From Escherichia phage ime09: DNA of 64,000 bases. Of this stretch, positions 1 to 64,000 are shown one piece after another (within the stretch, counting starts at the first letter, position 1; the number at the start of each line of letters is the position of its first letter). The notes below the pieces were generated by a model. That model ran no database searches, was not told where the DNA came from, and saw only the letters and a list, made by a program, of their open reading frames with translations. The translations under genes were made by a program, and so were the position numbers. The stretch is from sequence record NC_019503.1; one strand, given 5' to 3'.

Positions 1-11
1 AATTTTCCTTA

Positions 12-2189
12 TTAGGCCGCAAGGGCCTTCATAGTTTTAGCGATTTGGGAGACTTCATCATCACTTAAAGAGCTGCGATAACCGATGAAGTCGGAAACAA
101 TACGGAATTTCTTGGTAAACTCAACGACCATTTTATCACTGTTTTTTGAAGCATTATTTGACAATACATCAAAAAGATTAGTTACTGTCCAGATGTCATG
201 ACCGATGGTACCTTTTCCACCGTTGAAATATATGCCCTGTAATGAACTAACCATATTACCAAGGCGAGTATATTCTTCAGAAACTTCATCTACACTGAAG
301 TACTTCATCATAAAATCTAGTTCAGGATACTTGATAATTTTATCAATATATCGTTTAGCTGAACTTGAATAACCTACATACTTATCATAATCTACAGCAT
401 CAAAAGCATCTACATATAAATCACGCAGAGTTTCAAAAATACATTGGCACTGACCAAGTTCTTTTACCTTTTTCTGTAAAAGCGGACGAATAACATAAAA
501 TTCATTAATGCCAATAAGATTAGCCATACGAGTCAAAATACTCGTAGATGGATGACAAAGCGATGTAGTACCATCCATAGAGAAAATATCAGAACGATGC
601 ATGTATGCTACATAACCAGTAATTTCATCTGCTTCTGATGTGAGTGTAAACAGTTCCTCTTTTTCCCAGCGCCCGTCTTTAATTTCAAACTTAAACGCAG
701 TAGCAGCTTTAGGACGAGGAGCTTTACTTTTAACTGCCTTCGGAATATAACTTTTAACTAAAGCTTCAATTTCTGACAAATAATGAATGTTAACTTCATC
801 ACTTTCAAACATTGCCATAATATCAGGAAGTAAATCAATCTGCGATTCTACTTCCGGATTAATAAACAGAAGACGCTCATTATGATGAATATTCAAAGTG
901 TTATTAAATTCACTATCATCTAACGCATGCGCTAATCCACGGACAATATTAACACGATTTTTAATATTATCAATAACGATATTAATTTTTGTTGTATTAA
1001 TACCGAACAGACGATAACTTGATGCAATGGCTGAAGTTTCATGACTTTGCTTAATGCGTTTCAGTCGAGGGTCAAGATTTACTTCATACACAACTCCTGC
1101 ATTGCATAGTTTACTATCAGGTTCAAACATGCTTTGCATCTTTTTATATGACAGATTTTTAGTCGTAAATTTGACTGAATTACTAATCATATAATCTCGA
1201 GCAGAATATCCCATCTTCATCAATTCACGGTATGTATGACGAGGAGATGTAGATTCTTTAAATCGTTTTACATCTTCATTGAATGCCTTCTCACTAAGCT
1301 CTTTAACACGCTCAATAATATTTTTACGGGTACGATCATCTAGTGAAAGAGCTTCGCGTGATGGAGCAATATCAAGTGAACCCATTGGAAATTTAATGTA
1401 ATTCACTTCATTGCGGATGCTTAACCAGTTACGGTCTCTAATAACACCATCGATAGGATAAACAATACCGCCATAGATAGCATACAATCCACCACGATCT
1501 GGCCAATATCTTTCTGGATTTACGCCATAATAGTCATCAAAATCCGGAAAATAATCAATTTCGCGGTCAAGACCATTAATGATAGCCAAATCTTTGAATG
1601 GTCGCATGATATAAGAAACTTCATAAGCAAAGTTTCTAAAGTCTTTTTCTTCAACTGGAACTACGATTTCAATACCAGTTTTATCATCTGGACCCATTTC
1701 TTTTACGAACGTAGGTTTAATCTGCGGACCATCGCCATCCATATAAGCTACATAACCACGAATTTCACCTTTATGATATGAAGTAATACTAAACGTATCA
1801 GTATAACTAAATGGAGATTTAGAACCTAAACCAAATCCGCCAATGAAATCGTTAGATTCAGCCTTAGATGAACTAAAGTATGAATTATACAACCCAGGAG
1901 AATTATCATCACCCTGAATATCAAAATCGCTCATACCTGGACCAAAATCACGACAAACAAATCGCGGATCTAATCGTCCTGGAACTTGAATGATAAATTT
2001 TTCAGGATTTCCATTGAGAGCATGGGCATCAATCATGTTGGTAATCAATTCACGGACTACTGCGCGAATCTTGTTTGTATACAAATCAGATGATAGAATT
2101 TTAAATACTTTAGGATTTGCTGCGATGCTAAATGCCTTTGATTTAGAACCATTGCCAAGAATTGTTTCTTTTTCAGTGGTGATAATCAT
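12..2189 (-). CDS. rIIA: rIIA protein (T4 rIIA-like)
   Basis: 725-aa ORF; matches remembered T4 rIIA length and N-terminal sequence; GHKL-ATPase-like N-terminal region. Confidence 0.9.
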
Positions 2190-2199
2190 AATTTCCTCA

Positions 2200-2403
2200 T
2201 TAATTCATATTGCGTTTAATAACTTCAGCAACTTCTAGTAGTTCATCTTTAGTTGCAGTGTCGGATTGAATTTTATCTCTAATATCCTTAAAGCGGTTTT
2301 TAAACTCTTCGGCTTCTCCCATATCGAAAAAGCGTTGAATGATTCTATATTCTCGATGAACTGCTTTATCAAAAAGTTCTAAATTTACTTTATATGATTT
2401 CAT
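2200..2403 (-). CDS. rIIA.1-like small protein
   Basis: 67-aa ORF directly upstream of rIIA, same position as T4 rIIA.1. Confidence 0.6.
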
Positions 2404-2429
2404 TTCAATATCCTCATTTGCCCCAATTA

Positions 2430-2459
2430 ATTATACCACATCCTTGTGGTAAAGTAAAC
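2430..2459 (-). promoter_or_regulatory. sigma70-type early promoter GTTTAC-N18-TATAAT
   Basis: reverse complement of attataccacatccttgtggtaaagtaaac; upstream of rIIA.1. Confidence 0.6.
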
Positions 2460-4279
2460 TACTGGCTCATCCATTCTTTACGAAGGTCAGCATTATCTCC
2501 CATGAGCATTTCAAAAAGCTCTTTCCAGTTCTCAGGAAGTTTAACAACATCATATACTGGGTTTTGAATCATCTCACGATATTCAGATTTTTCCAAAGAG
2601 CCAAGTCCCTTAATATAACGGATGCTATGTTTAGGTAGAGCATCTTTGGCACTCTCATATTCAGCGACTGTATAAAACCATTCTTGTTTTTTACCGACCT
2701 GAGCGATGATTACAGGAGTTTTGACAAAGCGAATTCTTCCTTGTTCAAACAGTTCTGGCCAATTACTAAAAAATCCGAGCAGAGAAGGATAAATGCTTCC
2801 TAGACCATCATGGTCAGCGTCAGTCATAATGGCAATATTATGATAATTTAAGTTTTCAGCCTTTTCACCAAGAACTAATCCAGTGATTGCGCAAATATCA
2901 AACAGTTCTTTATTTTTAAGCATATCAGCATATGACATACCCCAACTGTTGAGAACTTTACCACGTAATGGATAACCACCATGAAGTTCTTTATCACGAA
3001 CATCAATAAGATATCCGATAGCAGAATCGCCCTCAGTCAAGAAAAGAGTAGTATCAACATCTTTACCACAAAGATTCGCTTTAATGTGTTTATGAACCTT
3101 AGCTTTAGAAGCCTTTTTAGCTGCTTTAGTTTCTGCTGCTTTTTCTGCCGCCAATTTACGAGCCAAGGCAGCTTCAATAATTGGCATTAAAATTGCTTCA
3201 TTGTTTAAAATAGCACGTGAAATCTTTTTAGCATCAAGCTGAATATGACTACGAATTTCACCAAATGGAGAAGTCAAACGCTCTTTAGTCTGAGAATCAA
3301 ATCGCATGTTTTTCATATCACGAACGAACATAACGATAGTCAAACATTCTTTAACGCGTGCTTTAGTTACATCAATTTTGAACTTACGTTTGATTTGTGG
3401 AATAAGGTCTTCACAAATATCATCCATAACACAGTCAATGTGATGGCCACCATTCTTAGTATGAATGTTATTAACGTATGTTAATTGACGAAAACCATCA
3501 GGTGAACGACCGACTGCAATAGAACAGTTTTCTTGTTCTTGAACGATAGCATGCTCATCATATTGGCGTGCATATTTCTTAAAATTACCCTGAACCTTTT
3601 TACCATTAAAGGTAAATTGAATATCAGGATAAACTACTGCAAGTGTCTGGAGACGATCTAGTGTAATGTCAAGATAAACTTGAGATAGCTCATTAGTTTC
3701 AAATGACATAAAATCAGGAATGAAAGTAACACGTGTTCCTTTCCATTTTCCAGGAATATCTTCCCATGATTTATTTTCCATGCCATTTGAACAACGAACT
3801 ACAATATTATTTTGACCGTCGCCAGTTTCACCGACAAACATCACAGAAAAAATGTTAGTTAAACTAGAACCAACACCGTTCATACCGCCAGTGACGCGTT
3901 CTTTATCATCACCGAAGTTACCACCTGCTTTTGGAATAGTCCAAGCAGCAACAGGACCAGGAATTTCTTCACCAGTAGGTGTTTTAACCATCGCTTGCGG
4001 AATACCACGACCGTTATCTTCAACTGTTACTTGATTGTTTTTAATAGTAACATTAATTTTATTTGCGAATTTAAACTTAGTACGAATACCTTCATCTACT
4101 GAGTTATCGATAATTTCATCAATAAGCTTAACAAGACCAGGTACATACTGAACACTCTCCCATTTACCAAACAGAAAGCGCTCATGCATTTCATTAGCAG
4201 AAGAACCAATGTACATGCCGCTACGCTTTTTGATATGTTCAATATCGCTCAGAATTTTAATTTCATTCTTAATCATCAC
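2459..4279 (-). CDS. 39: DNA topoisomerase II large subunit gp39, unsplit (covers T4 39+60)
   Basis: 606 aa; GyrB-like GHKL ATPase and TOPRIM-type motifs; single continuous ORF. Confidence 0.9.
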   Translation of the reverse strand: MMIKNEIKILSDIEHIKKRSGMYIGSSANEMHERFLFGKWESVQYVPGLVKLIDEIIDNSVDEGIRTKFKFANKINVTIKNNQVTVEDNGRGIPQAMVKTPTGEEIPGPVAAWTIPKAGGNFGDDKERVTGGMNGVGSSLTNIFSVMFVGETGDGQNNIVVRCSNGMENKSWEDIPGKWKGTRVTFIPDFMSFETNELSQVYLDITLDRLQTLAVVYPDIQFTFNGKKVQGNFKKYARQYDEHAIVQEQENCSIAVGRSPDGFRQLTYVNNIHTKNGGHHIDCVMDDICEDLIPQIKRKFKIDVTKARVKECLTIVMFVRDMKNMRFDSQTKERLTSPFGEIRSHIQLDAKKISRAILNNEAILMPIIEAALARKLAAEKAAETKAAKKASKAKVHKHIKANLCGKDVDTTLFLTEGDSAIGYLIDVRDKELHGGYPLRGKVLNSWGMSYADMLKNKELFDICAITGLVLGEKAENLNYHNIAIMTDADHDGLGSIYPSLLGFFSNWPELFEQGRIRFVKTPVIIAQVGKKQEWFYTVAEYESAKDALPKHSIRYIKGLGSLEKSEYREMIQNPVYDVVKLPENWKELFEMLMGDNADLRKEWMSQ

Positions 4280-4303
4280 TTATCCTCGTTTGGTTTCGGG
4301 AAT

Positions 4304-4328
4304 ATTATACTCCGGTAATCATAAAGCT
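4304..4328 (-). promoter_or_regulatory. possible middle promoter for gene 39 (imperfect MotA box AGCTTTA + TATAAT)
   Basis: 12-nt spacing; one mismatch in box. Confidence 0.3.
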
Positions 4329-4346
4329 AAAGGCCCGAAGGCCTTT
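4329..4346 (-). terminator. rho-independent terminator, UUCG tetraloop
   Basis: aaaggcccgaaggccttt; RNA forms GGCC-UUCG-GGCC then U-run. Confidence 0.6.
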
Positions 4347-4606
4347 TATTTAAAGCGGATAGTCGAATTCTTGAAGAATAGACCAGAACATACGGTTCCT
4401 TCTACTTTCTGCCCGGTAGGTCCAATAGCACGAAATCCAGTATGCTGGAAATCATTTTCAGAGCAACCGAACCAGTTATATCCAGTGATTTCAATATTAG
4501 TAAAACCGCTTGAAGACAAAATTTTGGTTGCATTATCAGCATCAGTACATCCTACTAAAGATACTGCTAATACTAATGCTGCGATAGAACGATTAATATA
4601 TTTCAT
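4346..4606 (-). CDS. predicted lipoprotein (signal peptide with lipobox LVGC)
   Basis: ORF 4346..4618; likely start at internal Met giving MKYINRSIAALVLAVSLVGC. Confidence 0.55.
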   Translation of the reverse strand: MKYINRSIAALVLAVSLVGCTDADNATKILSSSGFTNIEITGYNWFGCSENDFQHTGFRAIGPTGQKVEGTVCSGLFFKNSTIRFK

Positions 4607-4610
4607 AATT

Positions 4611-4988
4611 TCACTCAAATTTAATGGCTTGAAGGAGACTAATAATTCTCAAGCGACTTCTTTCATCTTTAACTGTAAAAGAAAGAGGGTCACCAGATTT
4701 CATAGTGATAGTGCATTCAAAATCAAAATCTTCAGGAACTTCTTCGAAGAAGTCAAATTCTTCATCATAAATTAGAACATTACTCTGAAAACTGTGAAGA
4801 ATTTTTCCATCATTTCCAGATGCTGTACTAATCATTGTAACATTATGGCCTTTCATATCTTCAACGATAAATTCGCTTGTAGATATTACGGCATTAATAG
4901 AACCATTCCTATAAATAGAAGAAAGCAGATATTTCTTTTCTTCACCTTCGCGAACACGATATTTCTTACCGATTTTAAACATAATCAC
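4611..4988 (-). CDS. hypothetical protein (125 aa)
   Basis: co-directional ORF in packed array; no motif recognised. Confidence 0.5.
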   Translation of the reverse strand: MIMFKIGKKYRVREGEEKKYLLSSIYRNGSINAVISTSEFIVEDMKGHNVTMISTASGNDGKILHSFQSNVLIYDEEFDFFEEVPEDFDFECTITMKSGDPLSFTVKDERSRLRIISLLQAIKFE

Positions 4989-5160
4989 CCTTTAAGTAAG
5001 TCGTAAAATCCACCATTCACATGCTTAGGAGCAGAAGGCAGACGAGTAGACAAACGATGACATTTAGGACAAACATCATTTTCTCGTTCAGAAATCTTTT
5101 TAATTTTTTCATATTCATGCCCGCAATCTTCGGATTGGCATTTATAATCATACATTGGCA
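4984..5160 (-). CDS. small zinc-ribbon protein, FmdB-like (58 aa)
   Basis: manually translated, below track cutoff: MPMYDYKCQSEDCGHEYEK...CPKCH; two CxxC pairs; ATGA overlap with next gene. Confidence 0.5.
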
Positions 5161-5163
5161 TAA

Positions 5164-5583
5164 TTATTCCTTAAAGTGTGCTTTCAACATCTGATACAAA
5201 GACCATGCCTGTTCATTATTTTCAATAGTAACTTTCATGACAGGAAATTCTGTGAAATCTTCTATTTGTTCTTGCTCTTCCTGCTCTTGTTCTTCAGCAG
5301 CCTGATATGGATTTTCCACTTCATCAAAAAACCCAGCTTCGTTAGTAGAAAGCCAGATAAAGTTTTCGTCAAGGATATCACCATGTGTTGCATATCCAAC
5401 TGTGCCAGTAGATGTCACAATTTTAGTAGGACGCCCGTAATAGTCCACATCTAAAATTTTAAAAGGTTCCATACCTAAACGTCGTGCATAGATTCCGTTA
5501 TCAGTATGGTCTTTAATAAAATTTTCTTGAGCTTGTTTATTTTTAAATTGATACCATTTATTAACTTCAAATCTAATAGCCAT
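5164..5583 (-). CDS. hypothetical protein with acidic [10 protein letters not shown] stretch (139 aa)
   Basis: ORF in packed array; low-complexity acidic repeat. Confidence 0.5.
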
Positions 5584-5798
5584 TAATAAATTTCCTTCCA
5601 GTAAGTTGTGCCATCTTCAGTAATTTCACGAAATACACCGTAAATTGGTTGTTTATCACCAACCTTTTCATACACATAAACCGAAGTCAAGTGAGTAAAC
5701 TTAACAGTATGTTCCTTTTGAACTACTACCAAATCTGGATTGAATAATACATCTTCAAATTCGTCATTAGTGCAGTTCTGAACAATTTTACGTTTCAT
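5583..5798 (-). CDS. hypothetical protein (71 aa)
   Basis: co-directional ORF. Confidence 0.45.
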
Positions 5799-5811
5799 TA
5801 CAATTTCCTCA

Positions 5812-6093
5812 TTAATTGAACAGTGGAGCGATGCGTTTCAGAAGAGTAGCAGCACCTTTGGCGAATTTTACATCATGAAAAACAGTTTCTTCTTCCGTTA
5901 CAACACGAACTTTAATGTTTTCACAATCCCAATTTTTACGAACAATCTTCAAAAGCTGCAGTAAATCTTTACATTCAGCAATATCGATAACACATCCACG
6001 AGAATCTTCCATTATCGCACGATAACCATAAGCCATACCATAATCGTTGAAAGATTGCTCGATGATAATTAAGTTTTCCATTTTATTCTCCAA
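5812..6093 (-). CDS. hypothetical protein (93 aa)
   Basis: co-directional ORF. Confidence 0.5.
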   Translation of the reverse strand: MENKMENLIIIEQSFNDYGMAYGYRAIMEDSRGCVIDIAECKDLLQLLKIVRKNWDCENIKVRVVTEEETVFHDVKFAKGAATLLKRIAPLFN

Positions 6094-6105
6094 GTTGTTT
6101 TCTGT

Positions 6106-6148
6106 ATCAGTAGTTGATATTGATATAGTACCATAATCAACTACTGAT
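6106..6148. repeat. perfect 13-bp inverted repeat, 17-bp loop
   Basis: atcagtagttgat ... atcaactactgat; loop attgatatagtaccata resembles -10 region of repeated promoter cassettes. Confidence 0.6.
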
Positions 6149-6188
6149 GTATATAGTTTTATGAAAAAATTTTAAACTTTATGCAAAT

Positions 6189-6608
6189 TTATGCTAAAGC
6201 TGCTTCGCACCATTTTTTAATTTGGAATTCAGGAACTACCATGAACTGGCCTGCAAAAACAATATTGTAGAGCTTGACGCCATCTTCTACCCAACGGTCC
6301 GAAATAAAACCAGCGACTTGATTCGTTGTCCATGGAGTTCCATCTGTTGCCGCCGCAATTGTGAATTTATGGTCTTTTACAACTAAAACTGAAGAACAAA
6401 GTTTCCATTTAAATGCGCTTTCTTCTGGCTCAATGAATTGGCTTGAGACATAACCAATGTTACCATCAGCGTCACGAACTTTAACCTCGTTACGACCAAA
6501 AACTGGATCACTTACAGAAAGAACTTCAACCAGCTTTCCCGCAACTTTAGAACGAGAAGCAACGGATACATATACGTAATCGCCAGTAGAGAGATTTACA
6601 ATATTCAT
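6189..6608 (-). CDS. paralog family member 1 (KOW/SH3-like N-terminus, conserved C-terminal block)
   Basis: C-terminal GFISDRWVEDGVKLYNIVFAGQF shared with next two genes. Confidence 0.6.
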   Translation of the reverse strand: MNIVNLSTGDYVYVSVASRSKVAGKLVEVLSVSDPVFGRNEVKVRDADGNIGYVSSQFIEPEESAFKWKLCSSVLVVKDHKFTIAAATDGTPWTTNQVAGFISDRWVEDGVKLYNIVFAGQFMVVPEFQIKKWCEAALA

Positions 6609-6617
6609 AATAATTCC

Positions 6618-7094
6618 TTAAGCTTTACGAGGAGAAGCATAACGAGTGATTTCAGATTCTTCAACAACCCGGAAGTCACCTAAAAATACAATATTGTATA
6701 GCTTTTTACCGTCTTCAATCCATTGGTCTGTAATGAAGCCACACATCCTATCAGTTTTACTTGGACCAGCGAAATCATCAATATAATCGAATTTTTCAGC
6801 AGTTACAAATTCAACGCCTTTGCACAACGGCCATTTAAATTGTGCATTAGACTTAGTGGATTCAACTTCTTTAACAGAAGCAAAATGAGCGCTAACACGA
6901 GTTTCCAGAAATTTAGGACTTACGTAAGCGTACTGAGTTTCAATTTTTCCAGAACTAGGAATGATTCGAACTTTAACTTCTTTAACACGACCAGTACCAT
7001 TAGTACGAAGTCCTACCACTTCAACTAGACGACCTGCAGCTTTAGAACGAGATGCAGACGATACACGCTTAATTTCACCAATATTAATAATCAT
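6618..7094 (-). CDS. paralog family member 2
   Basis: C-terminal GFITDQWIEDGKKLYNIVFLGDF; N-terminal SSASRSKAAGRLVEV similar to member 1. Confidence 0.6.
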   Translation of the reverse strand: MIINIGEIKRVSSASRSKAAGRLVEVVGLRTNGTGRVKEVKVRIIPSSGKIETQYAYVSPKFLETRVSAHFASVKEVESTKSNAQFKWPLCKGVEFVTAEKFDYIDDFAGPSKTDRMCGFITDQWIEDGKKLYNIVFLGDFRVVEESEITRYASPRKA

Positions 7095-7139
7095 AGTTAT
7101 CTCTCACTTGTTAAAAAGATTTTATACTCCACGGGACCA

Positions 7140-7169
7140 TTATACTCTGATCCCAAGAGTTTGTAAACT
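7140..7169 (-). promoter_or_regulatory. early promoter GTTTAC-N18-TATAAT
   Basis: hexamers read directly; upstream of 6618..7094. Confidence 0.55.
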
Positions 7170-7170
7170 A

Positions 7171-7710
7171 TTAATTCAAAATAGCTACCACTGCACTACG
7201 AGGTACTACGCTAAAATCACCTGCATGAACAACGTTCAGAAGTTCAACACCATCTTCAATCCATTGGTCAGTTACCCAACCACAGACCGAAATAAATGGG
7301 GTCTTAATAGCTACAGCACGAGTCAAAAGGTCAGTAGGATCGCATTCTTGGAAGAGGATAAGCTCTGCTTCAAAGACTATAGTTTTAATTACTTCATCAT
7401 TATCTAAGCGTTGTGCTCGAATCACGTAGGCTTTATTCTTATCATACCAATTACTTTTTGAAAAACTTTTAACCACGAACTCGCCTTCACCAAAAACGCT
7501 AGTCAATGCTTTATAACCCAAACTTAGTTCAGTAGTTTTAATTTCAGTTTCAACCAGTTTGTAGGTTTTGCCGATTTCAATAGCGGTAGTCATAGTAGGT
7601 TCCTTAATTTCCAGTGGTTTAACAGGGCATACATAAGTGCTTACAACATCAAAATCAATCAGTTTAGCTACCGGATTTGGTGTGTATTCAGGATTATAAT
7701 TAAATTTCAT
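7171..7710 (-). CDS. paralog family member 3
   Basis: C-terminal GWVTDQWIEDGVELLNVVHAGDF. Confidence 0.6.
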   Translation of the reverse strand: MKFNYNPEYTPNPVAKLIDFDVVSTYVCPVKPLEIKEPTMTTAIEIGKTYKLVETEIKTTELSLGYKALTSVFGEGEFVVKSFSKSNWYDKNKAYVIRAQRLDNDEVIKTIVFEAELILFQECDPTDLLTRAVAIKTPFISVCGWVTDQWIEDGVELLNVVHAGDFSVVPRSAVVAILN

Positions 7711-7712
7711 AA

Positions 7713-8252
7713 TTATCTCATTTCAATAAAATCTACAAGTTCAGCATGGGATTTACGGAACATTACTTGGTGCCCGCCAATGATAACTTCATCTTCAGGA
7801 ACTTCGTATACAGCGAGATAAAATCCTTTAGAAGATAATTCTTCCCGCTCTTCTCGTGTGAACCATCTCATCATATCATATTCACTAGCGAAAGCAAAAT
7901 GATAAAGAGCTATAAACCATCCTGGAATATGATATTCTACTCCAACATAATCTTTCTTGAACTTAGTATTAATTACTATATTAGCGTTTTTAACTAATAG
8001 TTTATCTTCATGTGGTACAGGAATTCTTTTATTATCCTCACTATGATGCATAAAATTAGGTCTACTATAACCTACACGTAATAGCCACTCTTCGCTCCAT
8101 GAATCTATTATACTCCTGTATGGCGTTATTTGAACACAAAGATTTCGACGTATTGTTATAGCATCTTCACAATTAAGAATACTAAACGATGATTCAACAC
8201 GATAAATTTTCATTTTATTATCCTCAGTAGCTATGGTGTTATAATACCACAA
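7713..8252 (-). CDS. hypothetical protein (179 aa)
   Basis: co-directional ORF. Confidence 0.5.
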   Translation of the reverse strand: MWYYNTIATEDNKMKIYRVESSFSILNCEDAITIRRNLCVQITPYRSIIDSWSEEWLLRVGYSRPNFMHHSEDNKRIPVPHEDKLLVKNANIVINTKFKKDYVGVEYHIPGWFIALYHFAFASEYDMMRWFTREEREELSSKGFYLAVYEVPEDEVIIGGHQVMFRKSHAELVDFIEMR

Positions 8253-8269
8253 CTAACCGAGGAAGTAAA
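8240..8269 (-). promoter_or_regulatory. early promoter GTTTAC-N18-TATTAT
   Basis: hexamers read directly; upstream of 7713..8252. Confidence 0.5.
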
Positions 8270-8276
8270 CAACTTT

Positions 8277-8960
8277 TTATCGTTTTGTTGGAAGAGATAG
8301 AGGATCGCACTCTTCCTCTGACGGAGCATCTTCAAGACCCATAGCATATCGCAAAGCATACTTCATCATCAGGATGTCTTTCGCACAGTCATGAATAGAA
8401 TCATGCGCAACGAATCCATCTAAAGTTCCCTTTGGAAGAGGACACGTGGTCATATCGCGAACAAGCAGAAGTGCTTCAATTCTGGTACGAATATCACGTT
8501 GATTCCAGAATTTACATGGTTCTAACTTAAATGTGTCAAGTTCATTCTCAGAAACGCCGTTAAGACGCTGAATATCGCGAATAAGATCAACTAAAATTGG
8601 AAAATCAAACGACATTCCACGGCACCAGCCTTGAGATTTCCAAGGATCGATATTATGTGCATTGATGTAATCATTAAATTTTACAATACCATCGATAGTG
8701 CTTACATCTTCATCTGATGGCGCAATATTTTTTCGAGCTTCAGGAGACTGATTTTTCCACCATTCGATAGTGCTTTTAGTAAAAAGACGATGTCCCTTTT
8801 GGCTTTTTAAATCAAACTTGATTTTAATGCCGCGTGAAACTAATTCATCAAAGGATTCAACTACTTCTGGATTAGGGTCAAAGGCAATAACAGCCAAATC
8901 AATAACAGCTGCCTTTTCACCGCTTCCCATTGTTTCAAAATCTATAATAAAATCAAACAT
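8277..8960 (-). CDS. dexA: exonuclease A (DEDDh 3'-5' exonuclease)
   Basis: 227 aa; N-terminal DFET motif; matches T4 DexA size and position. Confidence 0.85.
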   Translation of the reverse strand: MFDFIIDFETMGSGEKAAVIDLAVIAFDPNPEVVESFDELVSRGIKIKFDLKSQKGHRLFTKSTIEWWKNQSPEARKNIAPSDEDVSTIDGIVKFNDYINAHNIDPWKSQGWCRGMSFDFPILVDLIRDIQRLNGVSENELDTFKLEPCKFWNQRDIRTRIEALLLVRDMTTCPLPKGTLDGFVAHDSIHDCAKDILMMKYALRYAMGLEDAPSEEECDPLSLPTKR

Positions 8961-9454
8961 TAAATTTTCCTCGCTAAATCGCGAATTTGACCTACAGTAT
9001 AATCTTGGATATAAACTTTATTAATGGGCTCATCAATAAATTTTGCCATAGATTCAATATCTTTTTGTATCTCTTCAAGACTGTATACTATCTTTAAAGC
9101 TTTTTCGCGAATAGTAACATTATCAGGTCCTGAATTTTCTTGAATGACAGCTTTAACATTTGCCATAAGAGATTTAAACTGATGCAAACTTAATTCAATC
9201 ATTAAAACCGCCTTATAAAGATGGCTAATTTCACCTAAAACATAATCACTGATTGTGACAGTTTTCACTTCACCACAAAAGAATTCTAACGCAATCAAAT
9301 CTCGTTCAATTTCTTCCAATTGAAGCATTAACTTGCCTGATTCAATTTTCACGTTTTTGCGATTTTTACTATAAGCTATTTCATAAATTTCGCTCACTTT
9401 ATCTTGAAGTAGATAAAACTGATCTTTAGTTATTTCCACGAATAGCTTCCTCAA
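8960..9454 (-). CDS. hypothetical protein (164 aa)
   Basis: co-directional ORF between dexA and dda. Confidence 0.5.
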   Translation of the reverse strand: MRKLFVEITKDQFYLLQDKVSEIYEIAYSKNRKNVKIESGKLMLQLEEIERDLIALEFFCGEVKTVTISDYVLGEISHLYKAVLMIELSLHQFKSLMANVKAVIQENSGPDNVTIREKALKIVYSLEEIQKDIESMAKFIDEPINKVYIQDYTVGQIRDLARKI

Positions 9455-9686
9455 ATTTAATCAGCAGCTTACAGACACTTTCATCTAATGTAATTACCGT
9501 ATCTGTATTACTATGATATGATTGTTTTTCAATTCGTTTAATTGCTAGTATAGTATCACTTATAAGATTAAGCTTATAAAGGAGCTCAGCTCCTGTTATC
9601 ATAACACTGAGGTTATCTTGCTTATCAGTATGCTTCTTTATACCATCTATTAGACGATTTAAATATTTTGAATTGATGTTAATCAT
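9426..9686 (-). CDS. hypothetical protein (86 aa)
   Basis: co-directional ORF. Confidence 0.45.
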   Translation of the reverse strand: MININSKYLNRLIDGIKKHTDKQDNLSVMITGAELLYKLNLISDTILAIKRIEKQSYHSNTDTVITLDESVCKLLIKFEEAIRGNN

Positions 9687-9692
9687 ATATCC

Positions 9693-11012
9693 TCACACAT
9701 AAAACACATCATAACGACCACGAGTGACACCAACATAAAGAAGCTGCTGAGCCAATTCAGCGTCTGCATAATGAATACAAGGCGTATAGATGAAAGCACG
9801 GTCTACAGACATACCCTGTGCTTTATGGAATGTTGATGCAGGAAGTGCTTTCACTTTACTAAACTGTGATTTAGCATCCCAAAAATCACTCCACGGAGCT
9901 TTTCCACCTTTATTCCAATTTTTATAAGTTTCTGCCGTTTTACCTAAAAATAAGTTAAACTTATACAGCTCTTCATCAGATGAAATTATTTTAATCTTTT
10001 CACGATAATATTCATCATCGCCGTAAGTTTCTACTGTTAAATCCCAATGACGAATTAGATATTCTCCAGAAACACCACGAGCTTTAACAAATGTTGATGT
10101 ATACTCTGCTTCTATAATACGAACTAATTGTCCGTTATTAAAAATAATTTCTGACACAGGCTTTCCATCAATTTTATATGTTTTAATTAATGGTTCCTGC
10201 ATTACAATAATTTCACCGACAATAAAATCTTTATCAGTTTCAAAAATCTTTTTGCGAATAATGCTGTTTAACTTGTCAACAGATTTATTCGTAAATGCCA
10301 TTACACGATTTTCAAACAAATCATCCAGTGATTTTACGATTGAAAAATAATTTACCATAAAATCGCGTAAAGCGGTATCACCAGTAAATCCACGTACTCC
10401 ATGTCCGTCAACAATTTTATCATAAATCCACTTACCATTACGAACATCAGTAGCTACATCAATAATAGGAGCATTACTGCGTTTAACTTCAGTGAGTTCA
10501 CACTGATAAAAATCTTTGTGCGTAAAGAATGGACTGATATAAGCAGTGTTTTCTCCTGGGTCAACAGGTCTAATTTGCTTATTATCGCCTATTCCAATTA
10601 TAGTACACCAAGGTGGAATAGTTGAAAGCAGAATTTTAAATAGCTTTCTATCATACATTGATACTTCGTCGCAGATTAATACTCTGCATTTAGCCAAATC
10701 CGGTACTTCTTTTTGCTCAAAAAGAACGTTTTCTTCATATGTTACTGGGTTAATTTTAAGAATACTGTGAATAGTACTCGCTTCTTTCCCTGACAGTTTT
10801 GAAAGAATCTTTTTAGCTGCATGAGTAGGAGCTGCTAAAATAATGCCAGTTTCGCCCGTAGATATTAAGGCTTCAATGATGAACTTAGTAAGAGTAGTCT
10901 TACCAGTACCGGCAGGTCCATTGATAGTTACATGATGTTTCTTTTCTTTGATAGCCCTCATAACGATGTTAAAGGCATTTTTCTGGCCTTCGGTCAAATC
11001 ATCAAATGTCAT
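9693..11012 (-). CDS. dda: Dda DNA helicase (SF1B)
   Basis: 439 aa; Walker A GPAGTGKTT; matches T4 Dda. Confidence 0.93.
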   Translation of the reverse strand: MTFDDLTEGQKNAFNIVMRAIKEKKHHVTINGPAGTGKTTLTKFIIEALISTGETGIILAAPTHAAKKILSKLSGKEASTIHSILKINPVTYEENVLFEQKEVPDLAKCRVLICDEVSMYDRKLFKILLSTIPPWCTIIGIGDNKQIRPVDPGENTAYISPFFTHKDFYQCELTEVKRSNAPIIDVATDVRNGKWIYDKIVDGHGVRGFTGDTALRDFMVNYFSIVKSLDDLFENRVMAFTNKSVDKLNSIIRKKIFETDKDFIVGEIIVMQEPLIKTYKIDGKPVSEIIFNNGQLVRIIEAEYTSTFVKARGVSGEYLIRHWDLTVETYGDDEYYREKIKIISSDEELYKFNLFLGKTAETYKNWNKGGKAPWSDFWDAKSQFSKVKALPASTFHKAQGMSVDRAFIYTPCIHYADAELAQQLLYVGVTRGRYDVFYV

Positions 11013-11320
11013 CGTAAATTCCCTGCAATTGGTATACTAACAATACGCCCAGTATCTAAAATTCGCCGATATAATCTTTGTGTGTCTACATCAGGCTTAA
11101 CATGTTTAACTTCTATTTTATTAAACCAAAACTTACGTGGAGTCTCAACTAATCTCGGAATTCCCATACCTAAAGCTAATCGATACTGCTCTTTAAGAGT
11201 GGTAAATACTTTATCAGCAATCTCCCTTTCAAAAAATACAGCAGGACGATGTTCATCAAGCGGAACAGGCACTGCAAATCCATCTTTATCTCTATACACT
11301 ATCGCATATACATAAAACAT
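11009..11320 (-). CDS. hypothetical protein (dda.1 position)
   Basis: 103-aa ORF overlapping dda start by 4 nt. Confidence 0.55.
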   Translation of the reverse strand: MFYVYAIVYRDKDGFAVPVPLDEHRPAVFFEREIADKVFTTLKEQYRLALGMGIPRLVETPRKFWFNKIEVKHVKPDVDTQRLYRRILDTGRIVSIPIAGNLR

Positions 11321-11321
11321 A

Positions 11322-12068
11322 TTATCCTCGGATAAGTTTAAAAATTGAACAATTTAGCGGATATCCTCTTTTCAGTTTAAGTTTATCAATAAAAGACAAG
11401 TTTTGATACCGCTCTACACCTTGAATAATTTTATCACACATATCATATTGCATTTCTGCTTCTGACAACTTTTTCACAGTTTTCCAATCCGAGCCTTTAA
11501 GAAGAACGTTCAATTTAACAACTTCAGCGCCTTCTGCTATACGAGAACCATCAATACGAGCTTTGAGTGCTATAATCGTTAGCTTAACGTCAGAAGTTTG
11601 TTTTGATTTAGAAAGCTGAGAAATGTGCTCAATTCGGTTTTCACGTTTTTTCTGTATAGCTTTAATTTGATTATAAGTCTTTTTGATTTTAGCCCATTTC
11701 TTTTCATCTAAATTTAGTTTATGAACTTTTTTCGCAGATGAACGACCAATTCGCAAAGCAAATAAATCACGCTTTTCAATCAACTCTTCTAAAGTATAAT
11801 CAGAACGAAATGTATTATACTTTTTCTTTACTGCAATAACATTCCCTTTAATGTATCCAACGTTATTATCAAAACGTTCTAACGATAATTTCTCTCCTTC
11901 AATACGATTATCAAAAGGTTCTCCTGAGTAAGCGCAAACTTTCTGATCTAAAATGTTCTTAATGTAATTGAAGTCTAAGTTAAAATCTTTAGAACGTCTT
12001 TTAGCAGATGCCTGAGTATGCTCTAGACGACGTTTAATTTTACGAATTTGATTATTAGACAGTTTCAT
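11322..12068 (-). CDS. srd: Srd-like protein (sigma-like)
   Basis: 248 aa basic protein at the T4 srd position. Confidence 0.65.
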   Translation of the reverse strand: MKLSNNQIRKIKRRLEHTQASAKRRSKDFNLDFNYIKNILDQKVCAYSGEPFDNRIEGEKLSLERFDNNVGYIKGNVIAVKKKYNTFRSDYTLEELIEKRDLFALRIGRSSAKKVHKLNLDEKKWAKIKKTYNQIKAIQKKRENRIEHISQLSKSKQTSDVKLTIIALKARIDGSRIAEGAEVVKLNVLLKGSDWKTVKKLSEAEMQYDMCDKIIQGVERYQNLSFIDKLKLKRGYPLNCSIFKLIRG

Positions 12069-12098
12069 ATTTTTCTCACGGACGGGTTAACTACTTAT

Positions 12099-12128
12099 AC
12101 TATAACATTTTTACTTCAGCTTGTAAAC
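12099..12128 (-). promoter_or_regulatory. early promoter GTTTAC-N18-TATAGT
   Basis: upstream of srd. Confidence 0.5.
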
Positions 12129-12184
12129 AACTTTATGAAAAATGCTTTAAAACTTTCATGGTATAATGAATCTAAGTCCTTCCA

Positions 12185-12787
12185 TTATAGATTAAATCCT
12201 TCAAAATCAAGAGTATAGATAGTGTATGTTGAATACTTTTTATACTCGTATCTATCCGCAATTCTAAATACACTTCCAGCTGGTATCATTACTTCCTGTT
12301 CATCTGAAACTAATTCCATATTACGATAACGATGGCTATCCGGAAATTTAAAACTCGGACTATATTCTTTACAACGTAGAGCTTTTATAGCATACTCCTG
12401 AAAATTAAATACCATAGGAGCTTTGAATTCAAAAATAACTTGTGTGTTGTATTCTAATCCAGAAGCAAAATGTAGAGCTATATTTTTATCATATGAAGCT
12501 GATACTACTTTATCAAATGTAATAATATCAATTCCTTGATTTAACACCCGTTTAGTCTCAACTGGAACACCTCTCCAAAGAGGTTTATCGTTTGGAACCA
12601 AACGAGATTTGATTATTTCATTTAACCAAGAATGATCGTCTGGCTTATTAGTAATACAATGAATTAAAAGTTCAATTTCGGATAAATTAAATCCTTCAGA
12701 AAGTAATTCTTCACGAATAGAAGCACGCACCGATGCATCCATTGATTTGATTTTAAAATCTTTTAATTGCATTGCTGAATATTTCAT
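12185..12787 (-). CDS. modA: ADP-ribosyltransferase ModA
   Basis: 200 aa; LWRG ART motif; T4 modA position. Confidence 0.8.
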   Translation of the reverse strand: MKYSAMQLKDFKIKSMDASVRASIREELLSEGFNLSEIELLIHCITNKPDDHSWLNEIIKSRLVPNDKPLWRGVPVETKRVLNQGIDIITFDKVVSASYDKNIALHFASGLEYNTQVIFEFKAPMVFNFQEYAIKALRCKEYSPSFKFPDSHRYRNMELVSDEQEVMIPAGSVFRIADRYEYKKYSTYTIYTLDFEGFNL

Positions 12788-13419
12788 TCAACTACCTCAA
12801 TATCATACACTTTAAATGTTCCAAACGAATCGTGTAATTTTTCTTTTGAAATAGAAGTTATTTTATACTTTCCAATTGGAATCATCCATTCTTGTTCACG
12901 TACAATCATCATTAAGTTATCAGTACGTTCTGAATCTAATCCATCAGTATCTTCATATGTATACTTAAACTCAGTATTAGGAGAAGAAAGTATAATATCG
13001 CTAATATGGTCAGAATAATTAAAAGCTTTATCAGTTTTTAAGCGAAATATTATTTCAGTGGAATATTCAACATAAGAAAAACCACATGCTGTGTGCAAAC
13101 TAGTAGTAAATGAATCTACTCTATTCGTTGAAAACACTTCTCCAACTTGCAAATCTTTAATGAGTTCTTTTGTCGATTTTGATATACCACGATATAGCTG
13201 ATAAGGTGATTTAGTTAAATGCTTTTTAACGATTTTATTCAACTGCCGATGAAGGGCTTCATTCTTTTTGGCTTCCATACATTGCCAAAGAACTGACTGT
13301 TCAAAGTCAGTAAATTTTTCACAGACCTTTTTATACATATCATATTGAAAATCGACACTTTCAGCTTTTATAGATAACTGTTCAACATCTGCGAGATTAA
13401 TAATCATGATAGCCTCCAT
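12784..13419 (-). CDS. modB: ADP-ribosyltransferase ModB
   Basis: 211 aa; LYRG plus S-T and E motifs of R-S-E ARTs; paralog of ModA. Confidence 0.8.
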   Translation of the reverse strand: MEAIMIINLADVEQLSIKAESVDFQYDMYKKVCEKFTDFEQSVLWQCMEAKKNEALHRQLNKIVKKHLTKSPYQLYRGISKSTKELIKDLQVGEVFSTNRVDSFTTSLHTACGFSYVEYSTEIIFRLKTDKAFNYSDHISDIILSSPNTEFKYTYEDTDGLDSERTDNLMMIVREQEWMIPIGKYKITSISKEKLHDSFGTFKVYDIEVVE

Positions 13420-13433
13420 ATACTTCAGAAGCT

Positions 13434-13463
13434 ATCATATCATTGTTAGGAAGGAAAGTAAAC
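13434..13463 (-). promoter_or_regulatory. early promoter GTTTAC-N18-TATGAT
   Basis: upstream of modB. Confidence 0.5.
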
Positions 13464-13474
13464 AACTTTTTGAA

Positions 13475-13657
13475 TTATTTTGCCCAGGGAGCCCAGGGCG
13501 GAGGGTCAAGATGGTATGAAGCTAGTTCTTCTAGAAGAGCATCTGGGGCTTCAATTCCATAATTCTGTAATACTATACGGTACTCTTTCTTATAATCACT
13601 AGAATCATTCTGGATATTCGTAGAATGATTATTTTCTAACATCTCAAATAAATCCAT
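13475..13657 (-). CDS. hypothetical protein (60 aa)
   Basis: co-directional ORF. Confidence 0.4.
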   Translation of the reverse strand: MDLFEMLENNHSTNIQNDSSDYKKEYRIVLQNYGIEAPDALLEELASYHLDPPPWAPWAK

Positions 13658-13665
13658 ATTAATTC

Positions 13666-14136
13666 CTAGCGATAAAAACCAAATTTACGATTAGTTTCAA
13701 TAATCTTTCTTTCTTCTTCGGACATTCTCCAGCGTAGTCCAACATCAAAATGAGCCCAGACCATCTTAACAAATGCATTTATATCTTTAATATCTTCAAT
13801 AATGAATGTTTTACTTTTAGAAGGTTGACTAGCTAATTTAACTTTATCGTCTTCAAACAGGTCAAAAAGACCATATTCATGAGCTCTTTTATAGCCTTTA
13901 ATAGTTAAAGCTTCAGAAGAAGAAAACGGTGAATCAGTATTCTGCAAAATATCTTCAGTATGCTTTATAATTAGAATAACATTTTCTGGATATTTTCTTT
14001 CTTTTATATCTTTAATTAAAAGATCCGGATTTTCTGCTAAAGGAATAATTAATGAGCACTCTTTATCAAGTGTATTTACCGATTTACCTTCTTTAGACAT
14101 AAATTCTATTGAATAATGTTTTGCTACTTCAATCAT
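13666..14136 (-). CDS. hypothetical protein (156 aa)
   Basis: co-directional ORF. Confidence 0.5.
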
Positions 14137-14289
14137 GTGATTTCCTCTTGCCTACTAATGGGCCGTCAGGAATTTTGTTTTCCTGGATATATTTCTCATT
14201 TTCTTCCATCATTTTACTGCCAATTTTAAGAAGCAAATCCATTGCTTCATTTGCTTTAGCCTTGGCCTCTTCTAGCGTCATATCTCTGT

Positions 14290-14493
14290 TCACGATTTAT
14301 CCCCATAGATGTCTCTCATCAATTTAAGCGCTGAGCGTTCTAATTTCTTTTCTTTCTCAGCACTAATCATTGATTTCATCCATTCTTCTGACTCGTTCTG
14401 CATTTCTTTATTTGCTTGTTCAACCCAACCATCGTCAATGTACATTGAGTTTGGTCTACTGAACCATTCAAGCATTTTCTTCAGAACTTTCAT
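14290..14493 (-). CDS. hypothetical protein (67 aa)
   Basis: co-directional ORF. Confidence 0.4.
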
Positions 14494-14965
14494 TTGTTTT
14501 ACCTAAAACAATAGTAGGAGCATCGTCAAATTCATGAATTTTTAGCAATTTTGGATTTAAATTATTCCATACATAATAAATGAAGTATGATAAAGCATCT
14601 TCACTCGCAATTATAAATTTATTTCCTTTATCTATTTTCCAGTCATATACTGAATCGTACGAATAAAAAGATAAAGGGTTATCATTATATTGTTCTGCGC
14701 TAACATTGATGTATTCGGATTTAGTAAATGCTTCAATTGCTCTAAACGGACTATTTGGCACAGTTTCAATAATTCCGATCTTTTTAAGTTTTATTTCAGC
14801 ATCTTCTGGAACTGGCATTGAAACGAAATTTTCTACGAGATACATAGGATTACGATAACCCTTATCAATAATTACAGCTACAGTAATTGGAACATCTTTA
14901 GCAAATGACATGCTATTACTGCTAATATACATTTCAAACAAAATCGCTTCCATAATTTTCCTCAA
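14468..14965 (-). CDS. hypothetical protein (165 aa)
   Basis: co-directional ORF. Confidence 0.5.
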
Positions 14966-15303
14966 TCACAAGATGTAGATGAACAACTAGAATCGCAAGA
15001 ACTTCCACACGAATCGCCCGTCCATACATGAACAGGAACATTAGTGTCATATGAATCAGAACTAGACTGTGTATTCTGTGTATTAGATGATGCAGTAGGT
15101 GTTGACCAGCGCCAAGGATTTTTATAATATTCTTGGGCTTCTTCATAAGTCATAGTAACTGCTTCTACTGTTCCATCTCCCATATAAACATATTCAACTA
15201 CAGTTAAAGGAAGATAATCATTTGAAATAGGAACTACACCTTCCCCAGGAGTCGTAGAGAAAAAATCCGTAAAGAAGCTTTTAAACCAATTAAAGATAAA
15301 CAT
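14962..15303 (-). CDS. hypothetical protein with Cys/Ser-rich C-terminal tail
   Basis: 113 aa ending [18 protein letters not shown]. Confidence 0.5.
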
Positions 15304-15509
15304 TACAAAAAGCCTCTCTTGAATTCGACTTGCTTCTCGCCATAATCATATCGAATCTCTGCATTAAATTCGACAGAACCATCTGCGTACATCATAAATG
15401 AATGCACAACAACTTCTGTAGACCATGGCTGCAGTTCATATTTCTTCATTACATGCCGTGAAATGATAATATCTAAATCTTCATTTGGTTTAATCCAACG
15501 ATTTAACAT
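15303..15509 (-). CDS. hypothetical protein (68 aa)
   Basis: co-directional ORF downstream of an early promoter. Confidence 0.45.
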   Translation of the reverse strand: MLNRWIKPNEDLDIIISRHVMKKYELQPWSTEVVVHSFMMYADGSVEFNAEIRYDYGEKQVEFKRGFL

Positions 15510-15534
15510 AGTGCTCTCCTCTATAAGATAATTT

Positions 15535-15565
15535 TATTATACCATACTCATTTTGGAAAGTAAAC
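15535..15565 (-). promoter_or_regulatory. early promoter GTTTAC-N19-TATAAT
   Basis: directly after soc terminator; upstream of 15303..15509. Confidence 0.5.
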
Positions 15566-15580
15566 CAGTAAAATGAAAAA

Positions 15581-15600
15581 AGGACTCCCGGAGGAGTCCT
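15581..15600 (-). terminator. rho-independent terminator after soc
   Basis: aggactcccggaggagtcct, 8-bp stem. Confidence 0.6.
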
Positions 15601-15605
15601 TGAAA

Positions 15606-15851
15606 TTATTCACCAGTTACTTTCCACAAATCTTCGTTTGCAGTAATCCATTCAGTACGTTGATTTTCTTCATATACTGTAGAATATGCTGCTTTTTCTG
15701 AAGGGAATATCTGATAATGAGCTCCAGAAATTTTGTGAACGTCAGAATAAAGAGGGAAAGCTACAGAAATTTCCTTTCCTTCAATTTTCTTATTTCCATC
15801 TAATTTCTGCTCAAACGTTTTGATATTAACATAACCGCGAGTACTAGCCAT
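15606..15851 (-). CDS. soc: small outer capsid protein Soc
   Basis: 81 aa, MASTRGYVNIKTFEQKLDG... near-identical to remembered T4 Soc. Confidence 0.9.
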   Translation of the reverse strand: MASTRGYVNIKTFEQKLDGNKKIEGKEISVAFPLYSDVHKISGAHYQIFPSEKAAYSTVYEENQRTEWITANEDLWKVTGE

Positions 15852-15867
15852 GTAATTCTCCTTTTAT

Positions 15868-16077
15868 TTAAATTACATGATTATTTATAATAAATTCTTG
15901 CGGAACGTTAAAATACCCAATTTTAGTTAATATAACAACATCACCGTTAATAACTACCGGGGAATAATCGGCTGGAGCATTAAACTTCCAATGGGCTCTA
16001 ATATTATATCCATCAGAACCAAATGCTCGACTAGCCGGTCTACCGGCTTTTTGCCATGCATAAAAATCAAATTTCAT
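15868..16077 (-). CDS. hypothetical protein (69 aa)
   Basis: co-directional ORF. Confidence 0.45.
   Translation of the reverse strand: MKFDFYAWQKAGRPASRAFGSDGYNIRAHWKFNAPADYSPVVINGDVVILTKIGYFNVPQEFIINNHVI
15893..15900 (-). promoter_or_regulatory. late promoter TATAAATA upstream of soc
   Basis: exact TATAAATA on minus strand about 42 nt before soc ATG. Confidence 0.55.
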
Positions 16078-16274
16078 TTTGAATGCTCTATAATTAATTT
16101 TAAGGCTTCTTCATGCACCTTACCTAATTGTATATGTCCAGTTTTAATTGTGCAAGCTTTGTGGAGCTGATTAGATAAGAGCTCACATACGAGCTCCTTG
16201 TCATAATTTTTAAATAGCTGGTCAATACGTTTCTTGTGGGCTTTCTTAAGCTGGCGTTTATTTAAACGAGCCAT
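16074..16274 (-). CDS. hypothetical protein (66 aa)
   Basis: co-directional ORF. Confidence 0.45.
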   Translation of the reverse strand: MARLNKRQLKKAHKKRIDQLFKNYDKELVCELLSNQLHKACTIKTGHIQLGKVHEEALKLIIEHSK

Positions 16275-16792
16275 TAATAACCTCGGTCTTGACGAGCGAA
16301 GTTTTCAGCATTTTTCAGATAATAAAGTTTAAAGATTTCTTCAGCCGTAAGACCGAGACCTTGGAACATGTTCAGAACGAAATGAAGAATATCAATCATT
16401 TCGAATTTAATTTCCAACTGGTCTTGTGGAGACAAATCAGTAATTAAAGTTTCACGGCGTTCACCATGCTGTGACTTCCAAGGTTTCCATACAGCAGATG
16501 CATCTTTTTCACCATTGCTCATACCACCAAGAGAAGTCAATAGTTCGCGGAATTCATCATCAATATAATCTTTCTGATTACGCAGCCAATCAACAACTTC
16601 GCCTGCAGTAGCCAAATCATCAGGATGACGGTTATATTCAGGTTTATCTTTAGCTAAACGAACTTGCAGAGATTTCTGCATATCAAGCATAACTTGCAGT
16701 GGGTCTTTTTCGTCACCGAGAATATCCCAGTATTCATTTTGAGCTTTATCAGCGCCTTCGATCAATTGCGAACATTCATTAAAGTAAGCCAT
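16274..16792 (-). CDS. 56: dCTPase/dUTPase gp56
   Basis: track ORF 16274..16885; true start at internal Met (MAYFNECSQLIEG...) with AAGGA RBS; matches T4 gp56. Confidence 0.88.
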   Translation of the reverse strand: MAYFNECSQLIEGADKAQNEYWDILGDEKDPLQVMLDMQKSLQVRLAKDKPEYNRHPDDLATAGEVVDWLRNQKDYIDDEFRELLTSLGGMSNGEKDASAVWKPWKSQHGERRETLITDLSPQDQLEIKFEMIDILHFVLNMFQGLGLTAEEIFKLYYLKNAENFARQDRGY

Positions 16793-16863
16793 TATTTTTC
16801 CTTTCAATTCATGGGTTAGTAGATTAATTATACAATAAATATATAAAGCAATAAGGAGGACAT

Positions 16864-17064
16864 ATGGTACAAAAATTAATGGCACTTGTTAATGCCATAA
16901 AAGGTAATAAAAAACGTATAGCTTTTACTATTTCTGCTATGGTAGGAATTTTACTCTGGAATTTTGTTTTATCGCCAATTGCTATTGCTCATGGCGTTAA
17001 TATTCCAGTAATTACTCTTGATACATTCGTAGATTTAGCATTTGCTTTAGTTGGGTTAATTTAA
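16864..17064 (+). CDS. candidate small membrane protein, only plus-strand gene candidate
   Basis: 66 aa, two hydrophobic segments; strong AAGGAGG 4-5 nt before ATG; sits in the 56-61 gap. Confidence 0.35.
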   Translation: MVQKLMALVNAIKGNKKRIAFTISAMVGILLWNFVLSPIAIAHGVNIPVITLDTFVDLAFALVGLI

Positions 17065-18089
17065 ATCTTAGCATATTTAGATAGCCGCATTTTAGCCATC
17101 AACCCTTGGGCAATATTATTTTTCATATATTCCATAATTTGTTCAGGGGTTGCACCTTCCTTTCTAATCATATCATTAACATCTTTTGATTTCCAGGGGG
17201 ATTTATCCCAAAACATAACCCTTTCTCCTGCATCAACCAATTTAGTCATTCGTTTAATAGTGTCAGGATGACGAGGTTCATTATCTAAAACCCATACACG
17301 TCTATCTTTAAATGGAACAATTTCTAGGTCTAATTGACCACCTGTAATAGCTATACCATTTTCAATAAAAAGTGAATCTATAGGTCCTTCTAGAACATAT
17401 ACATCACCATCTTTAACTCGTTCAACGCCATAGATTTTTGTTGCTTCAGGATAAGCTTTGATGGTGATATATTTTTGAGGAGCATCTTTCTTTAATGCAC
17501 GTCCTTGAAAAGACTCAGCTTTTCCATTAGCATTATAAATTGGAATAACAAGACGAGGCTCAGGTATTTCCTTTTTGTATGTTCCTGGTGCTATGCTATT
17601 AACTAATTTAGGCCATTCGGTTGTAAACCAAAGATATTTCCATTTATCCTTTGGAATACAACGAGCTTTTACATATTTTATAATTGGATGGTCTTCCGTC
17701 AGTTTATCTAATCTAACGCATGACGGAAGAGATTTAATTATTTTCTTCTCATGTTGTTTAGGAAGTTCTTTAGGTTTTTCTACTGGACGACTTTTACCTT
17801 TTTCTTTTCTTATTTCAAAGATATACTCACGATATAAATCGGGTTCAAACTCCTTTAAATATATTCCGATTGGTGCATGATAGTTACAGTTATAACAATG
17901 AATATTTCCTTCATTATTATCACCATAATACCATCCACGGGCTTTATTTTGGTCGGTTTTTGAATCTCCACAAACAGGGCATCTAAACCGTAATTTAAAA
18001 GTTGAACTATTATTTACTTGTGCGAATTTAGGTAAATGAGCTAATGCACGATATGCAAACTCATTATCAATCCAAGGTATTGATGACAT
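17061..18089 (-). CDS. 61: DNA primase gp61
   Basis: 342 aa; zinc ribbon CPVCGDS...CYNC; matches T4 gp61. Confidence 0.93.
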   Translation of the reverse strand: MSSIPWIDNEFAYRALAHLPKFAQVNNSSTFKLRFRCPVCGDSKTDQNKARGWYYGDNNEGNIHCYNCNYHAPIGIYLKEFEPDLYREYIFEIRKEKGKSRPVEKPKELPKQHEKKIIKSLPSCVRLDKLTEDHPIIKYVKARCIPKDKWKYLWFTTEWPKLVNSIAPGTYKKEIPEPRLVIPIYNANGKAESFQGRALKKDAPQKYITIKAYPEATKIYGVERVKDGDVYVLEGPIDSLFIENGIAITGGQLDLEIVPFKDRRVWVLDNEPRHPDTIKRMTKLVDAGERVMFWDKSPWKSKDVNDMIRKEGATPEQIMEYMKNNIAQGLMAKMRLSKYAKI

Positions 18090-18091
18090 TT

Positions 18092-18256
18092 TTACTCTTC
18101 TTTTTCTTTAGATTCCTCTTTTTTCTTTTTAGGAATCTGTTCAGGACCTTTATTTACTACAGCGCCTGATGTTGTTCCAGTGGAGATATTTTCAGGATTA
18201 CCACCCGAATCTCCAGCTACCATATCTTCTTTGATAAATTCTTTATATGTTTTCAT
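18092..18256 (-). CDS. small protein with capsid-targeting-like N-terminus MKTYKEFIKE (54 aa)
   Basis: manually translated ORF directly upstream of primase; Lys/Glu-rich tail. Confidence 0.4.
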   Translation of the reverse strand: MKTYKEFIKEDMVAGDSGGNPENISTGTTSGAVVNKGPEQIPKKKKEESKEKEE

Positions 18257-18257
18257 A

Positions 18258-18614
18258 TTAACCTCTATTCATAAAAGCATTAAAAATTTGGTCATCAATC
18301 GATGGAATAGCAACTTTTTCTGCATCATTTAGCAAATCATTAATTTCATCAGATAGCATAACACATGTACCTTTATTTCCTGTAATTGTTACTGCGCAAT
18401 TACGAACGTTTTCTTTATCAAATTTTAGGTTAATATTTTCGTAGTGAAAATCCTTTAATGCCGAATATATTTTTAAAATGAAATTATCTTTTACTACAAT
18501 AAACCCAACCTCGCTATTAAAACGTGGTTCATGGAAGCTGTAATAAATCTTTTCATCTATGAAATCGTATGAAATTTTTTCCATTTTTAAATATGAAAAT
18601 TCAGAACTATACAT
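18258..18614 (-). CDS. hypothetical protein (118 aa)
   Basis: co-directional ORF in 61-41 interval. Confidence 0.5.
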   Translation of the reverse strand: MYSSEFSYLKMEKISYDFIDEKIYYSFHEPRFNSEVGFIVVKDNFILKIYSALKDFHYENINLKFDKENVRNCAVTITGNKGTCVMLSDEINDLLNDAEKVAIPSIDDQIFNAFMNRG

Positions 18615-18626
18615 ACTAACCTCTAA

Positions 18627-18920
18627 TTATTCACCTACCACTTCAGCGATGATATTTTTATTATTGAAGTTTTTATCGCAATACAGAACGTAATTATACT
18701 GCATTACACCACCAGACTTAAGTTGTTTTTGCACTTCAGCTTTCATTTCAGGACGATCACGCTCAACGATATTCATAATATCCGCTTCAATTTGAATTTC
18801 AACTTCAGTCTGATCTGCAGTCATAGACCATTCACACAAATCTTTGTCATAACCCGCCATAGCAGGCTGAGCAGCGCAAGAAGATAAAGCAAAAATTGCA
18901 GCAAAGATAAATTTTTTCAT
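18627..18920 (-). CDS. sp: Spackle-like periplasmic protein
   Basis: 97 aa with cleavable signal peptide; size and position match T4 sp (61.3). Confidence 0.65.
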   Translation of the reverse strand: MKKFIFAAIFALSSCAAQPAMAGYDKDLCEWSMTADQTEVEIQIEADIMNIVERDRPEMKAEVQKQLKSGGVMQYNYVLYCDKNFNNKNIIAEVVGE

Positions 18921-18946
18921 GATAATCTCCTCAGTAGTTTATGTTT

Positions 18947-18976
18947 ATAGTATCTCAATTTTCAACAAAAGTAAAC
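18947..18976 (-). promoter_or_regulatory. early promoter GTTTAC-N18-TACTAT
   Basis: upstream of sp-like gene. Confidence 0.5.
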
Positions 18977-19023
18977 ACTAGTAGAAGCAAACAGACAAAT
19001 TGCAATAATTGGTGATTTCAGTT

Positions 19024-19218
19024 TCATTCTTCTCCTCCTTCATGTTGATGAACATATTCTTTTTCAAGTCTAGAGCACAAGTTTTCATATTCAACTAATA
19101 AAAATGAATCAAGTGCGTTATTTCTATGCTGACACCGTTCTTGTAAAGAATCCATCTCTGAACGTTGTTCTTGTGTTAATAATTGATAACCTGATACTTT
19201 AGGCATTTTGTTCTCCAT
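19024..19218 (-). CDS. hypothetical protein (64 aa)
   Basis: co-directional ORF. Confidence 0.45.
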   Translation of the reverse strand: MENKMPKVSGYQLLTQEQRSEMDSLQERCQHRNNALDSFLLVEYENLCSRLEKEYVHQHEGGEE

Positions 19219-19242
19219 TTACTCGTTTGTTTTGATAGGTCT

Positions 19243-19271
19243 ATAATAACATGTTTAAAACAAAAGTAAAC
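19243..19271 (-). promoter_or_regulatory. early promoter GTTTAC-N17-TATTAT
   Basis: upstream of 19024..19218. Confidence 0.5.
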
Positions 19272-19525
19272 TATTTTATTTCCTCAAGTTCGTTAATCAA
19301 TAAAAGTTCTCTGACGCTAAAAACAAAGAAAAATGTGTTCCCATCAACCAGAGCATGACCGCTAATAGAACACCCTCTGCGGAATTTAGAAACTTCACAA
19401 TCTAGAACTGTAAAGGGTTTTAATCCTATGACTTTAGCTGTGCGTCTATTCAGTTCACAACCGCTCGCGAATTTTTCCAAATCTTCTTCTGATTTAAACT
19501 GATATTCTCTATTAACTAGCATCAT
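19271..19525 (-). CDS. hypothetical protein (84 aa)
   Basis: co-directional ORF. Confidence 0.45.
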   Translation of the reverse strand: MMLVNREYQFKSEEDLEKFASGCELNRRTAKVIGLKPFTVLDCEVSKFRRGCSISGHALVDGNTFFFVFSVRELLLINELEEIK

Positions 19526-19556
19526 TTTCTTTTCTCCGCGATTAGCTGATAGAATT

Positions 19557-19586
19557 ACTATAACACAACTCTATCAGCTTGTAAAC
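19557..19586 (-). promoter_or_regulatory. early promoter GTTTACAAGCTGA-type
   Basis: GTTTAC-N18-TATAGT; upstream of 19271..19525. Confidence 0.5.
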
Positions 19587-19588
19587 TA

Positions 19589-19870
19589 CTATTTTACTAG
19601 CATCAATAACTGTTTCTCTAACTTGACGATTTTACGAAAGTATCTTTTACATTGGCGAATCTGTCGCTTCGTAGGGCGCACAGCAAACTTAATAAATTCC
19701 ACTCGACCAAATGGAGGACTTTCTTCTGCTGGAATATCTAACACCAATTCCCACGTATCTGCAACAAGTGCTTTGAATTGAGTATTTTTCCTGACATTAT
19801 ACGGAGTAGGTTTAAATAAAACAATATGCATATTATCCTCGGCAATCCACTTCACATACTTTCTTGTCAT
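19589..19870 (-). CDS. hypothetical protein (about 93 aa)
   Basis: track ORF 19589..19873 appears to use a non-ATG first codon; ATG one codon in. Confidence 0.45.
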   Translation of the reverse strand: MTRKYVKWIAEDNMHIVLFKPTPYNVRKNTQFKALVADTWELVLDIPAEESPPFGRVEFIKFAVRPTKRQIRQCKRYFRKIVKLEKQLLMLVK

Positions 19871-20015
19871 CAATGAAAGCTTTAACTAGCGCTTTATTAA
19901 CTTCAGCATATTGAGTAGTAGCCCATTGAACGTCATCTTTCATCATTGTGATTTCTTTAGTAAACATGCTTTCATTCTTAAACCACCCCATAAAAACTAC
20001 CTTTACCAATTCCAT
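19833..20015 (-). CDS. dmd: Dmd-like antitoxin (60 aa)
   Basis: MELVKVVFMGWFKNESMF...; size and position next to gene 41 match T4 dmd (61.5). Confidence 0.6.
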   Translation of the reverse strand: MELVKVVFMGWFKNESMFTKEITMMKDDVQWATTQYAEVNKALVKAFIDDKKVCEVDCRG

Positions 20016-20044
20016 AACAATCTCCTCATTTAACCAACAAGACT

Positions 20045-20074
20045 ACTATACCATAGTCTTGTCAGCTTGTAAAC
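20045..20074 (-). promoter_or_regulatory. early promoter GTTTACAAGCTGA-type
   Basis: GTTTAC-N18-TATAGT at 3' end of gene 41; upstream of dmd. Confidence 0.5.
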
Positions 20075-21501
20075 TAAAATTTTAATTCATTTGCCAAAGC
20101 ATCTAACTGAGCTCGAGCGGATTCGTTTCTTTGATAGCGATTCTGTTCAGCCTGAATCTGCTGTGAACCTGCTACTTCGTTCACTTCAGTTGGAGTAGAA
20201 TCTTGTTCAATTTCTACCCATTTCTGATTTCCTTTTTGAACACCCATTAAAAACTTATTCCATTTATTCTTATCACCGTATCGTGATTTGATTTGCTTAA
20301 TGAGTTGTTGTTCAGCAGCTGCTAACTCCTCGGTTTCAATGACCGCAAGCATAAAATCGGCTGTTGCTGGAAGACCAGCAGATTCTGCAATATCGCTCAT
20401 GTTAACATCAGAAGAATCCCAAGCTTGCTTACCAACCTGTGCTGCAGTCCAAAGAACAGTTTCAGTTTCAACAGCCAGAGCACGCAATTCCTCTGCAATA
20501 GCTTTAACAGTTGTGTAACTATTTTCTGAATAAACTCTGATGCGGCAAGATTTACAAATACCTAGATAGTCAACAATAATGATTGTTGGAACAAAATTCT
20601 TCTTGAGCTTTAATTCATTTAAAAGCGACCGAAATGTATTAGCGTCTGCTCCACCAGTAGGATACTGTTTAACGATTAAACGACCGAGAGTAGATTTCTC
20701 ACGCCATTTTTCCATTTTTCCTTTATACTCAGCGTAAGAAATATGCCCGTCATCAATGTCATCAAGAGAAACATCAAGCATATTAGCATCAATACGTTTA
20801 GCACAGACTTCTTCTGCCATTTCCATTGAAATGTAAAGAACATTATGACCGAGCTGTAAATAATCTGCTGCCAATGAACACAATCCTAATGACTTACCAA
20901 CGTTAACACCAGCCATTAAAACGTTCAGTGTTCCAGTTTCAGCTCCGCCTTTAGTAATTTTATTTAGAATTTTGAGTTTAAATGGAACCTTACGAGCTTT
21001 ATTCATATAAGATAGCCAACGTGCTTCATAGTCATCCATCCAATCATGACCAACGTAACTATCAAATGAAATTGATAATGCTTGACGCATGATGTCAGGA
21101 ATAGCACCTACATCTGGCATTTTCTTATTGCGTTTTTCCGGAGGAAGCTCAGCATTAGTTTGAATTTCAATTATTTTAGACGTAGCATTAAACATCGCCC
21201 TTTGCTGAACATATTTTTCTGTTTCTTTTACTAACCAGCTGTGGTCTTCTGGAGAATCGGTTAGTTTCGAAATAAGTGTTTTTACACCAGAATATTCTGT
21301 TTCAGTAAATGAACTATTTTCTAATGCAACATTTAACGCATTAATAGATGGAACGCTATGGTACTCATTGACATGAGATTTAATTAATTTGAATGTATTT
21401 TTAGCTGGACCACTTTCAAAATATTCTGAATCCATATATGGCCAAACTTTTGAAAAATAAGCTTGATCAAATATGAGATGAGAAAGAATAATTTCTACCA
21501 C
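20074..21501 (-). CDS. 41: replicative DNA helicase gp41
   Basis: 475 aa; Walker A GVNVGKS; matches T4 gp41. Confidence 0.93.
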   Translation of the reverse strand: MVEIILSHLIFDQAYFSKVWPYMDSEYFESGPAKNTFKLIKSHVNEYHSVPSINALNVALENSSFTETEYSGVKTLISKLTDSPEDHSWLVKETEKYVQQRAMFNATSKIIEIQTNAELPPEKRNKKMPDVGAIPDIMRQALSISFDSYVGHDWMDDYEARWLSYMNKARKVPFKLKILNKITKGGAETGTLNVLMAGVNVGKSLGLCSLAADYLQLGHNVLYISMEMAEEVCAKRIDANMLDVSLDDIDDGHISYAEYKGKMEKWREKSTLGRLIVKQYPTGGADANTFRSLLNELKLKKNFVPTIIIVDYLGICKSCRIRVYSENSYTTVKAIAEELRALAVETETVLWTAAQVGKQAWDSSDVNMSDIAESAGLPATADFMLAVIETEELAAAEQQLIKQIKSRYGDKNKWNKFLMGVQKGNQKWVEIEQDSTPTEVNEVAGSQQIQAEQNRYQRNESARAQLDALANELKF

Positions 21502-21510
21502 ACTTACTCC

Positions 21511-21873
21511 TTAAAAGAATTTAAATTTTTTCTTTGACCTTTTATTAAATGCATCTTGTAGTTGCATTGTAATACATTTTTCTACATGAGGAGCTAACTC
21601 AGCTTTTCTTTCTTGGTCAAGAACAGCAAAGTCCATTATGACTTTTCCATCAACCCAATCTAATTTTGTCACATACACAATGTGTGTAGAACCGTCTTCT
21701 AGTTTAATGACAATCTCCTGGATAACATTTTCCATGGCAGATTTAATTATCTTAAGAGATTCATTAAAAAGACGTTCTTTTCTTTCTTCTTCCCCCTCCG
21801 AAGAGGGGGATTCATCGATAATTTCTAGATCTAAATCTAAATCATCTTTATTCATTAAATTCTTCCATATCAC
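21511..21873 (-). CDS. 40: gp40-like protein
   Basis: 120 aa between uvsX and 41 as in T4. Confidence 0.6.
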   Translation of the reverse strand: MIWKNLMNKDDLDLDLEIIDESPSSEGEEERKERLFNESLKIIKSAMENVIQEIVIKLEDGSTHIVYVTKLDWVDGKVIMDFAVLDQERKAELAPHVEKCITMQLQDAFNKRSKKKFKFF

Positions 21874-23029
21874 TTAACTGATCTAGGTCAGTTTCTAAAT
21901 CAGCTGCTGATTTACTTTTACTTTCTGGAGATTTAAATTTTTCAACCTTTGAGTTAATCAATTCATCAACTTCAGCTTCAACAATTTCATTACTATCAAT
22001 AGCACCTAACTGATAAGCACGTTTAATAGCATCTCGGAATGGTTGATGCTTAAATAAAGGACCCCAGAATGTAGTACAGTTGGTATCTTTTGCACGCCAA
22101 GATTTTTCTTCGCGAATCATCTCACCGGTTTCTTCGTCAAGAAATTCACGAGCATACCAGCCATTTTTAGGTTTTACCACAAATCCTAATTCAAGAGCCA
22201 TATCTAACAATCCAGAATAAGGATCGATACCACCGTCAAATTTAACATCAATAAAGAATTTACTTTTTTCTTTAACGGTACGAGATTTTTCTACATTTAG
22301 AACAAATTGATACCCCTGAAGATCAGAACCATCTTTAATCTGGCGCTTACCGATAATGAATACGGTATCAGCCGAATACATTACGCCTGTACCACCTGTC
22401 ATCACAGTTTTACTAAACATTTCAATTGTTTCAATTGTATGGTTAACCGCAACGCATGGAATGTTTTTAATACTAAAATAAGGAGTAACAATACGGAATA
22501 ATGACTTCAGTGATTTAGCACGAGTCATATCTGCCACAGATTTTTCATTCAAGGCATCTTCCGTTTCTTTCTTAGAAGCCATATTACCGATTGAGTCGAT
22601 GAATACAATAACTTTTTCGCCGCGCTCAATAGCTTCAAGCTGATTCACCATATCAATTTTCAGCTGTTCAACTGACTGGATTGGTGTATGAATTACACGT
22701 TCCGGGTCAACTCCCATGGATCGCAAATAAGCTGGAGTAATACCAAATTCGCTATCATAGAATAAACAAACCGCATCAGGATATTTGTTCAAATACGCCG
22801 CAACCATAGTCAAAGACATATTTGATTTAAAGTGTTTAGAAGGACCTGCAAAAATGGTTAAACCAGACTGCATACCACCGTCAATCGCGCCGGAAATAGC
22901 GATATTGAGCATTGGAATTTTTGTACGGATTACATCCTTTTCATTAAAGAATTTAGATGTAGTCAGTTCAGCAGTCATTTTAGAAGTGGAAGCTTTAATC
23001 AAACGGGATTTTAAATCTGCAATAGACAT
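21848..23029 (-). CDS. uvsX: UvsX recombinase (RecA-like)
   Basis: 393 aa; matches T4 UvsX. Confidence 0.93.
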   Translation of the reverse strand: MSIADLKSRLIKASTSKMTAELTTSKFFNEKDVIRTKIPMLNIAISGAIDGGMQSGLTIFAGPSKHFKSNMSLTMVAAYLNKYPDAVCLFYDSEFGITPAYLRSMGVDPERVIHTPIQSVEQLKIDMVNQLEAIERGEKVIVFIDSIGNMASKKETEDALNEKSVADMTRAKSLKSLFRIVTPYFSIKNIPCVAVNHTIETIEMFSKTVMTGGTGVMYSADTVFIIGKRQIKDGSDLQGYQFVLNVEKSRTVKEKSKFFIDVKFDGGIDPYSGLLDMALELGFVVKPKNGWYAREFLDEETGEMIREEKSWRAKDTNCTTFWGPLFKHQPFRDAIKRAYQLGAIDSNEIVEAEVDELINSKVEKFKSPESKSKSAADLETDLDQLSDMEEFNE

Positions 23030-23106
23030 TCATTTTTTCCATAGGCATCATTATATTTTCCTCACTGGTTAAAGATAGAGTAATTATAACACAATAAATT
23101 TAGGCA

Positions 23107-23955
23107 TTAATCGACTGCTATTGGATGAATAGCATTAAACTTATGAAACGCTTCTGATTTTTCTTTGCGCGAAACACACATGCGAAGAACCTTTAATGGC
23201 TCGTCTTCTTCACCCAACGATTTTCTCTTTTCAATATTCGATGTTTTCCAACGAGCTTGCTCTGGAAACTCTCTATTGATTTGCTCAAGAGCTCTATTAT
23301 GTTTTGAATTACTACGAATTGAACTACATCCGCCTGGAGCTTGTGCTTTTCCAGACACAACCAGATATTTGAACAAAGCCAAATGCGGATAACCTTGATT
23401 AATTAAATTGAGAAATGCATACATATCTTCGCATAAATCAATTTTTCCATACCCAATTTGTTCTGTAGTAAGTTTTCCGAGGTCATACCAAGTATTCGTG
23501 AATCCATATGAATTTTCACGATAATTACCCCAAGATGAAGTAATTTTAAAAATAGGTAGACGAGCATGACCGTGATAATACCCGCAATCCATGGCATCTT
23601 CAACGTATTGAATCAATTCATAGAACTGTTCACGAGTTAATTGATTAATTTTATCTACGCAGCGACGATCATCTTTCTTTCGCATTGAACTCATACGAAT
23701 AGTAGTATCATCATCAATCATCCAAATTCGTTGACCTGCATACATATCAGTAATTGCTTTACGAGTTCCAGCAATTCCATTAACATCATCAGGAATAGTT
23801 ATAATTTTAGCCCTAGACCCGTAAGCGTCATAATAAGCTTTTTCTTCATGTTCACGTACTACAATATGAGGTTCATAATCAGTCGGAAACATATCAAGGG
23901 CAGAAACTGCCCCTACGCGTTGATAGCTTGGAATTACGAATTGAATCATTTCCAC
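23107..23955 (-). CDS. GT-A fold (GT2-like) glycosyltransferase, candidate hmC-DNA sugar transferase
   Basis: 282 aa; N-terminal VIPSYQR and IWMIDDDTT (DxD); occupies the slot between uvsX and 42. Confidence 0.55.
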   Translation of the reverse strand: MEMIQFVIPSYQRVGAVSALDMFPTDYEPHIVVREHEEKAYYDAYGSRAKIITIPDDVNGIAGTRKAITDMYAGQRIWMIDDDTTIRMSSMRKKDDRRCVDKINQLTREQFYELIQYVEDAMDCGYYHGHARLPIFKITSSWGNYRENSYGFTNTWYDLGKLTTEQIGYGKIDLCEDMYAFLNLINQGYPHLALFKYLVVSGKAQAPGGCSSIRSNSKHNRALEQINREFPEQARWKTSNIEKRKSLGEEDEPLKVLRMCVSRKEKSEAFHKFNAIHPIAVD

Positions 23956-24686
23956 TCACCGTTATAATCTTTTTTCGCAATATGAGTTTCGCCAGTTTTC
24001 CACCAATGGTCAACCAAATAAAAATGACGGGAATACACGTGAAGGCTCCCGACGTTCCATATAATGGAACCTGCTTTATACTGACGAGTTGAATCACCTG
24101 CATTCAAATCAGATACTAATTTATCTAGTACATATTTTTGCCATGCATAATCATTACGGAATCCGAAGACCACGTCATTTGAACGCATGCTTACTACTGC
24201 ATTGATTTTCTTATCACGAATCAGGTACTGTACTGTATTCGTACACATGAAATCTGACATACCATCTTTATTGTAGTCAAACTGCATGGATGGACGAGTA
24301 TAAATCATGATACCACGCCGAGAATCAGGATTTTGACCAAGTTCAGCTAAACACATATCATACTGAGCATAGTTATCTTCTGACCAAATAGCCCAACCAT
24401 AATTCGAGTTAATTTCGCCTTTAGAAGATGCTACCTGTTGCCAAATCTTCGGTGTTTCACCTGGAATATCTTTAACAAACAGACTTTGAGACTTATACCA
24501 TTCAAGTTCACGCTGAATGTATTCATCATTAAGAGCGCCAAAAATAAAAGGTTCATCTGCTACAAATGATGCACCAATAATTTCAATAGTTTTAACCCCG
24601 GTTTTATCAATTACGAAATCTTTTTCCTTTAATGCAAGACCCAAATCAAGACGGATTTCTTCAACTGTCATATAATCGTTAATCAT
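23946..24686 (-). CDS. 42: dCMP hydroxymethylase gp42
   Basis: 246 aa, near-identical to remembered T4 gp42. Confidence 0.95.
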   Translation of the reverse strand: MINDYMTVEEIRLDLGLALKEKDFVIDKTGVKTIEIIGASFVADEPFIFGALNDEYIQRELEWYKSQSLFVKDIPGETPKIWQQVASSKGEINSNYGWAIWSEDNYAQYDMCLAELGQNPDSRRGIMIYTRPSMQFDYNKDGMSDFMCTNTVQYLIRDKKINAVVSMRSNDVVFGFRNDYAWQKYVLDKLVSDLNAGDSTRQYKAGSIIWNVGSLHVYSRHFYLVDHWWKTGETHIAKKDYNGEWK

Positions 24687-24840
24687 TTAAACCTCAATTG
24701 ATGCATTCATATTTAATTTGTAACAGTTAATAAACTCCACCCTATAATAAGCGTTGGAATCATACAAGGAACTGCTACGCTATAGTATATACTTATTATA
24801 ATCATCAAGATTAAAAGCAATACTGCTAAAATTTTGCTTT

Positions 24841-25092
24841 TCATTCCTTCTCTCTGATGATAATTACTTGATTTTGCTGTACAGATTTTTTAGTTTCACC
24901 CGCAATTGACCAAATAAATGTAATAAACCAACCAATAATTGACCAGTTAAACAGTAAAGATGTAAAAAAGATTCCTACTGTCGATTTTGACCCGCGCATC
25001 AAGGCGATGAACCACGGAAGCATGTATATAATAATAGCCAACACGCCTGAAACTAAAACCATAAAAATTGAACCTGCTACTAAAGTTTCCAT
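24841..25092 (-). CDS. imm: Imm superinfection immunity membrane protein
   Basis: 83 aa, two TM helices; matches T4 Imm. Confidence 0.85.
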   Translation of the reverse strand: METLVAGSIFMVLVSGVLAIIIYMLPWFIALMRGSKSTVGIFFTSLLFNWSIIGWFITFIWSIAGETKKSVQQNQVIIIREKE

Positions 25093-25099
25093 GTTTTCC

Positions 25100-25480
25100 T
25101 CACTTAGTCAAATTTTTTACACATGAATTATAAGAATTCACTACATACTCCATCGGAGCATTTTTACCTGTGCGCCATTGGTAATTATTAGCCCAATTAG
25201 CCCAAAGTTCGGCGCAGTAGTTTTCAATTTTTTCTTCGCGTGTAATTACATCCGAATTACGATATGCTTGAGCAGATTCATCTGGACGAATAGCTTCGTC
25301 AAAATTCGCCTGCATTTGTTCTACTGTCTGTTTTGGAGCTTCTTTATAACACTTAACATTAGGATTATAAAATTTGCTTGAACAGTTTACAATTTTTCCT
25401 ACATCAGATTGATTTACTACCGGTCCTTGAGCTACACAACCAGTAAGACCCAATGCAATAACCAAAATAGCGATTTTCAT
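25100..25480 (-). CDS. predicted lipoprotein (lipobox LTGC)
   Basis: track ORF 25100..25669; start moved to internal Met MKIAILVIALGLTGC downstream of promoter 25515..25543. Confidence 0.55.
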   Translation of the reverse strand: MKIAILVIALGLTGCVAQGPVVNQSDVGKIVNCSSKFYNPNVKCYKEAPKQTVEQMQANFDEAIRPDESAQAYRNSDVITREEKIENYCAELWANWANNYQWRTGKNAPMEYVVNSYNSCVKNLTK

Positions 25481-25487
25481 TTCATTC

Positions 25488-25570
25488 TCCAAATCCGCAT
25501 CAGTTGATAGTTGTATAGTACCACGGAAGAACAGAGATGTAAACAGTTTTGTGAAAAATTTTTTAATGAA
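25488..25570. repeat. repeated intergenic promoter cassette, copy 1
   Basis: tccaaatccgcatcagttgatagttgtatagtacca...gtaaacagttttgtgaaaaatttttt; near-identical at 51844..51920, partial at 50408..50462. Confidence 0.6.
25515..25543 (-). promoter_or_regulatory. early promoter GTTTAC-N17-TACTAT inside repeated cassette
   Basis: upstream of lipoprotein gene. Confidence 0.55.
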
Positions 25571-25631
25571 TTTAAAGGACCTAGAATCATCTATTTTTCC
25601 TAAGTATAGATTTATATTACTTGCATGAAAA

Positions 25632-25649
25632 AGGGACCCGGAGGTCCCT
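25632..25649 (-). terminator. rho-independent terminator after gene 43
   Basis: agggacccggaggtccct. Confidence 0.55.
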
Positions 25650-25661
25650 AAATTTATTCTA

Positions 25662-28358
25662 TCAGCCAAACAGGAAGTCTAACGAAGCTTTTTCCTCATA
25701 GTCCATACCTGCCGATTCACACATGCCCGCAAGTGGTTTAACAAACGATTTTTGGAACAAAGTTGAGTAGTCAATCCAAGACAGTACATCAGAACGAATT
25801 TCTTTTGGAAGTTCTGTGCCAGACGGCCAAGCAATGCACTTGTCACCAAATGGATTTCCTTCACGTAATGGAAGAACCATTACCTTATTTCCATCCAAAA
25901 TTGGAGCTACACCTAAACCACTAACAGCTCGACGATAAGTTAACACACCACGAATATGGAACGGGCATTTAAATCCTGGCCAACCTTTATCGTCATATTT
26001 CGCTATATCGTTCGCGGTTTTTACTTCAGCAATAACTTTATAGTCAAGTTGACGATATTCTTTCTCAAAGTTCTTGTAGTATTCTTGGACAGACTCTTCG
26101 CCTTCCTGAAGAATACGACGAATACTTTCTTCGAGAGCTTCTTGTACTGCTTTTGGTGTTGAACTCTGCTGAGTTTCCATACCCATGATTTTTAGATGCG
26201 GTTCAGCAAATCGCTTATCTTCCATATCATAAACGTTCAGAGCATAACGCTTTTTCGCTTTCCAAAATCCACCAACACCCTTTGAACCAAGCGGAGGGCA
26301 AGAAATAGCTTCACGGTCCATATGCATCAGATGCTCGCGGTTATTCATATAATCACATAACTCACGATATGCAACATCAATCATAGGTTCCATCTTTTTC
26401 TTACCAAACTGATTCATGAATTCAACTAAATCATTTTGTTCTTTAAAGCGATCAAGACCTACTTTTTCAATAACTTTATCTACACAAACATATACCGAAT
26501 CAGTATCACCTGCTGCGATGAAATCTTCACCATTAGTTCCACATACTTTATTCAGATATTCATTAATTTTACGAGCAATCCACTGAATACCAACTTGACC
26601 AAAAATTGTGATAGCAGTAGCATTTCGCAAATCATAGTAACGGAAATGAATATTACCAAGAGCACCATAAAGACTGTTGATAAGAATTTTACGGTTCAGC
26701 TGATTTGTGTTAGCAAGTGTAGCTGCTTTTTCACATTCTTCGATCAGACTATTAAGAACAGATTCAGTGTAATTCGATAATTCGTTTAAGAAATCATCAT
26801 TGAACTTAACATATCGTTCAACTTCCGGTTTAGTTGAACAAGACCCTGCACCTTTCATAATAATCTTTTTAATAGCTTCGGCATTCATTTCTTCAGCGAA
26901 CATTTTCTTTTTCCAGTCTTTACGCTGGAAAAATACTTTAGCGATTTCCTTTGGAATGATACCTTCTTGATGCTTATCATACATCCATCCATTCGGAGAA
27001 CAAGAATATTCATCACTTGGCTTAGGAGCTGTTCCTGCGATATATTCATGAATTGGATGAACTTTAAACTGTCCACGAATAGTCTCAGGACTAATGTTAA
27101 CCTGACGAATAATGCTAGGATACAGAGACGTCAAGTCAAAACTCATAATGTATCGACGAGCAATCGGTTTAGGTTCAAACACAAATGCACCTGGAAAACT
27201 CTGTTTAACGTGCGAACCTTGTTGAGGAATAACCTTATGTTCACCTTTCAATGAGTTAAAAATAATAGCATCCCAAGTTTTAATAGGACTCATTACACCA
27301 GAAAAAGGCATTTTAGCGTAATAGGACATACTTAAAACTAGATCAATAAACCCACGAATTTTATCAATTGCTTGAACTGATTCTACGTCAATGATGTTAT
27401 AACTAATGTATCGTTGATGATTAGTCTCACGAAGTTTATTAATAGGACCATCGTACGGCAATTTACCTTTTTTGGTTTCATGTTGAGCAACTGATTCCAA
27501 AGAGAACGATGGCAAATTAGTAAATGCGAACTTCTTGTATAAATCTAAATAATCAAGAATAGATACGCCATCAATAGAATAAATTTCTTTGCTACCGTAC
27601 ATATTTTGAATTAGTTTAGATTTTACTCGACCGATTGGAGAGAAACGTTTCATACTGCGTTCGCCGAGAACCATTTTAACACGGTTCATGATATACGGAA
27701 CGTCAAATCCCTCAATATTCCAACCGGTAAAAATAGCAGGTCGTTTCTGTTCCCAGAGATTAATATATTCCATGAGCATATCACGCTCATTATCAAATGG
27801 CATATAAATTACTCGGTCAAGAATTTCTTGAGGAACTTCATCACCACCTTCACAGTCAAGCTTAGCAGCTAACTTTGCATCCCATTTTGATACTGAACCG
27901 TACATTGAATTCAACAAATCAAAGACGTAAAAACGGTCGTCAATTGAATCATAATGAGTGATAGCATCAATTTCATATTCTGCTTTCATTGGGTCAGGAA
28001 ATTTATCACCAGTAACCTCAATGTCACAGTTAGCTACACGAACAAATTTTCGGTCATAAACAATTTCTGAACCATATGTATCACTGATATAAGCGAGTTT
28101 AAAATCGTTCATACCGAGAGCTTCGAGACCGATGTCTTCCATCCGCTTCATCCAGTCTCGTGCATCTTTCATTGATGGAAATTTTTGAGGAGCGCAATTT
28201 TTACCATAAATGTCTTTGTATTTTGACTCTTCCTTACAATGCCTAAACATAGTCGGAAGATATTCTACTTCACGAGTACGTTCCTTTCCGTTTTCATCAA
28301 TATAGCGCTCAACAATGTTATTTCCGACTGTTTCGATAGAGATATAAAATTCTTTCAT
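25662..28358 (-). CDS. 43: DNA polymerase gp43 (family B)
   Basis: 898 aa; exo and pol motifs (DTDS); matches T4 gp43. Confidence 0.97.
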   Translation of the reverse strand: MKEFYISIETVGNNIVERYIDENGKERTREVEYLPTMFRHCKEESKYKDIYGKNCAPQKFPSMKDARDWMKRMEDIGLEALGMNDFKLAYISDTYGSEIVYDRKFVRVANCDIEVTGDKFPDPMKAEYEIDAITHYDSIDDRFYVFDLLNSMYGSVSKWDAKLAAKLDCEGGDEVPQEILDRVIYMPFDNERDMLMEYINLWEQKRPAIFTGWNIEGFDVPYIMNRVKMVLGERSMKRFSPIGRVKSKLIQNMYGSKEIYSIDGVSILDYLDLYKKFAFTNLPSFSLESVAQHETKKGKLPYDGPINKLRETNHQRYISYNIIDVESVQAIDKIRGFIDLVLSMSYYAKMPFSGVMSPIKTWDAIIFNSLKGEHKVIPQQGSHVKQSFPGAFVFEPKPIARRYIMSFDLTSLYPSIIRQVNISPETIRGQFKVHPIHEYIAGTAPKPSDEYSCSPNGWMYDKHQEGIIPKEIAKVFFQRKDWKKKMFAEEMNAEAIKKIIMKGAGSCSTKPEVERYVKFNDDFLNELSNYTESVLNSLIEECEKAATLANTNQLNRKILINSLYGALGNIHFRYYDLRNATAITIFGQVGIQWIARKINEYLNKVCGTNGEDFIAAGDTDSVYVCVDKVIEKVGLDRFKEQNDLVEFMNQFGKKKMEPMIDVAYRELCDYMNNREHLMHMDREAISCPPLGSKGVGGFWKAKKRYALNVYDMEDKRFAEPHLKIMGMETQQSSTPKAVQEALEESIRRILQEGEESVQEYYKNFEKEYRQLDYKVIAEVKTANDIAKYDDKGWPGFKCPFHIRGVLTYRRAVSGLGVAPILDGNKVMVLPLREGNPFGDKCIAWPSGTELPKEIRSDVLSWIDYSTLFQKSFVKPLAGMCESAGMDYEEKASLDFLFG

Positions 28359-28416
28359 AGATATTCCTTAGTTTATAGCCCGAGTTATTAGGCTCTTGAT
28401 ATATTATACTCCAAAT

Positions 28417-28434
28417 AAGGGGCCGAAGCCCCTT
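28417..28434 (-). terminator. rho-independent terminator, UUCG tetraloop
   Basis: aaggggccgaagcccctt just upstream of gene 43 leader. Confidence 0.55.
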
Positions 28435-28436
28435 GC

Positions 28437-28658
28437 TTAAATTAATACCATTTGTCGGTGAAAAATTGTCAATCCATCTGCATTAATTGACTTAACCACT
28501 GCGGTAAAGTGTTTTTGTTCTGGGTGAACTAATTTTTGAAATTCTACCTGAAATTTTAGTTGGAGGTTTTCTGGTAAATCAAAAAGTGTTTCTGTTGCAG
28601 AAAGATTATATTTTTCTTTAAGAGACGCCATGTATTCTTGCGGAGTTATAGCAGTCAT
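28437..28658 (-). CDS. hypothetical protein (73 aa)
   Basis: track ORF 28437..28700 trimmed to internal Met just after regA stop; terminator follows. Confidence 0.4.
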   Translation of the reverse strand: MTAITPQEYMASLKEKYNLSATETLFDLPENLQLKFQVEFQKLVHPEQKHFTAVVKSINADGLTIFHRQMVLI

Positions 28659-28659
28659 A

Positions 28660-29028
28660 TTAATTACCAATCGTATATTTAGGAACGAGTTTCCACTCAT
28701 GTTTTTGTTTAAAAGAAATAACTCGGAAGTTATTGGTTAAATCTTTCATAAAAGTTCTTTGACCAGGAACGATTTCAATTAGTCCCCAATCTTCTAACAG
28801 CCACGCAATCGAATCACGACGAACTTCATCTTCTTCTGTCATTTCAACCTGACGGCCATCCATACGAAGCATTTCTTTAAAATGAACGATATAGTATAGT
28901 CCTTTTTTCTGAAGAATATGACAGGACTGATACAGAACTTTATCTTTATTATTAGCAATTCCCATACGAGTCAAGGTTTCTTTTACTTTCAGAAAATCTT
29001 CAGGTTTTTTAAGAGTAATTTCAATCAT
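28660..29028 (-). CDS. regA: RegA translational repressor
   Basis: 122 aa, MIEITLKKPEDFLKVKETLTRMGIANN... matches T4 RegA. Confidence 0.9.
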   Translation of the reverse strand: MIEITLKKPEDFLKVKETLTRMGIANNKDKVLYQSCHILQKKGLYYIVHFKEMLRMDGRQVEMTEEDEVRRDSIAWLLEDWGLIEIVPGQRTFMKDLTNNFRVISFKQKHEWKLVPKYTIGN

Positions 29029-29029
29029 T

Positions 29030-29593
29030 TTACCATTCCAATGCTAGTTTTTTGAGTTGTTTCTGTTCTTTTACATTCTTAGTCACTTCTTTTAAAAAAT
29101 CATCCGTGACTAAACCTTTTAGTTCTTTTAATACTAAAGGAAGTTTTCCATTTTTAGTAAGAATTGATTTATAGTTAATTGCATCATTTGTATTAACTTG
29201 ATACCGCTTAGCAAGTAACTTAATAATCAATACTTCAGTAGAATCTTCTACCAGTTTTGCCCATTTACCATATCTTTTACCACGAGGAACAGCAGCCATC
29301 AGATAATTAAAATGGGCTTCATCGCTTAAACCTGATCCAATTAAATTCATAGCATATACAGCTGGCATGCATTCAGGAAATTGTGATAATGCATTCTCAA
29401 CCATGTATTTTGAATAATCTTTTTGAGCAATAGAGCATTTAGTTTTATTATTAATAGCTCCAATTATTTCAAAAAACTCATTTTCAGCTTTTTCTTTAAA
29501 AGAATCAGCAGCAGATTGGACAGCTGTCCAATCTTTTGAATACCAAGCAACTTGATGCTCGTTTAATTGAATATCATCTTCAAATAAGCTCAT
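29030..29593 (-). CDS. 62: clamp loader small subunit gp62
   Basis: 187 aa between regA and 44. Confidence 0.88.
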
Positions 29594-29594
29594 A

Positions 29595-30569
29595 TCACTT
29601 CCACTGCATTTCGCATGCCAATTGAATGAAAAGATATGCTAAATGTAATTCCGTATTAGCCGCAATTCCGTGATACTGGTTATTTTCACCAACAATTTCA
29701 TACATACGAATAATACTTTGCGGAGTTACGCGTGTATAAATTTCTTCGGCAAGTTTACCTACGAACCACGAATAATCAGCTGCATATTTTGGTGCTAAAG
29801 CTCTGAGCTGTTTAACATCTTTATTTTTGAGAGATTCAAGAACATCATCAATAGCACCACGATCGTTAGTAACCAGTGATAAAATACCAGCATCCAAAAC
29901 ACCTTTAGACGAATAACTATCGAGCTCGCCAATAGTTTTACGAAAATCAGGAAAATTCTTTTTAACCAAAGCTGCTACAACTTTCATATCAGCTATAGCA
30001 ATTCCTTCATGCTTACAGATTTCAGTCAATCGACGAATCATCTGCTTCATCATTTCAATTTTATCTTCATCGGTCGGTTGACCGAACGTAATAACGCGGC
30101 AGCGTGACTGAAGCGGTTTAATAATACCATCAATATTGTTAGCAGTAATAATAATACTACAGTTTGAACTATAAGCTTCCATAAAGGAACGAAGATGTCG
30201 TTGAGACTCTGCTAGCCCTGAACGGTCAAATTCATCAATAACGATTACTTTTTGACGACCATCAAATGAAGCTGCACTAGCAAAATTAGTTAAAGGACCA
30301 CGAACGAAATCAATTTTACAATCTGACCCATTCACAAACATCATATCAGCATTTACATCATGACACAATGCTTTTGCTACAGTTGTTTTACCTGTTCCTG
30401 GAGAAGGAGAATGAAGAATAATATGTGGAATCTTACCTTTACTTGTAATAGATTTAAAGGTTTCTTTATCAAAGGCGGGAAGAATACATTCATCGATAGT
30501 AGATGGACGATATTTCTGTTCAAGAATGTGTTCTTTTTCATTTACAGTAATCATAATTTCCTCATTCAA
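29595..30569 (-). CDS. 44: clamp loader large subunit gp44 (AAA+)
   Basis: 324 aa; Walker [11 protein letters not shown], Walker B VIVIDEFD. Confidence 0.93.
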
Positions 30570-30586
30570 GTTTTAGTGTAAATTAT

Positions 30587-30604
30587 AAAGGGCCGAAGCC
30601 CTTT
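30587..30604 (-). terminator. rho-independent terminator/attenuator after gene 45
   Basis: aaagggccgaagcccttt. Confidence 0.55.
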
Positions 30605-30605
30605 A

Positions 30606-31292
30606 TTAAAAGTCGTGGGTAGAATCAGCTTCAAGAGCTACTACATAATTCGCATGTTCACCTTCAAATTTAGCAGCGCCTTGTTTACCTTTTGCCCAGA
30701 GAAGAAGTTTATAATTTCCTGGTTGCATTTTCATATTTGCCATATTGATAATGAAATTAAATGTATTTTCACCATCATAATCACCAAGAGTCAAAGAATA
30801 TTTAACACGGGTCAAAGCAGAATCTTCTACTTTGTTAAAACCGTTAATTACAATTTTACCTTCTTTTACTGTGATAGCAATTGTATCAATCTGCAGACCG
30901 CGAGATACACGCAACAGCTGTTGAAGGTCTTCAGCTTTAATTTCAGTAACAACAGATGCTACCGGGAATGGAATTGGTTTATTAGGAGCAACTACTGTAC
31001 TCGGATCAGCTGCTGGCCAAAAAATTGTTGAACGGGCATCAGCAATTTTAATATTACCATCTTCTGACTGGGAAATTTCTGCATCATCATTAACGAGAGA
31101 CAGAATACCAAGAAAACCGTTCAAATCGTAAATCGCTACATCAAAATCAATAGTGTCAGAAATATTTGCTTCTGCATAAGTTGTACCATTAACCGCGCGA
31201 GTCATAATAAATTGACCGGATTTAAGCATAATACCAGAGTTAATAGTAGCGAAATTTTTGAGCAGAGCAGTAGTATCTTTAGACAGTTTCAT
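30606..31292 (-). CDS. 45: sliding clamp gp45
   Basis: 228 aa; matches T4 gp45. Confidence 0.93.
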   Translation of the reverse strand: MKLSKDTTALLKNFATINSGIMLKSGQFIMTRAVNGTTYAEANISDTIDFDVAIYDLNGFLGILSLVNDDAEISQSEDGNIKIADARSTIFWPAADPSTVVAPNKPIPFPVASVVTEIKAEDLQQLLRVSRGLQIDTIAITVKEGKIVINGFNKVEDSALTRVKYSLTLGDYDGENTFNFIINMANMKMQPGNYKLLLWAKGKQGAAKFEGEHANYVVALEADSTHDF

Positions 31293-31347
31293 GTAATTTC
31301 CTTCAATTCAAATGAGATTTAATTTTATAACTAATTTAATAAAGCAA

Positions 31348-31737
31348 TTAACGATTAAAATCAGCAGCAATTGTTTCCGCAACAATTTGAGCAGCAACAA
31401 TTAGACGTTCATCTGCATTACCACAATAATCATCTTCAAGGCGTTCACCGCATGAAGTCATAATAAATTTAGCACCAGCATTTAGAGATTCTGCCGTATG
31501 TTTGCGCATCAGTTCAATCCATTTATCGCTCACTTCACGATCGATAGCTTCATAATACGCATGACGAGCAGGTGCAGATTTAATTTTGCTCTGAATAACT
31601 TCCATCGCGTTATCAGAAAGAGACAAAACCCATGCTCGACGAATTTTATTTTGGTTTTGTGGATTTGATTCAGAACGCACGTGTTTTGGCTGAATATCTT
31701 TTACATCAACAGTATAATTCACAGTAATTTTAGTCAT
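31348..31737 (-). CDS. rpbA: RNA polymerase binding protein RpbA
   Basis: 129 aa adjacent to gene 45 as in T4. Confidence 0.65.
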
Positions 31738-31746
31738 AATACACCT

Positions 31747-31935
31747 TTAGTCATAATAATCAGTAACAGTCCAAGCTTCATTTCTGTTGGACATTATTTT
31801 CGTATATTCTGATTTAAATGCATTCTTAAGCATAGATTCAGTAACTATATGCTCTTCATTAGAAAAATTATTTCTCAGAATATATCGTTTTATTTCAGGA
31901 ATAGTTAATAGATGCTGTCCAGTTGAATATTCCAT
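31747..31935 (-). CDS. hypothetical protein (62 aa)
   Basis: co-directional ORF after a middle-type promoter. Confidence 0.45.
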   Translation of the reverse strand: MEYSTGQHLLTIPEIKRYILRNNFSNEEHIVTESMLKNAFKSEYTKIMSNRNEAWTVTDYYD

Positions 31936-31952
31936 GTTTTTCCTCCATAGAG

Positions 31953-31976
31953 ATTATACTCTAATAAATTAAAGCA
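31953..31976 (-). promoter_or_regulatory. candidate MotA-dependent middle promoter (TGCTTTA box, 11-nt spacer, TATAAT)
   Basis: reverse complement of 31970..31976 is TGCTTTA; -10 at 31953..31958. Confidence 0.45.
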
Positions 31977-31990
31977 TAATCTCTTATAAA

Positions 31991-33673
31991 TTAAACCATT
32001 ACAGTAAACCGACCAACTTTCTTCATTTGGAGATGCTGACCATATGCTTGTGGGTCATGGTCTCTATGCGAAATAACAAAAACGTTAGTATTTTTTAAAC
32101 TATCTAAAATAGTTGAAATAGCTTTTACACCTTCAACATCAGTTGCTGAATCAAAAACTTCATCGAGAATTAGTGTGTTTATTTTAACACCTGAAACTTT
32201 TTCAGCAATATCACGCCAAGTAAATAAAAGAGCAATATCAATTCGTGCTTTTTCACCTTGACTAAATGAAGCATAACTAAAATCTTCACGACCACGGGAT
32301 TTAATTGTTTCATTAAATTCTTCATCTAATGTAAACACATAATCCGCTTCCATTATTTTAAGATAATGGTTAATTTGCTTATTAAATAATGGAATGTACT
32401 TTTTAATAATAGCACCTTTAATACCAGAATCTTTGAGCATATCAGTCAAAATTCCTCTGTGGTATTTTTCCATTACTAAATTAGTTTTTGTCTTAACAAT
32501 TTTATCAAGTTCTTCTTGAAGCAGTGCTATTTCATCAGCATGGTCAATAAACTCGGATGATGCTTTTTCTATAGCTGCTTTAACTTTTTTAGCTTTATCT
32601 ACAGTCGTGATTAGAGATTGCTTTTTATTGCGAATATCATTCGCCAGCGTCTGCTGGGTTTTAATATTATCTCGGTATTCATCAACGAGAACTTTTAAAT
32701 TATCACGATGTGTTGAAAGCTGTTCAAACGAATGCGTGCATTCAGAAACTTTATCTTTAATTTTAGAAACAACTTTATCACCGGAACTTAATTGTGACAA
32801 ACAGGTTGGACATAATCCACCTTCGTGATACATATTAATGACTTTATTATACGAGTCAATTTTTGATTTAATTAAAAATGCTTCTTGACCGATTTTATTA
32901 AATGCATCAGTCGGGTCTTCATCCAAAACAATATTAACTAATCTTTCATTAGCTTCTTCTATTTCCGATTTTAGCGTTCTAGCTTCTTTTGCCAAATCAT
33001 CATACATATTCTGTAGACGAGTAAGGTTGTCACCAGTTAATTTTTTCTGGCGTTCAACGTTATCATTATATATTTTAATTTGCTGGATAATACTATCTTT
33101 TTTAACATCAAGCACTTGGTTTTGTGAATTTAATTCACGTATTAGTGCTTTATTAAGCTTATCCATTTCAGCTAATGTTCCTACCTCAAGCAGGTCTTCG
33201 ACGAGTTTTCTTCTTGCAGGAGTGGATAGGCCCATAAAAGGGGTATATCCAGCCGTGCCGAGTACGACGATCTGTTTGAAACTGGCGTATGACATTCCGA
33301 TAAGCTGTTCAAATTCTGCTTGGAAATCTTTACTGCTGGCAGATTCATTAAGACGTGTACCGTTAACGGTGATTTCGAAAACGTTTGGTTTTTGTCCTCT
33401 TTTGATGTAGTACTTTTTCTCATCATATTCCATCCACAGTTCAACTAAAAGTTCTTTCTTATTTGTGCTGTTTATTAATTGACCTTTCTTTACATCACGA
33501 AATGGCTTGCCAAAAAGCCCAAATGTGATGGCTTCTAACATAGTAGACTTACCACCGCCATTTCGCCCGGTAATAAGAGTTTTTTGAACCTTATCTAGTT
33601 GAATGTCAATAGGATTTCCACCTACTGACATTATATTTTGATACCTAACTCGGTTTAGTTTAAAATTCTTCAC
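31991..33673 (-). CDS. 46: recombination exonuclease subunit gp46 (Rad50/SbcC-like)
   Basis: 560 aa; Walker A GRNGGGKST, coiled-coil middle, CPTC hook. Confidence 0.93.
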   Translation of the reverse strand: MKNFKLNRVRYQNIMSVGGNPIDIQLDKVQKTLITGRNGGGKSTMLEAITFGLFGKPFRDVKKGQLINSTNKKELLVELWMEYDEKKYYIKRGQKPNVFEITVNGTRLNESASSKDFQAEFEQLIGMSYASFKQIVVLGTAGYTPFMGLSTPARRKLVEDLLEVGTLAEMDKLNKALIRELNSQNQVLDVKKDSIIQQIKIYNDNVERQKKLTGDNLTRLQNMYDDLAKEARTLKSEIEEANERLVNIVLDEDPTDAFNKIGQEAFLIKSKIDSYNKVINMYHEGGLCPTCLSQLSSGDKVVSKIKDKVSECTHSFEQLSTHRDNLKVLVDEYRDNIKTQQTLANDIRNKKQSLITTVDKAKKVKAAIEKASSEFIDHADEIALLQEELDKIVKTKTNLVMEKYHRGILTDMLKDSGIKGAIIKKYIPLFNKQINHYLKIMEADYVFTLDEEFNETIKSRGREDFSYASFSQGEKARIDIALLFTWRDIAEKVSGVKINTLILDEVFDSATDVEGVKAISTILDSLKNTNVFVISHRDHDPQAYGQHLQMKKVGRFTVMV

Positions 33674-33933
33674 AAAAGATTCCTTTTAATGTATCTTTTA
33701 GACCATTCTATCATATCATCATAATCTAAAAAGTATTCATCAAATTCAGCCATGCAAACAACACCTTGTGCTGCCTTTGATGTGATATAAATTATTCCAA
33801 CATATCTAGAATCTTCTTCGGTGTAATCAATATTTGCTATGAATTCATCGTTAATGTCAAATGTCGAAAACTTCACAGTATGCATCCTTAATGCAAGATA
33901 CAGCCATATCTTGTAATGATTTAGGTGTGTCAT
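33670..33933 (-). CDS. hypothetical protein (46.1 position)
   Basis: 87-aa ORF; real start may be internal Met near 33882. Confidence 0.5.
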   Translation of the reverse strand: MTHLNHYKIWLYLALRMHTVKFSTFDINDEFIANIDYTEEDSRYVGIIYITSKAAQGVVCMAEFDEYFLDYDDMIEWSKRYIKRNLL

Positions 33934-34120
33934 TATCTAAAATGTTGAAGTTAAAAGATACAGCCCAGTCAGTGCAGACCGTAACCTTTTTAATACAATT
34001 ATCTTCAACCTCTAGCGGTTCAAACCAATATTCAATAATTTCTTTATGCCCAATATCATCTTTTACTTCGCATTCAAAATGCTGACTCATCATAACATTT
34101 TTAAATTCATCAAAAGTCAT
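33857..34120 (-). CDS. hypothetical protein (46.2 position)
   Basis: 87-aa ORF overlapping gp47 start. Confidence 0.5.
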   Translation of the reverse strand: MTFDEFKNVMMSQHFECEVKDDIGHKEIIEYWFEPLEVEDNCIKKVTVCTDWAVSFNFNILDNDTPKSLQDMAVSCIKDAYCEVFDI

Positions 34121-35136
34121 TGTGTTGCCTCTACATATAACTGATTTGCATATTGAATAAGTGCTTCGCGATCAGAATCAGTGATGTCTGGAATTGCATT
34201 AATGTATTCTTCCATCAACGTCTGAAGAGATTGAACTTCAACTTCTTCGCTATCATCTGACTCGACAGAGTTATCAATCTTTGACACAACTCGTAATGAA
34301 TGCACAACTTTTTCTAGTTCAGATTCGAACTTCGTTAGATTTTTGTCTACTTCGGTTACTATAACACGTACTGATAGATTTGTAAAATCTTTATAGTCAA
34401 TTTTTCCCTTAAATGGATATTGAATTCGACGATGCCAGGTGGTGTTGTTTGGAATAAATTCCATTCGTTCTGTTTCTGTATCAAACATCCAGAACCCACG
34501 AGGGTCATTCTCGTCACCTGCAGTTAGTGTCCATGGTGTCCCAATATATCTGACGTTAGCAGCCTCAGAGATAGTATGGAAGTGACCAGACCACACCTCT
34601 TTATAAGTCTTAAGGAAATCAGGTTCAAGACCGTGAGATTTCATTCCTTTATAAAAATAAAATCCATTCAGTTCCCAGTGACCGACACAAAAAGAAGCAG
34701 ATGAAGTTTTGATGTGTTCAAGAATTTCACCAGTATTTTCTTCGCACATCCAAGGAATTAAATCAATCAAACATCCGTCAAAATCTACTGTAGTAGGCTT
34801 ATCATATACTTTAACATTAGGATATTTAGCCAAAAGCTCAGTAGAAGCATTTGGAGTTAAAGTATTTTTAAAGTGCATATCATGGTTTCCTACAACAGTA
34901 TGTAGGGTAATACCAGCATCATCAAGCATTTGAACTATTTCACGGGCGAACTCCATAGTTTTATGTGTGATTGCTTTTCGCACATCAAAAATATCGCCAT
35001 ATTGAATCCATATAGTAATTCCGTTTTTCTTAGAATATTCTATTGCTTGTTTAATTCCATCCAACTGAATGGATTGAACCCACTCATCATCGGCTTTAAC
35101 ACCTAAATGCCAATCACCTAAATTTAAAATTTTCAT
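34117..35136 (-). CDS. 47: recombination nuclease subunit gp47 (Mre11/SbcD-like)
   Basis: 339 aa; calcineurin-like phosphoesterase motifs (DWHLG, GDIFD, GNHD). Confidence 0.93.
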   Translation of the reverse strand: MKILNLGDWHLGVKADDEWVQSIQLDGIKQAIEYSKKNGITIWIQYGDIFDVRKAITHKTMEFAREIVQMLDDAGITLHTVVGNHDMHFKNTLTPNASTELLAKYPNVKVYDKPTTVDFDGCLIDLIPWMCEENTGEILEHIKTSSASFCVGHWELNGFYFYKGMKSHGLEPDFLKTYKEVWSGHFHTISEAANVRYIGTPWTLTAGDENDPRGFWMFDTETERMEFIPNNTTWHRRIQYPFKGKIDYKDFTNLSVRVIVTEVDKNLTKFESELEKVVHSLRVVSKIDNSVESDDSEEVEVQSLQTLMEEYINAIPDITDSDREALIQYANQLYVEATQ

Positions 35137-35296
35137 ATGTCAAGAACCGCCATTGAAATGCAAAATAAAATTATTGAAATAAATCCATCTGGAGTACTAA
35201 AGAACCCAATCCAACATGCTCTGGTGAACAAATAAAACGCTAGAAAAAGTATCACATATCCAAGAAATATCATTATATCAAACTCCGTATAAAGCT

Positions 35297-35314
35297 AAAG
35301 GGCCGAAGCCCTTT
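35297..35314 (-). terminator. rho-independent terminator after agt
   Basis: aaagggccgaagcccttt, identical stem-loop to 30587..30604. Confidence 0.55.
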
Positions 35315-36515
35315 ATTTTGTAATAATGTCAAACTGTTCTTTAAAGCAGAAGCTTGAATCTTGATGCTGATACAAAAATTCATAAGCTTTTTCGCGTTCA
35401 CGGTCATAAAGAGCTCGGTCAGATGACAGTTCTTTAATACGTTCAAATGTTGATTCCATGTCATTTTCATCAAACCAAACGATACCACTATCATGAGAAA
35501 TTAACGGAGTATTATCAACACGGAATTTTAAATTTTCGCCAGTAGATTTCCAAAATACTGGAATTGTTCCGCACGCACCAAGCTCGAGATGAGTATATTC
35601 TAAAGAACGTTGTAGATATTTTTTATCCAACTTACTCAACTGATAACCAAATCCGGATTTACTCATGCGTTCAAGCATTTCGCTATTTACATAACGGTCG
35701 AGAATTTGCGTTGGCAAATTAGGAGCAATTTTAATTTGGTCTACTTGATGAAGACGATAATACTCGTATGGAATTCCTTTTTCTTTAATAGGAATGAACG
35801 CTGGAGAACGTTCCAGACCTTCCATAATAGTACTTAGTCCTGCAGGTTTAAGATGTTTTTCGTGAAAATCAAACATCTGATAAAAACCTTTCCATGTAGT
35901 CGTACGACCAATCCAGCGGTTGACATTCATGTTAATTTCAGAAACATCTTTCCAGTAGGTTGATCGAACCTTCGCAATATCCATAGGAGGCTGAAAGTTG
36001 TATACGGTCGGTGCTTCTTCAATATCATCAAACAGAGAAACTGTTTCTGGATACCATTCTTTCATCAGAACTTTATTAAAATCACCATTATCAGAATGAC
36101 TAAAAATAACATCAGCTCGACGAACAGTTTCTTCTAATCCCAAATTTCGGCGCAAAGAAAGAGAAGAATGGTCATGTTGATAAACTACAACACGAACTGA
36201 AGGTTTAATGTTATCAATAATTTTTTTATAGTTATTAATAGTGTCTTCTTCTACTGAAGTAGCAGGAACTGAATTGATAATTAGAATATCACAATCATTT
36301 ACCAGCTTAAGTGTTTTATCGTATTCTTTTGCCAATAAAACCGGAATTGAAAATGATTTATAATCATGCGCGCAATTACGAGTAAATGATTTATCTTTAG
36401 CATAAACCAAAGTTACTTCATGACCATTTTTAATAAACCAATCACGCTGCTCGAGAGAAAATTTAGTTACGCCGCAACCTTCAAGACCTCGAGCCATAAA
36501 AATACATACTTTCAT
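35313..36515 (-). CDS. agt: DNA alpha-glucosyltransferase
   Basis: 400 aa, MKVCIFMARGLEGCGVTKF... near-identical to remembered T4 AGT. Confidence 0.93.
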   Translation of the reverse strand: MKVCIFMARGLEGCGVTKFSLEQRDWFIKNGHEVTLVYAKDKSFTRNCAHDYKSFSIPVLLAKEYDKTLKLVNDCDILIINSVPATSVEEDTINNYKKIIDNIKPSVRVVVYQHDHSSLSLRRNLGLEETVRRADVIFSHSDNGDFNKVLMKEWYPETVSLFDDIEEAPTVYNFQPPMDIAKVRSTYWKDVSEINMNVNRWIGRTTTWKGFYQMFDFHEKHLKPAGLSTIMEGLERSPAFIPIKEKGIPYEYYRLHQVDQIKIAPNLPTQILDRYVNSEMLERMSKSGFGYQLSKLDKKYLQRSLEYTHLELGACGTIPVFWKSTGENLKFRVDNTPLISHDSGIVWFDENDMESTFERIKELSSDRALYDREREKAYEFLYQHQDSSFCFKEQFDIITK

Positions 36516-36539
36516 TTAATATCCTCATTGTTTTGGTTT

Positions 36540-36563
36540 ATTTTACCAAAAATTTATAAAGCA
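36540..36563 (-). promoter_or_regulatory. candidate MotA-dependent middle promoter upstream of agt
   Basis: TGCTTTA box (rc of 36557..36563) about 11 nt from TAAAAT -10. Confidence 0.4.
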
Positions 36564-36565
36564 AT

Positions 36566-36585
36566 ATAGGAGCCGAAGCTCCTAT
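36566..36585 (-). terminator. rho-independent terminator
   Basis: ataggagccgaagctcctat. Confidence 0.5.
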
Positions 36586-36758
36586 CCGCATAATACACCA
36601 TACAGAGGCTCATTAGAGCTTCTAAATTTTATACGCTTATATGTTATAGTTCCTTCTGCTTTAGCTTTATCATGAGACTCTTTAAAGCGTCTCATCATTT
36701 CTACTTTAGAGGAACGAATTTTATTATAATCTATTTCAGAAGTCTGGGTGTTCATCTT

Positions 36759-36965
36759 TCACAGTTGCCACCATTTTTTGACTTGATAGGAATCAACCCA
36801 CACTTTCATATTAGGGTCTGCTCTTACAATAGGAGGATTAACTTCTTTAATTGAACTATCATGGTATTCTTTTTCAGAAATTTTCACGCAAAGATGACCA
36901 TTCAAAGATTCAGTAAATCCTGCATTAATTTTAAGACGCTTGAATTTTACGTGTGTAAGCATCAA
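36759..36965 (-). CDS. hypothetical protein (68 aa)
   Basis: co-directional ORF. Confidence 0.45.
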   Translation of the reverse strand: MMLTHVKFKRLKINAGFTESLNGHLCVKISEKEYHDSSIKEVNPPIVRADPNMKVWVDSYQVKKWWQL

Positions 36966-37248
36966 TCATATCCTCAATCTGCGATCTAGTAGTCTTCCAA
37001 AGAATACTAATAAGTTCATCGTTATATGGCTGTTTTAGAATATCCCGACTTTTCTTGATAGCATATTCGTATTGAGCAAAATTATTGTTTTCAGCTGCAA
37101 TCTGAGCGTGCTTATAAAGACGGTTCAGTTCGCGTTTGTTTTTAGACAATAACTTATTTGCTTTTCTTTCTGCTTCAAGACGGTTCTTTTCTTCAATAGA
37201 AGAAATAAGCTTTTCCACTTCATCATTAATTTCGGGTTTATCAGTCAT
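36931..37248 (-). CDS. hypothetical protein (105 aa)
   Basis: co-directional ORF. Confidence 0.5.
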   Translation of the reverse strand: MTDKPEINDEVEKLISSIEEKNRLEAERKANKLLSKNKRELNRLYKHAQIAAENNNFAQYEYAIKKSRDILKQPYNDELISILWKTTRSQIEDMIDAYTRKIQAS

Positions 37249-37249
37249 A

Positions 37250-37468
37250 TTATTTCTCTAATATAAAATAAAAATCATCATCTGTTAAATGATACCGATA
37301 GTTTAATTCTACACCATTAGATTTAAAAGCGGTATCATACGGATTTTCTGGATCAATATCAATGTCAAGAGCTAAAACTTCCCTGAGATACATTTTAAGT
37401 AAATAGGGAATAGCTTCAACTTCAGGTATTTCTTCCAAGAATCCGGAGAGGTTAATCGTTAGCCTCAT
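37250..37468 (-). CDS. hypothetical protein (72 aa)
   Basis: co-directional ORF. Confidence 0.45.
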
Positions 37469-38009
37469 ATAAAAAATCCAAACTAGGAGAATCGTCTACA
37501 ACACTTTTCTTTTCAGCCCCCGGTGTTCTATAGGTTGATTCTTCGTAATGCGTCATTTTATCGTAGATGTCTTGAATAAAAGTTTCATCTACTAACGCAA
37601 CCATATCGTCGTCACGACTGTCATAGACATTGTGAACGAAGTAACTGTATTTCTTTGCAACTTCCTTACGTTCTTTTTTAATACGTTGGACGAATGCATT
37701 AAAACAAGCTTGAGTTATATATGCATGTGGGTTTTTATATTTCGTTTCATCAAAATTATGAAGCCCCTTAATAGAAGCTTCTATACCATCTGCAATCATT
37801 TCTTGTTTCCAGGATTGGGTGTATCCTGAAAAGTTGAAACGTTTAGATAAGCCTTCTGCAATAAGCATAATGGCTAATCCGATAGTATCATTCTGACGAA
37901 CTACTTTATTTGGGTCTTTATTATTTGCTAATTCTGTTTTCCAATCAATAATAGCTTGTAAAAGCTCTTTATTGTTTACGTAATTATATTTAGGCTTAGT
38001 TTCTGACAT
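37452..38009 (-). CDS. 55: late sigma factor gp55
   Basis: track ORF 37452..38015; [23 protein letters not shown]... matches T4 gp55 from third codon. Confidence 0.9.
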
Positions 38010-38087
38010 TTTCACCTCTTAGCTCAATTCATAGATCTATTATATCATAATATTTGAAGATCTATCTTAAAGCATAGAGGATATCAG

Positions 38088-38357
38088 TTATCTAAGTAAG
38101 CAGTATGCTTGGAATACTTTCTCCATCATCTTTTTAAATTCATGAATATCTATATAATGACTAGTTAAATCAGCATGATATAAAAAGTCTAAAAACTTTT
38201 CATGTGTGCTAACATATTCACTTTCATTTAATTCAGAAACATGGCTTTCCCAATATCCAACACCAGTCTTATTTGGGAAAAATGAAATTTTCATGTATTG
38301 GTCAACATAGAAAATGCCATAATTTTCAATAGTAATAGAAATATTAATAAATTTCAT
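38088..38357 (-). CDS. hypothetical protein (89 aa)
   Basis: co-directional ORF. Confidence 0.45.
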   Translation of the reverse strand: MKFINISITIENYGIFYVDQYMKISFFPNKTGVGYWESHVSELNESEYVSTHEKFLDFLYHADLTSHYIDIHEFKKMMEKVFQAYCLLR

Positions 38358-38575
38358 ACATTCATCAACTTAGCCGCTTCAAGAGCTGCATCTAACGAAT
38401 CAAACTGGTCAACGTATTCAATCAATTCGCCATAATTAGCGTATAACCACCATTGGCTAAATTCATACTCAAGGATGAATCCATTTCCTTCAATTTGAGT
38501 TAAACCAATGCCATTTGTATTTACTTCATATCCGGCAAGACGTAAATCGTTAATAAGAGCTTCGTTCATATTCAT
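38354..38575 (-). CDS. hypothetical protein (73 aa)
   Basis: co-directional ORF. Confidence 0.45.
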   Translation of the reverse strand: MNMNEALINDLRLAGYEVNTNGIGLTQIEGNGFILEYEFSQWWLYANYGELIEYVDQFDSLDAALEAAKLMNV

Positions 38576-38898
38576 ACCTTAGCAATTTTCAGGTCAGCAA
38601 ATTTTTTCTTGCGTTGATTTTTCATACGACGAATAGTTTTATCGGAAATTTCATGCTTTTGATAAGCTTTAGATTCTACACCAAAAGCTTTAACATCAAA
38701 TTCTGACAAGATATATTGAACCAACAATTCGCGGACAGTATTGCGTCCAATCTTCTGATCATTCTGTTTCATCGTCTGATGAAGCTCTTTTTCCCATTTA
38801 TCCAAAATTTGAGGAGTTACAATATCGCCTTTTTCTAGCAAAGAAACTACTTTATCATATGCGTAAGAATTGATGGCGTTTTTAATTTGAATAGTCAT
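38572..38898 (-). CDS. hypothetical protein (108 aa)
   Basis: co-directional ORF followed by terminator. Confidence 0.5.
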   Translation of the reverse strand: MTIQIKNAINSYAYDKVVSLLEKGDIVTPQILDKWEKELHQTMKQNDQKIGRNTVRELLVQYILSEFDVKAFGVESKAYQKHEISDKTIRRMKNQRKKKFADLKIAKV

Positions 38899-38936
38899 AC
38901 ATTATCCTCAATTGCATTAAAATTTTATTATCCAAA

Positions 38937-38953
38937 AAGGGCCGAAGCCCTTA
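38937..38953 (-). terminator. rho-independent terminator
   Basis: aaagggccgaagccctt. Confidence 0.55.
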
Positions 38954-39151
38954 GCTAAACTGTTTGGCACCCTTCCAGCCTTCGTACATCATTGCGGCTG
39001 ATATTAATATTGCTCCTGCGCATTTTGAATATTTGTGATTCCAAAACCAGTTTAGAAAAACTTCGTCATCAATACCTTGGGCTATCATATTTTCAAAGAA
39101 CTGACGACGAGCTTCAGCAATTCGTTGCGATAATTTAGATTCAGGATTCAT
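38951..39151 (-). CDS. hypothetical protein (66 aa)
   Basis: co-directional ORF. Confidence 0.45.
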   Translation of the reverse strand: MNPESKLSQRIAEARRQFFENMIAQGIDDEVFLNWFWNHKYSKCAGAILISAAMMYEGWKGAKQFS

Positions 39152-39367
39152 TTAAATTTTCCAGTTACCATTTTCATCAATAAATTTAATCCAGTCATTT
39201 ACTGACCACCTGGTCGTATCGCCTTTTGGAGCAACATTTAAAGTGTATAATCCTTGTTTAAAAAGCATGCGTTTGATATTCATATTTTCCTCAGCTGTAA
39301 CGATAGCACTCGTTTGATTTACGCTTAGCAACTCGTTGAGAAGTATTGTAATCAAAATCATCGTCAA
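39152..39367 (-). CDS. hypothetical protein (71 aa or shorter)
   Basis: ORF overlapping next gene; start uncertain. Confidence 0.35.
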   Translation of the reverse strand: MTMILITILLNELLSVNQTSAIVTAEENMNIKRMLFKQGLYTLNVAPKGDTTRWSVNDWIKFIDENGNWKI

Positions 39368-39584
39368 TGTAAACTGATTTTTTCAACTTTCTTACTTCAC
39401 CACGTAATTGACGATTTAGCTCATCTTTAACTTCTGAATCGATGCCTTTCATTCTACGCCATTTATCTGAGCGAAAAATGTTTTCGACCATATCTTTATG
39501 ACTTACACCATCAGGAGCTTTACGCTTTCCGAAATAGTCATAATCACGAACTTTTAAGTCTTTACGACGATACGTTTTACCCAT
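39291..39584 (-). CDS. hypothetical basic protein (97 aa)
   Basis: track ORF 39291..39623 trimmed to MGKTYRRKDL... Confidence 0.45.
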   Translation of the reverse strand: MGKTYRRKDLKVRDYDYFGKRKAPDGVSHKDMVENIFRSDKWRRMKGIDSEVKDELNRQLRGEVRKLKKSVYIDDDFDYNTSQRVAKRKSNECYRYS

Positions 39585-39783
39585 GGAGTTTAATTTCCTT
39601 AGCAACTGAACTAAATACAGCACGATCGCAAATCATCTGTTTATTCCATTTAAGTACAGTATAATGAACATCTAGATCATCTACTGCTGTAACAATAACA
39701 ATATGTCCGTTAACACGATAATACTGATCCCTTTTAATCTCTTTATCAACCATATCAAATCCTCAAAGGCAATTCATATGTTA

Positions 39784-39813
39784 ATAATACCACAGTTTGA
39801 ACTTCTTGTAAAC
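39784..39813 (-). promoter_or_regulatory. early promoter GTTTAC-N18-TATTAT
   Basis: between nrdH terminator and downstream small genes. Confidence 0.5.
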
Positions 39814-39892
39814 AACTTTGTGAAAATTATTTTAGGGAATGATAAGAAGGGAACGATAGCTTAGAATGGTAATATACAGAATGTGAGAAAGA

Positions 39893-39912
39893 AAGGCCCA
39901 GAGGGCCCGTCT
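39893..39912 (-). terminator. rho-independent terminator after nrdH
   Basis: GC stem ggccc/gggcc followed by U-rich tract on transcript. Confidence 0.45.
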
Positions 39913-40220
39913 TAATCTTCTATGATATCTCTATCATATCCAAGTGAAATGAGAGTTTCTTTGAAGTGTTTAATGTTCTTTTGTCTAGAATCATTGATGA
40001 AAATGACTGGATAACGAATGTTAAGAGATGTGAATCCAGCGCGTTTAGCAAGAGATACAATCAGTGGACGATCATACTCAATCTTACCATTATTTGTAAG
40101 AACTTTATAGAAAGTAAAAGGAGCATTGAGCTCCTTTAGAAGTTTTGTAACTGATTGACATCCAGGACAACGACCTACTTCATCTGGAATTCCATAGATT
40201 TCAATCTTGTTTTGTTTCAC
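39912..40220 (-). CDS. nrdH: glutaredoxin-like protein NrdH
   Basis: 102 aa; CPGC active-site motif. Confidence 0.75.
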   Translation of the reverse strand: MKQNKIEIYGIPDEVGRCPGCQSVTKLLKELNAPFTFYKVLTNNGKIEYDRPLIVSLAKRAGFTSLNIRYPVIFINDSRQKNIKHFKETLISLGYDRDIIED

Positions 40221-40222
40221 AA

Positions 40223-40459
40223 CTATTCCTTACTAAGAGCAGCATTCAGCTTGTTAGTAATTTTATCCAGACGCTCATTGAATTCGCTAGAAGATAGTCC
40301 TTTTTCTGGAGAAATCAAACTAATTACGAAAAATATAGCAATAAAAGGAATAAGGAAAATAGCTCCAACTGCCATAAACAGAAAGAATGTTACAGTTGTA
40401 AGAAAATCAGCTAAACCTTTGCGAAATTTATACATATTTACCCTTAATTGATTAACCAA
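40223..40459 (-). CDS. small membrane protein (78 aa)
   Basis: one long hydrophobic helix. Confidence 0.5.
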   Translation of the reverse strand: MVNQLRVNMYKFRKGLADFLTTVTFFLFMAVGAIFLIPFIAIFFVISLISPEKGLSSSEFNERLDKITNKLNAALSKE

Positions 40460-40549
40460 GCATTGATAAGCACTAAACTATATTGCGAATAAAATTCTGG
40501 ACCAAAATGAAAAATCATATCATTTATAGTGTCCATAATATAATTCAAT

Positions 40550-41020
40550 TTAATCATGTTTCCACACCCCATCGGTATTTGACCAAAGTCGCTGATTATC
40601 TGATCCTCGCCACAGCTTTTTGGTCGGAAGATTTTTCTCATACTTCCCATCAATAATAACATCAACATATTTAAGCATTTCTAGTTGTTTAATATCTTCA
40701 AACTTATATCCTGTCCACAACCAAATGCTTTTATTGGGATAAAGATTTTTTACTGTTTGAACAATGCAATGAACAACATCTCTATTATCAGGATAAAGAG
40801 GGTCTCCTCCGGTTATAGTTAATCCTTCTATATAATCATTATTCAAACATTCAATTAATTGTTCTAGTGTTTCACCAGTGAATGGAACGCCATTTCTAGC
40901 GTTCCATGTTGATTTATTATAACACCCTTCGCATTTATGCAAACAGCCTGTGACGAAAAGAACGACCCTGCATCCAGGGCCATTCACAAAATCGCAAGGA
41001 TAAAATCTATCATAATTCAT
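40550..41020 (-). CDS. nrdG: anaerobic RNR activating enzyme NrdG (radical SAM)
   Basis: 156 aa; CLHKCEGC cluster motif. Confidence 0.9.
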   Translation of the reverse strand: MNYDRFYPCDFVNGPGCRVVLFVTGCLHKCEGCYNKSTWNARNGVPFTGETLEQLIECLNNDYIEGLTITGGDPLYPDNRDVVHCIVQTVKNLYPNKSIWLWTGYKFEDIKQLEMLKYVDVIIDGKYEKNLPTKKLWRGSDNQRLWSNTDGVWKHD

Positions 41021-42834
41021 TGGTGTTTAACCCTATGCATGATTTCTTTATTTTTGCCGAGATTAAATCCGCGTTCATTCGGATTTCCCAAATAACCACA
41101 AGTTCTTCTTATTGTGTTCATCTTTTTAGGATCAGTTTCTCCACAAATAGAACAAACAAACCCGTTTTCAGTAGGAGTCATTTCATGGGTACTTCCACAC
41201 GTAAAACATTTATCTACTGGCATGTTAACACCAAAATAATCTAAATGTTGTGCAGCATAATCCCATACAGCCTCAAGACCCTTTAGGTTATTTTTCATAT
41301 CAGGAAGTTCAACATAAGAAATGTGACCACCTGTCGCAATGAAATGATATGGTGCTTCGCGAGAAATCTTTTCAAACGGAGTGATATTTTCTTCTACTGA
41401 AACATGGAAACTATTAGTGTACCAGCCTTTATCAGTAACATCCTTTACACTTCCATATTTTTCAGTATCAAGTTTACAGAAGCGATAACAAAGGTTTTCA
41501 GCAGGAGTAGAATACAAGCTAAAAGCAAAACCGGTTCTTTCAGTCCACTGCTTAAGACGAGCATTCATTTTAGTTAAAATTTCCTGTCCAATATCACGAC
41601 CAACAAGAATATTCAATTCGTGAATACCAATGTATCCTAGGGACACTGAACTTCTACCGTTTTTAAATAACTCAATTATGTCATCATCAGGTTTAAGACG
41701 AACCCCGAATGCACCTTCTTGGTAAAGAATAGGAGCAACAGTCGCTTTAACTCCTTTTAAGGAACTGATTCTACACATCAAAGCTTCAAAACACAAATCC
41801 ATTCGTTCGTTGAACAATTCGGCAAATTTCTGTTCATTGAATTGTGTTCCAATATAAGAATCTAACGCAATGCGAGGAAGATTCAGTGTTACAACGCCAA
41901 GATTATTACGTCCATCAAGAATTTCATTACCAGTCGAATCTTTCCATACGCTCAAGAAACTACGGCAACCCATTGGAGAAACAGGAATAGATGAACCGGT
42001 GATAGCTTTATTGTTCTTAGCTGAAATAATATCAGGATACATTCTTTTGCTTGCACACTCTAGAGCAAGCTGCTTAATATCATAGTTCGGATCGTCTTTA
42101 TAAAGATTAACGCCTTCTTCAACGAACATAACAAGCTTAGGGAAAATAGGAGTTATCCCATCGCGACCAAGACCTTTAATGCGATTTTTCAGAATTGCTT
42201 TCTGAATCATTCGTTCAGTCCAGTCAGTTCCCGTACCAAATGTAATTGTTACAAAAGGCGTTTGTCCATTTGAACTAAAGAGAGTATTTACTTCATATTC
42301 ATAAGCTTGGAATGCATCATATACATCTTTTTCTGTTTTAGATTGGGCATAATTCAACGCATCAGCGATTTGCCATTTTTCTGCATCCTCAATATGTTTT
42401 GCATAGGTGCGTTTAACATAAGGAGAAAGTACTTTATCTACATTCGCAAAAGTCGTTCCGCCATATTGATGAGAAGCAACCTGTGCAGTAATTTGTGCCA
42501 TAATTGCAGTAGCAACGCCGATTGATTTAGGAGTTTCAATCTGTGCATTACCAAGCTTAAATCCGTTTTCAAGCATTCCTTTTAAATCTACTAAACAGCA
42601 ATTAGTAAATGGAAGAGCAGGGGAATAATCAATATCATGGAAATGGATAATTCCGCTTTCATGCGCTTTCATAATAAAAGACGGGACCATATTTTTGGCA
42701 ATGTGTTTAGACACAATACCAGCCATAAGGTCCCGTTGAGTTGGAAAAACACGAGAATCTTTATTGGCATTCTCGTTTAAAAGGTCTTTATTAGTTTTAT
42801 GAATCAATCCTTCAATTTCTTTTTCAATTGTCAT
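41017..42834 (-). CDS. nrdD: anaerobic ribonucleoside-triphosphate reductase NrdD, uninterrupted
   Basis: 605 aa; C-terminal glycyl radical motif RTCGYLG and zinc ribbon; no intron. Confidence 0.93.
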   Translation of the reverse strand: MTIEKEIEGLIHKTNKDLLNENANKDSRVFPTQRDLMAGIVSKHIAKNMVPSFIMKAHESGIIHFHDIDYSPALPFTNCCLVDLKGMLENGFKLGNAQIETPKSIGVATAIMAQITAQVASHQYGGTTFANVDKVLSPYVKRTYAKHIEDAEKWQIADALNYAQSKTEKDVYDAFQAYEYEVNTLFSSNGQTPFVTITFGTGTDWTERMIQKAILKNRIKGLGRDGITPIFPKLVMFVEEGVNLYKDDPNYDIKQLALECASKRMYPDIISAKNNKAITGSSIPVSPMGCRSFLSVWKDSTGNEILDGRNNLGVVTLNLPRIALDSYIGTQFNEQKFAELFNERMDLCFEALMCRISSLKGVKATVAPILYQEGAFGVRLKPDDDIIELFKNGRSSVSLGYIGIHELNILVGRDIGQEILTKMNARLKQWTERTGFAFSLYSTPAENLCYRFCKLDTEKYGSVKDVTDKGWYTNSFHVSVEENITPFEKISREAPYHFIATGGHISYVELPDMKNNLKGLEAVWDYAAQHLDYFGVNMPVDKCFTCGSTHEMTPTENGFVCSICGETDPKKMNTIRRTCGYLGNPNERGFNLGKNKEIMHRVKHQ

Positions 42835-43304
42835 TTTAAACTCTTTCTAAGCTGCTTCTTAAATGAAGCTATTAATTGTGTTTTAGTGTCAGATTCATTA
42901 TATTCAAATCCTCTTTGAAGCATCTCAGCCATCATTTCCTCTTTTCCTAAACGAGAAAATTCCTTTGATTTATCTCCAACGAAGTTAGGGTGAATATTAT
43001 TTTGGGTGTAATCGGATTTTAAATAAGTAAGTAAATTTTCCAACCATTCAAGATAATCAACACCTTGTCCCTTTAAGCCAGAACGATTAAATTTATGCTT
43101 CATTTGACCTTCCGCAGCATTGCAAAGATTACAGAGCAATCCACGCACCTTTCCTGCTTTTGGTCCATTTAATTCATGGTCATGGTCGAGGTGATTAGCT
43201 TGAACATCAGGATTTAGTTCTCGTTGGCAAATTAAGCATTTACCATTTTGCGCATTATAAAATTTTTGTTTTTCTTCTTTGTATAATTTGCCAGTCAATA
43301 ACAT
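42831..43304 (-). CDS. 49: endonuclease VII gp49
   Basis: 157 aa, near-identical to remembered T4 gp49. Confidence 0.93.
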   Translation of the reverse strand: MLLTGKLYKEEKQKFYNAQNGKCLICQRELNPDVQANHLDHDHELNGPKAGKVRGLLCNLCNAAEGQMKHKFNRSGLKGQGVDYLEWLENLLTYLKSDYTQNNIHPNFVGDKSKEFSRLGKEEMMAEMLQRGFEYNESDTKTQLIASFKKQLRKSLK

Positions 43305-43312
43305 AATAAAAA

Positions 43313-43337
43313 CCCTTACCTTGAATAGATAAGGGTA
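43313..43337 (-). promoter_or_regulatory. RBS-sequestering hairpin before gene 49
   Basis: 7-bp stem accctta/taagggt; 3' arm carries the AAGGG Shine-Dalgarno; then UUUUUAUU and AUG. Confidence 0.5.
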
Positions 43338-43353
43338 TTTATTATTTCAAGTA

Positions 43354-43818
43354 TTAAAACGCTCGGTCAGAAAAAGAAATTTGAGTTTCAAGCCATTCAA
43401 TATATTCTGCCGCGGCTTGCATTAAATTTCCTTCGTAATCATCAATATCTTTTTTCAACGCCGATTTAGATAATGCATATGAAATTCGTTCACCCTGAAA
43501 TCCAGCTTTAGGTTTATGAAGAACTTGATCAATTCGTTCTACAACTTCTTCAATTTCGCCATTTTCTGCGGATTCAGTATTCCACAAGCACCAATACGTA
43601 ATTGGCTTATCATAGATGTTAATAATCTTTCCATCAGAAAGTTCAATTTCAATAATTCCAGTATCAGGTTCTATATCATCTTCGCATTCTTTTGCAAGTT
43701 CACGAACTTTAAAGACAGTACCTGCACTAAGTTCCGGCCAGTAATTACACAGCCCTTTATCAGCACGATTAATTCTAAACCACTTATCTACTGTAATCAT
43801 GTCCCATCTCCATATCAA
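43354..43818 (-). CDS. hypothetical protein, possibly Pin-like
   Basis: 154-aa ORF next to gene 49 where T4 has pin; not recognised by sequence. Confidence 0.4.
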   Translation of the reverse strand: MIWRWDMITVDKWFRINRADKGLCNYWPELSAGTVFKVRELAKECEDDIEPDTGIIEIELSDGKIINIYDKPITYWCLWNTESAENGEIEEVVERIDQVLHKPKAGFQGERISYALSKSALKKDIDDYEGNLMQAAAEYIEWLETQISFSDRAF

Positions 43819-43923
43819 TTAAGTCATTTATTGTTGGTTCATTATATACTGTTTCTTCATCAGTGTAAACCGGTTCTTCCGGCTCTGGCTCTACAGTTTC
43901 CCATCTAGCCGCCCACCAAGGTT

Positions 43924-44244
43924 TTATAGCGTAATCCATTCTCGTACTGTCTGAGTTATTACACGTTCACGGGGCTCGACTAGTTCAACAGTCGGAACTG
44001 CATAATACCAGTCAGAATGATAAGAACCTGAGCGAGTTTCATTTACGGAAACATGTACATTGTGTTTTGGACTAAAATAAACACACTGACGATATTGGCA
44101 TTTACCATCTTGCACCCAGTCTTCTATTTCGATAGGTTTAAGATAATCCGAAAAATCAAAATCATAATTTTCTGAAAATGCATCATGGTCTTCGATAATT
44201 TCACTCAGAACTGCATCAACATCTAATTTATTTTCAATAGTCAT
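43924..44244 (-). CDS. hypothetical protein (106 aa)
   Basis: co-directional ORF. Confidence 0.5.
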   Translation of the reverse strand: MTIENKLDVDAVLSEIIEDHDAFSENYDFDFSDYLKPIEIEDWVQDGKCQYRQCVYFSPKHNVHVSVNETRSGSYHSDWYYAVPTVELVEPRERVITQTVREWITL

Positions 44245-44254
44245 TTTTCACCAA

Positions 44255-44464
44255 TTAATTTCGCAATTTATTAAGTTCTTCATAATCAATCCAGGATTCT
44301 AGTCCTGATGGCAAATCAGATTCAATTTCCCAAAGAAGCTCTTCAATTTTCTGAAGACGATCTAATTCTTCAGCTGGAATAGTAACCATTGACGGAGTTC
44401 TTGATACACTAATATCGTAAATCATATTTACCCCAGTTTGACCATACAATCGCCGTATTTCCAT
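44255..44464 (-). CDS. hypothetical protein (69 aa)
   Basis: co-directional ORF. Confidence 0.45.
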   Translation of the reverse strand: MEIRRLYGQTGVNMIYDISVSRTPSMVTIPAEELDRLQKIEELLWEIESDLPSGLESWIDYEELNKLRN

Positions 44465-44643
44465 TTAGAAATAGACTTTTCACCGTTAGAATAATAAACT
44501 TCGAGTTTAACACGATTATTTTTAATTTGAATAACCTTTGCTGTCATCAAAGTTCCATACCCGTAATAAACTGCAACCTCATCACCTACATATACCGCGC
44601 TTCCGCGGTAGTCATGGATATAATCAGTTCCTTCGAGCATCAT
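44428..44643 (-). CDS. hypothetical protein (71 aa)
   Basis: co-directional ORF. Confidence 0.45.
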   Translation of the reverse strand: MMLEGTDYIHDYRGSAVYVGDEVAVYYGYGTLMTAKVIQIKNNRVKLEVYYSNGEKSISKWKYGDCMVKLG

Positions 44644-44903
44644 TTAAAGTATTCCCGCAATTGGTCAAATCCACCAATATGACTTCCATCAGGAGCAAAT
44701 ACTTGTGGCATTGTCAAACCAATTTGAGTATCACGACCCAGTTTAGTTAGAAGCTCAGCGATTTTCTCATCATCAAAAACACCTTTTTCCGGCATAATGT
44801 TGATAAATTCAAACGGCTGTTTCTTCACGGTCAAAAGACGTTTTGCATTATCGCAATACACACATTTATGGATGCTGCTATCATAACCATATACTTTAAA
44901 CAT
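44640..44903 (-). CDS. nrdC: thioredoxin/glutaredoxin NrdC
   Basis: 87 aa; CVYC motif; matches T4 NrdC. Confidence 0.85.
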   Translation of the reverse strand: MFKVYGYDSSIHKCVYCDNAKRLLTVKKQPFEFINIMPEKGVFDDEKIAELLTKLGRDTQIGLTMPQVFAPDGSHIGGFDQLREYFK

Positions 44904-44904
44904 A

Positions 44905-45162
44905 TTATTCCTTAATTCCTAGTACTTGTTTAAAAGTCTCGTCGTAATCAAGACTTTGGCCCGTTTGTTCTTTATGTTTGTATATAATATCACTTACTTC
45001 TGATAGCATATTTTTATATGAACGAGTTAAAGCAGATTTAAGCACGCTATATCTATCAGGAAATTTACCATGTTCATTATAATAAGCTATTGCTAATTCA
45101 CGGACTGCCTTTTCAGCAGTCTCCATATATTCTTTACGCTTTGTCATTTTCTTCTCGGTCAA
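44905..45162 (-). CDS. hypothetical protein (85 aa)
   Basis: co-directional ORF. Confidence 0.45.
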
Positions 45163-45415
45163 ATCGGTGTTTACAACGACGACATTTATAGCGAAGATTA
45201 CTAGTCTGCCAATGAACTAATTGTACCTGTTCAGTACCGCATTCAGGACAATTAGGAACGTTTTTAGAAGCCCTTTCGCGACGTTCAACCATAGCCATAA
45301 TAGCATCCCATGCTGGAGGTTTAAAATCTAAATCGTCACAACCATGAATCTTTCCACGCATTTCTAAATCATCTTCTTCACCAGCCATAATAATTTTAAT
45401 TAGATGAAGCTGCAA
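45134..45415 (-). CDS. zinc-ribbon protein (93 aa)
   Basis: CPECG...CRRCKH. Confidence 0.5.
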
Positions 45416-45436
45416 TATCTTCTAATAAGCGCTTTT

Positions 45437-46366
45437 TCATTTCAATACCTCAATAGCATTACGTAAACCATTTGCTTTTGCATTAAGATCTTTTAACAAT
45501 TTGGTGTGTTCGGCAATCTGGGCTTCAACTTCAATCAAACGAGCATTGAGATATTCACGTTCTTCGCTCAAGTTATCAATCTTTTCTACTTTAGGCTCTT
45601 TTACAACTGTCTTATATGTATTAGGGTTCTTCAGTTTAATTAGAATGCGTGAACTGTATAACATTGAACCATTATCTTCGATTTCGTCATACATTTCTAC
45701 TACGTCCATGATTTTTAACATCATGCGAAGTTTATAAGACAACGAACGAATAGTTTTGTTGTGCTTATTAATTTCTCTAGAGTTCATGGTGCCGAGATTA
45801 CGTGAGTAATAATAAGGAACCTGGATATTAATTAACACTGATGAACCACCTGGCTTGTGTGTTACTTCATCAGCAATAACCCAATCCTTAACATGAACTG
45901 TATTTGTACGGTCATCACCCGCGGCAAACAGTTTGCGAGCATGCTTAAAAAGCATATTCACTTGGTCATTGAATTGACAAGCAAATTTATCAGCAAATTT
46001 AGTTTCAGGAATGGTAGATAACCAATCAGCCAAATGAGTCTTTTTAACATCGTTAACAATAGTAAATTCAACCAAATCAGTTATAGATGTCTCAGATTTA
46101 ATAAAGCTCGGCTTCATAAAGTTTTTAATGTTATCGCGAGCTACAGTAGAAGATAACATACGAGAACGTTTAAACCATTGAAGCAAATTGCCCAACGAAT
46201 GAGAATAAGCGTTTTGAGTATCTTTACAGATATGATTTTCCTGGCCAACATATTGAAGGAAATCACGAAGAATATTATTGATTACTGCTCTGTGTCCGAT
46301 CTGATAATTACGGTGTTTAGTAATAAGACTGTCAAAATAATCAATATAATGTTTACGAGTTTTCAT
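45437..46366 (-). CDS. coiled-coil-tailed protein A (309 aa)
   Basis: starts MKTRKHY; C-terminal about 50 aa heptad-like. Confidence 0.55.
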   Translation of the reverse strand: MKTRKHYIDYFDSLITKHRNYQIGHRAVINNILRDFLQYVGQENHICKDTQNAYSHSLGNLLQWFKRSRMLSSTVARDNIKNFMKPSFIKSETSITDLVEFTIVNDVKKTHLADWLSTIPETKFADKFACQFNDQVNMLFKHARKLFAAGDDRTNTVHVKDWVIADEVTHKPGGSSVLINIQVPYYYSRNLGTMNSREINKHNKTIRSLSYKLRMMLKIMDVVEMYDEIEDNGSMLYSSRILIKLKNPNTYKTVVKEPKVEKIDNLSEEREYLNARLIEVEAQIAEHTKLLKDLNAKANGLRNAIEVLK

Positions 46367-46418
46367 GTTCTTCTCACTTGGTTAATGGCTTATACTCCGA
46401 GCCATCCTTGGCTTTAAA

Positions 46419-47420
46419 TTACTTAATTAACTGTAAAGCTTGTTCCAAACGATCAAGGCGATTAACAGATTCTTCCCAAATCCTTTTAGCCTTCTCATAT
46501 TCTTTCTGCGCTTTATTAGAAATTTCTAGAACTTCTTTATAAGCTTTTTCTAGTGCAATAACTTCTGGACGAATTTCTACCGATTCAGGCGAATCATCAA
46601 GATTATCCATTAGTTCCTCAAGTGTAGTTTCTTCTTTAGGAGTATTCACAATTTCATCACATTTTTGTTGGTAAATTTCTTTATCAGTCGGTGAATAAGC
46701 ACATTTCACTTCACGAAGACTAACTACAATTTTGTATCCTTCCCAACCGCATATATTCTTAAAAGGATACGTATGAATATTTTCTACTGTTTCCATACAA
46801 AGTAATGCGGTTTCTAATTGACGAGTTATAGTGCTAGCAATTGAGAAAAATTTATTAATATTCCTTTGGTTAGTTTCTGGTGTAAAAAATCCATAATTCA
46901 CAAAAATAGATACTTTATTTTTATCAAGTTCATATTCTTTTATGATAATCATATCAGAAGCCAAAGGATGAATTTGACGATAATCGCCATAACATAATTT
47001 AGAAGCTGATTTTAGAATCTGTCCTTTGAAAAGCCTGAAATTACTAATCCAACGACGAGTAAAAATATTCTCAGGGTCTTCTTTATTATTAAGATGATAA
47101 GAATTAACATCACCGAACCAATTATATCCTACTACATCTTTGGTTCGTTTAATTTCTTTCCCAAAATTACCAAGAATATCTCGATTAACCAAATATGAAA
47201 GAAGACGAGACTCTTTAAAGGTTTTCTTGATAACATCTTTATCTACACGGCTAGAAATTTTACGAATTTCATGAATAAATTTAACAGAAGAAACAATACT
47301 TGCATCAACACTATTGAGCCATTGATTGATAATGGAAATAACGCTATTTTGGCCAAACATCGGTATAGCTTTATCATCAATAACGCTGTTGAATGATTTG
47401 ATATATTCGTTACGAGTCAT
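46419..47420 (-). CDS. coiled-coil-tailed protein B (about 333 aa)
   Basis: track ORF 46419..47471 trimmed to MTRNEYIKSF with GAGGAG RBS. Confidence 0.55.
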   Translation of the reverse strand: MTRNEYIKSFNSVIDDKAIPMFGQNSVISIINQWLNSVDASIVSSVKFIHEIRKISSRVDKDVIKKTFKESRLLSYLVNRDILGNFGKEIKRTKDVVGYNWFGDVNSYHLNNKEDPENIFTRRWISNFRLFKGQILKSASKLCYGDYRQIHPLASDMIIIKEYELDKNKVSIFVNYGFFTPETNQRNINKFFSIASTITRQLETALLCMETVENIHTYPFKNICGWEGYKIVVSLREVKCAYSPTDKEIYQQKCDEIVNTPKEETTLEELMDNLDDSPESVEIRPEVIALEKAYKEVLEISNKAQKEYEKAKRIWEESVNRLDRLEQALQLIK

Positions 47421-47448
47421 ATTAATCTCCTCAGTAGAAAGTAAGAAC

Positions 47449-47478
47449 ATTATACCACATCCTTGTGGCAAAGTAAAC
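47449..47478 (-). promoter_or_regulatory. early promoter, near-identical 30-mer to the one at 2430..2459
   Basis: attataccacatccttgtggcaaagtaaac; upstream of protein B. Confidence 0.55.
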
Positions 47479-48506
47479 TAGTTTAGTGCATTTAGTGCAT
47501 TGTTCAGTTTAGAACGTTGCTTCGTGAGATTTTTGACTTTTTCTTGAGCTTTTTCTAGCATCTTTTCAGCTTCTAACACCTCATTAGTTGCTTTAACGAG
47601 TTCATCATCTACTGCCTTTATAGACTTCTCAATCGCATCTGCATGCCATTTTTCAACAGGTTTAAGACTCGGATTTTCATCAGGAAGAAAATTCACTTTA
47701 TTGAATTTCCATGCATCCTTATTACCTGAACTATACATCCAAAATTTAGGATCGTTTGATGAGTAATTAGATAAATTTAAATTTAAGTTATCTTGCACTT
47801 CTTGCTTTTTCTCTTGTGTAACTTCGTCCTTTCTCAAAAATTCATATTTAAATGAAACGATCATATCAAGTTCATATGTTGTTGTGTCTAATTTAAATCG
47901 CTCAAAACGAGGTAAAATCTTAGACTGAACAGCGGCAACAACATCCATATACTTAAATGCTTCTGTCAACTGCGATTTAAGGCATTCGCAAATTGAAAGA
48001 GAATTTTTTGTATTAGGTTTAAAGCTAATTCGTGCAGTTCTGTTATTTTCTTTTAATGGTCTTACTTCCATCTGAAGAGTATAACCATCAAATTTCAGGT
48101 TCTTTAAGTTAATGTCAGAACCTTTTAATCGACTAGCCGTGGACAAAATTTGCTTTAATTGTTTACGGAATAGAGCAATAAATCTCCATTCAATACGATA
48201 ATGATTTGGATTGAAAAATCCAGATGATAAATCGACCTTACTTTGACCAACGCCTTGAACAAATAAAGGATTTTTATAATCAATAGTTTTACAGAAATCG
48301 GTGAGCTGCTCACGGGCCGTCATTTGTGTAATATATCCTGCTTTACTAAAATTACGCACCCATTCACTGCTATTCGTATACTTAAAGTGATGAATAACAC
48401 GATTAACTTTATCAGGGTCTAAATTATTTTCACACAAAAATGTCATAGCATCACGAGTATAGCTGGCATTACGAACCATATCTTCAATTTGAGAACGAGT
48501 TTTCAT
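47478..48506 (-). CDS. coiled-coil-tailed protein C (342 aa)
   Basis: starts MKTRSQ; first codons share DNA with protein A. Confidence 0.55.
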   Translation of the reverse strand: MKTRSQIEDMVRNASYTRDAMTFLCENNLDPDKVNRVIHHFKYTNSSEWVRNFSKAGYITQMTAREQLTDFCKTIDYKNPLFVQGVGQSKVDLSSGFFNPNHYRIEWRFIALFRKQLKQILSTASRLKGSDINLKNLKFDGYTLQMEVRPLKENNRTARISFKPNTKNSLSICECLKSQLTEAFKYMDVVAAVQSKILPRFERFKLDTTTYELDMIVSFKYEFLRKDEVTQEKKQEVQDNLNLNLSNYSSNDPKFWMYSSGNKDAWKFNKVNFLPDENPSLKPVEKWHADAIEKSIKAVDDELVKATNEVLEAEKMLEKAQEKVKNLTKQRSKLNNALNALN

Positions 48507-48514
48507 GGTGTTCC

Positions 48515-49405
48515 TTAAGATTTAAGTAAATCAACAATTTTAATTAATTTTTCACGCTCAGATTTAGCTTTACTACTCAGTCCAGATAGTCTGAAAATTT
48601 CATCATCATATTGTTGAATAGAAATATTCAGCTCTTCAATCTGTTTATTAAAATAATCAATTTGTTCAGAATGTTTTTCGTTACTACGAACTGGTACAGG
48701 TTTCGTAGGCAATGTAGTTGAACTGGATTCATCCGGGCGATAAATTAAAATACAACTTGAACCAATAGGGCATTTTGCTCCAGATGAATATTCTAATGTT
48801 CCAGCTTCTTTTAAAACTTCAAAAGCTAAACAGAGATGATGCCCCATATTAACATAATCTGTAGAGCGAGCTCTGATGTAATAATCATCGCCGCGAATAC
48901 TAAATTTAAAACATTTAAGGTCTTCTGTATTATTGGTCTTAAAAATCATTTGTTTATCTAGACCTTTAGCTAATCGAGCGCCCAATGCTAATAATCGGCG
49001 TTGATTTTCCCACAAATCCGCAATCATTTGATCGAATGATAATTTTGGCATCAGTCGACCATAAAGGTCATATCCTTTATTATAATTACGAAGAATTTCA
49101 CTCGCATTAATACGAGACAACGCTCCAATTTTATTAAGGGCTTTCATAATACGATTAGATAAACTCATTCCAGACCCATTTGTTCGCTGTAGATGTTTTT
49201 CTAATCCAAATCCAATATCAACTTTAAACTTATCTAAAATTTCTGCATGAACATCTCTGTCGATAACATTCAAATCCAAAGTTGAGTTAAATCTATGAAA
49301 AAATTTATCTGGCTCTGCACTGCGAAATACAGTCCATTCATTCATCATTTTTTTATTAACTAAAGATTTAATTACTGCATTGACATTATTAATTACTACT
49401 GACAT
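48515..49405 (-). CDS. coiled-coil-tailed protein D (about 296 aa)
   Basis: track ORF 48515..49441 trimmed to MSVVINNV with GAGGA RBS. Confidence 0.55.
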   Translation of the reverse strand: MSVVINNVNAVIKSLVNKKMMNEWTVFRSAEPDKFFHRFNSTLDLNVIDRDVHAEILDKFKVDIGFGLEKHLQRTNGSGMSLSNRIMKALNKIGALSRINASEILRNYNKGYDLYGRLMPKLSFDQMIADLWENQRRLLALGARLAKGLDKQMIFKTNNTEDLKCFKFSIRGDDYYIRARSTDYVNMGHHLCLAFEVLKEAGTLEYSSGAKCPIGSSCILIYRPDESSSTTLPTKPVPVRSNEKHSEQIDYFNKQIEELNISIQQYDDEIFRLSGLSSKAKSEREKLIKIVDLLKS

Positions 49406-49412
49406 ATTTTCC

Positions 49413-49820
49413 TCACTCAATTTCAATTTTACTAAATACACAGAATATGATTGAACAGACTACATAAGCACCACACACAGATTGAACTAATACCATCCCA
49501 AAGAACCAAACAATATTATCAAACAGTGTCTGTTTTACGTCGAAAGGACGTAAACTTACAGTAATATTATCACCTTTTTCTATTGAAGAATACATCTCTG
49601 GGGAAATATATTCACTAAATCTATAACCGTCTTTGAGTTCATATACGGCAATAAACGATAAACTAGACCCTTTTCCTTGTGTTCCTGTAATGGTATTAAC
49701 TACAGTAACATTATAATCTTTATAATGCATATAATCATTAATTGCGTAATAACCGTATGCAACTACTACACATAAACAACATATCAATAAATTCAATCTT
49801 TTAATTATCAACTGTTTCAT
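49413..49820 (-). CDS. membrane protein (135 aa)
   Basis: N-terminal and C-terminal hydrophobic helices. Confidence 0.5.
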   Translation of the reverse strand: MKQLIIKRLNLLICCLCVVVAYGYYAINDYMHYKDYNVTVVNTITGTQGKGSSLSFIAVYELKDGYRFSEYISPEMYSSIEKGDNITVSLRPFDVKQTLFDNIVWFFGMVLVQSVCGAYVVCSIIFCVFSKIEIE

Positions 49821-49875
49821 AATAATCTCAATTAAAAGGGCTTAGAACCATTATACCATCCTTGGTATAAAGCGG

Positions 49876-50403
49876 TTATGCGAGTACCGTCTTTAACCGT
49901 TCTTCAAACTTCCGAAGAGTATTTTGGCGTTCAGCTCTTTGCTTTTTGTAAGTTTCAATACGCTCTGAAATGAGAGTGTATCGTTCATTTACTGATTCTT
50001 TCATAAAATCAGGAATTTCACGAGAAGCTTTAATCTCGTCAAATTTATCAATAACAGCTTGCTCTTCAGCAATTAAGTTATCATACATTAAAATATCTTT
50101 CTTGATGAACTCAATATCTTCTTGAGTTACACGAGATAATTTAGATGCTTTATCCTTTTTGTACTGTTCGTTAGTATCACGAGACCAGTGTAATGTACGA
50201 TTTTTATTCGTATTTTTGTAAATTTCTACAATACCAATCTCATCAATAATAACGATCCAATTCCAACGGGATTTGTAAATTTGTCCTCCATCAACAGTGA
50301 TTTCACCTCCGATTGAGATGTCGTTAAAGAACTTGCTTTGTGCTTCAGATTTAAATTTACCATCGTTGTAATTTACCAAGTTGAAAATATCTTTAGCGTT
50401 CAT
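49876..50403 (-). CDS. hypothetical protein with C-terminal coiled coil (175 aa)
   Basis: co-directional ORF. Confidence 0.5.
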   Translation of the reverse strand: MNAKDIFNLVNYNDGKFKSEAQSKFFNDISIGGEITVDGGQIYKSRWNWIVIIDEIGIVEIYKNTNKNRTLHWSRDTNEQYKKDKASKLSRVTQEDIEFIKKDILMYDNLIAEEQAVIDKFDEIKASREIPDFMKESVNERYTLISERIETYKKQRAERQNTLRKFEERLKTVLA

Positions 50404-50407
50404 TTTC

Positions 50408-50462
50408 TGTTCCTCCGTAGTTGATAGTTGTATAGTACCACAGAGGAACAGTCTTGTAAACC
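50408..50462. repeat. repeated intergenic promoter cassette, partial copy 3
   Basis: shares gttgatagttgtatagtacca ... gtaaac core. Confidence 0.5.
50432..50461 (-). promoter_or_regulatory. early promoter GTTTAC-N18-TACTAT inside repeated cassette
   Basis: upstream of 49876..50403. Confidence 0.55.
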
Positions 50463-50463
50463 A

Positions 50464-50778
50464 CTAAAAGAAACTTCTTTCACAATTTTTTCCACTGAAC
50501 CATGCGCTCACTGCTTTCTTAGTCTCGGGAGCAGTGTTATCCATAAACCATTCAAAGGCAGCCTTTTTATGATTCTGGAGGGCTTCTCGGGCTTTAATCT
50601 GCTCACGGTCTATTAACACTAACATATGAGCCTTTCTTGTCACCATGGGCTTCTTATGATTTTTTGAATACTCCCAGTCATTTGTCCATCGCATTGTCGT
50701 TGCGAACTGAAATACTGCTTCTTTAATTTTAGTTTCGTAAATTTCACGAGCCTTTGAGTATAACATCATTACCTCCAT
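50464..50778 (-). CDS. hypothetical protein (104 aa)
   Basis: co-directional ORF. Confidence 0.45.
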   Translation of the reverse strand: MEVMMLYSKAREIYETKIKEAVFQFATTMRWTNDWEYSKNHKKPMVTRKAHMLVLIDREQIKAREALQNHKKAAFEWFMDNTAPETKKAVSAWFSGKNCERSFF

Positions 50779-50867
50779 TCACCAGTTTAATTCTAGTCAT
50801 CTTTTTAATGGCAGTCCATATAATCTATTTCTGAACTGCCTTTTTGTCATAGAAGTCCTCTTATGAA

Positions 50868-51848
50868 TTATTTCAGAAGAGTAACCTCAGCGATTTCTTC
50901 CCAACCGTTTTTATCGGTCATAATAAAGTCAGCAAGATAAAGAGCAGTACGCAGTGAAACATTGCGTAAACGATTAACATTAACTTTCATCCATGATAAT
51001 GCTTTATAAGTTTCTTCATCAGAAAGACCGCGCTTTTGCATCATGTCAGTTGAAAGAATAACATCTTCAACCCTGACCATAATTTCTTCATTAGTGTGAA
51101 CACCCAAATCCAAATAAACCGAGCGGGACACTAATGCTTGTAAATGTGGAGCAAGTTTAGTACCACGGTCTAATTCGCGGTCAATGTCAACGTTTGTGAT
51201 AAAAACAATCGTTCCTTTAAATTCAAACTCACGGTCAATGCCTTTTTCTTCTAAGTAAGAAGATGCAGTGCTCCAGCAGACTTTACGGGTCTCTCCGGTG
51301 TCCAGAGCGGCTTTTAGAAGATTAAGAATGTCCATATCAGAGAAAACATCCACATCATCAATCAAAAGGACAGAATTCTCTTCACGATTATTCCAAAGCT
51401 GCTCATAAAGACCAATACCAGAGATTTTACCATTAATGCTTTTATATTCAATGTATCCAATATCATTTGCTTTATTTAAAGCTTTATCTAAAGAATACGT
51501 TTTACCAATACCTGCTGCGCCAGAGATAATCAATGAACGAATATTTCCGTTAATAATACCATTCGTCATCATTCCCATAACATTAAATCTTTTATTAATG
51601 CGGGTTTTCATATCTTCATACGATTCTTTAACTTCTTCAACTTTTACACCATCATATGAAATATCTGATTTGTAAACCCAAACACCGCGACGTTTACCGT
51701 CAATTTCAACAAAAACTTTACCATCTCCTTGTGCATCTACCGGAGCATTATCTGGGAACCATTCGCCTAAGAGCTCAAAAGTTCCAGAGATTTCTTTACC
51801 GAAGTAGATACCCTTATTGATAGTTACAGTTTTCATTTTATTCTCCAA
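50868..51848 (-). CDS. AAA+ ATPase (326 aa)
   Basis: Walker A GAAGIGKT, Walker B LLIDDVD; about 100-aa N-terminal extra domain. Confidence 0.6.
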   Translation of the reverse strand: MENKMKTVTINKGIYFGKEISGTFELLGEWFPDNAPVDAQGDGKVFVEIDGKRRGVWVYKSDISYDGVKVEEVKESYEDMKTRINKRFNVMGMMTNGIINGNIRSLIISGAAGIGKTYSLDKALNKANDIGYIEYKSINGKISGIGLYEQLWNNREENSVLLIDDVDVFSDMDILNLLKAALDTGETRKVCWSTASSYLEEKGIDREFEFKGTIVFITNVDIDRELDRGTKLAPHLQALVSRSVYLDLGVHTNEEIMVRVEDVILSTDMMQKRGLSDEETYKALSWMKVNVNRLRNVSLRTALYLADFIMTDKNGWEEIAEVTLLK

Positions 51849-51920
51849 ATCCGTATCAGTTGATAGTTGTATAGTACCATAAAGCTTTATGCTTGTAAAC
51901 TGTTTTGTGAAAATTTTTTG
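51844..51920. repeat. repeated intergenic promoter cassette, copy 2
   Basis: same flanking blocks as 25488..25570 with different spacer. Confidence 0.6.
51871..51900 (-). promoter_or_regulatory. early promoter GTTTAC-N18-TACTAT inside repeated cassette
   Basis: upstream of AAA+ ATPase gene. Confidence 0.55.
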
Positions 51921-51930
51921 AAATAAAAAA

Positions 51931-51952
51931 AAAGGGAGCCCGAAGGCTCCCT
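51931..51952 (-). terminator. rho-independent terminator after NTase-fold gene
   Basis: aaagggagcccgaaggctccct. Confidence 0.55.
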
Positions 51953-51953
51953 A

Positions 51954-52967
51954 TCATTTATAATAACTTCGGTGGTTTTCAAGATAAACCCTCTCAAGGA
52001 AGTCATCCCAAAAACCCATGTCTACTTTTTGCTGCATACCGTTCTTAGAAGCTTCAATAGATGCTGCTTCTACTTGATCGACCACATCTTCCAAAAACTC
52101 TTGAACAGTTTTAAATGGGTGTTTACCCAGCTTCACGTCGAGAATAAATGGAGCGTCTTGAAGTGGATAGACTAAGTCACCAGTTTTGTAAATTTCCAAT
52201 AGTTGGAGTCCACCACGACAAGCATGACTCAGTGCTTTCCAGTCAATGCCCTCATTCGCTTCAGCCTTACGAGCACGTTCACCGTATTCGGCATCAAGTT
52301 TATTCAAAGACTGCTTAAGCTCAATAAGAGAAAGTGTTGTCTGATATTTACGACCCAACACAGTGTAGAACGTTTGTGGACCGGTTTTCTCATGATTATG
52401 GAATACCCATTCACAAAACTCGTTTTCAGGGAGTCGGTGTTTGATATCTTCTACCTTAGTTCGGCGTAAACGATCTGGAATTCCCTCTTGGTAATCAACC
52501 CACTGGTCAGGGATTTGATTAACTACTTTCAATACATCACGTAATGCGGCCAAACGAGAACCCTTGACACCGTATTTAGAAGCTTGCTTGCGAACATATC
52601 CTAAATAGGATTTCATGTTAGTCGTATAAAAACGAGAACGATTGTCTTGAATAAACTTCCATACATCAGGCAAATCAGATTTAACTACCAGTTCAGGTGG
52701 AGTGTGGAGCATATCCAATGCTACGGTTTCACCATCTGCTGCTAATTTAAAGAAATACTTAAGACTGTATAGTTCATGGTCAATATCATCTTTGGTGTTT
52801 TTAGATGATGTGTTGTTAGTGTTTTTACTCATATGCTCTTTAACATTTCCAATAAGAATATCGCGAGCAGGAGGAACAAAGATTTCTTTAAAATCTACAT
52901 CAGATTCTGGAGTAGAAGTTCCATAAAGATGACTACCAAAATAGCTTTTCATTACTGTTTTCATCAT
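51954..52967 (-). CDS. nucleotidyltransferase-fold protein (337 aa)
   Basis: N-terminal GS-x-YGT-x5-SDVDF pattern typical of Pol-beta-superfamily minimal NTases. Confidence 0.5.
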   Translation of the reverse strand: MMKTVMKSYFGSHLYGTSTPESDVDFKEIFVPPARDILIGNVKEHMSKNTNNTSSKNTKDDIDHELYSLKYFFKLAADGETVALDMLHTPPELVVKSDLPDVWKFIQDNRSRFYTTNMKSYLGYVRKQASKYGVKGSRLAALRDVLKVVNQIPDQWVDYQEGIPDRLRRTKVEDIKHRLPENEFCEWVFHNHEKTGPQTFYTVLGRKYQTTLSLIELKQSLNKLDAEYGERARKAEANEGIDWKALSHACRGGLQLLEIYKTGDLVYPLQDAPFILDVKLGKHPFKTVQEFLEDVVDQVEAASIEASKNGMQQKVDMGFWDDFLERVYLENHRSYYK

Positions 52968-53425
52968 TCAGCCTTATATTCAATAACAGGACATACTTTA
53001 GCTTTACGCGCTTTTAAAAATTCGACGATAATAGATTTCTTTGGTTGAATAGGAGGTAAACCTTTATACGCCCTATCAATATTTTCTACATGTAAAGCAT
53101 AATCCTTTTTCCATTTATAATCTTTATATTTTTCATGCAGTTGTGCAGGAATAACAAATGAACCAATAATAAGTAAAACAAGCAAAATAGCAAGTATAAA
53201 TGCTGATGGAATAAGAGTCCATAAACTACCAAAAATAAGCCATTTCTGCATGATTTCTGCGCAGATGATAGTTAGACCTGCGAGTATAGTACATCCGAAA
53301 AAAGAAACGAAAAATGTAGGAATAACAATAGACCAAAAATACGCGCACAGTGTCTTAGGTCGTTTCCATTCGTCGTTAAACATTTTGAATAATTTATAAT
53401 GCCAAGAGTTTTCATTAATAATCAT
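52964..53425 (-). CDS. membrane protein (153 aa)
   Basis: 2-3 predicted TM helices. Confidence 0.5.
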   Translation of the reverse strand: MIINENSWHYKLFKMFNDEWKRPKTLCAYFWSIVIPTFFVSFFGCTILAGLTIICAEIMQKWLIFGSLWTLIPSAFILAILLVLLIIGSFVIPAQLHEKYKDYKWKKDYALHVENIDRAYKGLPPIQPKKSIIVEFLKARKAKVCPVIEYKAE

Positions 53426-53427
53426 AA

Positions 53428-53949
53428 TTATCCTTTCATTGAAGGTGTAACAGTTGTTAAATACTTAATCATAGCTTCAGCTTCTGATTTTGATAATGAA
53501 ATTTCTCCATTGTTTTGACGAATAGAAATAAAATCCGGATGACGGTCACCACCAGCTTTCAAAACACACATATAAGTATCAGTTTCATCTTCAATATCTG
53601 AAATGATTGAAGCAGTTCCGCATGAATGTGGTTTTTGATAAATCAATGCAGCTTTTCTTCCACCGTTTGACTGTTCATAAACTTTTAACACATCAAACAA
53701 ATCACTTCTTTTATCAATAGCTAAGATGTTGTTTTCATCTTCAATGTTAAATCCTTCGGATACTTCATAAAGTGTCACCCATAAATCGCCAATATCAATG
53801 ACAGCATTCACCTTTCCATGATTTTCAAGAGCATTACAAATTTTCTTAATTTCATCATAACTCATTTTAATAATATCATCTCCTTGAATAAAGAAGATGT
53901 CATTTTTAAATTCAACGCGAATTAAACCACTTTCACTTGAAATAAACAT
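53428..53949 (-). CDS. hypothetical protein, paralog of next gene (173 aa)
   Basis: C-terminal SKSEAEAMIKYLTTVTPSM resembles TKDEAIALKTYLDSVIPTM of neighbour. Confidence 0.5.
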   Translation of the reverse strand: MFISSESGLIRVEFKNDIFFIQGDDIIKMSYDEIKKICNALENHGKVNAVIDIGDLWVTLYEVSEGFNIEDENNILAIDKRSDLFDVLKVYEQSNGGRKAALIYQKPHSCGTASIISDIEDETDTYMCVLKAGGDRHPDFISIRQNNGEISLSKSEAEAMIKYLTTVTPSMKG

Positions 53950-53955
53950 ATTTCC

Positions 53956-54513
53956 TCACTTTGAAATCATAGTTGGAATGACAGAATCAAGATAAGTCTT
54001 TAGCGCAATAGCTTCGTCTTTGGTAAATGTGACAATATGCGATCGAAAATCATCAATTTGACGAATAGTTAAGACATCTCCATCTTCATAGCATTTTGAC
54101 ACATTTAAAACAGTTTCATCATTCTGATTGCAAGCGTTAGTAATAATAGCATTGCAATTTTTGAGCCATTTTAAACTATGTTTTCTTTCATTAGAATAAT
54201 AAAAATATTTAATCTTATCTATAAAACTATCCCAATGGATAACTGATAAGCACATTGACTCACTTTTAATATTAAATCCTGGGCATGAAGAATAAAAATG
54301 AATTTTGTGCTCATCATTGATGCTTACTATTTTATCAGTATAAGGATATTCAATTTGGGTTAAATGAATGATTTCACTAGGCGTAAAATATAGCATATCG
54401 TCTTCTTGCGTCAAACGATACATGTTATTTACTTTTTCTATAGCCAATTCGCCAAAAAGCGGACTAACTTCTAATACTAATCGTTTCATATTGATTCTCT
54501 TCGACTCACTCAC
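53956..54513 (-). CDS. hypothetical protein, paralog of previous gene (185 aa)
   Basis: shared C-terminal block. Confidence 0.5.
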   Translation of the reverse strand: MSESKRINMKRLVLEVSPLFGELAIEKVNNMYRLTQEDDMLYFTPSEIIHLTQIEYPYTDKIVSINDEHKIHFYSSCPGFNIKSESMCLSVIHWDSFIDKIKYFYYSNERKHSLKWLKNCNAIITNACNQNDETVLNVSKCYEDGDVLTIRQIDDFRSHIVTFTKDEAIALKTYLDSVIPTMISK

Positions 54514-54648
54514 AATTACATACTCCTTTGAATAATATCAATAATGTTGTTCACCAGATTATAAGTAAACATTGGGTAATTATATTGAATCATCACATAC
54601 ACAACAAACAAAACTTTCATTCTCTTCTCCTTGGCAGTTGACAAGATT

Positions 54649-54678
54649 ACTATACCATAACCTTGCCAACTTGTAAAC
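54649..54678 (-). promoter_or_regulatory. early promoter GTTTAC-N18-TATAGT
   Basis: upstream of 53956..54513. Confidence 0.5.
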
Positions 54679-54843
54679 CATTAAATGACGTTTTCAATAA
54701 AATTCTGAAGCTTTGTGTGAGCATCAACCATGATTTTCATTTCTTCCTTTGCGAAAGCTGTACCTCTTTCACGAGAAGAATACTCATAGTCAGAAACTGC
54801 ATTAGCATATTCTTCAATTAGCTTCATTAAAAACATCTGCTTT

Positions 54844-55038
54844 TCAGTTTTCATTATTCCACCTAATCATTTCAAGATATTGAACTAACTTAGCTTTAGA
54901 TTTATCCAAATCCTTTTTAGCTGCTTCTATACCATCGTACGAATATCCTTCACAATGCTCAACTGCCAATTGGTATGAATCTATTTCAATATCACGTGCT
55001 AATTTAATGATTTTTTCAAACTGTTCACGTGTTAGCAT
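54844..55038 (-). CDS. hypothetical protein (64 aa)
   Basis: co-directional ORF. Confidence 0.4.
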   Translation of the reverse strand: MLTREQFEKIIKLARDIEIDSYQLAVEHCEGYSYDGIEAAKKDLDKSKAKLVQYLEMIRWNNEN

Positions 55039-55040
55039 AC

Positions 55041-55280
55041 TTAAACTCTCGTATTATGATCGATAATTTCATCAAGAAACATATCTAAAGCTTCTACAGC
55101 ATTATCAACTTTAGCTTCAAGTTCTTCAGCGCCTTTATTTGCAATGCCTGACGAAAACCAAGCAAAGTCACTAAGTTCCTCATCTGCTTTGCGAATTAAA
55201 GCCACCAATTCTTTAATTTTATCTGCTTGTTCAATACTAATCATTATTCCACCACATATGAAAGAGAGAATATTGCACAC
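55041..55280 (-). CDS. hypothetical protein (79 aa)
   Basis: co-directional ORF. Confidence 0.4.
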
Positions 55281-55477
55281 GCCATATGAGTTGCAGCTTC
55301 ATCACACATATCATAACGTTTCTTAAGAAGTTCTACAAGTTCTTCACTAGTAACTTCATCCATGTCGACGAAAAAATCACCATTAATAATGACGTAGATA
55401 TTTCCTTCTTGATTAAGTGCTTCAATTTTCATGATGTTCTCCTCTTTATCCGATGGTTGTATAGTATCACAGCTCAA
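55244..55477 (-). CDS. hypothetical protein (77 aa)
   Basis: co-directional ORF. Confidence 0.4.
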
Positions 55478-55490
55478 ATGGAAAGTAAAC
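55461..55490 (-). promoter_or_regulatory. early promoter GTTTAC-N18-TACTAT
   Basis: between terminator 55506..55523 and 55244..55477. Confidence 0.5.
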
Positions 55491-55505
55491 CGGTAAAATG
55501 AAAAA

Positions 55506-55523
55506 AGTCTCCCGAAGGAGACT
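55506..55523 (-). terminator. rho-independent terminator
   Basis: agtctcccgaaggagact. Confidence 0.55.
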
Positions 55524-55527
55524 AATG

Positions 55528-55914
55528 TTATTCGAGGGAAAGAAGATATTTACTCTGGTAAAACATCCCAGTAATATCATCTATCGTGCTTTGAATGGCT
55601 GGAGGCATTTCTTTATAAATGCTGTTAGATTGGTCTAGTATGCGATCAATCATTTTAATTGTGTCGGTAGGAAGTTTACTGGCATCTGGAATAGAAGGCG
55701 TGTATTTTCTACCAGAATACCCCAAATATTGCTCACCAAATTTATCAATCAAATCTGGCAACTCAGAGAAAATAAAATCGTATGCTTTGTGTCTAGCATA
55801 ACTTTTAGTTTCAAAATGTGCAGAATGAAAATAAGCTTGTGCAGCCATTAATAAACCTAAGTATTCATCTGCCTTTGAAGGTTTTCCACTTTGTGAAAAG
55901 TCGCTGAATTTCAT
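55528..55914 (-). CDS. hypothetical protein (128 aa)
   Basis: co-directional ORF overlapping rI stop. Confidence 0.5.
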
Positions 55915-56204
55915 TCAGTCTCCAATTTAATGTTCATAATTCTAGCGTATGATTGTGCCATCTCCGCGCCTCGTTCTATACATTCAAAATCGGAAGAGCA
56001 CGGGTCATTTTTATAAGTCGTTCGCATAAAACTATAGAACTGTTCAGATGATTCTACGCTTTTATTTTCAAAAAGCATATAAACGTGTCTAATACCAGAT
56101 TCCATAAATTTATCAAAATGAGGATCGACATTCGCTTCAATTGGTGGAGATAAAGCAAACGCTAATCCTAGCATGGCAAATAGTGCCGTTGCTTTTAAGG
56201 CCAT
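55911..56204 (-). CDS. rI: lysis inhibition regulator rI (periplasmic)
   Basis: 97 aa with signal-anchor MALKATALFAMLGLAFALSPPIEA; matches remembered T4 rI. Confidence 0.8.
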   Translation of the reverse strand: MALKATALFAMLGLAFALSPPIEANVDPHFDKFMESGIRHVYMLFENKSVESSEQFYSFMRTTYKNDPCSSDFECIERGAEMAQSYARIMNIKLETE

Positions 56205-56216
56205 AAAGGCCTCCTA

Positions 56217-56429
56217 TCATTTTTGTCCTGTATTTACTTTATGCCGATGCACGGCCTTAACTTTATCAAGGTATTTTTCAAAATTTCGCAATCTAGTATA
56301 GTCTGCCGGAGATTGGTTGAGTGATACTTCTCGACGCAAAGCTGAAATGATATTTCCAACTTCCCTACGAATTTCATCTAATTGAAGAACAGTAAGATTG
56401 CGAAGTTGCTTTTCAGTTAATTGTAGCAT
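56217..56429 (-). CDS. hypothetical protein (rI.1 position)
   Basis: 70-aa ORF with TATAAATA box upstream. Confidence 0.5.
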
Positions 56430-56454
56430 ATATACCCCTTTAGTTAGATAAACC

Positions 56455-56462
56455 TATTTATA
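56455..56462 (-). promoter_or_regulatory. late promoter TATAAATA upstream of rI.1-rI
   Basis: exact TATAAATA on minus strand between tk and rI.1. Confidence 0.5.
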
Positions 56463-56471
56463 ACTTTTGCA

Positions 56472-57053
56472 CTAACCGAGCTTTTTAGTTAATTCATTCC
56501 AATGTTTTCTGCACAAAGAAACATAAATTTCATCACCAATACAGATTTGATTACCTTCTTTAACTGGTGTTCCATCTTCCATTAATCGAGCTGTCATAAT
56601 AGCTTTTTTACCACAATGACAAACTGCTTTTAGTTCAATAAGTTTATCTGCAATCGCCAAAAGTTCTTTAGAACCTTCAAATAATTTTCCAGCGAAATCA
56701 GTCCTTAGTCCATAAGCCATAACAGGAACATTATATGTATCAACAATTCGGCTTAATTGATGAACCTGTTCAGTTTTTAAAAACTGAGCTTCATCTACAA
56801 ATACACAATGAATATCTTTTTGTGCTTCAGCCCATTTATAGAACTCAAAAATATCCATATCATCCGTAATAATATTCGCTTCCTGTTTAATTCCAATGCG
56901 AGAAACGACTTCACAGACAGAATCGCGAGTATCAATAGCAGGTTTAAGAACTAATACACCCATTCCGCGTTCTTTATAATTATGCGCAGCAGTCAAAAGA
57001 GAAGCAGATTTTCCAGCATTCATTGCTGCATAAGTAAAAATTAAACTCGCCAT
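56472..57053 (-). CDS. tk: thymidine kinase
   Basis: 193 aa; P-loop MNAGKSA; C-terminal CHCG...C...C zinc site. Confidence 0.93.
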   Translation of the reverse strand: MASLIFTYAAMNAGKSASLLTAAHNYKERGMGVLVLKPAIDTRDSVCEVVSRIGIKQEANIITDDMDIFEFYKWAEAQKDIHCVFVDEAQFLKTEQVHQLSRIVDTYNVPVMAYGLRTDFAGKLFEGSKELLAIADKLIELKAVCHCGKKAIMTARLMEDGTPVKEGNQICIGDEIYVSLCRKHWNELTKKLG

Positions 57054-57062
57054 ATCACCTTC

Positions 57063-57269
57063 TTAAAGCGTATTCACATAAGCTATTAATTCGTTTTCTT
57101 TCTTATCAAACCGGTCAGCAAATTCTTCTTGCTGTTCGGGAGATAGCGGGCCGTATTCATCATAAAAGGTGTTTGCTTCTGTATGCTCATCTAGAAGTTC
57201 ATGGATAAGCTTAAACAATTTATCTTTTTGTTCTTTACTCAAACTCATAACCATGTAACCTTTAAGCAA
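57063..57269 (-). CDS. hypothetical protein (68 aa)
   Basis: co-directional ORF. Confidence 0.45.
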   Translation of the reverse strand: MLKGYMVMSLSKEQKDKLFKLIHELLDEHTEANTFYDEYGPLSPEQQEEFADRFDKKENELIAYVNTL

Positions 57270-57457
57270 TATTCTTCTACATGTTGTTTACGACCTTTCC
57301 TATCAATAAAGGTATATTCAACGAATGTTCCAATATAATCTTTATCTACATCATGAGAACTATTAATTGGGCATTTAGTACGGCAAATGCGTTCCCATTG
57401 ACGAATAATTTCTGCTTTGTTTTTAGGATCAAACGGATGCGGGTAATGTGCTTTCAT
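57245..57457 (-). CDS. hypothetical protein (70 aa)
   Basis: co-directional ORF. Confidence 0.45.
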   Translation of the reverse strand: MKAHYPHPFDPKNKAEIIRQWERICRTKCPINSSHDVDKDYIGTFVEYTFIDRKGRKQHVEEYCLKVTWL

Positions 57458-57908
57458 AATCCACCACTATTAAATCAATATCAGGAGTAAACATGTCGAT
57501 TAATTTAGAAACCTTATCCCAATCACCGCCAGCAATACCACAACCTATGCGTGGGATGTAAATTACTGGTTTAAACAAAAGGGTCTCTGCCTGTAGATTT
57601 AATTCTATCATGCAGTTTACTAAAGCACCATAATCAAGATTAGGACCTGGTTCGTATTGTGTATACAGATTATAGCATATACCAAATCCCGTAGGACTAT
57701 GTTTAAAAACAATAGACATATCGCCTAATTTATCGCGAGAACCGTACTCGGTAGTAGTTTTATCTATTTCTAAAATTTTGGGATAGGCTCTTGCTAATTG
57801 ACCCGCTACACCTGAACCCATAGTATGAAAACAATTGCACCCGTGCGCAATAATATTACCTTGAAGAAATAGGGCGACAATATCGCCCTTGATATATTTT
57901 ACAATCAT
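57429..57908 (-). CDS. macro-domain protein (Poa1p-like)
   Basis: 159 aa; HGCNCFHTMGSGVAGQLA resembles the HxCNC...GGGIA signature of Poa1p-type macro domains. Confidence 0.6.
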   Translation of the reverse strand: MIVKYIKGDIVALFLQGNIIAHGCNCFHTMGSGVAGQLARAYPKILEIDKTTTEYGSRDKLGDMSIVFKHSPTGFGICYNLYTQYEPGPNLDYGALVNCMIELNLQAETLLFKPVIYIPRIGCGIAGGDWDKVSKLIDMFTPDIDLIVVDYESTLPASV

Positions 57909-58246
57909 CTAGTACTCAATCCTCGATTATAAGAATCTACTAAACGGTCAACCATTGAATGACAAGCGGCTTTATCTTTCTCCTCCGCAACTGAACATTC
58001 TAAGGTATTCCACTTTTTAGCATATCGTTTTAACAATGTATCATTTTTATATCTACTTGATTTATCTCTTTCTCCGTCTTTATATGCATATATTAATTTC
58101 TGCGCAAATTCAGCTTGGCATGCTTTATTTTTCCCGCAATAATCCGCGGCAGTACGGTTTACATACTCTCTAATTTCAGTATATGATGTATTTGCTAACG
58201 CAGAAAATGAAATTAATCCTATACATAAAACCAAAATTTTAGTCAT
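57905..58246 (-). CDS. secreted protein with signal peptide (113 aa)
   Basis: MTKILVLCIGLISFSALA signal; several Cys. Confidence 0.5.
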   Translation of the reverse strand: MTKILVLCIGLISFSALANTSYTEIREYVNRTAADYCGKNKACQAEFAQKLIYAYKDGERDKSSRYKNDTLLKRYAKKWNTLECSVAEEKDKAACHSMVDRLVDSYNRGLSTR

Positions 58247-58784
58247 TTACTATTTCCAAAAGTTTATTATTTTTAAGGTAGTTAGCCTTTTCTAGGACTT
58301 CAGAAGCATATTTAGAACCTGCTTTAACATTCCATCCCGAATTATAAGAGGATATAGCCTTTCTTATATCGCCCTTATGTATATTTAACCAATAAGAAAG
58401 TTCAATGTACGCCCAGGAAGCTGAATTGGACCGTTTATTCAACATTCTTTTTATTTCAGTATCGGTCATATTATAACCAAGTTCCTTGACTCTCGCTCGC
58501 ATAGTAGGCAAATAATTTTGGAACATTCCATAGGCATGATGCTTTGGTTTAGATTTTAAATTAACTCCGGCAGAGCTTTCTTGCCATAAAATAGCAGCCA
58601 TTATATGACCCAATCCGCTCTTGTGGATATTTTTGTGTGTTTTATATTTTCCATCCTTAGAAAATTGTTCCCCGAATTGATACGCGTAACGCATGTTATC
58701 GAGTTGGACATTACTGAAAGTATGCTCGGAGCTATGTGCCATCATAGAAATGGCCAATAGACCAGCGAGTAGTGCTTTTCTCAT
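58239..58784 (-). CDS. periplasmic lytic transglycosylase-like protein (GH23/SLT)
   Basis: signal peptide; WQESS, YGMFQ and YNSGWN resemble SLT motifs. Confidence 0.6.
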   Translation of the reverse strand: MRKALLAGLLAISMMAHSSEHTFSNVQLDNMRYAYQFGEQFSKDGKYKTHKNIHKSGLGHIMAAILWQESSAGVNLKSKPKHHAYGMFQNYLPTMRARVKELGYNMTDTEIKRMLNKRSNSASWAYIELSYWLNIHKGDIRKAISSYNSGWNVKAGSKYASEVLEKANYLKNNKLLEIVND

Positions 58785-58791
58785 GCTTACC

Positions 58792-59253
58792 TCATTGAGT
58801 TTTAATTACTGCTTTAGAAGCCTTTCCTGGTAAACGACGACTGTTGATAATTGCCATCCTACACTGAAGTGACGGGTCTTTGAACTTCGCATTAGGTTTA
58901 CAAACTGTAAATCCAAGCCAAAGATTTCCATCTGTGATTTCTAAACGCCCAGGACGATATTCAACCCCATCAATAAAATCCTCGTCAATGTCAGGACGCG
59001 GAGGCATACTCAGGAATTCATTAACTTCTAAAACATGGTCTTTTATTTTATGGAATAATTCAAAAACATATGTCTCATCAATCTCCCGCTGAATTGCACG
59101 ATCAAGAAGATGCTGAGAATATTTTAGATGAAACGATGAGACTCCTGCTGCTTTTGATGCCTCACGAATCTCATTGTTAATTTGACGAAACTCCGACTCA
59201 AAGTGACGACGGAGCTTATTTCGACGGATAAAAACTTCTGTGTTGATAGTCAT
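58792..59253 (-). CDS. regB: RegB endoribonuclease
   Basis: 153 aa; matches remembered T4 RegB. Confidence 0.85.
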   Translation of the reverse strand: MTINTEVFIRRNKLRRHFESEFRQINNEIREASKAAGVSSFHLKYSQHLLDRAIQREIDETYVFELFHKIKDHVLEVNEFLSMPPRPDIDEDFIDGVEYRPGRLEITDGNLWLGFTVCKPNAKFKDPSLQCRMAIINSRRLPGKASKAVIKTQ

Positions 59254-59280
59254 GTTATTCTCCTCTTAACTGATAGAAAA

Positions 59281-59310
59281 ATTATACCACAGTCAAGAGG
59301 AAAAGTAAAC
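59281..59310 (-). promoter_or_regulatory. early promoter GTTTAC-N18-TATAAT
   Basis: upstream of regB. Confidence 0.55.
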
Positions 59311-59312
59311 AG

Positions 59313-59633
59313 TTATTCTTTAAATCTAATCAATTTATTCATAGACTTTGAAACTTCTGCACGAACCTCATGTAGGTTTTTGAGCTGTTCAAGACGTTGC
59401 TCATAGTAAGCAATTTCATCTTCTTCGAGACAGTCCTGTGAATCTTCTTTAAGATATCGTGCATAGTCCTGGAAAGCTTTACGGACTACTTCCTGGAAGT
59501 CATCAAGACTTTGAATTTTCTTAGGAGCAGCAGATACACGACGAGGGGCAGTATAATACTCATAACCAAACCCTGCGCTTAATTGAGCCATTAATATTTT
59601 TCCTCTGGTTGAAACACTGCGCGACAAGCCCAC
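59313..59633 (-). CDS. hypothetical protein (106 aa)
   Basis: co-directional ORF in vs-region. Confidence 0.45.
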
Positions 59634-59893
59634 ATACTGGCTTCTTTGAGCTTCGTTTTAGCAATAGTTAACTGATCGATGCTTTCAGCATAATTCTTCG
59701 CGAATTCATAGTCTTCGCAATTATTTAGCACTTCCCAGAATTCGTCATATAAAGCATCAAAAATAAGTCCTAAACGAACTTCAGCATCTTTGATAGCATT
59801 CACTTTACCGATTTTCTCTTCAGTATGTGGCTTATAACCCTTAATATCTTCAATCATATTTGACTTCCTCACCAGTACATAAATCATATTCAA
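59591..59893 (-). CDS. hypothetical protein (100 aa)
   Basis: co-directional ORF. Confidence 0.45.
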
Positions 59894-60071
59894 CTAAACG
59901 AATAGGTTCATGAATGCCATATCCTTGAACAGAAATTTCTGTCGTAGGATAAATTCCATCAATATCACCCATGGTCCACGCTTCATTAAATTGCTGTTCG
60001 CCTGAATTACTAAACCATTCTGCGAAAGCATTTAACACATCTTTAGAACCTTCAATAATTATCTTTGCCAT
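59850..60071 (-). CDS. hypothetical protein (73 aa)
   Basis: co-directional ORF. Confidence 0.45.
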   Translation of the reverse strand: MAKIIIEGSKDVLNAFAEWFSNSGEQQFNEAWTMGDIDGIYPTTEISVQGYGIHEPIRLVEYDLCTGEEVKYD

Positions 60072-60433
60072 TACAAGCTCTCAGTAAAGGTACGAGCGAT
60101 AACGTCGCGCTGCTGTTCCGGAGTCAGAGAGTTAAAGCGAACTGCATAACCGGATACACGGATGGTCAGCTGCGGATATTTTTCCGGATGCTTAACTGCA
60201 TCTTCCAGAGTTTCACGACGCAGAACGTTAACGTTCAGGTGTTGACCACCTTCAATTTTAACCGCAGGTTGTGGTTCAATTTCAATTTCACGGGTATGCA
60301 AACCGTAGAAAATTTCTGGGTCTACAAAAGAGTCCTCTTTAAAAGTTTTAGAGACAATAATTCGTGCTTGAATACCATCTTCAAAATAAATAGTACCTTT
60401 ATGTGTGCCTTCAAGAATTTGATATGCTTTCAT
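60071..60433 (-). CDS. autonomous glycyl radical cofactor, GrcA/YfiD-like
   Basis: 120 aa; C-terminal about 60 aa match E. coli GrcA including RVSGYAV glycyl radical motif. Confidence 0.85.
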
Positions 60434-60440
60434 ATAAACC

Positions 60441-60770
60441 TCAATTAGAAAATAAATTTATCCAAGATTGCTCTTTAATTAAAAATGGCTCAGAATCATA
60501 TGCCATTAAACTTTGGGTGATTAGTCCTTTAAAAGGTCCATCAATAAATTCCATGGTAAAATATGGAATTTTATTCATTAATCTTGCATTAGGAGCAGTA
60601 CACAAAACTCTGCATCCTTTGAATACACCTTTTTGTAATTTATATTGCTTAGGATAAAATTCGCTCAAGACGTTATTATTTGCCAAAATTTCAAAATGAT
60701 TCACCAATTTATTTTTAATAGTTTTTGGCGAAAAATAAAGATATTCGAAAAGCTGTGTGTCTGTCATCAT
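60441..60770 (-). CDS. hypothetical protein (about 109 aa)
   Basis: track ORF 60441..60821 trimmed to internal Met to abut upstream gene. Confidence 0.45.
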
Positions 60771-61354
60771 TGCATTCCGATTACGAAAAACTGCGGACGA
60801 GTAATACCACCAATGCAACATTTAATATTACAGCAGTAGTGTACAGTGTCAATATGGACGCTATAAATCTTATCCATATCAGGAGATTTAACAGGCTCAT
60901 CAATTATATACAAAATTCGCGAAAGCGATAAACCTCTGAACTTGCTTCCTTTATTACCGATAAAACTACGGACAGAATCGGTAAATAAGCGGAATCGAAT
61001 ATCATCGCCAGAATAACGAGAAAATTCTTTTTTAATGTGGCCCGCAGAAATTTTAGCGTAAGCTGAAGTATTAGAAAGAACAATAACTGTTCCACCATCA
61101 TACAGCCAATTAGCAGCAAAGTTAGTCACAGCAGTTGATTTACCGGATTGTCTGCCACCATCTAATCGAAGTGTGCAATACTGCTTGAGTAAGTCTTCAA
61201 ATGGTGGGATATAATCGTTTTTACAAATTTCTTCTACTCTAGCATCAGAATGGTGTGTAAAAGCATTCATCAGGGATAGATAAGGACCAGTTAAAAATGT
61301 TCTCATTTTGTTATCTCTAAATTTGGGCCATTCCATGGCGCATGAATTTTCCAT
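60767..61354 (-). CDS. P-loop NTPase-like protein
   Basis: GGRQSGKST Walker A-like motif; start may be internal Met MEWPKF. Confidence 0.5.
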   Translation of the reverse strand: MENSCAMEWPKFRDNKMRTFLTGPYLSLMNAFTHHSDARVEEICKNDYIPPFEDLLKQYCTLRLDGGRQSGKSTAVTNFAANWLYDGGTVIVLSNTSAYAKISAGHIKKEFSRYSGDDIRFRLFTDSVRSFIGNKGSKFRGLSLSRILYIIDEPVKSPDMDKIYSVHIDTVHYCCNIKCCIGGITRPQFFVIGMQ

Positions 61355-61459
61355 TTCTGTATTTACCCATTACCGCACTTGGGCTCGACCTTATTACAGG
61401 TTGGCGGGAATCCCTCATAGAATCATGAGGTCCAGCTTGTTCCCATATTTCTTATTTGC

Positions 61460-61933
61460 TTATTTGAATGATTTGACGTACTGAACAGAACCTTTGCTAT
61501 TCACGAAAGCGATTTTACCATTTTTGTTATACATGGTAGCAGTACGCTGATAGCCATAAGTTTGCTTACCAGATTGATAACCAACTAATGCGAAATTATC
61601 TTCGCCCATTTTATTCTGCTTAGCGCGAATGCGTTCATGGCCGTGTGCCATAAGAACCTTAGCATCACCAGTTGAAATTGATCTACGAGTTTTTTCATCT
61701 TCAACTGTATTAACAAAGTCGTCAAATGAATCAAATTTAGCATGGGATTTATTATACAGTTTTCCATCTACTGCATAATTATATCCCTGTACATCCATCT
61801 CAACTTCTGTACCATCATCCAATACAGCAGTGATTTTTTGACCTTTTTTAAATTTCAAAAGATCAGTAAAAGATTCAGCAATAATTTGAGAATTAATAGC
61901 TGCTTCAGTGATAAATTCTTGATATGTTTTCAT
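61460..61933 (-). CDS. internal protein (head-packaged) with capsid targeting sequence
   Basis: 157 aa starting MKTYQEFITEA, the T4 IP/Alt CTS consensus. Confidence 0.65.
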   Translation of the reverse strand: MKTYQEFITEAAINSQIIAESFTDLLKFKKGQKITAVLDDGTEVEMDVQGYNYAVDGKLYNKSHAKFDSFDDFVNTVEDEKTRRSISTGDAKVLMAHGHERIRAKQNKMGEDNFALVGYQSGKQTYGYQRTATMYNKNGKIAFVNSKGSVQYVKSFK

Positions 61934-61942
61934 ATGTTTCCT

Positions 61943-62359
61943 TTAAATGTAAATATTTTTGCCGTAATACTTGTACCAGTGTGGCTTCATTAAAATTTTT
62001 TCATCGAGTCGTTGTTGACTCAATTTAATAGCTGATTTGCATGGATTATAATCATTTTTCCATTCTGCTGGAATATCGCTGATGTCAGGAACTTCAGTAT
62101 CTTTTATACTAAACTCACGTTTTAAGCATTCCGTTATAATGTCTGATTGACGCTTTCGCAAAAATTCTAACTTATCGTAAAAGAACGTAACATGACCAGA
62201 GCCTAAAATAAACTCGGAAGATATTTTAAAATCTTTAACCCGCTTACCATTTGCCACATGTTTACGAACTATACCAAAAACACGCGGCAATTCACGATAC
62301 TCAGCCATAAGATGTTGGTCGGTCAGTTCAGAAACAAGTGTTAAATTGATGCGAGTCAT
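61943..62359 (-). CDS. denV: endonuclease V (pyrimidine dimer glycosylase) DenV
   Basis: track ORF 61943..62371; [12 protein letters not shown]... matches T4 DenV. Confidence 0.9.
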
Positions 62360-62386
62360 AATTTCCTCCAAGTAGTTGATGAATGT

Positions 62387-62416
62387 ATAGTATCAAAGTC
62401 CTTGGAGGAAGTAAAC
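62387..62416 (-). promoter_or_regulatory. early promoter GTTTAC-N18-TACTAT
   Basis: upstream of denV. Confidence 0.5.
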
Positions 62417-62417
62417 A

Positions 62418-63220
<803 letters not shown>

Positions 63221-63676
63221 TTAAAAGAGGCTGTTCATTATTCGGTAAAGTGAAGGACCCATCACATATTGCCACTGAGTACGAGGAATAAGAGCAAAAG
63301 CATCCATCTCTGGAATCATAACACCATCTTTATTTTCAAAATAAGACTCACAACGGCAATTTCTGAACATCTCATGCTCTACTGGAATCGTATAATAAAA
63401 TAACTGTAAGTCTTTATTACTAGAATATTTAAATACACCTAGGTCTTCTAGAAGGTCTGGATTATAATTGCTAAAGCCAGTCTCTTCTAAGCATTCTCTT
63501 CGTGCTGCATCTAGTGCGCTTAAATCAGAACTTTCTACACGCCCCTTTGGAATATCCCAGCGGTGTGCCATCATTCCGGGCTTACGAGAACCAGTAACTC
63601 GTCCCATAAATAAATCTTTATCTTCTGTCATAAAGATAATACCAGCTGATAGTGTTTTCATTTTAATTTCCTGCAT
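63221..63676 (-). CDS. nudE: Nudix hydrolase NudE
   Basis: 151 aa; Nudix box GRVESSDLSALDAARRECLEETG. Confidence 0.85.
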   Translation of the reverse strand: MQEIKMKTLSAGIIFMTEDKDLFMGRVTGSRKPGMMAHRWDIPKGRVESSDLSALDAARRECLEETGFSNYNPDLLEDLGVFKYSSNKDLQLFYYTIPVEHEMFRNCRCESYFENKDGVMIPEMDAFALIPRTQWQYVMGPSLYRIMNSLF

Positions 63677-63978
63677 TCAGTGATAAAGTTATTTAAATTT
63701 TGAGTATATTTCTTTTCATCAAAAATCTTTTGCTGCCTACGTAACCGCCATGGCATTTCAATGAACATGCACCATATTCCTGATAGTACTGCTGCTGTAA
63801 AAATATTAACAAGTATAATTAAAAGAATCCAATCTTCCGTTCTGCCTACTGGACTTTCTCCAAAGAAGCAAAATACAAATGATGTCACAGGAAAACTAAT
63901 AATATACCACAGAATAACCTTCTTATCTGTAAACCAATCAGCGTTCGTTAACTTAGCACGACCATTTTGAATACACAC
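63658..63978 (-). CDS. membrane protein (106 aa)
   Basis: two hydrophobic helices. Confidence 0.45.
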   Translation of the reverse strand: MCIQNGRAKLTNADWFTDKKVILWYIISFPVTSFVFCFFGESPVGRTEDWILLIILVNIFTAAVLSGIWCMFIEMPWRLRRQQKIFDEKKYTQNLNNFITECRKLK

Positions 63979-64000
63979 GAATTTATCATCTGTTACAGTA

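Follow-up and report, generated by a model that had tools for sequence, protein, structure and literature searches.

Four consecutive genes of Escherichia phage ime09, the orthologs of T4 nrdC.3, nrdC.4, nrdC.5 and nrdC.6 (A, B, C and D below), are probably tandem paralogs of one Straboviridae-restricted, early-expressed and non-enzymatic family in which C would block the Dsr1 system of the host; the nearby nrdC.8 ortholog (E) would stand apart. We found A to E in a window of 64,000 nucleotides (the whole stretch of DNA analyzed; NC_019503.1). Each of A to D would consist of a variable N-terminal helical bundle, a conserved alpha/beta core (a helix pair with the motif '[AS][AS][RK]L..G.D', a beta-hairpin, a helix with 'M[DE].V' and a second beta-hairpin), a disordered linker, and a heptad-repeat helix of 45-58 residues, the tail, ending in L..A[IL]..LK.

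Gene set and T4 counterparts

A first-pass annotation, made from the sequence without database searches, had described a run of five co-directional genes in the nrdC-rI region. All five ORFs were found, on the minus strand and with the positions and lengths given in Table 1, and synteny with T4 confirmed a location in the nrdC-to-mobD/rI interval. Homology to T4 nrdC.x genes, on which the annotation had not pronounced, is clear: all five are orthologs (of nrdC.3,.4,.5,.6 and.8), and since one of these is partly characterized the novelty of the cluster is lowered. The product of nrdC.7, which lies between D and E, had no match to any family HMM, placing it outside the A-D family.

TTG or GTG starts would give longer ORFs for B and D, and a strong Shine-Dalgarno sequence is found immediately 5' of the chosen ATG in both (GAGGAG for B, GAGTGAGGA for D). 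The N-termini read MKTR in A, MTRN in B and MKTR in C, as had been noted for three of the proteins, with T3 and R4 invariant in the A/B/C alignment. The first coding nucleotides said to be common to A and C were also recovered: both genes contain ATGAAAACTCGT, within a 19-nt repeat of 89% identity. In T4, the GGAG of the Shine-Dalgarno region of nrdC.8 is a moderate RegB site (PMC1702504).

Table 1. Positions of the genes, C-terminal tails and promoter-like matches within the window
Feature	Coordinates	Strand	Remarks
A, nrdC.3 ortholog, 309 aa	45437..46366	(-)	Putative family member, body and tail
A tail, aa 262-309	45440..45583	(-)	Predicted amphipathic helix with heptad periodicity; ends LRNAIEVLK; shuffle p = 0.017 and 0.01
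B, nrdC.4 ortholog, 333 aa	46419..47420	(-)	Putative family member; precomputed Pfam PF26897
B tail, aa 283-333	46422..46574	(-)	Ends LEQALQLIK; shuffle p = 0.0175 and 0
Sigma-70/T4-early-like promoter match, C-B spacer	47449..47477	(-)	TTTACT-17-TATAAT with TG; consensus match only
C, nrdC.5 ortholog, 342 aa	47478..48506	(-)	DUF7235/PF23882
C tail, aa 285-342	47481..47654	(-)	One 57-residue helix in the AlphaFold2 model; shuffle p = 0.0025 and 0.0015
D, nrdC.6 ortholog, 296 aa	48515..49405	(-)	Most divergent putative family member; precomputed Pfam PF26899
D tail, aa 243-296	48518..48679	(-)	Two helices, break at SGLSS (AlphaFold2 model)
nrdC.7 ortholog, 135 aa	49413..49820	(-)	Predicted membrane protein; phrog_2547
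E, nrdC.8 ortholog, 175 aa	49876..50403	(-)	phrog_2274
E tail, aa 120-175	49879..50046	(-)	Heptad-periodic, interruption at REIPDF; shuffle p = 0.01 and 0.011
Promoter-like match upstream of E	50432..50460	(-)	TTTACA-17-TACTAT with TG; consensus match only

Heptad-periodic C-terminal tails

All five proteins had been described as ending in heptad-like tails rich in E, K, L, A and N. As assessed with a simple heptad score taken over the last 60 residues, A to E occupy ranks 1, 2, 4, 5 and 6 among the 88 gene-like ORFs of the window; that only these five and one other protein fill the top six argues against a genome-wide effect of composition. As a positive control, the Rad50-like gp46 headed the list when heptads were scored anywhere in the protein. 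The tails of A to E also exceeded shuffles of their own residues, with p = 0.0015-0.0175 for the heptad score and p = 0-0.011 for hydrophobic periodicity at 3.5 residues. By these results all five qualify as putative coiled coils, taken here as at least four heptads with hydrophobic a/d periodicity in a predicted helix free of proline. The heptad character of the tails thus stands for all five proteins. The compositional part of the description stands for A, B and C, in which E/K/L/A/N make up 0.57-0.67 of the tail and 0.33-0.37 of the body, but the enrichment is weak in D and E (0.43-0.45 as compared to 0.36).

AlphaFold2 models of C and D agree with this picture. In C, a confident helix (residues 285-341, pLDDT 84-92) follows a disordered linker of about 60 residues (226-284); in D, two confident helices (242-272 and 278-295, pLDDT about 82-89) are likewise preceded by a disordered linker. 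Across the A-D families the tails are homologous, with a common terminal motif, and in the D family the tail is the most conserved part of the protein (60-71% between genera, compared with 30-46% in the body). From the heptad periodicity, we infer that the tails may oligomerize as coiled coils.

Relationships among A to D, and the position of E

The first-pass annotation had proposed an ancient duplication followed by strong divergence. For A to D this reading is supported by bridging sequences, matching predicted architecture and common structural neighbours. Direct pairwise BLASTP detected only the A-B pair (E-value 4e-8), for which hhalign gave a probability of 98% and an E-value of 5e-14 over the full length. 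The other full-length hhalign links were B-C (2e-4), A-D (0.002), A-C (0.009) and C-D (0.013), with probabilities of just 3-14% for the links to D, whereas 20 reversed profiles, used as a null, all gave E-values of at least 0.095. When the tails were removed, the A-B (2.4e-14), B-C (1.2e-4) and C-D (0.0057) links persisted, against nulls of at least 0.13. Additional proteins connect the families: P0232 matches both B (3.8e-7) and C (4.3e-8) over the full length; P0239 matches C (6.6e-6) and scores 14.5 bits against the D HMM in a full-length collinear alignment with the core motif at its centre; and in gp085 of phage IME523 the tail matches D (1.1e-6) as well as C (3.7e-4), whereas the body matches B (0.0025). 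Two natural chimeras were also found, one joining a C body to an A tail (P0119) and the other a foreign N-terminal domain to a C tail (P0234).

The two proteins that were modelled, C (pLDDT 69.9, from a merged A/B/C alignment) and D (pLDDT 76.8), have the same order of elements, namely a helical bundle, a helix pair, a hairpin, a helix, a hairpin, a disordered linker and a long helix, in register with the hhalign alignments. Foldseek searches with the two models retrieved the same five BFVD proteins (probability 1.00, E-values of 1e-7 to 2.5e-4), uncharacterized proteins of distant T4-like phages with TM-scores of 0.3-0.5. Searches here found neither a solved structure nor a cellular homolog for the A-D family.

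That only A and B are true paralogs, with C and D unrelated and the similar sizes and coiled-coil tails arising by convergence or from an AT-rich, K/E/N-rich composition, appears very unlikely. It would accord with the single BLASTP pair, with the low probabilities of the D links and with the division by Pfam into three separate families (PF26897, PF23882 and PF26899). However, the tail-free B-C and C-D links are better than every reversed null, independent sequences each bridge two families, C and D have the same secondary-structure order and Foldseek neighbours, and the ranking of the tails is not compositional. PHROGs places A (over its full length) and B together in phrog_1435, and C in phrog_2351 and D in phrog_2257, all labelled as of unknown function, as are PF26897 and PF26899. 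C itself matches DUF7235/PF23882 over residues 1-342 with 419.2 bits (E-value 1.4e-125; gathering score, 30 bits), whereas the DUF7235 model had no match to A, B, D or E at an E-value of 0.1 or below. A, B and D would therefore be remote paralogs of C at best, outside DUF7235 as Pfam defines it, and D may belong through sequence scores that are individually weak and models of moderate confidence. Taken together, the profiles and models suggest that PF26897, PF23882 and PF26899, treated as unrelated by the databases, join into one superfamily.

The inclusion of E as a fifth member, as first proposed, did not survive profile comparison. E has a small N-terminal domain followed by a long helical C-terminal half, and could be viewed as a truncated relative in which only the tail and the end of the body remain, so that all five proteins form one diversified family; we consider this highly improbable. 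The C-terminal helix of E is heptad-periodic, the gene is adjacent and co-directional, the order E-D-C-B(-A) is kept as a block in four genera, and a tail-only comparison of D and E gave an E-value of 0.0075, over just 12 columns. Against this, the full-length and body-only hhalign comparisons of E with A-D (0.03-0.8) fall in the range of the reversed nulls (0.095-0.65), an A/B/C profile search of 1.84 billion proteins retrieved no nrdC.8-like proteins, and both PHROGs and Pfam hold E apart. E is also slowly evolving, unlike A-D: 401 phage records contain it at 99% identity or more, and its cross-genus identity is 67-83%, with dN/dS of at most 0.05. E thus appears to be a separate conserved gene whose likeness to A-D is limited to the helical tail.

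The five genes had further been called a diversifying family, which is correct only in part. A to D do diverge much faster than their neighbours: cross-genus identity is 23-28% for C, 34-48% for D and 39-50% for B, as compared to 66-92% (mostly at least 76%) for gp49, nrdC, nrdC.10 and nrdC.11, and A-C have dN/dS values of 0.09-0.33, as against about 0.02 in gp49 and nrdC. A is a divergent allele, 61% identical to its T4 and 75% to its RB69 counterpart. Gene-wide dN/dS for A-D (0.03-0.33) nevertheless indicates purifying selection, and because it is below 1 an arms race or positive selection is unsupported. Copy number varies: nrdC.4 is absent from RB69, nrdC.3 from Dhaka- and Gapriverviruses, and IME523 has a single family copy in the same slot. 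The proposed superfamily also has members in the Kanagawa-, Jiaoda- and Marfavirus-type phages that were analyzed and, via the BFVD matches, T4-like phages of Acinetobacter, Pectobacterium, Erwinia, Yersinia and Serratia.

Probable anti-defence function

An anti-defence role had been guessed for the locus, and at least one member bears the guess out. When T4 nrdC.5 is supplied from a plasmid, a deletion phage again plates on cells that carry Dsr1 (Srikant, Guegler and Laub, eLife 2022; PMC9391042), and C is 96% identical to T4 NrdC.5 over 100% of its length, with the same position and gene order, a full-length Pfam match and the status of an early gene. By orthology, then, C probably blocks Dsr1, a SIR2 NADase abortive-infection system, the experiment having been carried out with the T4 protein. 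Given that T4 NrdC.5 neutralizes Dsr1, the most fitting reading of the cluster is the tandem expansion of an anti-defence binder that is not an enzyme. The surroundings are an anti-defence neighbourhood as well, since gene 49.2 (43924-44244), about 1.2 kb away in the window, encodes an OLD inhibitor (PMC13096335). A, B and D appear to have the architecture of NrdC.5 in common with C, as remote paralogs; paralogy, domain architecture and mechanism are not described in the NrdC.5 paper.

In line with the earlier remark that no catalytic motif was recognizable, only T3, R4, F71, A124 and M187 are invariant across A, B and C, and none is a typical catalytic residue. No enzyme match for A-E was found in Pfam, NCBIfam, PADLOC or the PDB, and the PADLOC defence models matched only the B tail, to a coiled region of BrxC (14 bits, E-value 0.0017). 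Many polar residues are invariant in the D family (e.g., NYNKGYDLYGR, NQRR, DKQ and H190), and they could mark a conserved site for a ligand or partner instead of a binding surface that varies. Such a strongly conserved polar core and tail, suggestive of a conserved and possibly phage-encoded partner, would also suit a role outside defence. The proteins might then be, for instance, adaptors or scaffolds in the nucleotide metabolism, replication or transcription of the phage, and Dsr1 rescue would arise indirectly, for instance through altered pools of NAD or nucleotides or a change in when capsid protein is expressed. The cluster adjoins nrdC, nrdD and nrdG, selection on A-D is purifying overall, and we found no published account of, or biochemical data on, the mechanism of NrdC.5. 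Yet laboratory hosts can be infected without the genes, evolved T4 clones have lost them, the phenotype is limited to the Dsr1 host, copy number differs between genera, A-D diverge far faster than the surrounding nrd genes and show no enzyme or nucleotide-binding signature, and many 'nrdC.x' names are merely positional. We regard a non-defence role as rather unlikely.

In the anti-defence mechanism that we favour, the globular body would bind a host immune protein stoichiometrically, the tail would drive coiled-coil oligomerization, providing avidity or assembly, and duplication with divergence of the body would yield paralogs directed against further immune proteins or variants of them. We tentatively extend this to NrdC.3, NrdC.4 and NrdC.6, which might possibly inhibit other bacterial immune systems. 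In that case, the family would serve as a modular counter-defence platform in which the conserved coiled-coil tail assembles homo- or hetero-oligomers, a rapidly retargetable body gives specificity, and body/tail chimeras such as P0119 and P0234, together with allele exchange across genera, re-arm the phage. The four paralogs could instead be directed at different alleles within a single class of sensor (Dsr1/Avs7-type, sensing the major capsid protein) or form a hetero-oligomer through their related tails. The homologous tails with their common end motif and the conserved block of genes are compatible with this, and the sensor domain of Dsr1 is common to many Avs7 and other defence proteins (PMC13581612), which would provide many related targets. 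It is unlikely, however, as plasmid-borne NrdC.5 alone suffices for rescue, the A-D bodies differ at more than 75% of the sequence, and some phages have only one to three members.

DSAD1 (DSR anti-defence 1) of SPbeta-like Bacillus phages is reported to bind and neutralize the SIR2-domain NADase DSR2 (PMC10973363, PMC11087589). It would be a functional analog of NrdC.5, both countering SIR2 defence, although the targets (DSR2 and Dsr1) and the phage groups differ; DSAD1 was absent from the matches in all general sequence and structure searches with A-E. Closer to hand are the single-gene factors of T-even phages, Gp49.2 (anti-OLD), TifA (anti-ToxN), Dmd (anti-RnlA), AdfA (anti-DarT) and IPI (anti-GmrSD), which, like nrdC.3-.6, are small to medium in size, early or injected, non-essential on laboratory hosts and located in hyperplastic regions, and each of which neutralizes one host system, as would nrdC.3-.6. 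In contrast to nrdC.3-.6, a four-fold tandem expansion of a two-module protein of roughly 300 residues, these factors occur in single copy, have no sequence relationship and are for the most part much smaller.

Phage counter-defence proteins have mostly been found singly, through genetics. As putative tandem paralogs of nrdC.5, the one characterized gene of the block, three 'hypothetical proteins' (NrdC.3, NrdC.4 and NrdC.6) become concrete anti-defence candidates, and the body/tail boundary now defined can be used in mechanistic experiments. Single-copy relatives of these paralogs occupy the corresponding slot in distant T4-like phages, and the paralogs themselves are found in hundreds of therapeutic-type coliphages. 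In practice, this would improve host-range predictions for T-even phages on strains with sirtuin-type and other defences.

The nrdC.3-nrdC.8 block and its surroundings

The window is part of a Tequatrovirus (T4-like) genome, and its genes were named by comparing their order and sequence with those of T4 and Shigella phage Shfl2 (see the table). The 4,967-bp region carrying the five genes, designated A to E, has matches in 739 phage records, with a top identity of 97.3%. Protein C is the ortholog of a known and partly characterised anti-defence protein, T4 NrdC.5, and A, B, D and E correspond to long-known but uncharacterised T4 ORFs. The lengths of the proteins, their M(K)TR starts and the 12 first coding bases common to A and C are as described in the first-pass annotation. 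Downstream of the block lie nrdC.2, nrdC.1, nrdC, 49.2, pin and gene 49; nrdC.9 (DUF7203), nrdC.10 (P-loop NTPase) and nrdC.11 (RlaP nucleotidyltransferase) are found upstream. No further paralog was detected elsewhere in the 64-kb window.

Features of the block and of the flanking region
Feature	Position	Strand	Remarks
gene 49.2 ortholog	43924-44244	minus	95% identical to T4; about 1.2 kb from the cluster
A (nrdC.3)	45437-46366	minus	synteny/identity
B (nrdC.4)	46419-47420	minus	synteny/identity
C (nrdC.5)	47478-48506	minus	synteny/identity
D (nrdC.6)	48515-49405	minus	synteny/identity
nrdC.7	49413-49820	minus	membrane-protein gene between D and E
E (nrdC.8)	49876-50403	minus	synteny/identity
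nrdC.10	50868-51848	minus	weak AAA/STAND-type P-loop matches, all under Pfam thresholds
nrdC.11	51954-52967	minus	RlaP-family (PF10127) nucleotidyltransferase
Terminator	51933-51952		strong bidirectional hairpin between nrdC.10 and nrdC.11
Shine-Dalgarno region of E	50404-50463		GGAG present
Shine-Dalgarno region of B	47421-47477		GGAG present
Inverted repeat, E leader	50407-50421 / 50437-50451

The GGAG site of T4 nrdC.8 has been mapped as a site of moderate cleavage by the RegB endoribonuclease (PMC1702504). The names in the T6 record AP018814.1 (43000-53500), in which nrdC.3 codes for 308 residues, were clearly transferred in error (nrdC.8 as "tail sheath protein", nrdC.5 as "tail sheath stabilizer" and nrdC.9 as "HNH homing endonuclease"), and many other records label the entire block "thioredoxin".

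Relationship among the A, B, C and D proteins

The five genes had been proposed to form a single diversified family. Profiles and bridging homologs relate A, B, C and D to one another, but every profile comparison of E with these four fell inside the null. BLASTP connects a single pair among the five, A-B (27% identity across 231 residues, E = 4e-8), which PHROGs also places together in phrog_1435. Family alignments were built from database homologs and 16 further phage loci, and their full-length profile-profile comparison gave values of 5e-14 for A-B, 2e-4 for B-C (235 collinear columns), 0.002 for A-D, 0.009 for A-C and 0.013 for C-D; none of 20 reversed-profile comparisons used as the null fell below 0.095. 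With the tails cut off, the A-B (2.4e-14), B-C (1.2e-4) and C-D (0.0057) links persisted, and therefore the signal does not come from coiled-coil composition. Common to the four alignments are a helix with the pattern K.G.L.R..A.E.L..F.K, a helix ending in [AS][AS][RK]L..G.D, a strand with FK.N and a helix with M[DE].V, followed by the tail. An initial hhalign match between A and C (96% probability, in an odd register) was rejected as an artefact of placing a chimeric protein, P0119, in family A, since it was gone once P0119 was left out.

Distant homologs bridge the families. P0232, from F48-type Klebsiella phages, matches both B (3.8e-7) and C (4.3e-8) over its full length, and the body of gp085 of Enterobacter phage IME523 matches B (0.0025). 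Another homolog, P0239, matches C (6.6e-6) and also the D-family HMM, at 14.5 bits, in a single collinear alignment that spans the full length and has the core motif at its centre. The single links that join D to the others are weak, yet they agree across five independent kinds of evidence (profiles of the bodies, P0239, the tail of gp085, the order of secondary-structure elements and shared Foldseek neighbours), suggesting that D belongs to the same family. Two genes adjoining distant homologs, KP1_68 and IME523 gp088, were considered and are not members. An exhaustive search of 1.84 billion representative proteins with a merged A/B/C profile returned 18 matches only; the family is therefore narrow and phage-restricted.

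Searching the PDB with sequence profiles gave nothing credible, and neither B nor D matched a family in the Pfam copy searched, which was without PF26897 and PF26899. Residues 30-86 of A (approximately 46278-46109) resemble the SAM-like N-terminal domain of tyrosine recombinases below threshold (Pfam E = 0.059; NCBIfam XerD-type E = 0.0014, 18 bits against a cut-off of 279), which is probably a generic helical similarity. In the model of C, the alpha/beta core also weakly resembles several BFVD models of siphovirus "tail completion proteins" (Foldseek ranks 24-49, E about 0.03-0.06, probability 0.3-0.85), a likeness that may be due to chance.

Protein E has a heptad tail and its position in the block in common with A-D, and no detectable ancestry. 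Its small beta-rich domain leads into a stretch of about 95 helical residues. In 401 phage records its identity is 99% or more, and across genera it retains 67-83% identity with a dN/dS of at most 0.05.

Heptad tails and natural rearrangements

All five proteins were said to end in coiled-coil tails rich in E, K, L, A and N. Heptad-periodic helical C-termini are indeed present in all five, but the compositional enrichment is strong only in A-C. When the 88 gene-like ORFs of the window were ranked by the heptad score of their last 60 residues, ranks 1, 2, 4, 5 and 6 went to the five proteins; the Rad50-like gp46, the positive control, headed the list of scores found anywhere in a protein. Against 2,000 self-shuffles of each tail, the heptad score (p = 0.0015-0.0175) and the 3.5-residue periodicity (p = 0-0.011) stood out in all five. 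In AlphaFold2 models of moderate confidence, the one for C being built on the merged alignment, a disordered linker precedes a confident 57-residue helix in C (residues 285-341) and two helices in D (242-272 and 278-295). The tail is the best-conserved part of the D family (60-71%, versus 30-46% in the body). Moreover, the tail of gp085 matches those of both D (1.1e-6) and C (3.7e-4), and we conclude that the tails are homologous to one another.

Two natural chimeras support a modular design of body and tail. In P0119, residues 147-275 of NrdC.5 are fused to residues 136-309 of NrdC.3, joining a C body to an A tail where the two have a short motif in common (KFNKVN / QFNDQVN); this junction implies deletion of the C tail, the entire nrdC.4 and the N-terminus of nrdC.3. 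P0234 (173 aa) carries an unrelated 118-residue N-terminal domain, for which tblastn against 50,697 phage records gave no match, ahead of a tail (AIEKSIKAVDDEL...NALNALN) that is identical to that of NrdC.5 and equals the region at 47481-47630 of the window.

Variants of NrdC.6 were also seen. In the T4 record NC_000866 (10067-10894; window about 48515-48640), nrdC.6 has a 1-nt deletion (GAGCTG-ATATT, versus GAGCTGAATATT in the window), and the resulting frameshift strips the coiled-coil tail of its last ~35 residues. In the +1 frame the tail can still be read intact, and the adjoining DNA is about 98% identical. Thus, T4, or its record, has a natural tail-less NrdC.6. In the NrdC.6 of Shigella phage Sf25 (P0121, 378 aa), about 82 residues are duplicated in tandem within the protein, from the last hairpin through the linker into the first part of the tail.

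Divergence, copy number and proposed anti-defence function

The description of the family as diversifying holds in that A-D evolve fast and under relaxed constraint, but gene-wide selection is purifying (dN/dS 0.03-0.33). Among close relatives, dN/dS was 0.12-0.33 for A, 0.15-0.21 for B, 0.09-0.16 for C and 0.03-0.13 for D, and about 0.02 for gp49 and nrdC. Cross-genus identity is 39-50% for B, 34-48% for D and only 23-28% for C; for the flanking gp49, nrdC, nrdC.10 and nrdC.11 it is 66-92%, mostly at least 76%. The nrdC.3 gene of the window is 61% identical to that of T4 and 75% identical to that of RB69, which belongs to another genus; in the same local patch (45134-46366) nrdC.2 is 87% identical to T4, and the genes bordering the patch, nrdC.1 and nrdC.4, reach 96-100%. 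This pattern indicates allele replacement by recombination.

A-D are all present in Tequatroviruses. RB69 is without B, and Dhaka- and Gapriverviruses are without A; IME523 has a single member and KP1 one detected member, each in the slot between nrdC.10/.11 and nrdC/pin/gene 49. In the 169,650-bp phage IMGVR_UViG_2974742932 (locus 8950-9982) a frameshift splits nrdC.4 into ORFs of 193 and 158 residues, one paralog decaying in an otherwise intact cluster.

The suggestion that the locus holds anti-defence genes is borne out for the T4 ortholog of C, which genetic evidence shows to block Dsr1; after losing a block of accessory genes, an evolved T4 clone no longer plated on ECOR17 (PMC9391042). 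Dsr1 is a SIR2-domain NADase whose sensor domain, common to Avs7, recognises the phage major capsid protein (PMC13581612). Our literature search found no paper on the mechanism of NrdC.5 or giving it a new name. According to a 2026 report, T6 Gp49.2 inhibits the OLD defence nuclease, and phages that escape OLD have the 49.1-nrdC.1 segment amplified (PMC13096335). Because the anti-OLD gene 49.2 lies near the nrdC.5 block, the stretch behaves as an anti-defence island.

As first noted, no catalytic motif is recognised: the A/B/C alignment is invariant only at T3, R4, F71, A124 and M187, none of a catalytic type, and A-E match no enzyme family in Pfam, NCBIfam or PADLOC. Both observations favour a stoichiometric binder. 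C would block Dsr1, a step shown for the T4 ortholog only; its body may bind the immune protein ahead of the appearance of capsid protein, oligomerisation of the inhibitor would depend on the heptad tail, and the paralogs A, B and D could be retargeted copies.

Pfam and PHROGs hold nrdC.3-nrdC.6 in three families, which are joined here as one. That these four genes form one two-module superfamily appears to be unrecorded, as does its spread across Straboviridae with tandem expansion in the T-even group. Of moderate interest and involving no new principle, the finding yields testable anti-defence candidates.

Follow-up and report, generated by a model that had tools for sequence, protein, structure and literature searches.

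A 3' tract of the phage gene vs.6 with near-identity to Escherichia coli grcA and its probable origin by recombination with the host

The phage gene vs.6, which codes for a small glycyl radical protein related to GrcA of E. coli, very probably goes back to an old phage-resident grcA homolog whose 3' 185 nucleotides were overwritten by recombination with host grcA, at least twice, with retention of the type of function known for the T4 protein Y06I. The gene was analysed in a 64,000-nt stretch of DNA from Escherichia phage ime09 (NC_019503.1), referred to as the window. A preceding sequence-only reading of the window had described a GrcA-like gene at 60071-60433 as a mosaic with a host-derived 3' portion.

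The vs.6 gene and its product

The gene corresponds exactly to a single entry of the ORF list at the coordinates given by the sequence-only reading; it starts with ATG and codes for 120 amino acids including a Gly_radical domain (Table 1). Over the whole gene, nucleotide identity to T4 vs.6 is 97.8%, 118 of 120 residues of the two proteins are identical, and the gene order matches. This degree of DNA and protein identity identifies the ORF as the ortholog of T4 vs.6, the gene for Y06I, which is among the few ORFs kept across T4-like genomes (PMC1524935). Y06I had previously been named as a T4 counterpart with a spare-part role. The role is indeed published (see below), and the relationship is that of an actual ortholog rather than of a mere counterpart. 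In T4 the gene is likewise flanked by vs.7 and vs.5 near regB, and it contains the same tract with 183 of 185 nucleotides shared with E. coli grcA. The proteins are distinguished by conservative differences in the N-terminal half (T47A, A57T) and the genes by a few synonymous ones; no functional difference is expected.

A megablast search with positions 59500..61000 retrieved 823 phage records, the best of which (Tequatrovirus) were 96-97% identical; with vs.6 itself, matches extended to roughly 1,500 phage genomes. Ten neighbouring proteins, i.e. the products of the nine adjacent genes and of the lysozyme-like ORF 62696..63184, were scanned against PHROG. The matches comprised thymidine kinase (tk), a phosphatase-like protein, the RegB endoribonuclease, vs.x ORFs, an internal virion protein and lysozyme, and the locus can be assigned on this basis to the tk-vs-regB region of a T4-like phage. 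A homing endonuclease that might stimulate conversion was not found among these ten proteins, and a scan of 59000..62000 for promoters and terminators gave the same counts as shuffled sequences. An ORF on the opposite strand (60065..60448, plus strand, 127 aa, starting with TTG) was dismissed as an antisense shadow of vs.6, given that each of the window's 47 ORFs with 150 aa or more lies on the minus strand. The stop codon of vs.6 overlaps the ATG of the vs.5-like gene (TAATG), and this overlap is also the 3' limit of homology to the host.

Table 1. Features of the vs.6 locus in the window.
Feature	Position	Strand	Basis
vs.6/Y06I ortholog, predicted autonomous glycyl radical cofactor (GrcA-like), 120 aa	60071..60433	-	ORF list, T4 identity, profiles
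Tract of very probable host origin (codons 60-120 and stop codon), coding for the glycyl radical domain with RVSGYAV	60071..60255	-	blastn, GC
Perfect 175-nt identity run with E. coli grcA	60081..60255	-	pairwise alignment
Putatively old, AT-rich 5' half of the phage lineage, codons 1-59	60256..60433	-	composition, BLASTP
Shine-Dalgarno-like GAGG, 6 nt 5' of the vs.6 ATG, context ...TAATTGAGGTTTATATG	60440..60443	-	read from sequence
Downstream gene, vs.5-like, 73 aa	59850..60071	-	ORF list, phrog_1986

In profile searches, residues 61-101 of the protein matched Pfam Gly_radical (PF01228) with 66.8 bits (cutoff 22.2), and the RVSGYAV loop was present. The NCBIfam equivalog model for GrcA (TIGR04365), which was built for bacterial proteins, yielded 152.9 bits, i.e. 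less than its cutoff of 170, over profile positions 25-126 only, compared to 233.9 bits for E. coli GrcA; the shortfall is caused by the diverged N-terminal half. Among solved structures, YfiD (PDB 6OWR) was matched from residue 22 to the end (E=8.5e-42). The protein stands alone and lacks the catalytic barrel of pyruvate formate-lyase (PFL); it matches PflB exclusively at its last 60-65 residues (TIGR01255 positions 680-744; 1H16 residues 697-759).

The sequence-only reading had characterized the 5' half as AT-rich with a phage-specific N-terminus. Its low GC content was corroborated, but phage-specific it is not. BLASTP detected 36% identity over 39 aa to the N-terminal region of GrcA (E=1e-5), and this half is conserved across the genera of Tevenvirinae. 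It is thus a diverged GrcA homolog and not an unrelated sequence, and for this reason the underlying event is better understood as partial overwriting of an old phage grcA than as a fusion. The same two-part architecture was encountered in Mosigvirus, Jiaodavirus, Karamvirus, Slopekvirus, Pseudotevenvirus, Krischvirus, T5-like and jumbo phages. Compared to GrcA/YfiD, with which the window protein shares the Gly_radical domain and the RVSGYAV motif, its N-terminal region of 59 residues is only distantly homologous and it is 7 residues shorter. The window gene is part of an early-region operon of the phage whereas GrcA/YfiD is encoded in the ung-grcA locus of the host.

The 3' tract in the window and in other phages

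The GC content of the gene is 0.486 in the tract at 60071..60255 as compared to 0.337 in the remaining 5' part (60256..60433) and 0.346 in the whole window. When all 185-nt windows of the 64 kb were inspected, values of at least 0.486 occurred in one cluster only (0.05% of windows) which coincides with the tract, and the associated GC step is the largest such feature of the window. GC3 changes from 0.19 in the 5' part to 0.44 in the tract. The latter is rich in codons untypical of the phage (five CTG, three CCG and three AAC, and also CAG) while the phage's own genes prefer TTA/CTT, CCT/CCA, AAT and CAA. A phage-based codon index, for which 61-codon windows from the ORFs of the 64-kb window served as reference, was 0.572 for the tract (lowest 3.3%) and 0.736, a typical value, for the N-terminal half. 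The earlier assertion of a GC-rich stretch with E. coli-like codons at about 60075..60260 was thus confirmed, and the step within the gene is seen with all three measures (GC, GC3 and codon index).

In blastn searches the tract (nucleotides 179..363 of the phage gene) matched the 3' end of E. coli grcA at 183 of 185 positions (98.9%) in each of 5,426 complete genomes (5,426/5,426). Both mismatches are synonymous and fall within the last three codons (60080, G vs A; 60076, T vs C). The breakpoints are sharp: the perfect run of 175 nt is bordered on the 5' side of codon 60 by a region with approximately 39% identity to E. coli grcA (ungapped), and no similarity to E. coli was detectable after the vs.6 stop codon by pairwise alignment. 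When the whole 64-kb window was compared with the same 5,426 E. coli genomes, the tract was the sole megablast match.

Among E. coli phages, tracts vary mostly in the last three codons, which read GAG AGC TTG, GAA AGT TTG, GAG AGT CTG or GAG AGT CTA as opposed to GAA AGC CTG in E. coli grcA. The last 10 nt of the tract (including 60076..60080) coincide with the ribosome-binding region and the ATG of the overlapping vs.5-like gene. This variation may reflect either the edge of the tract or translational coupling.

Protein conservation does not explain the DNA identity of the tract to E. coli. The C-terminal 61 residues of the phage protein and of E. coli GrcA are identical except for one (60/61; I60 vs V), and in this respect the near-identity to GrcA/YfiD including RVSGYAV had been correctly recognized. 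In a comparison panel of grcA genes from 80 bacterial species, however, 78 other species share 56-60 of the 61 residues, yet just 140-169 of the 185 nucleotides, i.e. far fewer than the 183 shared with E. coli. Nucleotide identity to the tract was 181/185 for a cryptic Escherichia, 169 for Citrobacter amalonaticus and 154 for Salmonella. Likewise, dS over the tract block was 0.98 between E. coli and Salmonella, 0.58 between E. coli and Klebsiella, and 0.39 between E. coli and Citrobacter, compared to 0.045 for the window and E. coli.

For comparisons among phages a 153-nt segment within the tract, the tract interior, was used. Identity to E. coli was 153/153 in the window and in T4, and 147-151/153 in Mosigvirus isolates. 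In the phage collection, 416 records showed an identity of 99% or more to the E. coli interior, with 225 others at 95-99%, two at 90-95% and 77 at 80-90%; the distribution is bimodal, without ageing intermediates. Between the window and Mosigvirus contigs, identity was 63-74% in the flanks, 90% in the vs.6 5' half and 100% in the tract interior. Based on the divergence of the N-terminal halves (pS 0.26-0.29, dS 0.31-0.36), about 10 interior differences would be expected between the window and Mosigvirus; the numbers observed were 0, 2, 2 and 6 (P(0) ~5e-5). Tequatrovirus and Mosigvirus show fixed differences from each other just outside the tract, a few bases 5' of its start, and inside it within the final 10 nt. 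The interior has none and displays a star-like pattern. From these data we infer that the tract in E. coli phages is either very recent or recurrently refreshed, and the star-like pattern together with the lack of fixed interior differences would favour continuing conversion within this group, which the private variants of LF82-41 (below) do not corroborate. The sequence-only reading had suggested recent exchange, in line with the 153/153 identity. In both genera the tract edges lie at the limits of host homology, as expected if the host was the donor.

Mosigvirus LF82-41 carries private tract variants that are absent from all E. coli genomes searched (5,426/5,426). Its best E. coli match is the common allele (95.7%). 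Donation from a different E. coli allele was considered and rejected since no genome gave a better match than the common allele, and the comparison thus yielded no evidence of separate donations by different E. coli alleles.

Klebsiella phages of the genus Jiaodavirus contain a tract of Klebsiella type. Its GC content is 0.55 compared to 0.36 upstream, and it matches Klebsiella grcA at 144-148 of 153 interior positions (tract identity 95-98%) and E. coli grcA at 131-134 (about 87%). The Klebsiella references consisted of K. variicola-type and metagenomic Klebsiella alleles, to the exclusion of K. pneumoniae sensu stricto. With Klebsiella grcA as query, 108 phage records aligned over 168-173 nt with 95-99% identity, beginning with the codon that also opens the E. 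coli tract, while E. coli phages were found at 80-90%. Jiaodavirus and Klebsiella share the residue signature LLDAVEH, E. coli phages and E. coli the signature LEDAVKH. In a neighbour-joining tree of the interior, E. coli phages grouped with Escherichia in 178 of 200 bootstraps, and Jiaodavirus was nested within the Klebsiella alleles in 107 of 200. The tract phylogeny thus appears to follow the host and not the phage, with moderate support for the Klebsiella branch. The Klebsiella case is less clean than that of E. coli given the identity of 95-97%, the bootstrap value of 53% and the proximity of Enterobacter alleles, which are just 4-6 nt further from Jiaodavirus than those of Klebsiella. 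Taken together, the alignments support two or more independent replacements of phage by host DNA at this position, with strong evidence in the case of E. coli and moderate evidence in that of Klebsiella. Repeated exchange, the other variant put forward by the sequence-only reading, agrees with this Klebsiella-type tract at the same position.

The copies in Karamvirus, Slopekvirus, Pseudotevenvirus, Krischvirus, T5-like and jumbo phages code for a C-terminus that is almost the same, yet their identity to any host is limited to 112-133 of 153 positions, and the GC step is small or absent. They are best interpreted as the old, diverged and unconverted state. A Salmonella-type tract was not found in phages (Salmonella grcA vs all phages, best match 83.8%). 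No raised identity was observed between Cronobacter sakazakii grcA and Cronobacter phage leE (Pseudotevenvirus), or between Enterobacter grcA and Karamvirus. In T5 (AY543070.1, locus 320..688) and Salmonella phage atrejo, the diverged GrcA-like gene (T5.056) directly follows tRNA genes; the 3' half of the T5-like genes matches any host at 112-118 of 153 positions, which speaks against recent host exchange. The tract of Salmonella phage PSE-D1 (ON550260.1) is of Klebsiella type, with 96.5% identity to Klebsiella grcA and 87.6% to the type found in E. coli, and Tequatrovirus isolates from Yersinia and Citrobacter have an E. coli-type tract. The tract may reflect the usual host of a lineage rather than the host of isolation.

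Several database records deviated from the general picture. (i) In Klebsiella phage KPV15 (NC_055715.1, locus 401..762) the vs.6 homolog comprises 362 instead of 363 nt and is frameshifted, with two short CDS annotated; it is either a pseudogene or the result of a sequencing error. (ii) Escherichia phage vB_Eco_Some (OZ034686.1, locus 321..701) has a 79-nt tandem duplication inside the host-identical tract (CATCCGTGTATCC...CGTACCTTC twice) which frameshifts the vs.6 C-terminus, and either the gene is disrupted or the assembly is in error. (iii) The record of Klebsiella phage vB_Kpn_AM_K4 (PP355766.1, Straboviridae) is 288,685 bp long, with grcA (locus 401..763) in a different neighbourhood that has tRNA-Thr and tRNA-Leu downstream and no vs.4/vs.5-like gene; it may be a concatenated or chimeric assembly. 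(iv) In T4 strain GT7 (KJ477686.1, locus 1501..1863) the vs.6 ORF is intact but unannotated, as are vs.4 and vs.5. (v) ON470599.1 (Escherichia phage vB_EcoM-569R5, partial genome, Peduoviridae) includes two genes of the host chromosome, a full-length pflB and, after it, pflA; it probably represents a prophage deposited together with flanking host DNA, or else a contamination. (vi) NZ_JBQPOM010000029.1, a 253-kb contig of 'Vagococcus sp. WN89Y' labelled as a Firmicute, carries a grcA of enterobacterial type (91% aa identity to E. coli); this genome is likely mislabelled or contaminated.

Origin of the tract

According to our proposal, gene conversion, i.e. homologous or homeologous recombination with the chromosomal grcA of the host, would have overwritten the 3' 185 nt of the phage gene. 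The near-invariant domain would preserve enough nucleotide similarity for homeologous recombination. The 5' edge at codon 60 (V/I-E-G-G-Q-H) would mark the first place where phage and host DNA are similar enough to recombine, and the 3' edge would be set by the stop codon, beyond which there is no homology. Once converted, the tract would be a perfect substrate for further conversion. As it encodes the same protein as before, conversion would be selectively near-neutral and persist; nothing would select against a tract that is synonymous with what it replaced. The donor would have been E. coli for Tequatrovirus and Mosigvirus, and Klebsiella for Jiaodavirus. T-even phages possess a very active homologous recombination, and fragments of host DNA are present early in infection. 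The early degradation of host dC-DNA by T4 should limit the substrate, but the fragments can be recombinogenic. Host-to-phage conversion is deduced here from sequence comparison.

Identity by itself gives no direction, and E. coli might conversely have taken the 3' half of its grcA from a phage. The two halves of E. coli grcA, however, hardly differ in GC content (0.47 vs 0.49) and are equally diverged from Escherichia sp., Citrobacter, Salmonella and Klebsiella; the gene resides in a conserved ung-grcA synteny and follows host taxonomy, and the composition of the block is that of the host and not of the phage. Since E. coli grcA has no internal step and the phage gene carries one, the comparison indicates that the DNA moved from host to phage, and transfer in the opposite direction can practically be discounted. 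This also substantiates the earlier view of a mosaic gene that arose by host-derived transfer, for which E. coli-specific synonymous sites, host composition and a non-mosaic E. coli grcA speak. Contamination with host DNA or chimeric phage assembly is a legitimate concern insofar as some phage records do hold host DNA, e.g. ON470599 with its pflB-pflA genes. Yet the same in-frame junction is present in more than 600 independently sequenced phage genomes, T4 included, and the reading frame is unbroken and ends in a stop codon that overlaps the ATG of the next phage gene, making an artefact exceedingly improbable.

Alternatively, the acquisition might be ancient and identity have been held by strong selection on synonymous sites, related for instance to optimised translation by host-preferred codons or to a function at the RNA level. 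The use of E. coli major codons (CTG, CCG, AAC, CGT) in the tract would fit such a scenario, as would the high expression of grcA in E. coli. On the other hand, the dS values of 0.39-0.98 among hosts reveal free divergence of the very same block, and RB16, Krischvirus, T5 and A4 (infecting E. coli) as well as Slopekvirus (Klebsiella) keep the protein with only 103-130 of 153 nucleotides matching. Moreover, optimal codons would not mimic allele-specific choices of E. coli vs Citrobacter. We therefore consider selection on synonymous sites very unlikely. More can be said for one transfer into one lineage of E. coli phages followed by spread from phage to phage between Tequatrovirus and Mosigvirus, with no further input from the host: both genera have the same 5' junction and co-infect E. 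coli, the 90% identity of their vs.6 5' halves against 63-74% in the flanks suggests some phage-phage exchange, and the private variants of LF82-41 match no E. coli allele. To account for the fixed genus differences at both tract edges, both crossovers would then have had to occur exactly at the limits of host homology, which form natural boundaries solely for DNA donated by the host, and the Klebsiella-type tract in Jiaodavirus would be left unexplained. Hence, a single transfer appears unlikely. All four alternatives are less well supported than overwriting of the phage gene by repeated recombination with the host.

Function, relation to known systems and significance

PFL-AE activates both YfiD of E. 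coli and Y06I of T4, and the two proteins restore the activity of oxygen-cleaved pyruvate formate-lyase (Knappe and co-workers; Wagner et al. 2001, cited in PMC8683613; PMC13450708). According to these articles they are the only validated spare-part proteins (PMC8683613; PMC13450708). By orthology, the window protein is predicted to do the same as Y06I when infection takes place at low oxygen. Gly-98 in its RVSGYAV loop would be converted to a glycyl radical by the host activase PflA, and the phage protein of about 14 kDa would replace the C-terminal glycyl radical domain cleaved off host PflB by oxygen. Production of acetyl-CoA and formate would thereby be kept running. The anaerobic ribonucleotide reductase of T4 uses formate, a product of PFL, as reductant, and formate supply to this enzyme is a possible reason for the phage to carry the gene. 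In Asteriusvirus-type jumbo phages (345-355 kb; Escherichia phage A4, locus 1..1177, and IMG/VR contigs) the GrcA-like gene adjoins nrdD upstream and an nrdG-like gene downstream. This adjacency fits the idea of formate as reductant and hints at a functional link of PFL-derived formate with anaerobic dNTP synthesis of the phage.

GrcA-like proteins of T5 (T5.056), Karamvirus, Slopekvirus, Pseudotevenvirus, Krischvirus and Asteriusvirus share with the window protein a variable N-terminus and the conserved RVSGYAVRF domain, and differ in the absence of a host-like 3' half described above. With respect to the type of event, the closest precedent is psbA/psbD of cyanophages, where intragenic recombination between host and phage copies is documented for T4-like phages by Sullivan et al. 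(2006, PMC1484495). Common to both systems are a host-derived metabolic gene in T4-like phages and recombination signatures inside the gene (PMC1484495). Unlike psbA/psbD, vs.6 is found with an enterobacterial host and in a virulent, hmC-containing T-even phage that degrades host DNA. It shows a single block with edges set by homology and an interior 100% identical to the host; the type of the block varies with the host genus (E. coli vs Klebsiella), and exchange was observed in one direction only, from host to phage.

The gene and its function are thus already known from T4 vs.6/Y06I, and the type of event is known from psbA/psbD. The literature found on vs.6, Y06I and grcA consists of functional work and contains no report of the tract; the T4 genome review (PMC150520) was outside this search, and a prior mention is possible. 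The E. coli tract in vs.6 and its Klebsiella counterpart represent a modest evolutionary observation that is probably unreported. Nothing new is added with regard to function, and the value of the finding is evolutionary.

It remains striking that a lytic phage contains 175 nt of letter-perfect host DNA and that sister phages have a Klebsiella version at the same spot. This amounts to clean evidence from nature for recombination between T-even phages and homologous DNA of the host chromosome, and suggests that highly conserved protein domains can serve as landing pads for exchange between host and phage. For annotation, it is a warning that host matches at the nucleotide level inside phage genomes are not always contamination. 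A further notion, that conversion of vs.6 by host DNA is frequent and ongoing in nature even in hmC-containing T-even phages which degrade host DNA, is tentative and somewhat doubtful. If true, the 3' half of vs.6 would be a natural recorder, or host barcode, of the species and even the allele of the host in which a phage recently replicated, and the tract could be used as a field measure of recombination rates between phages and hosts. The tract may also mark the recent host of a phage lineage.
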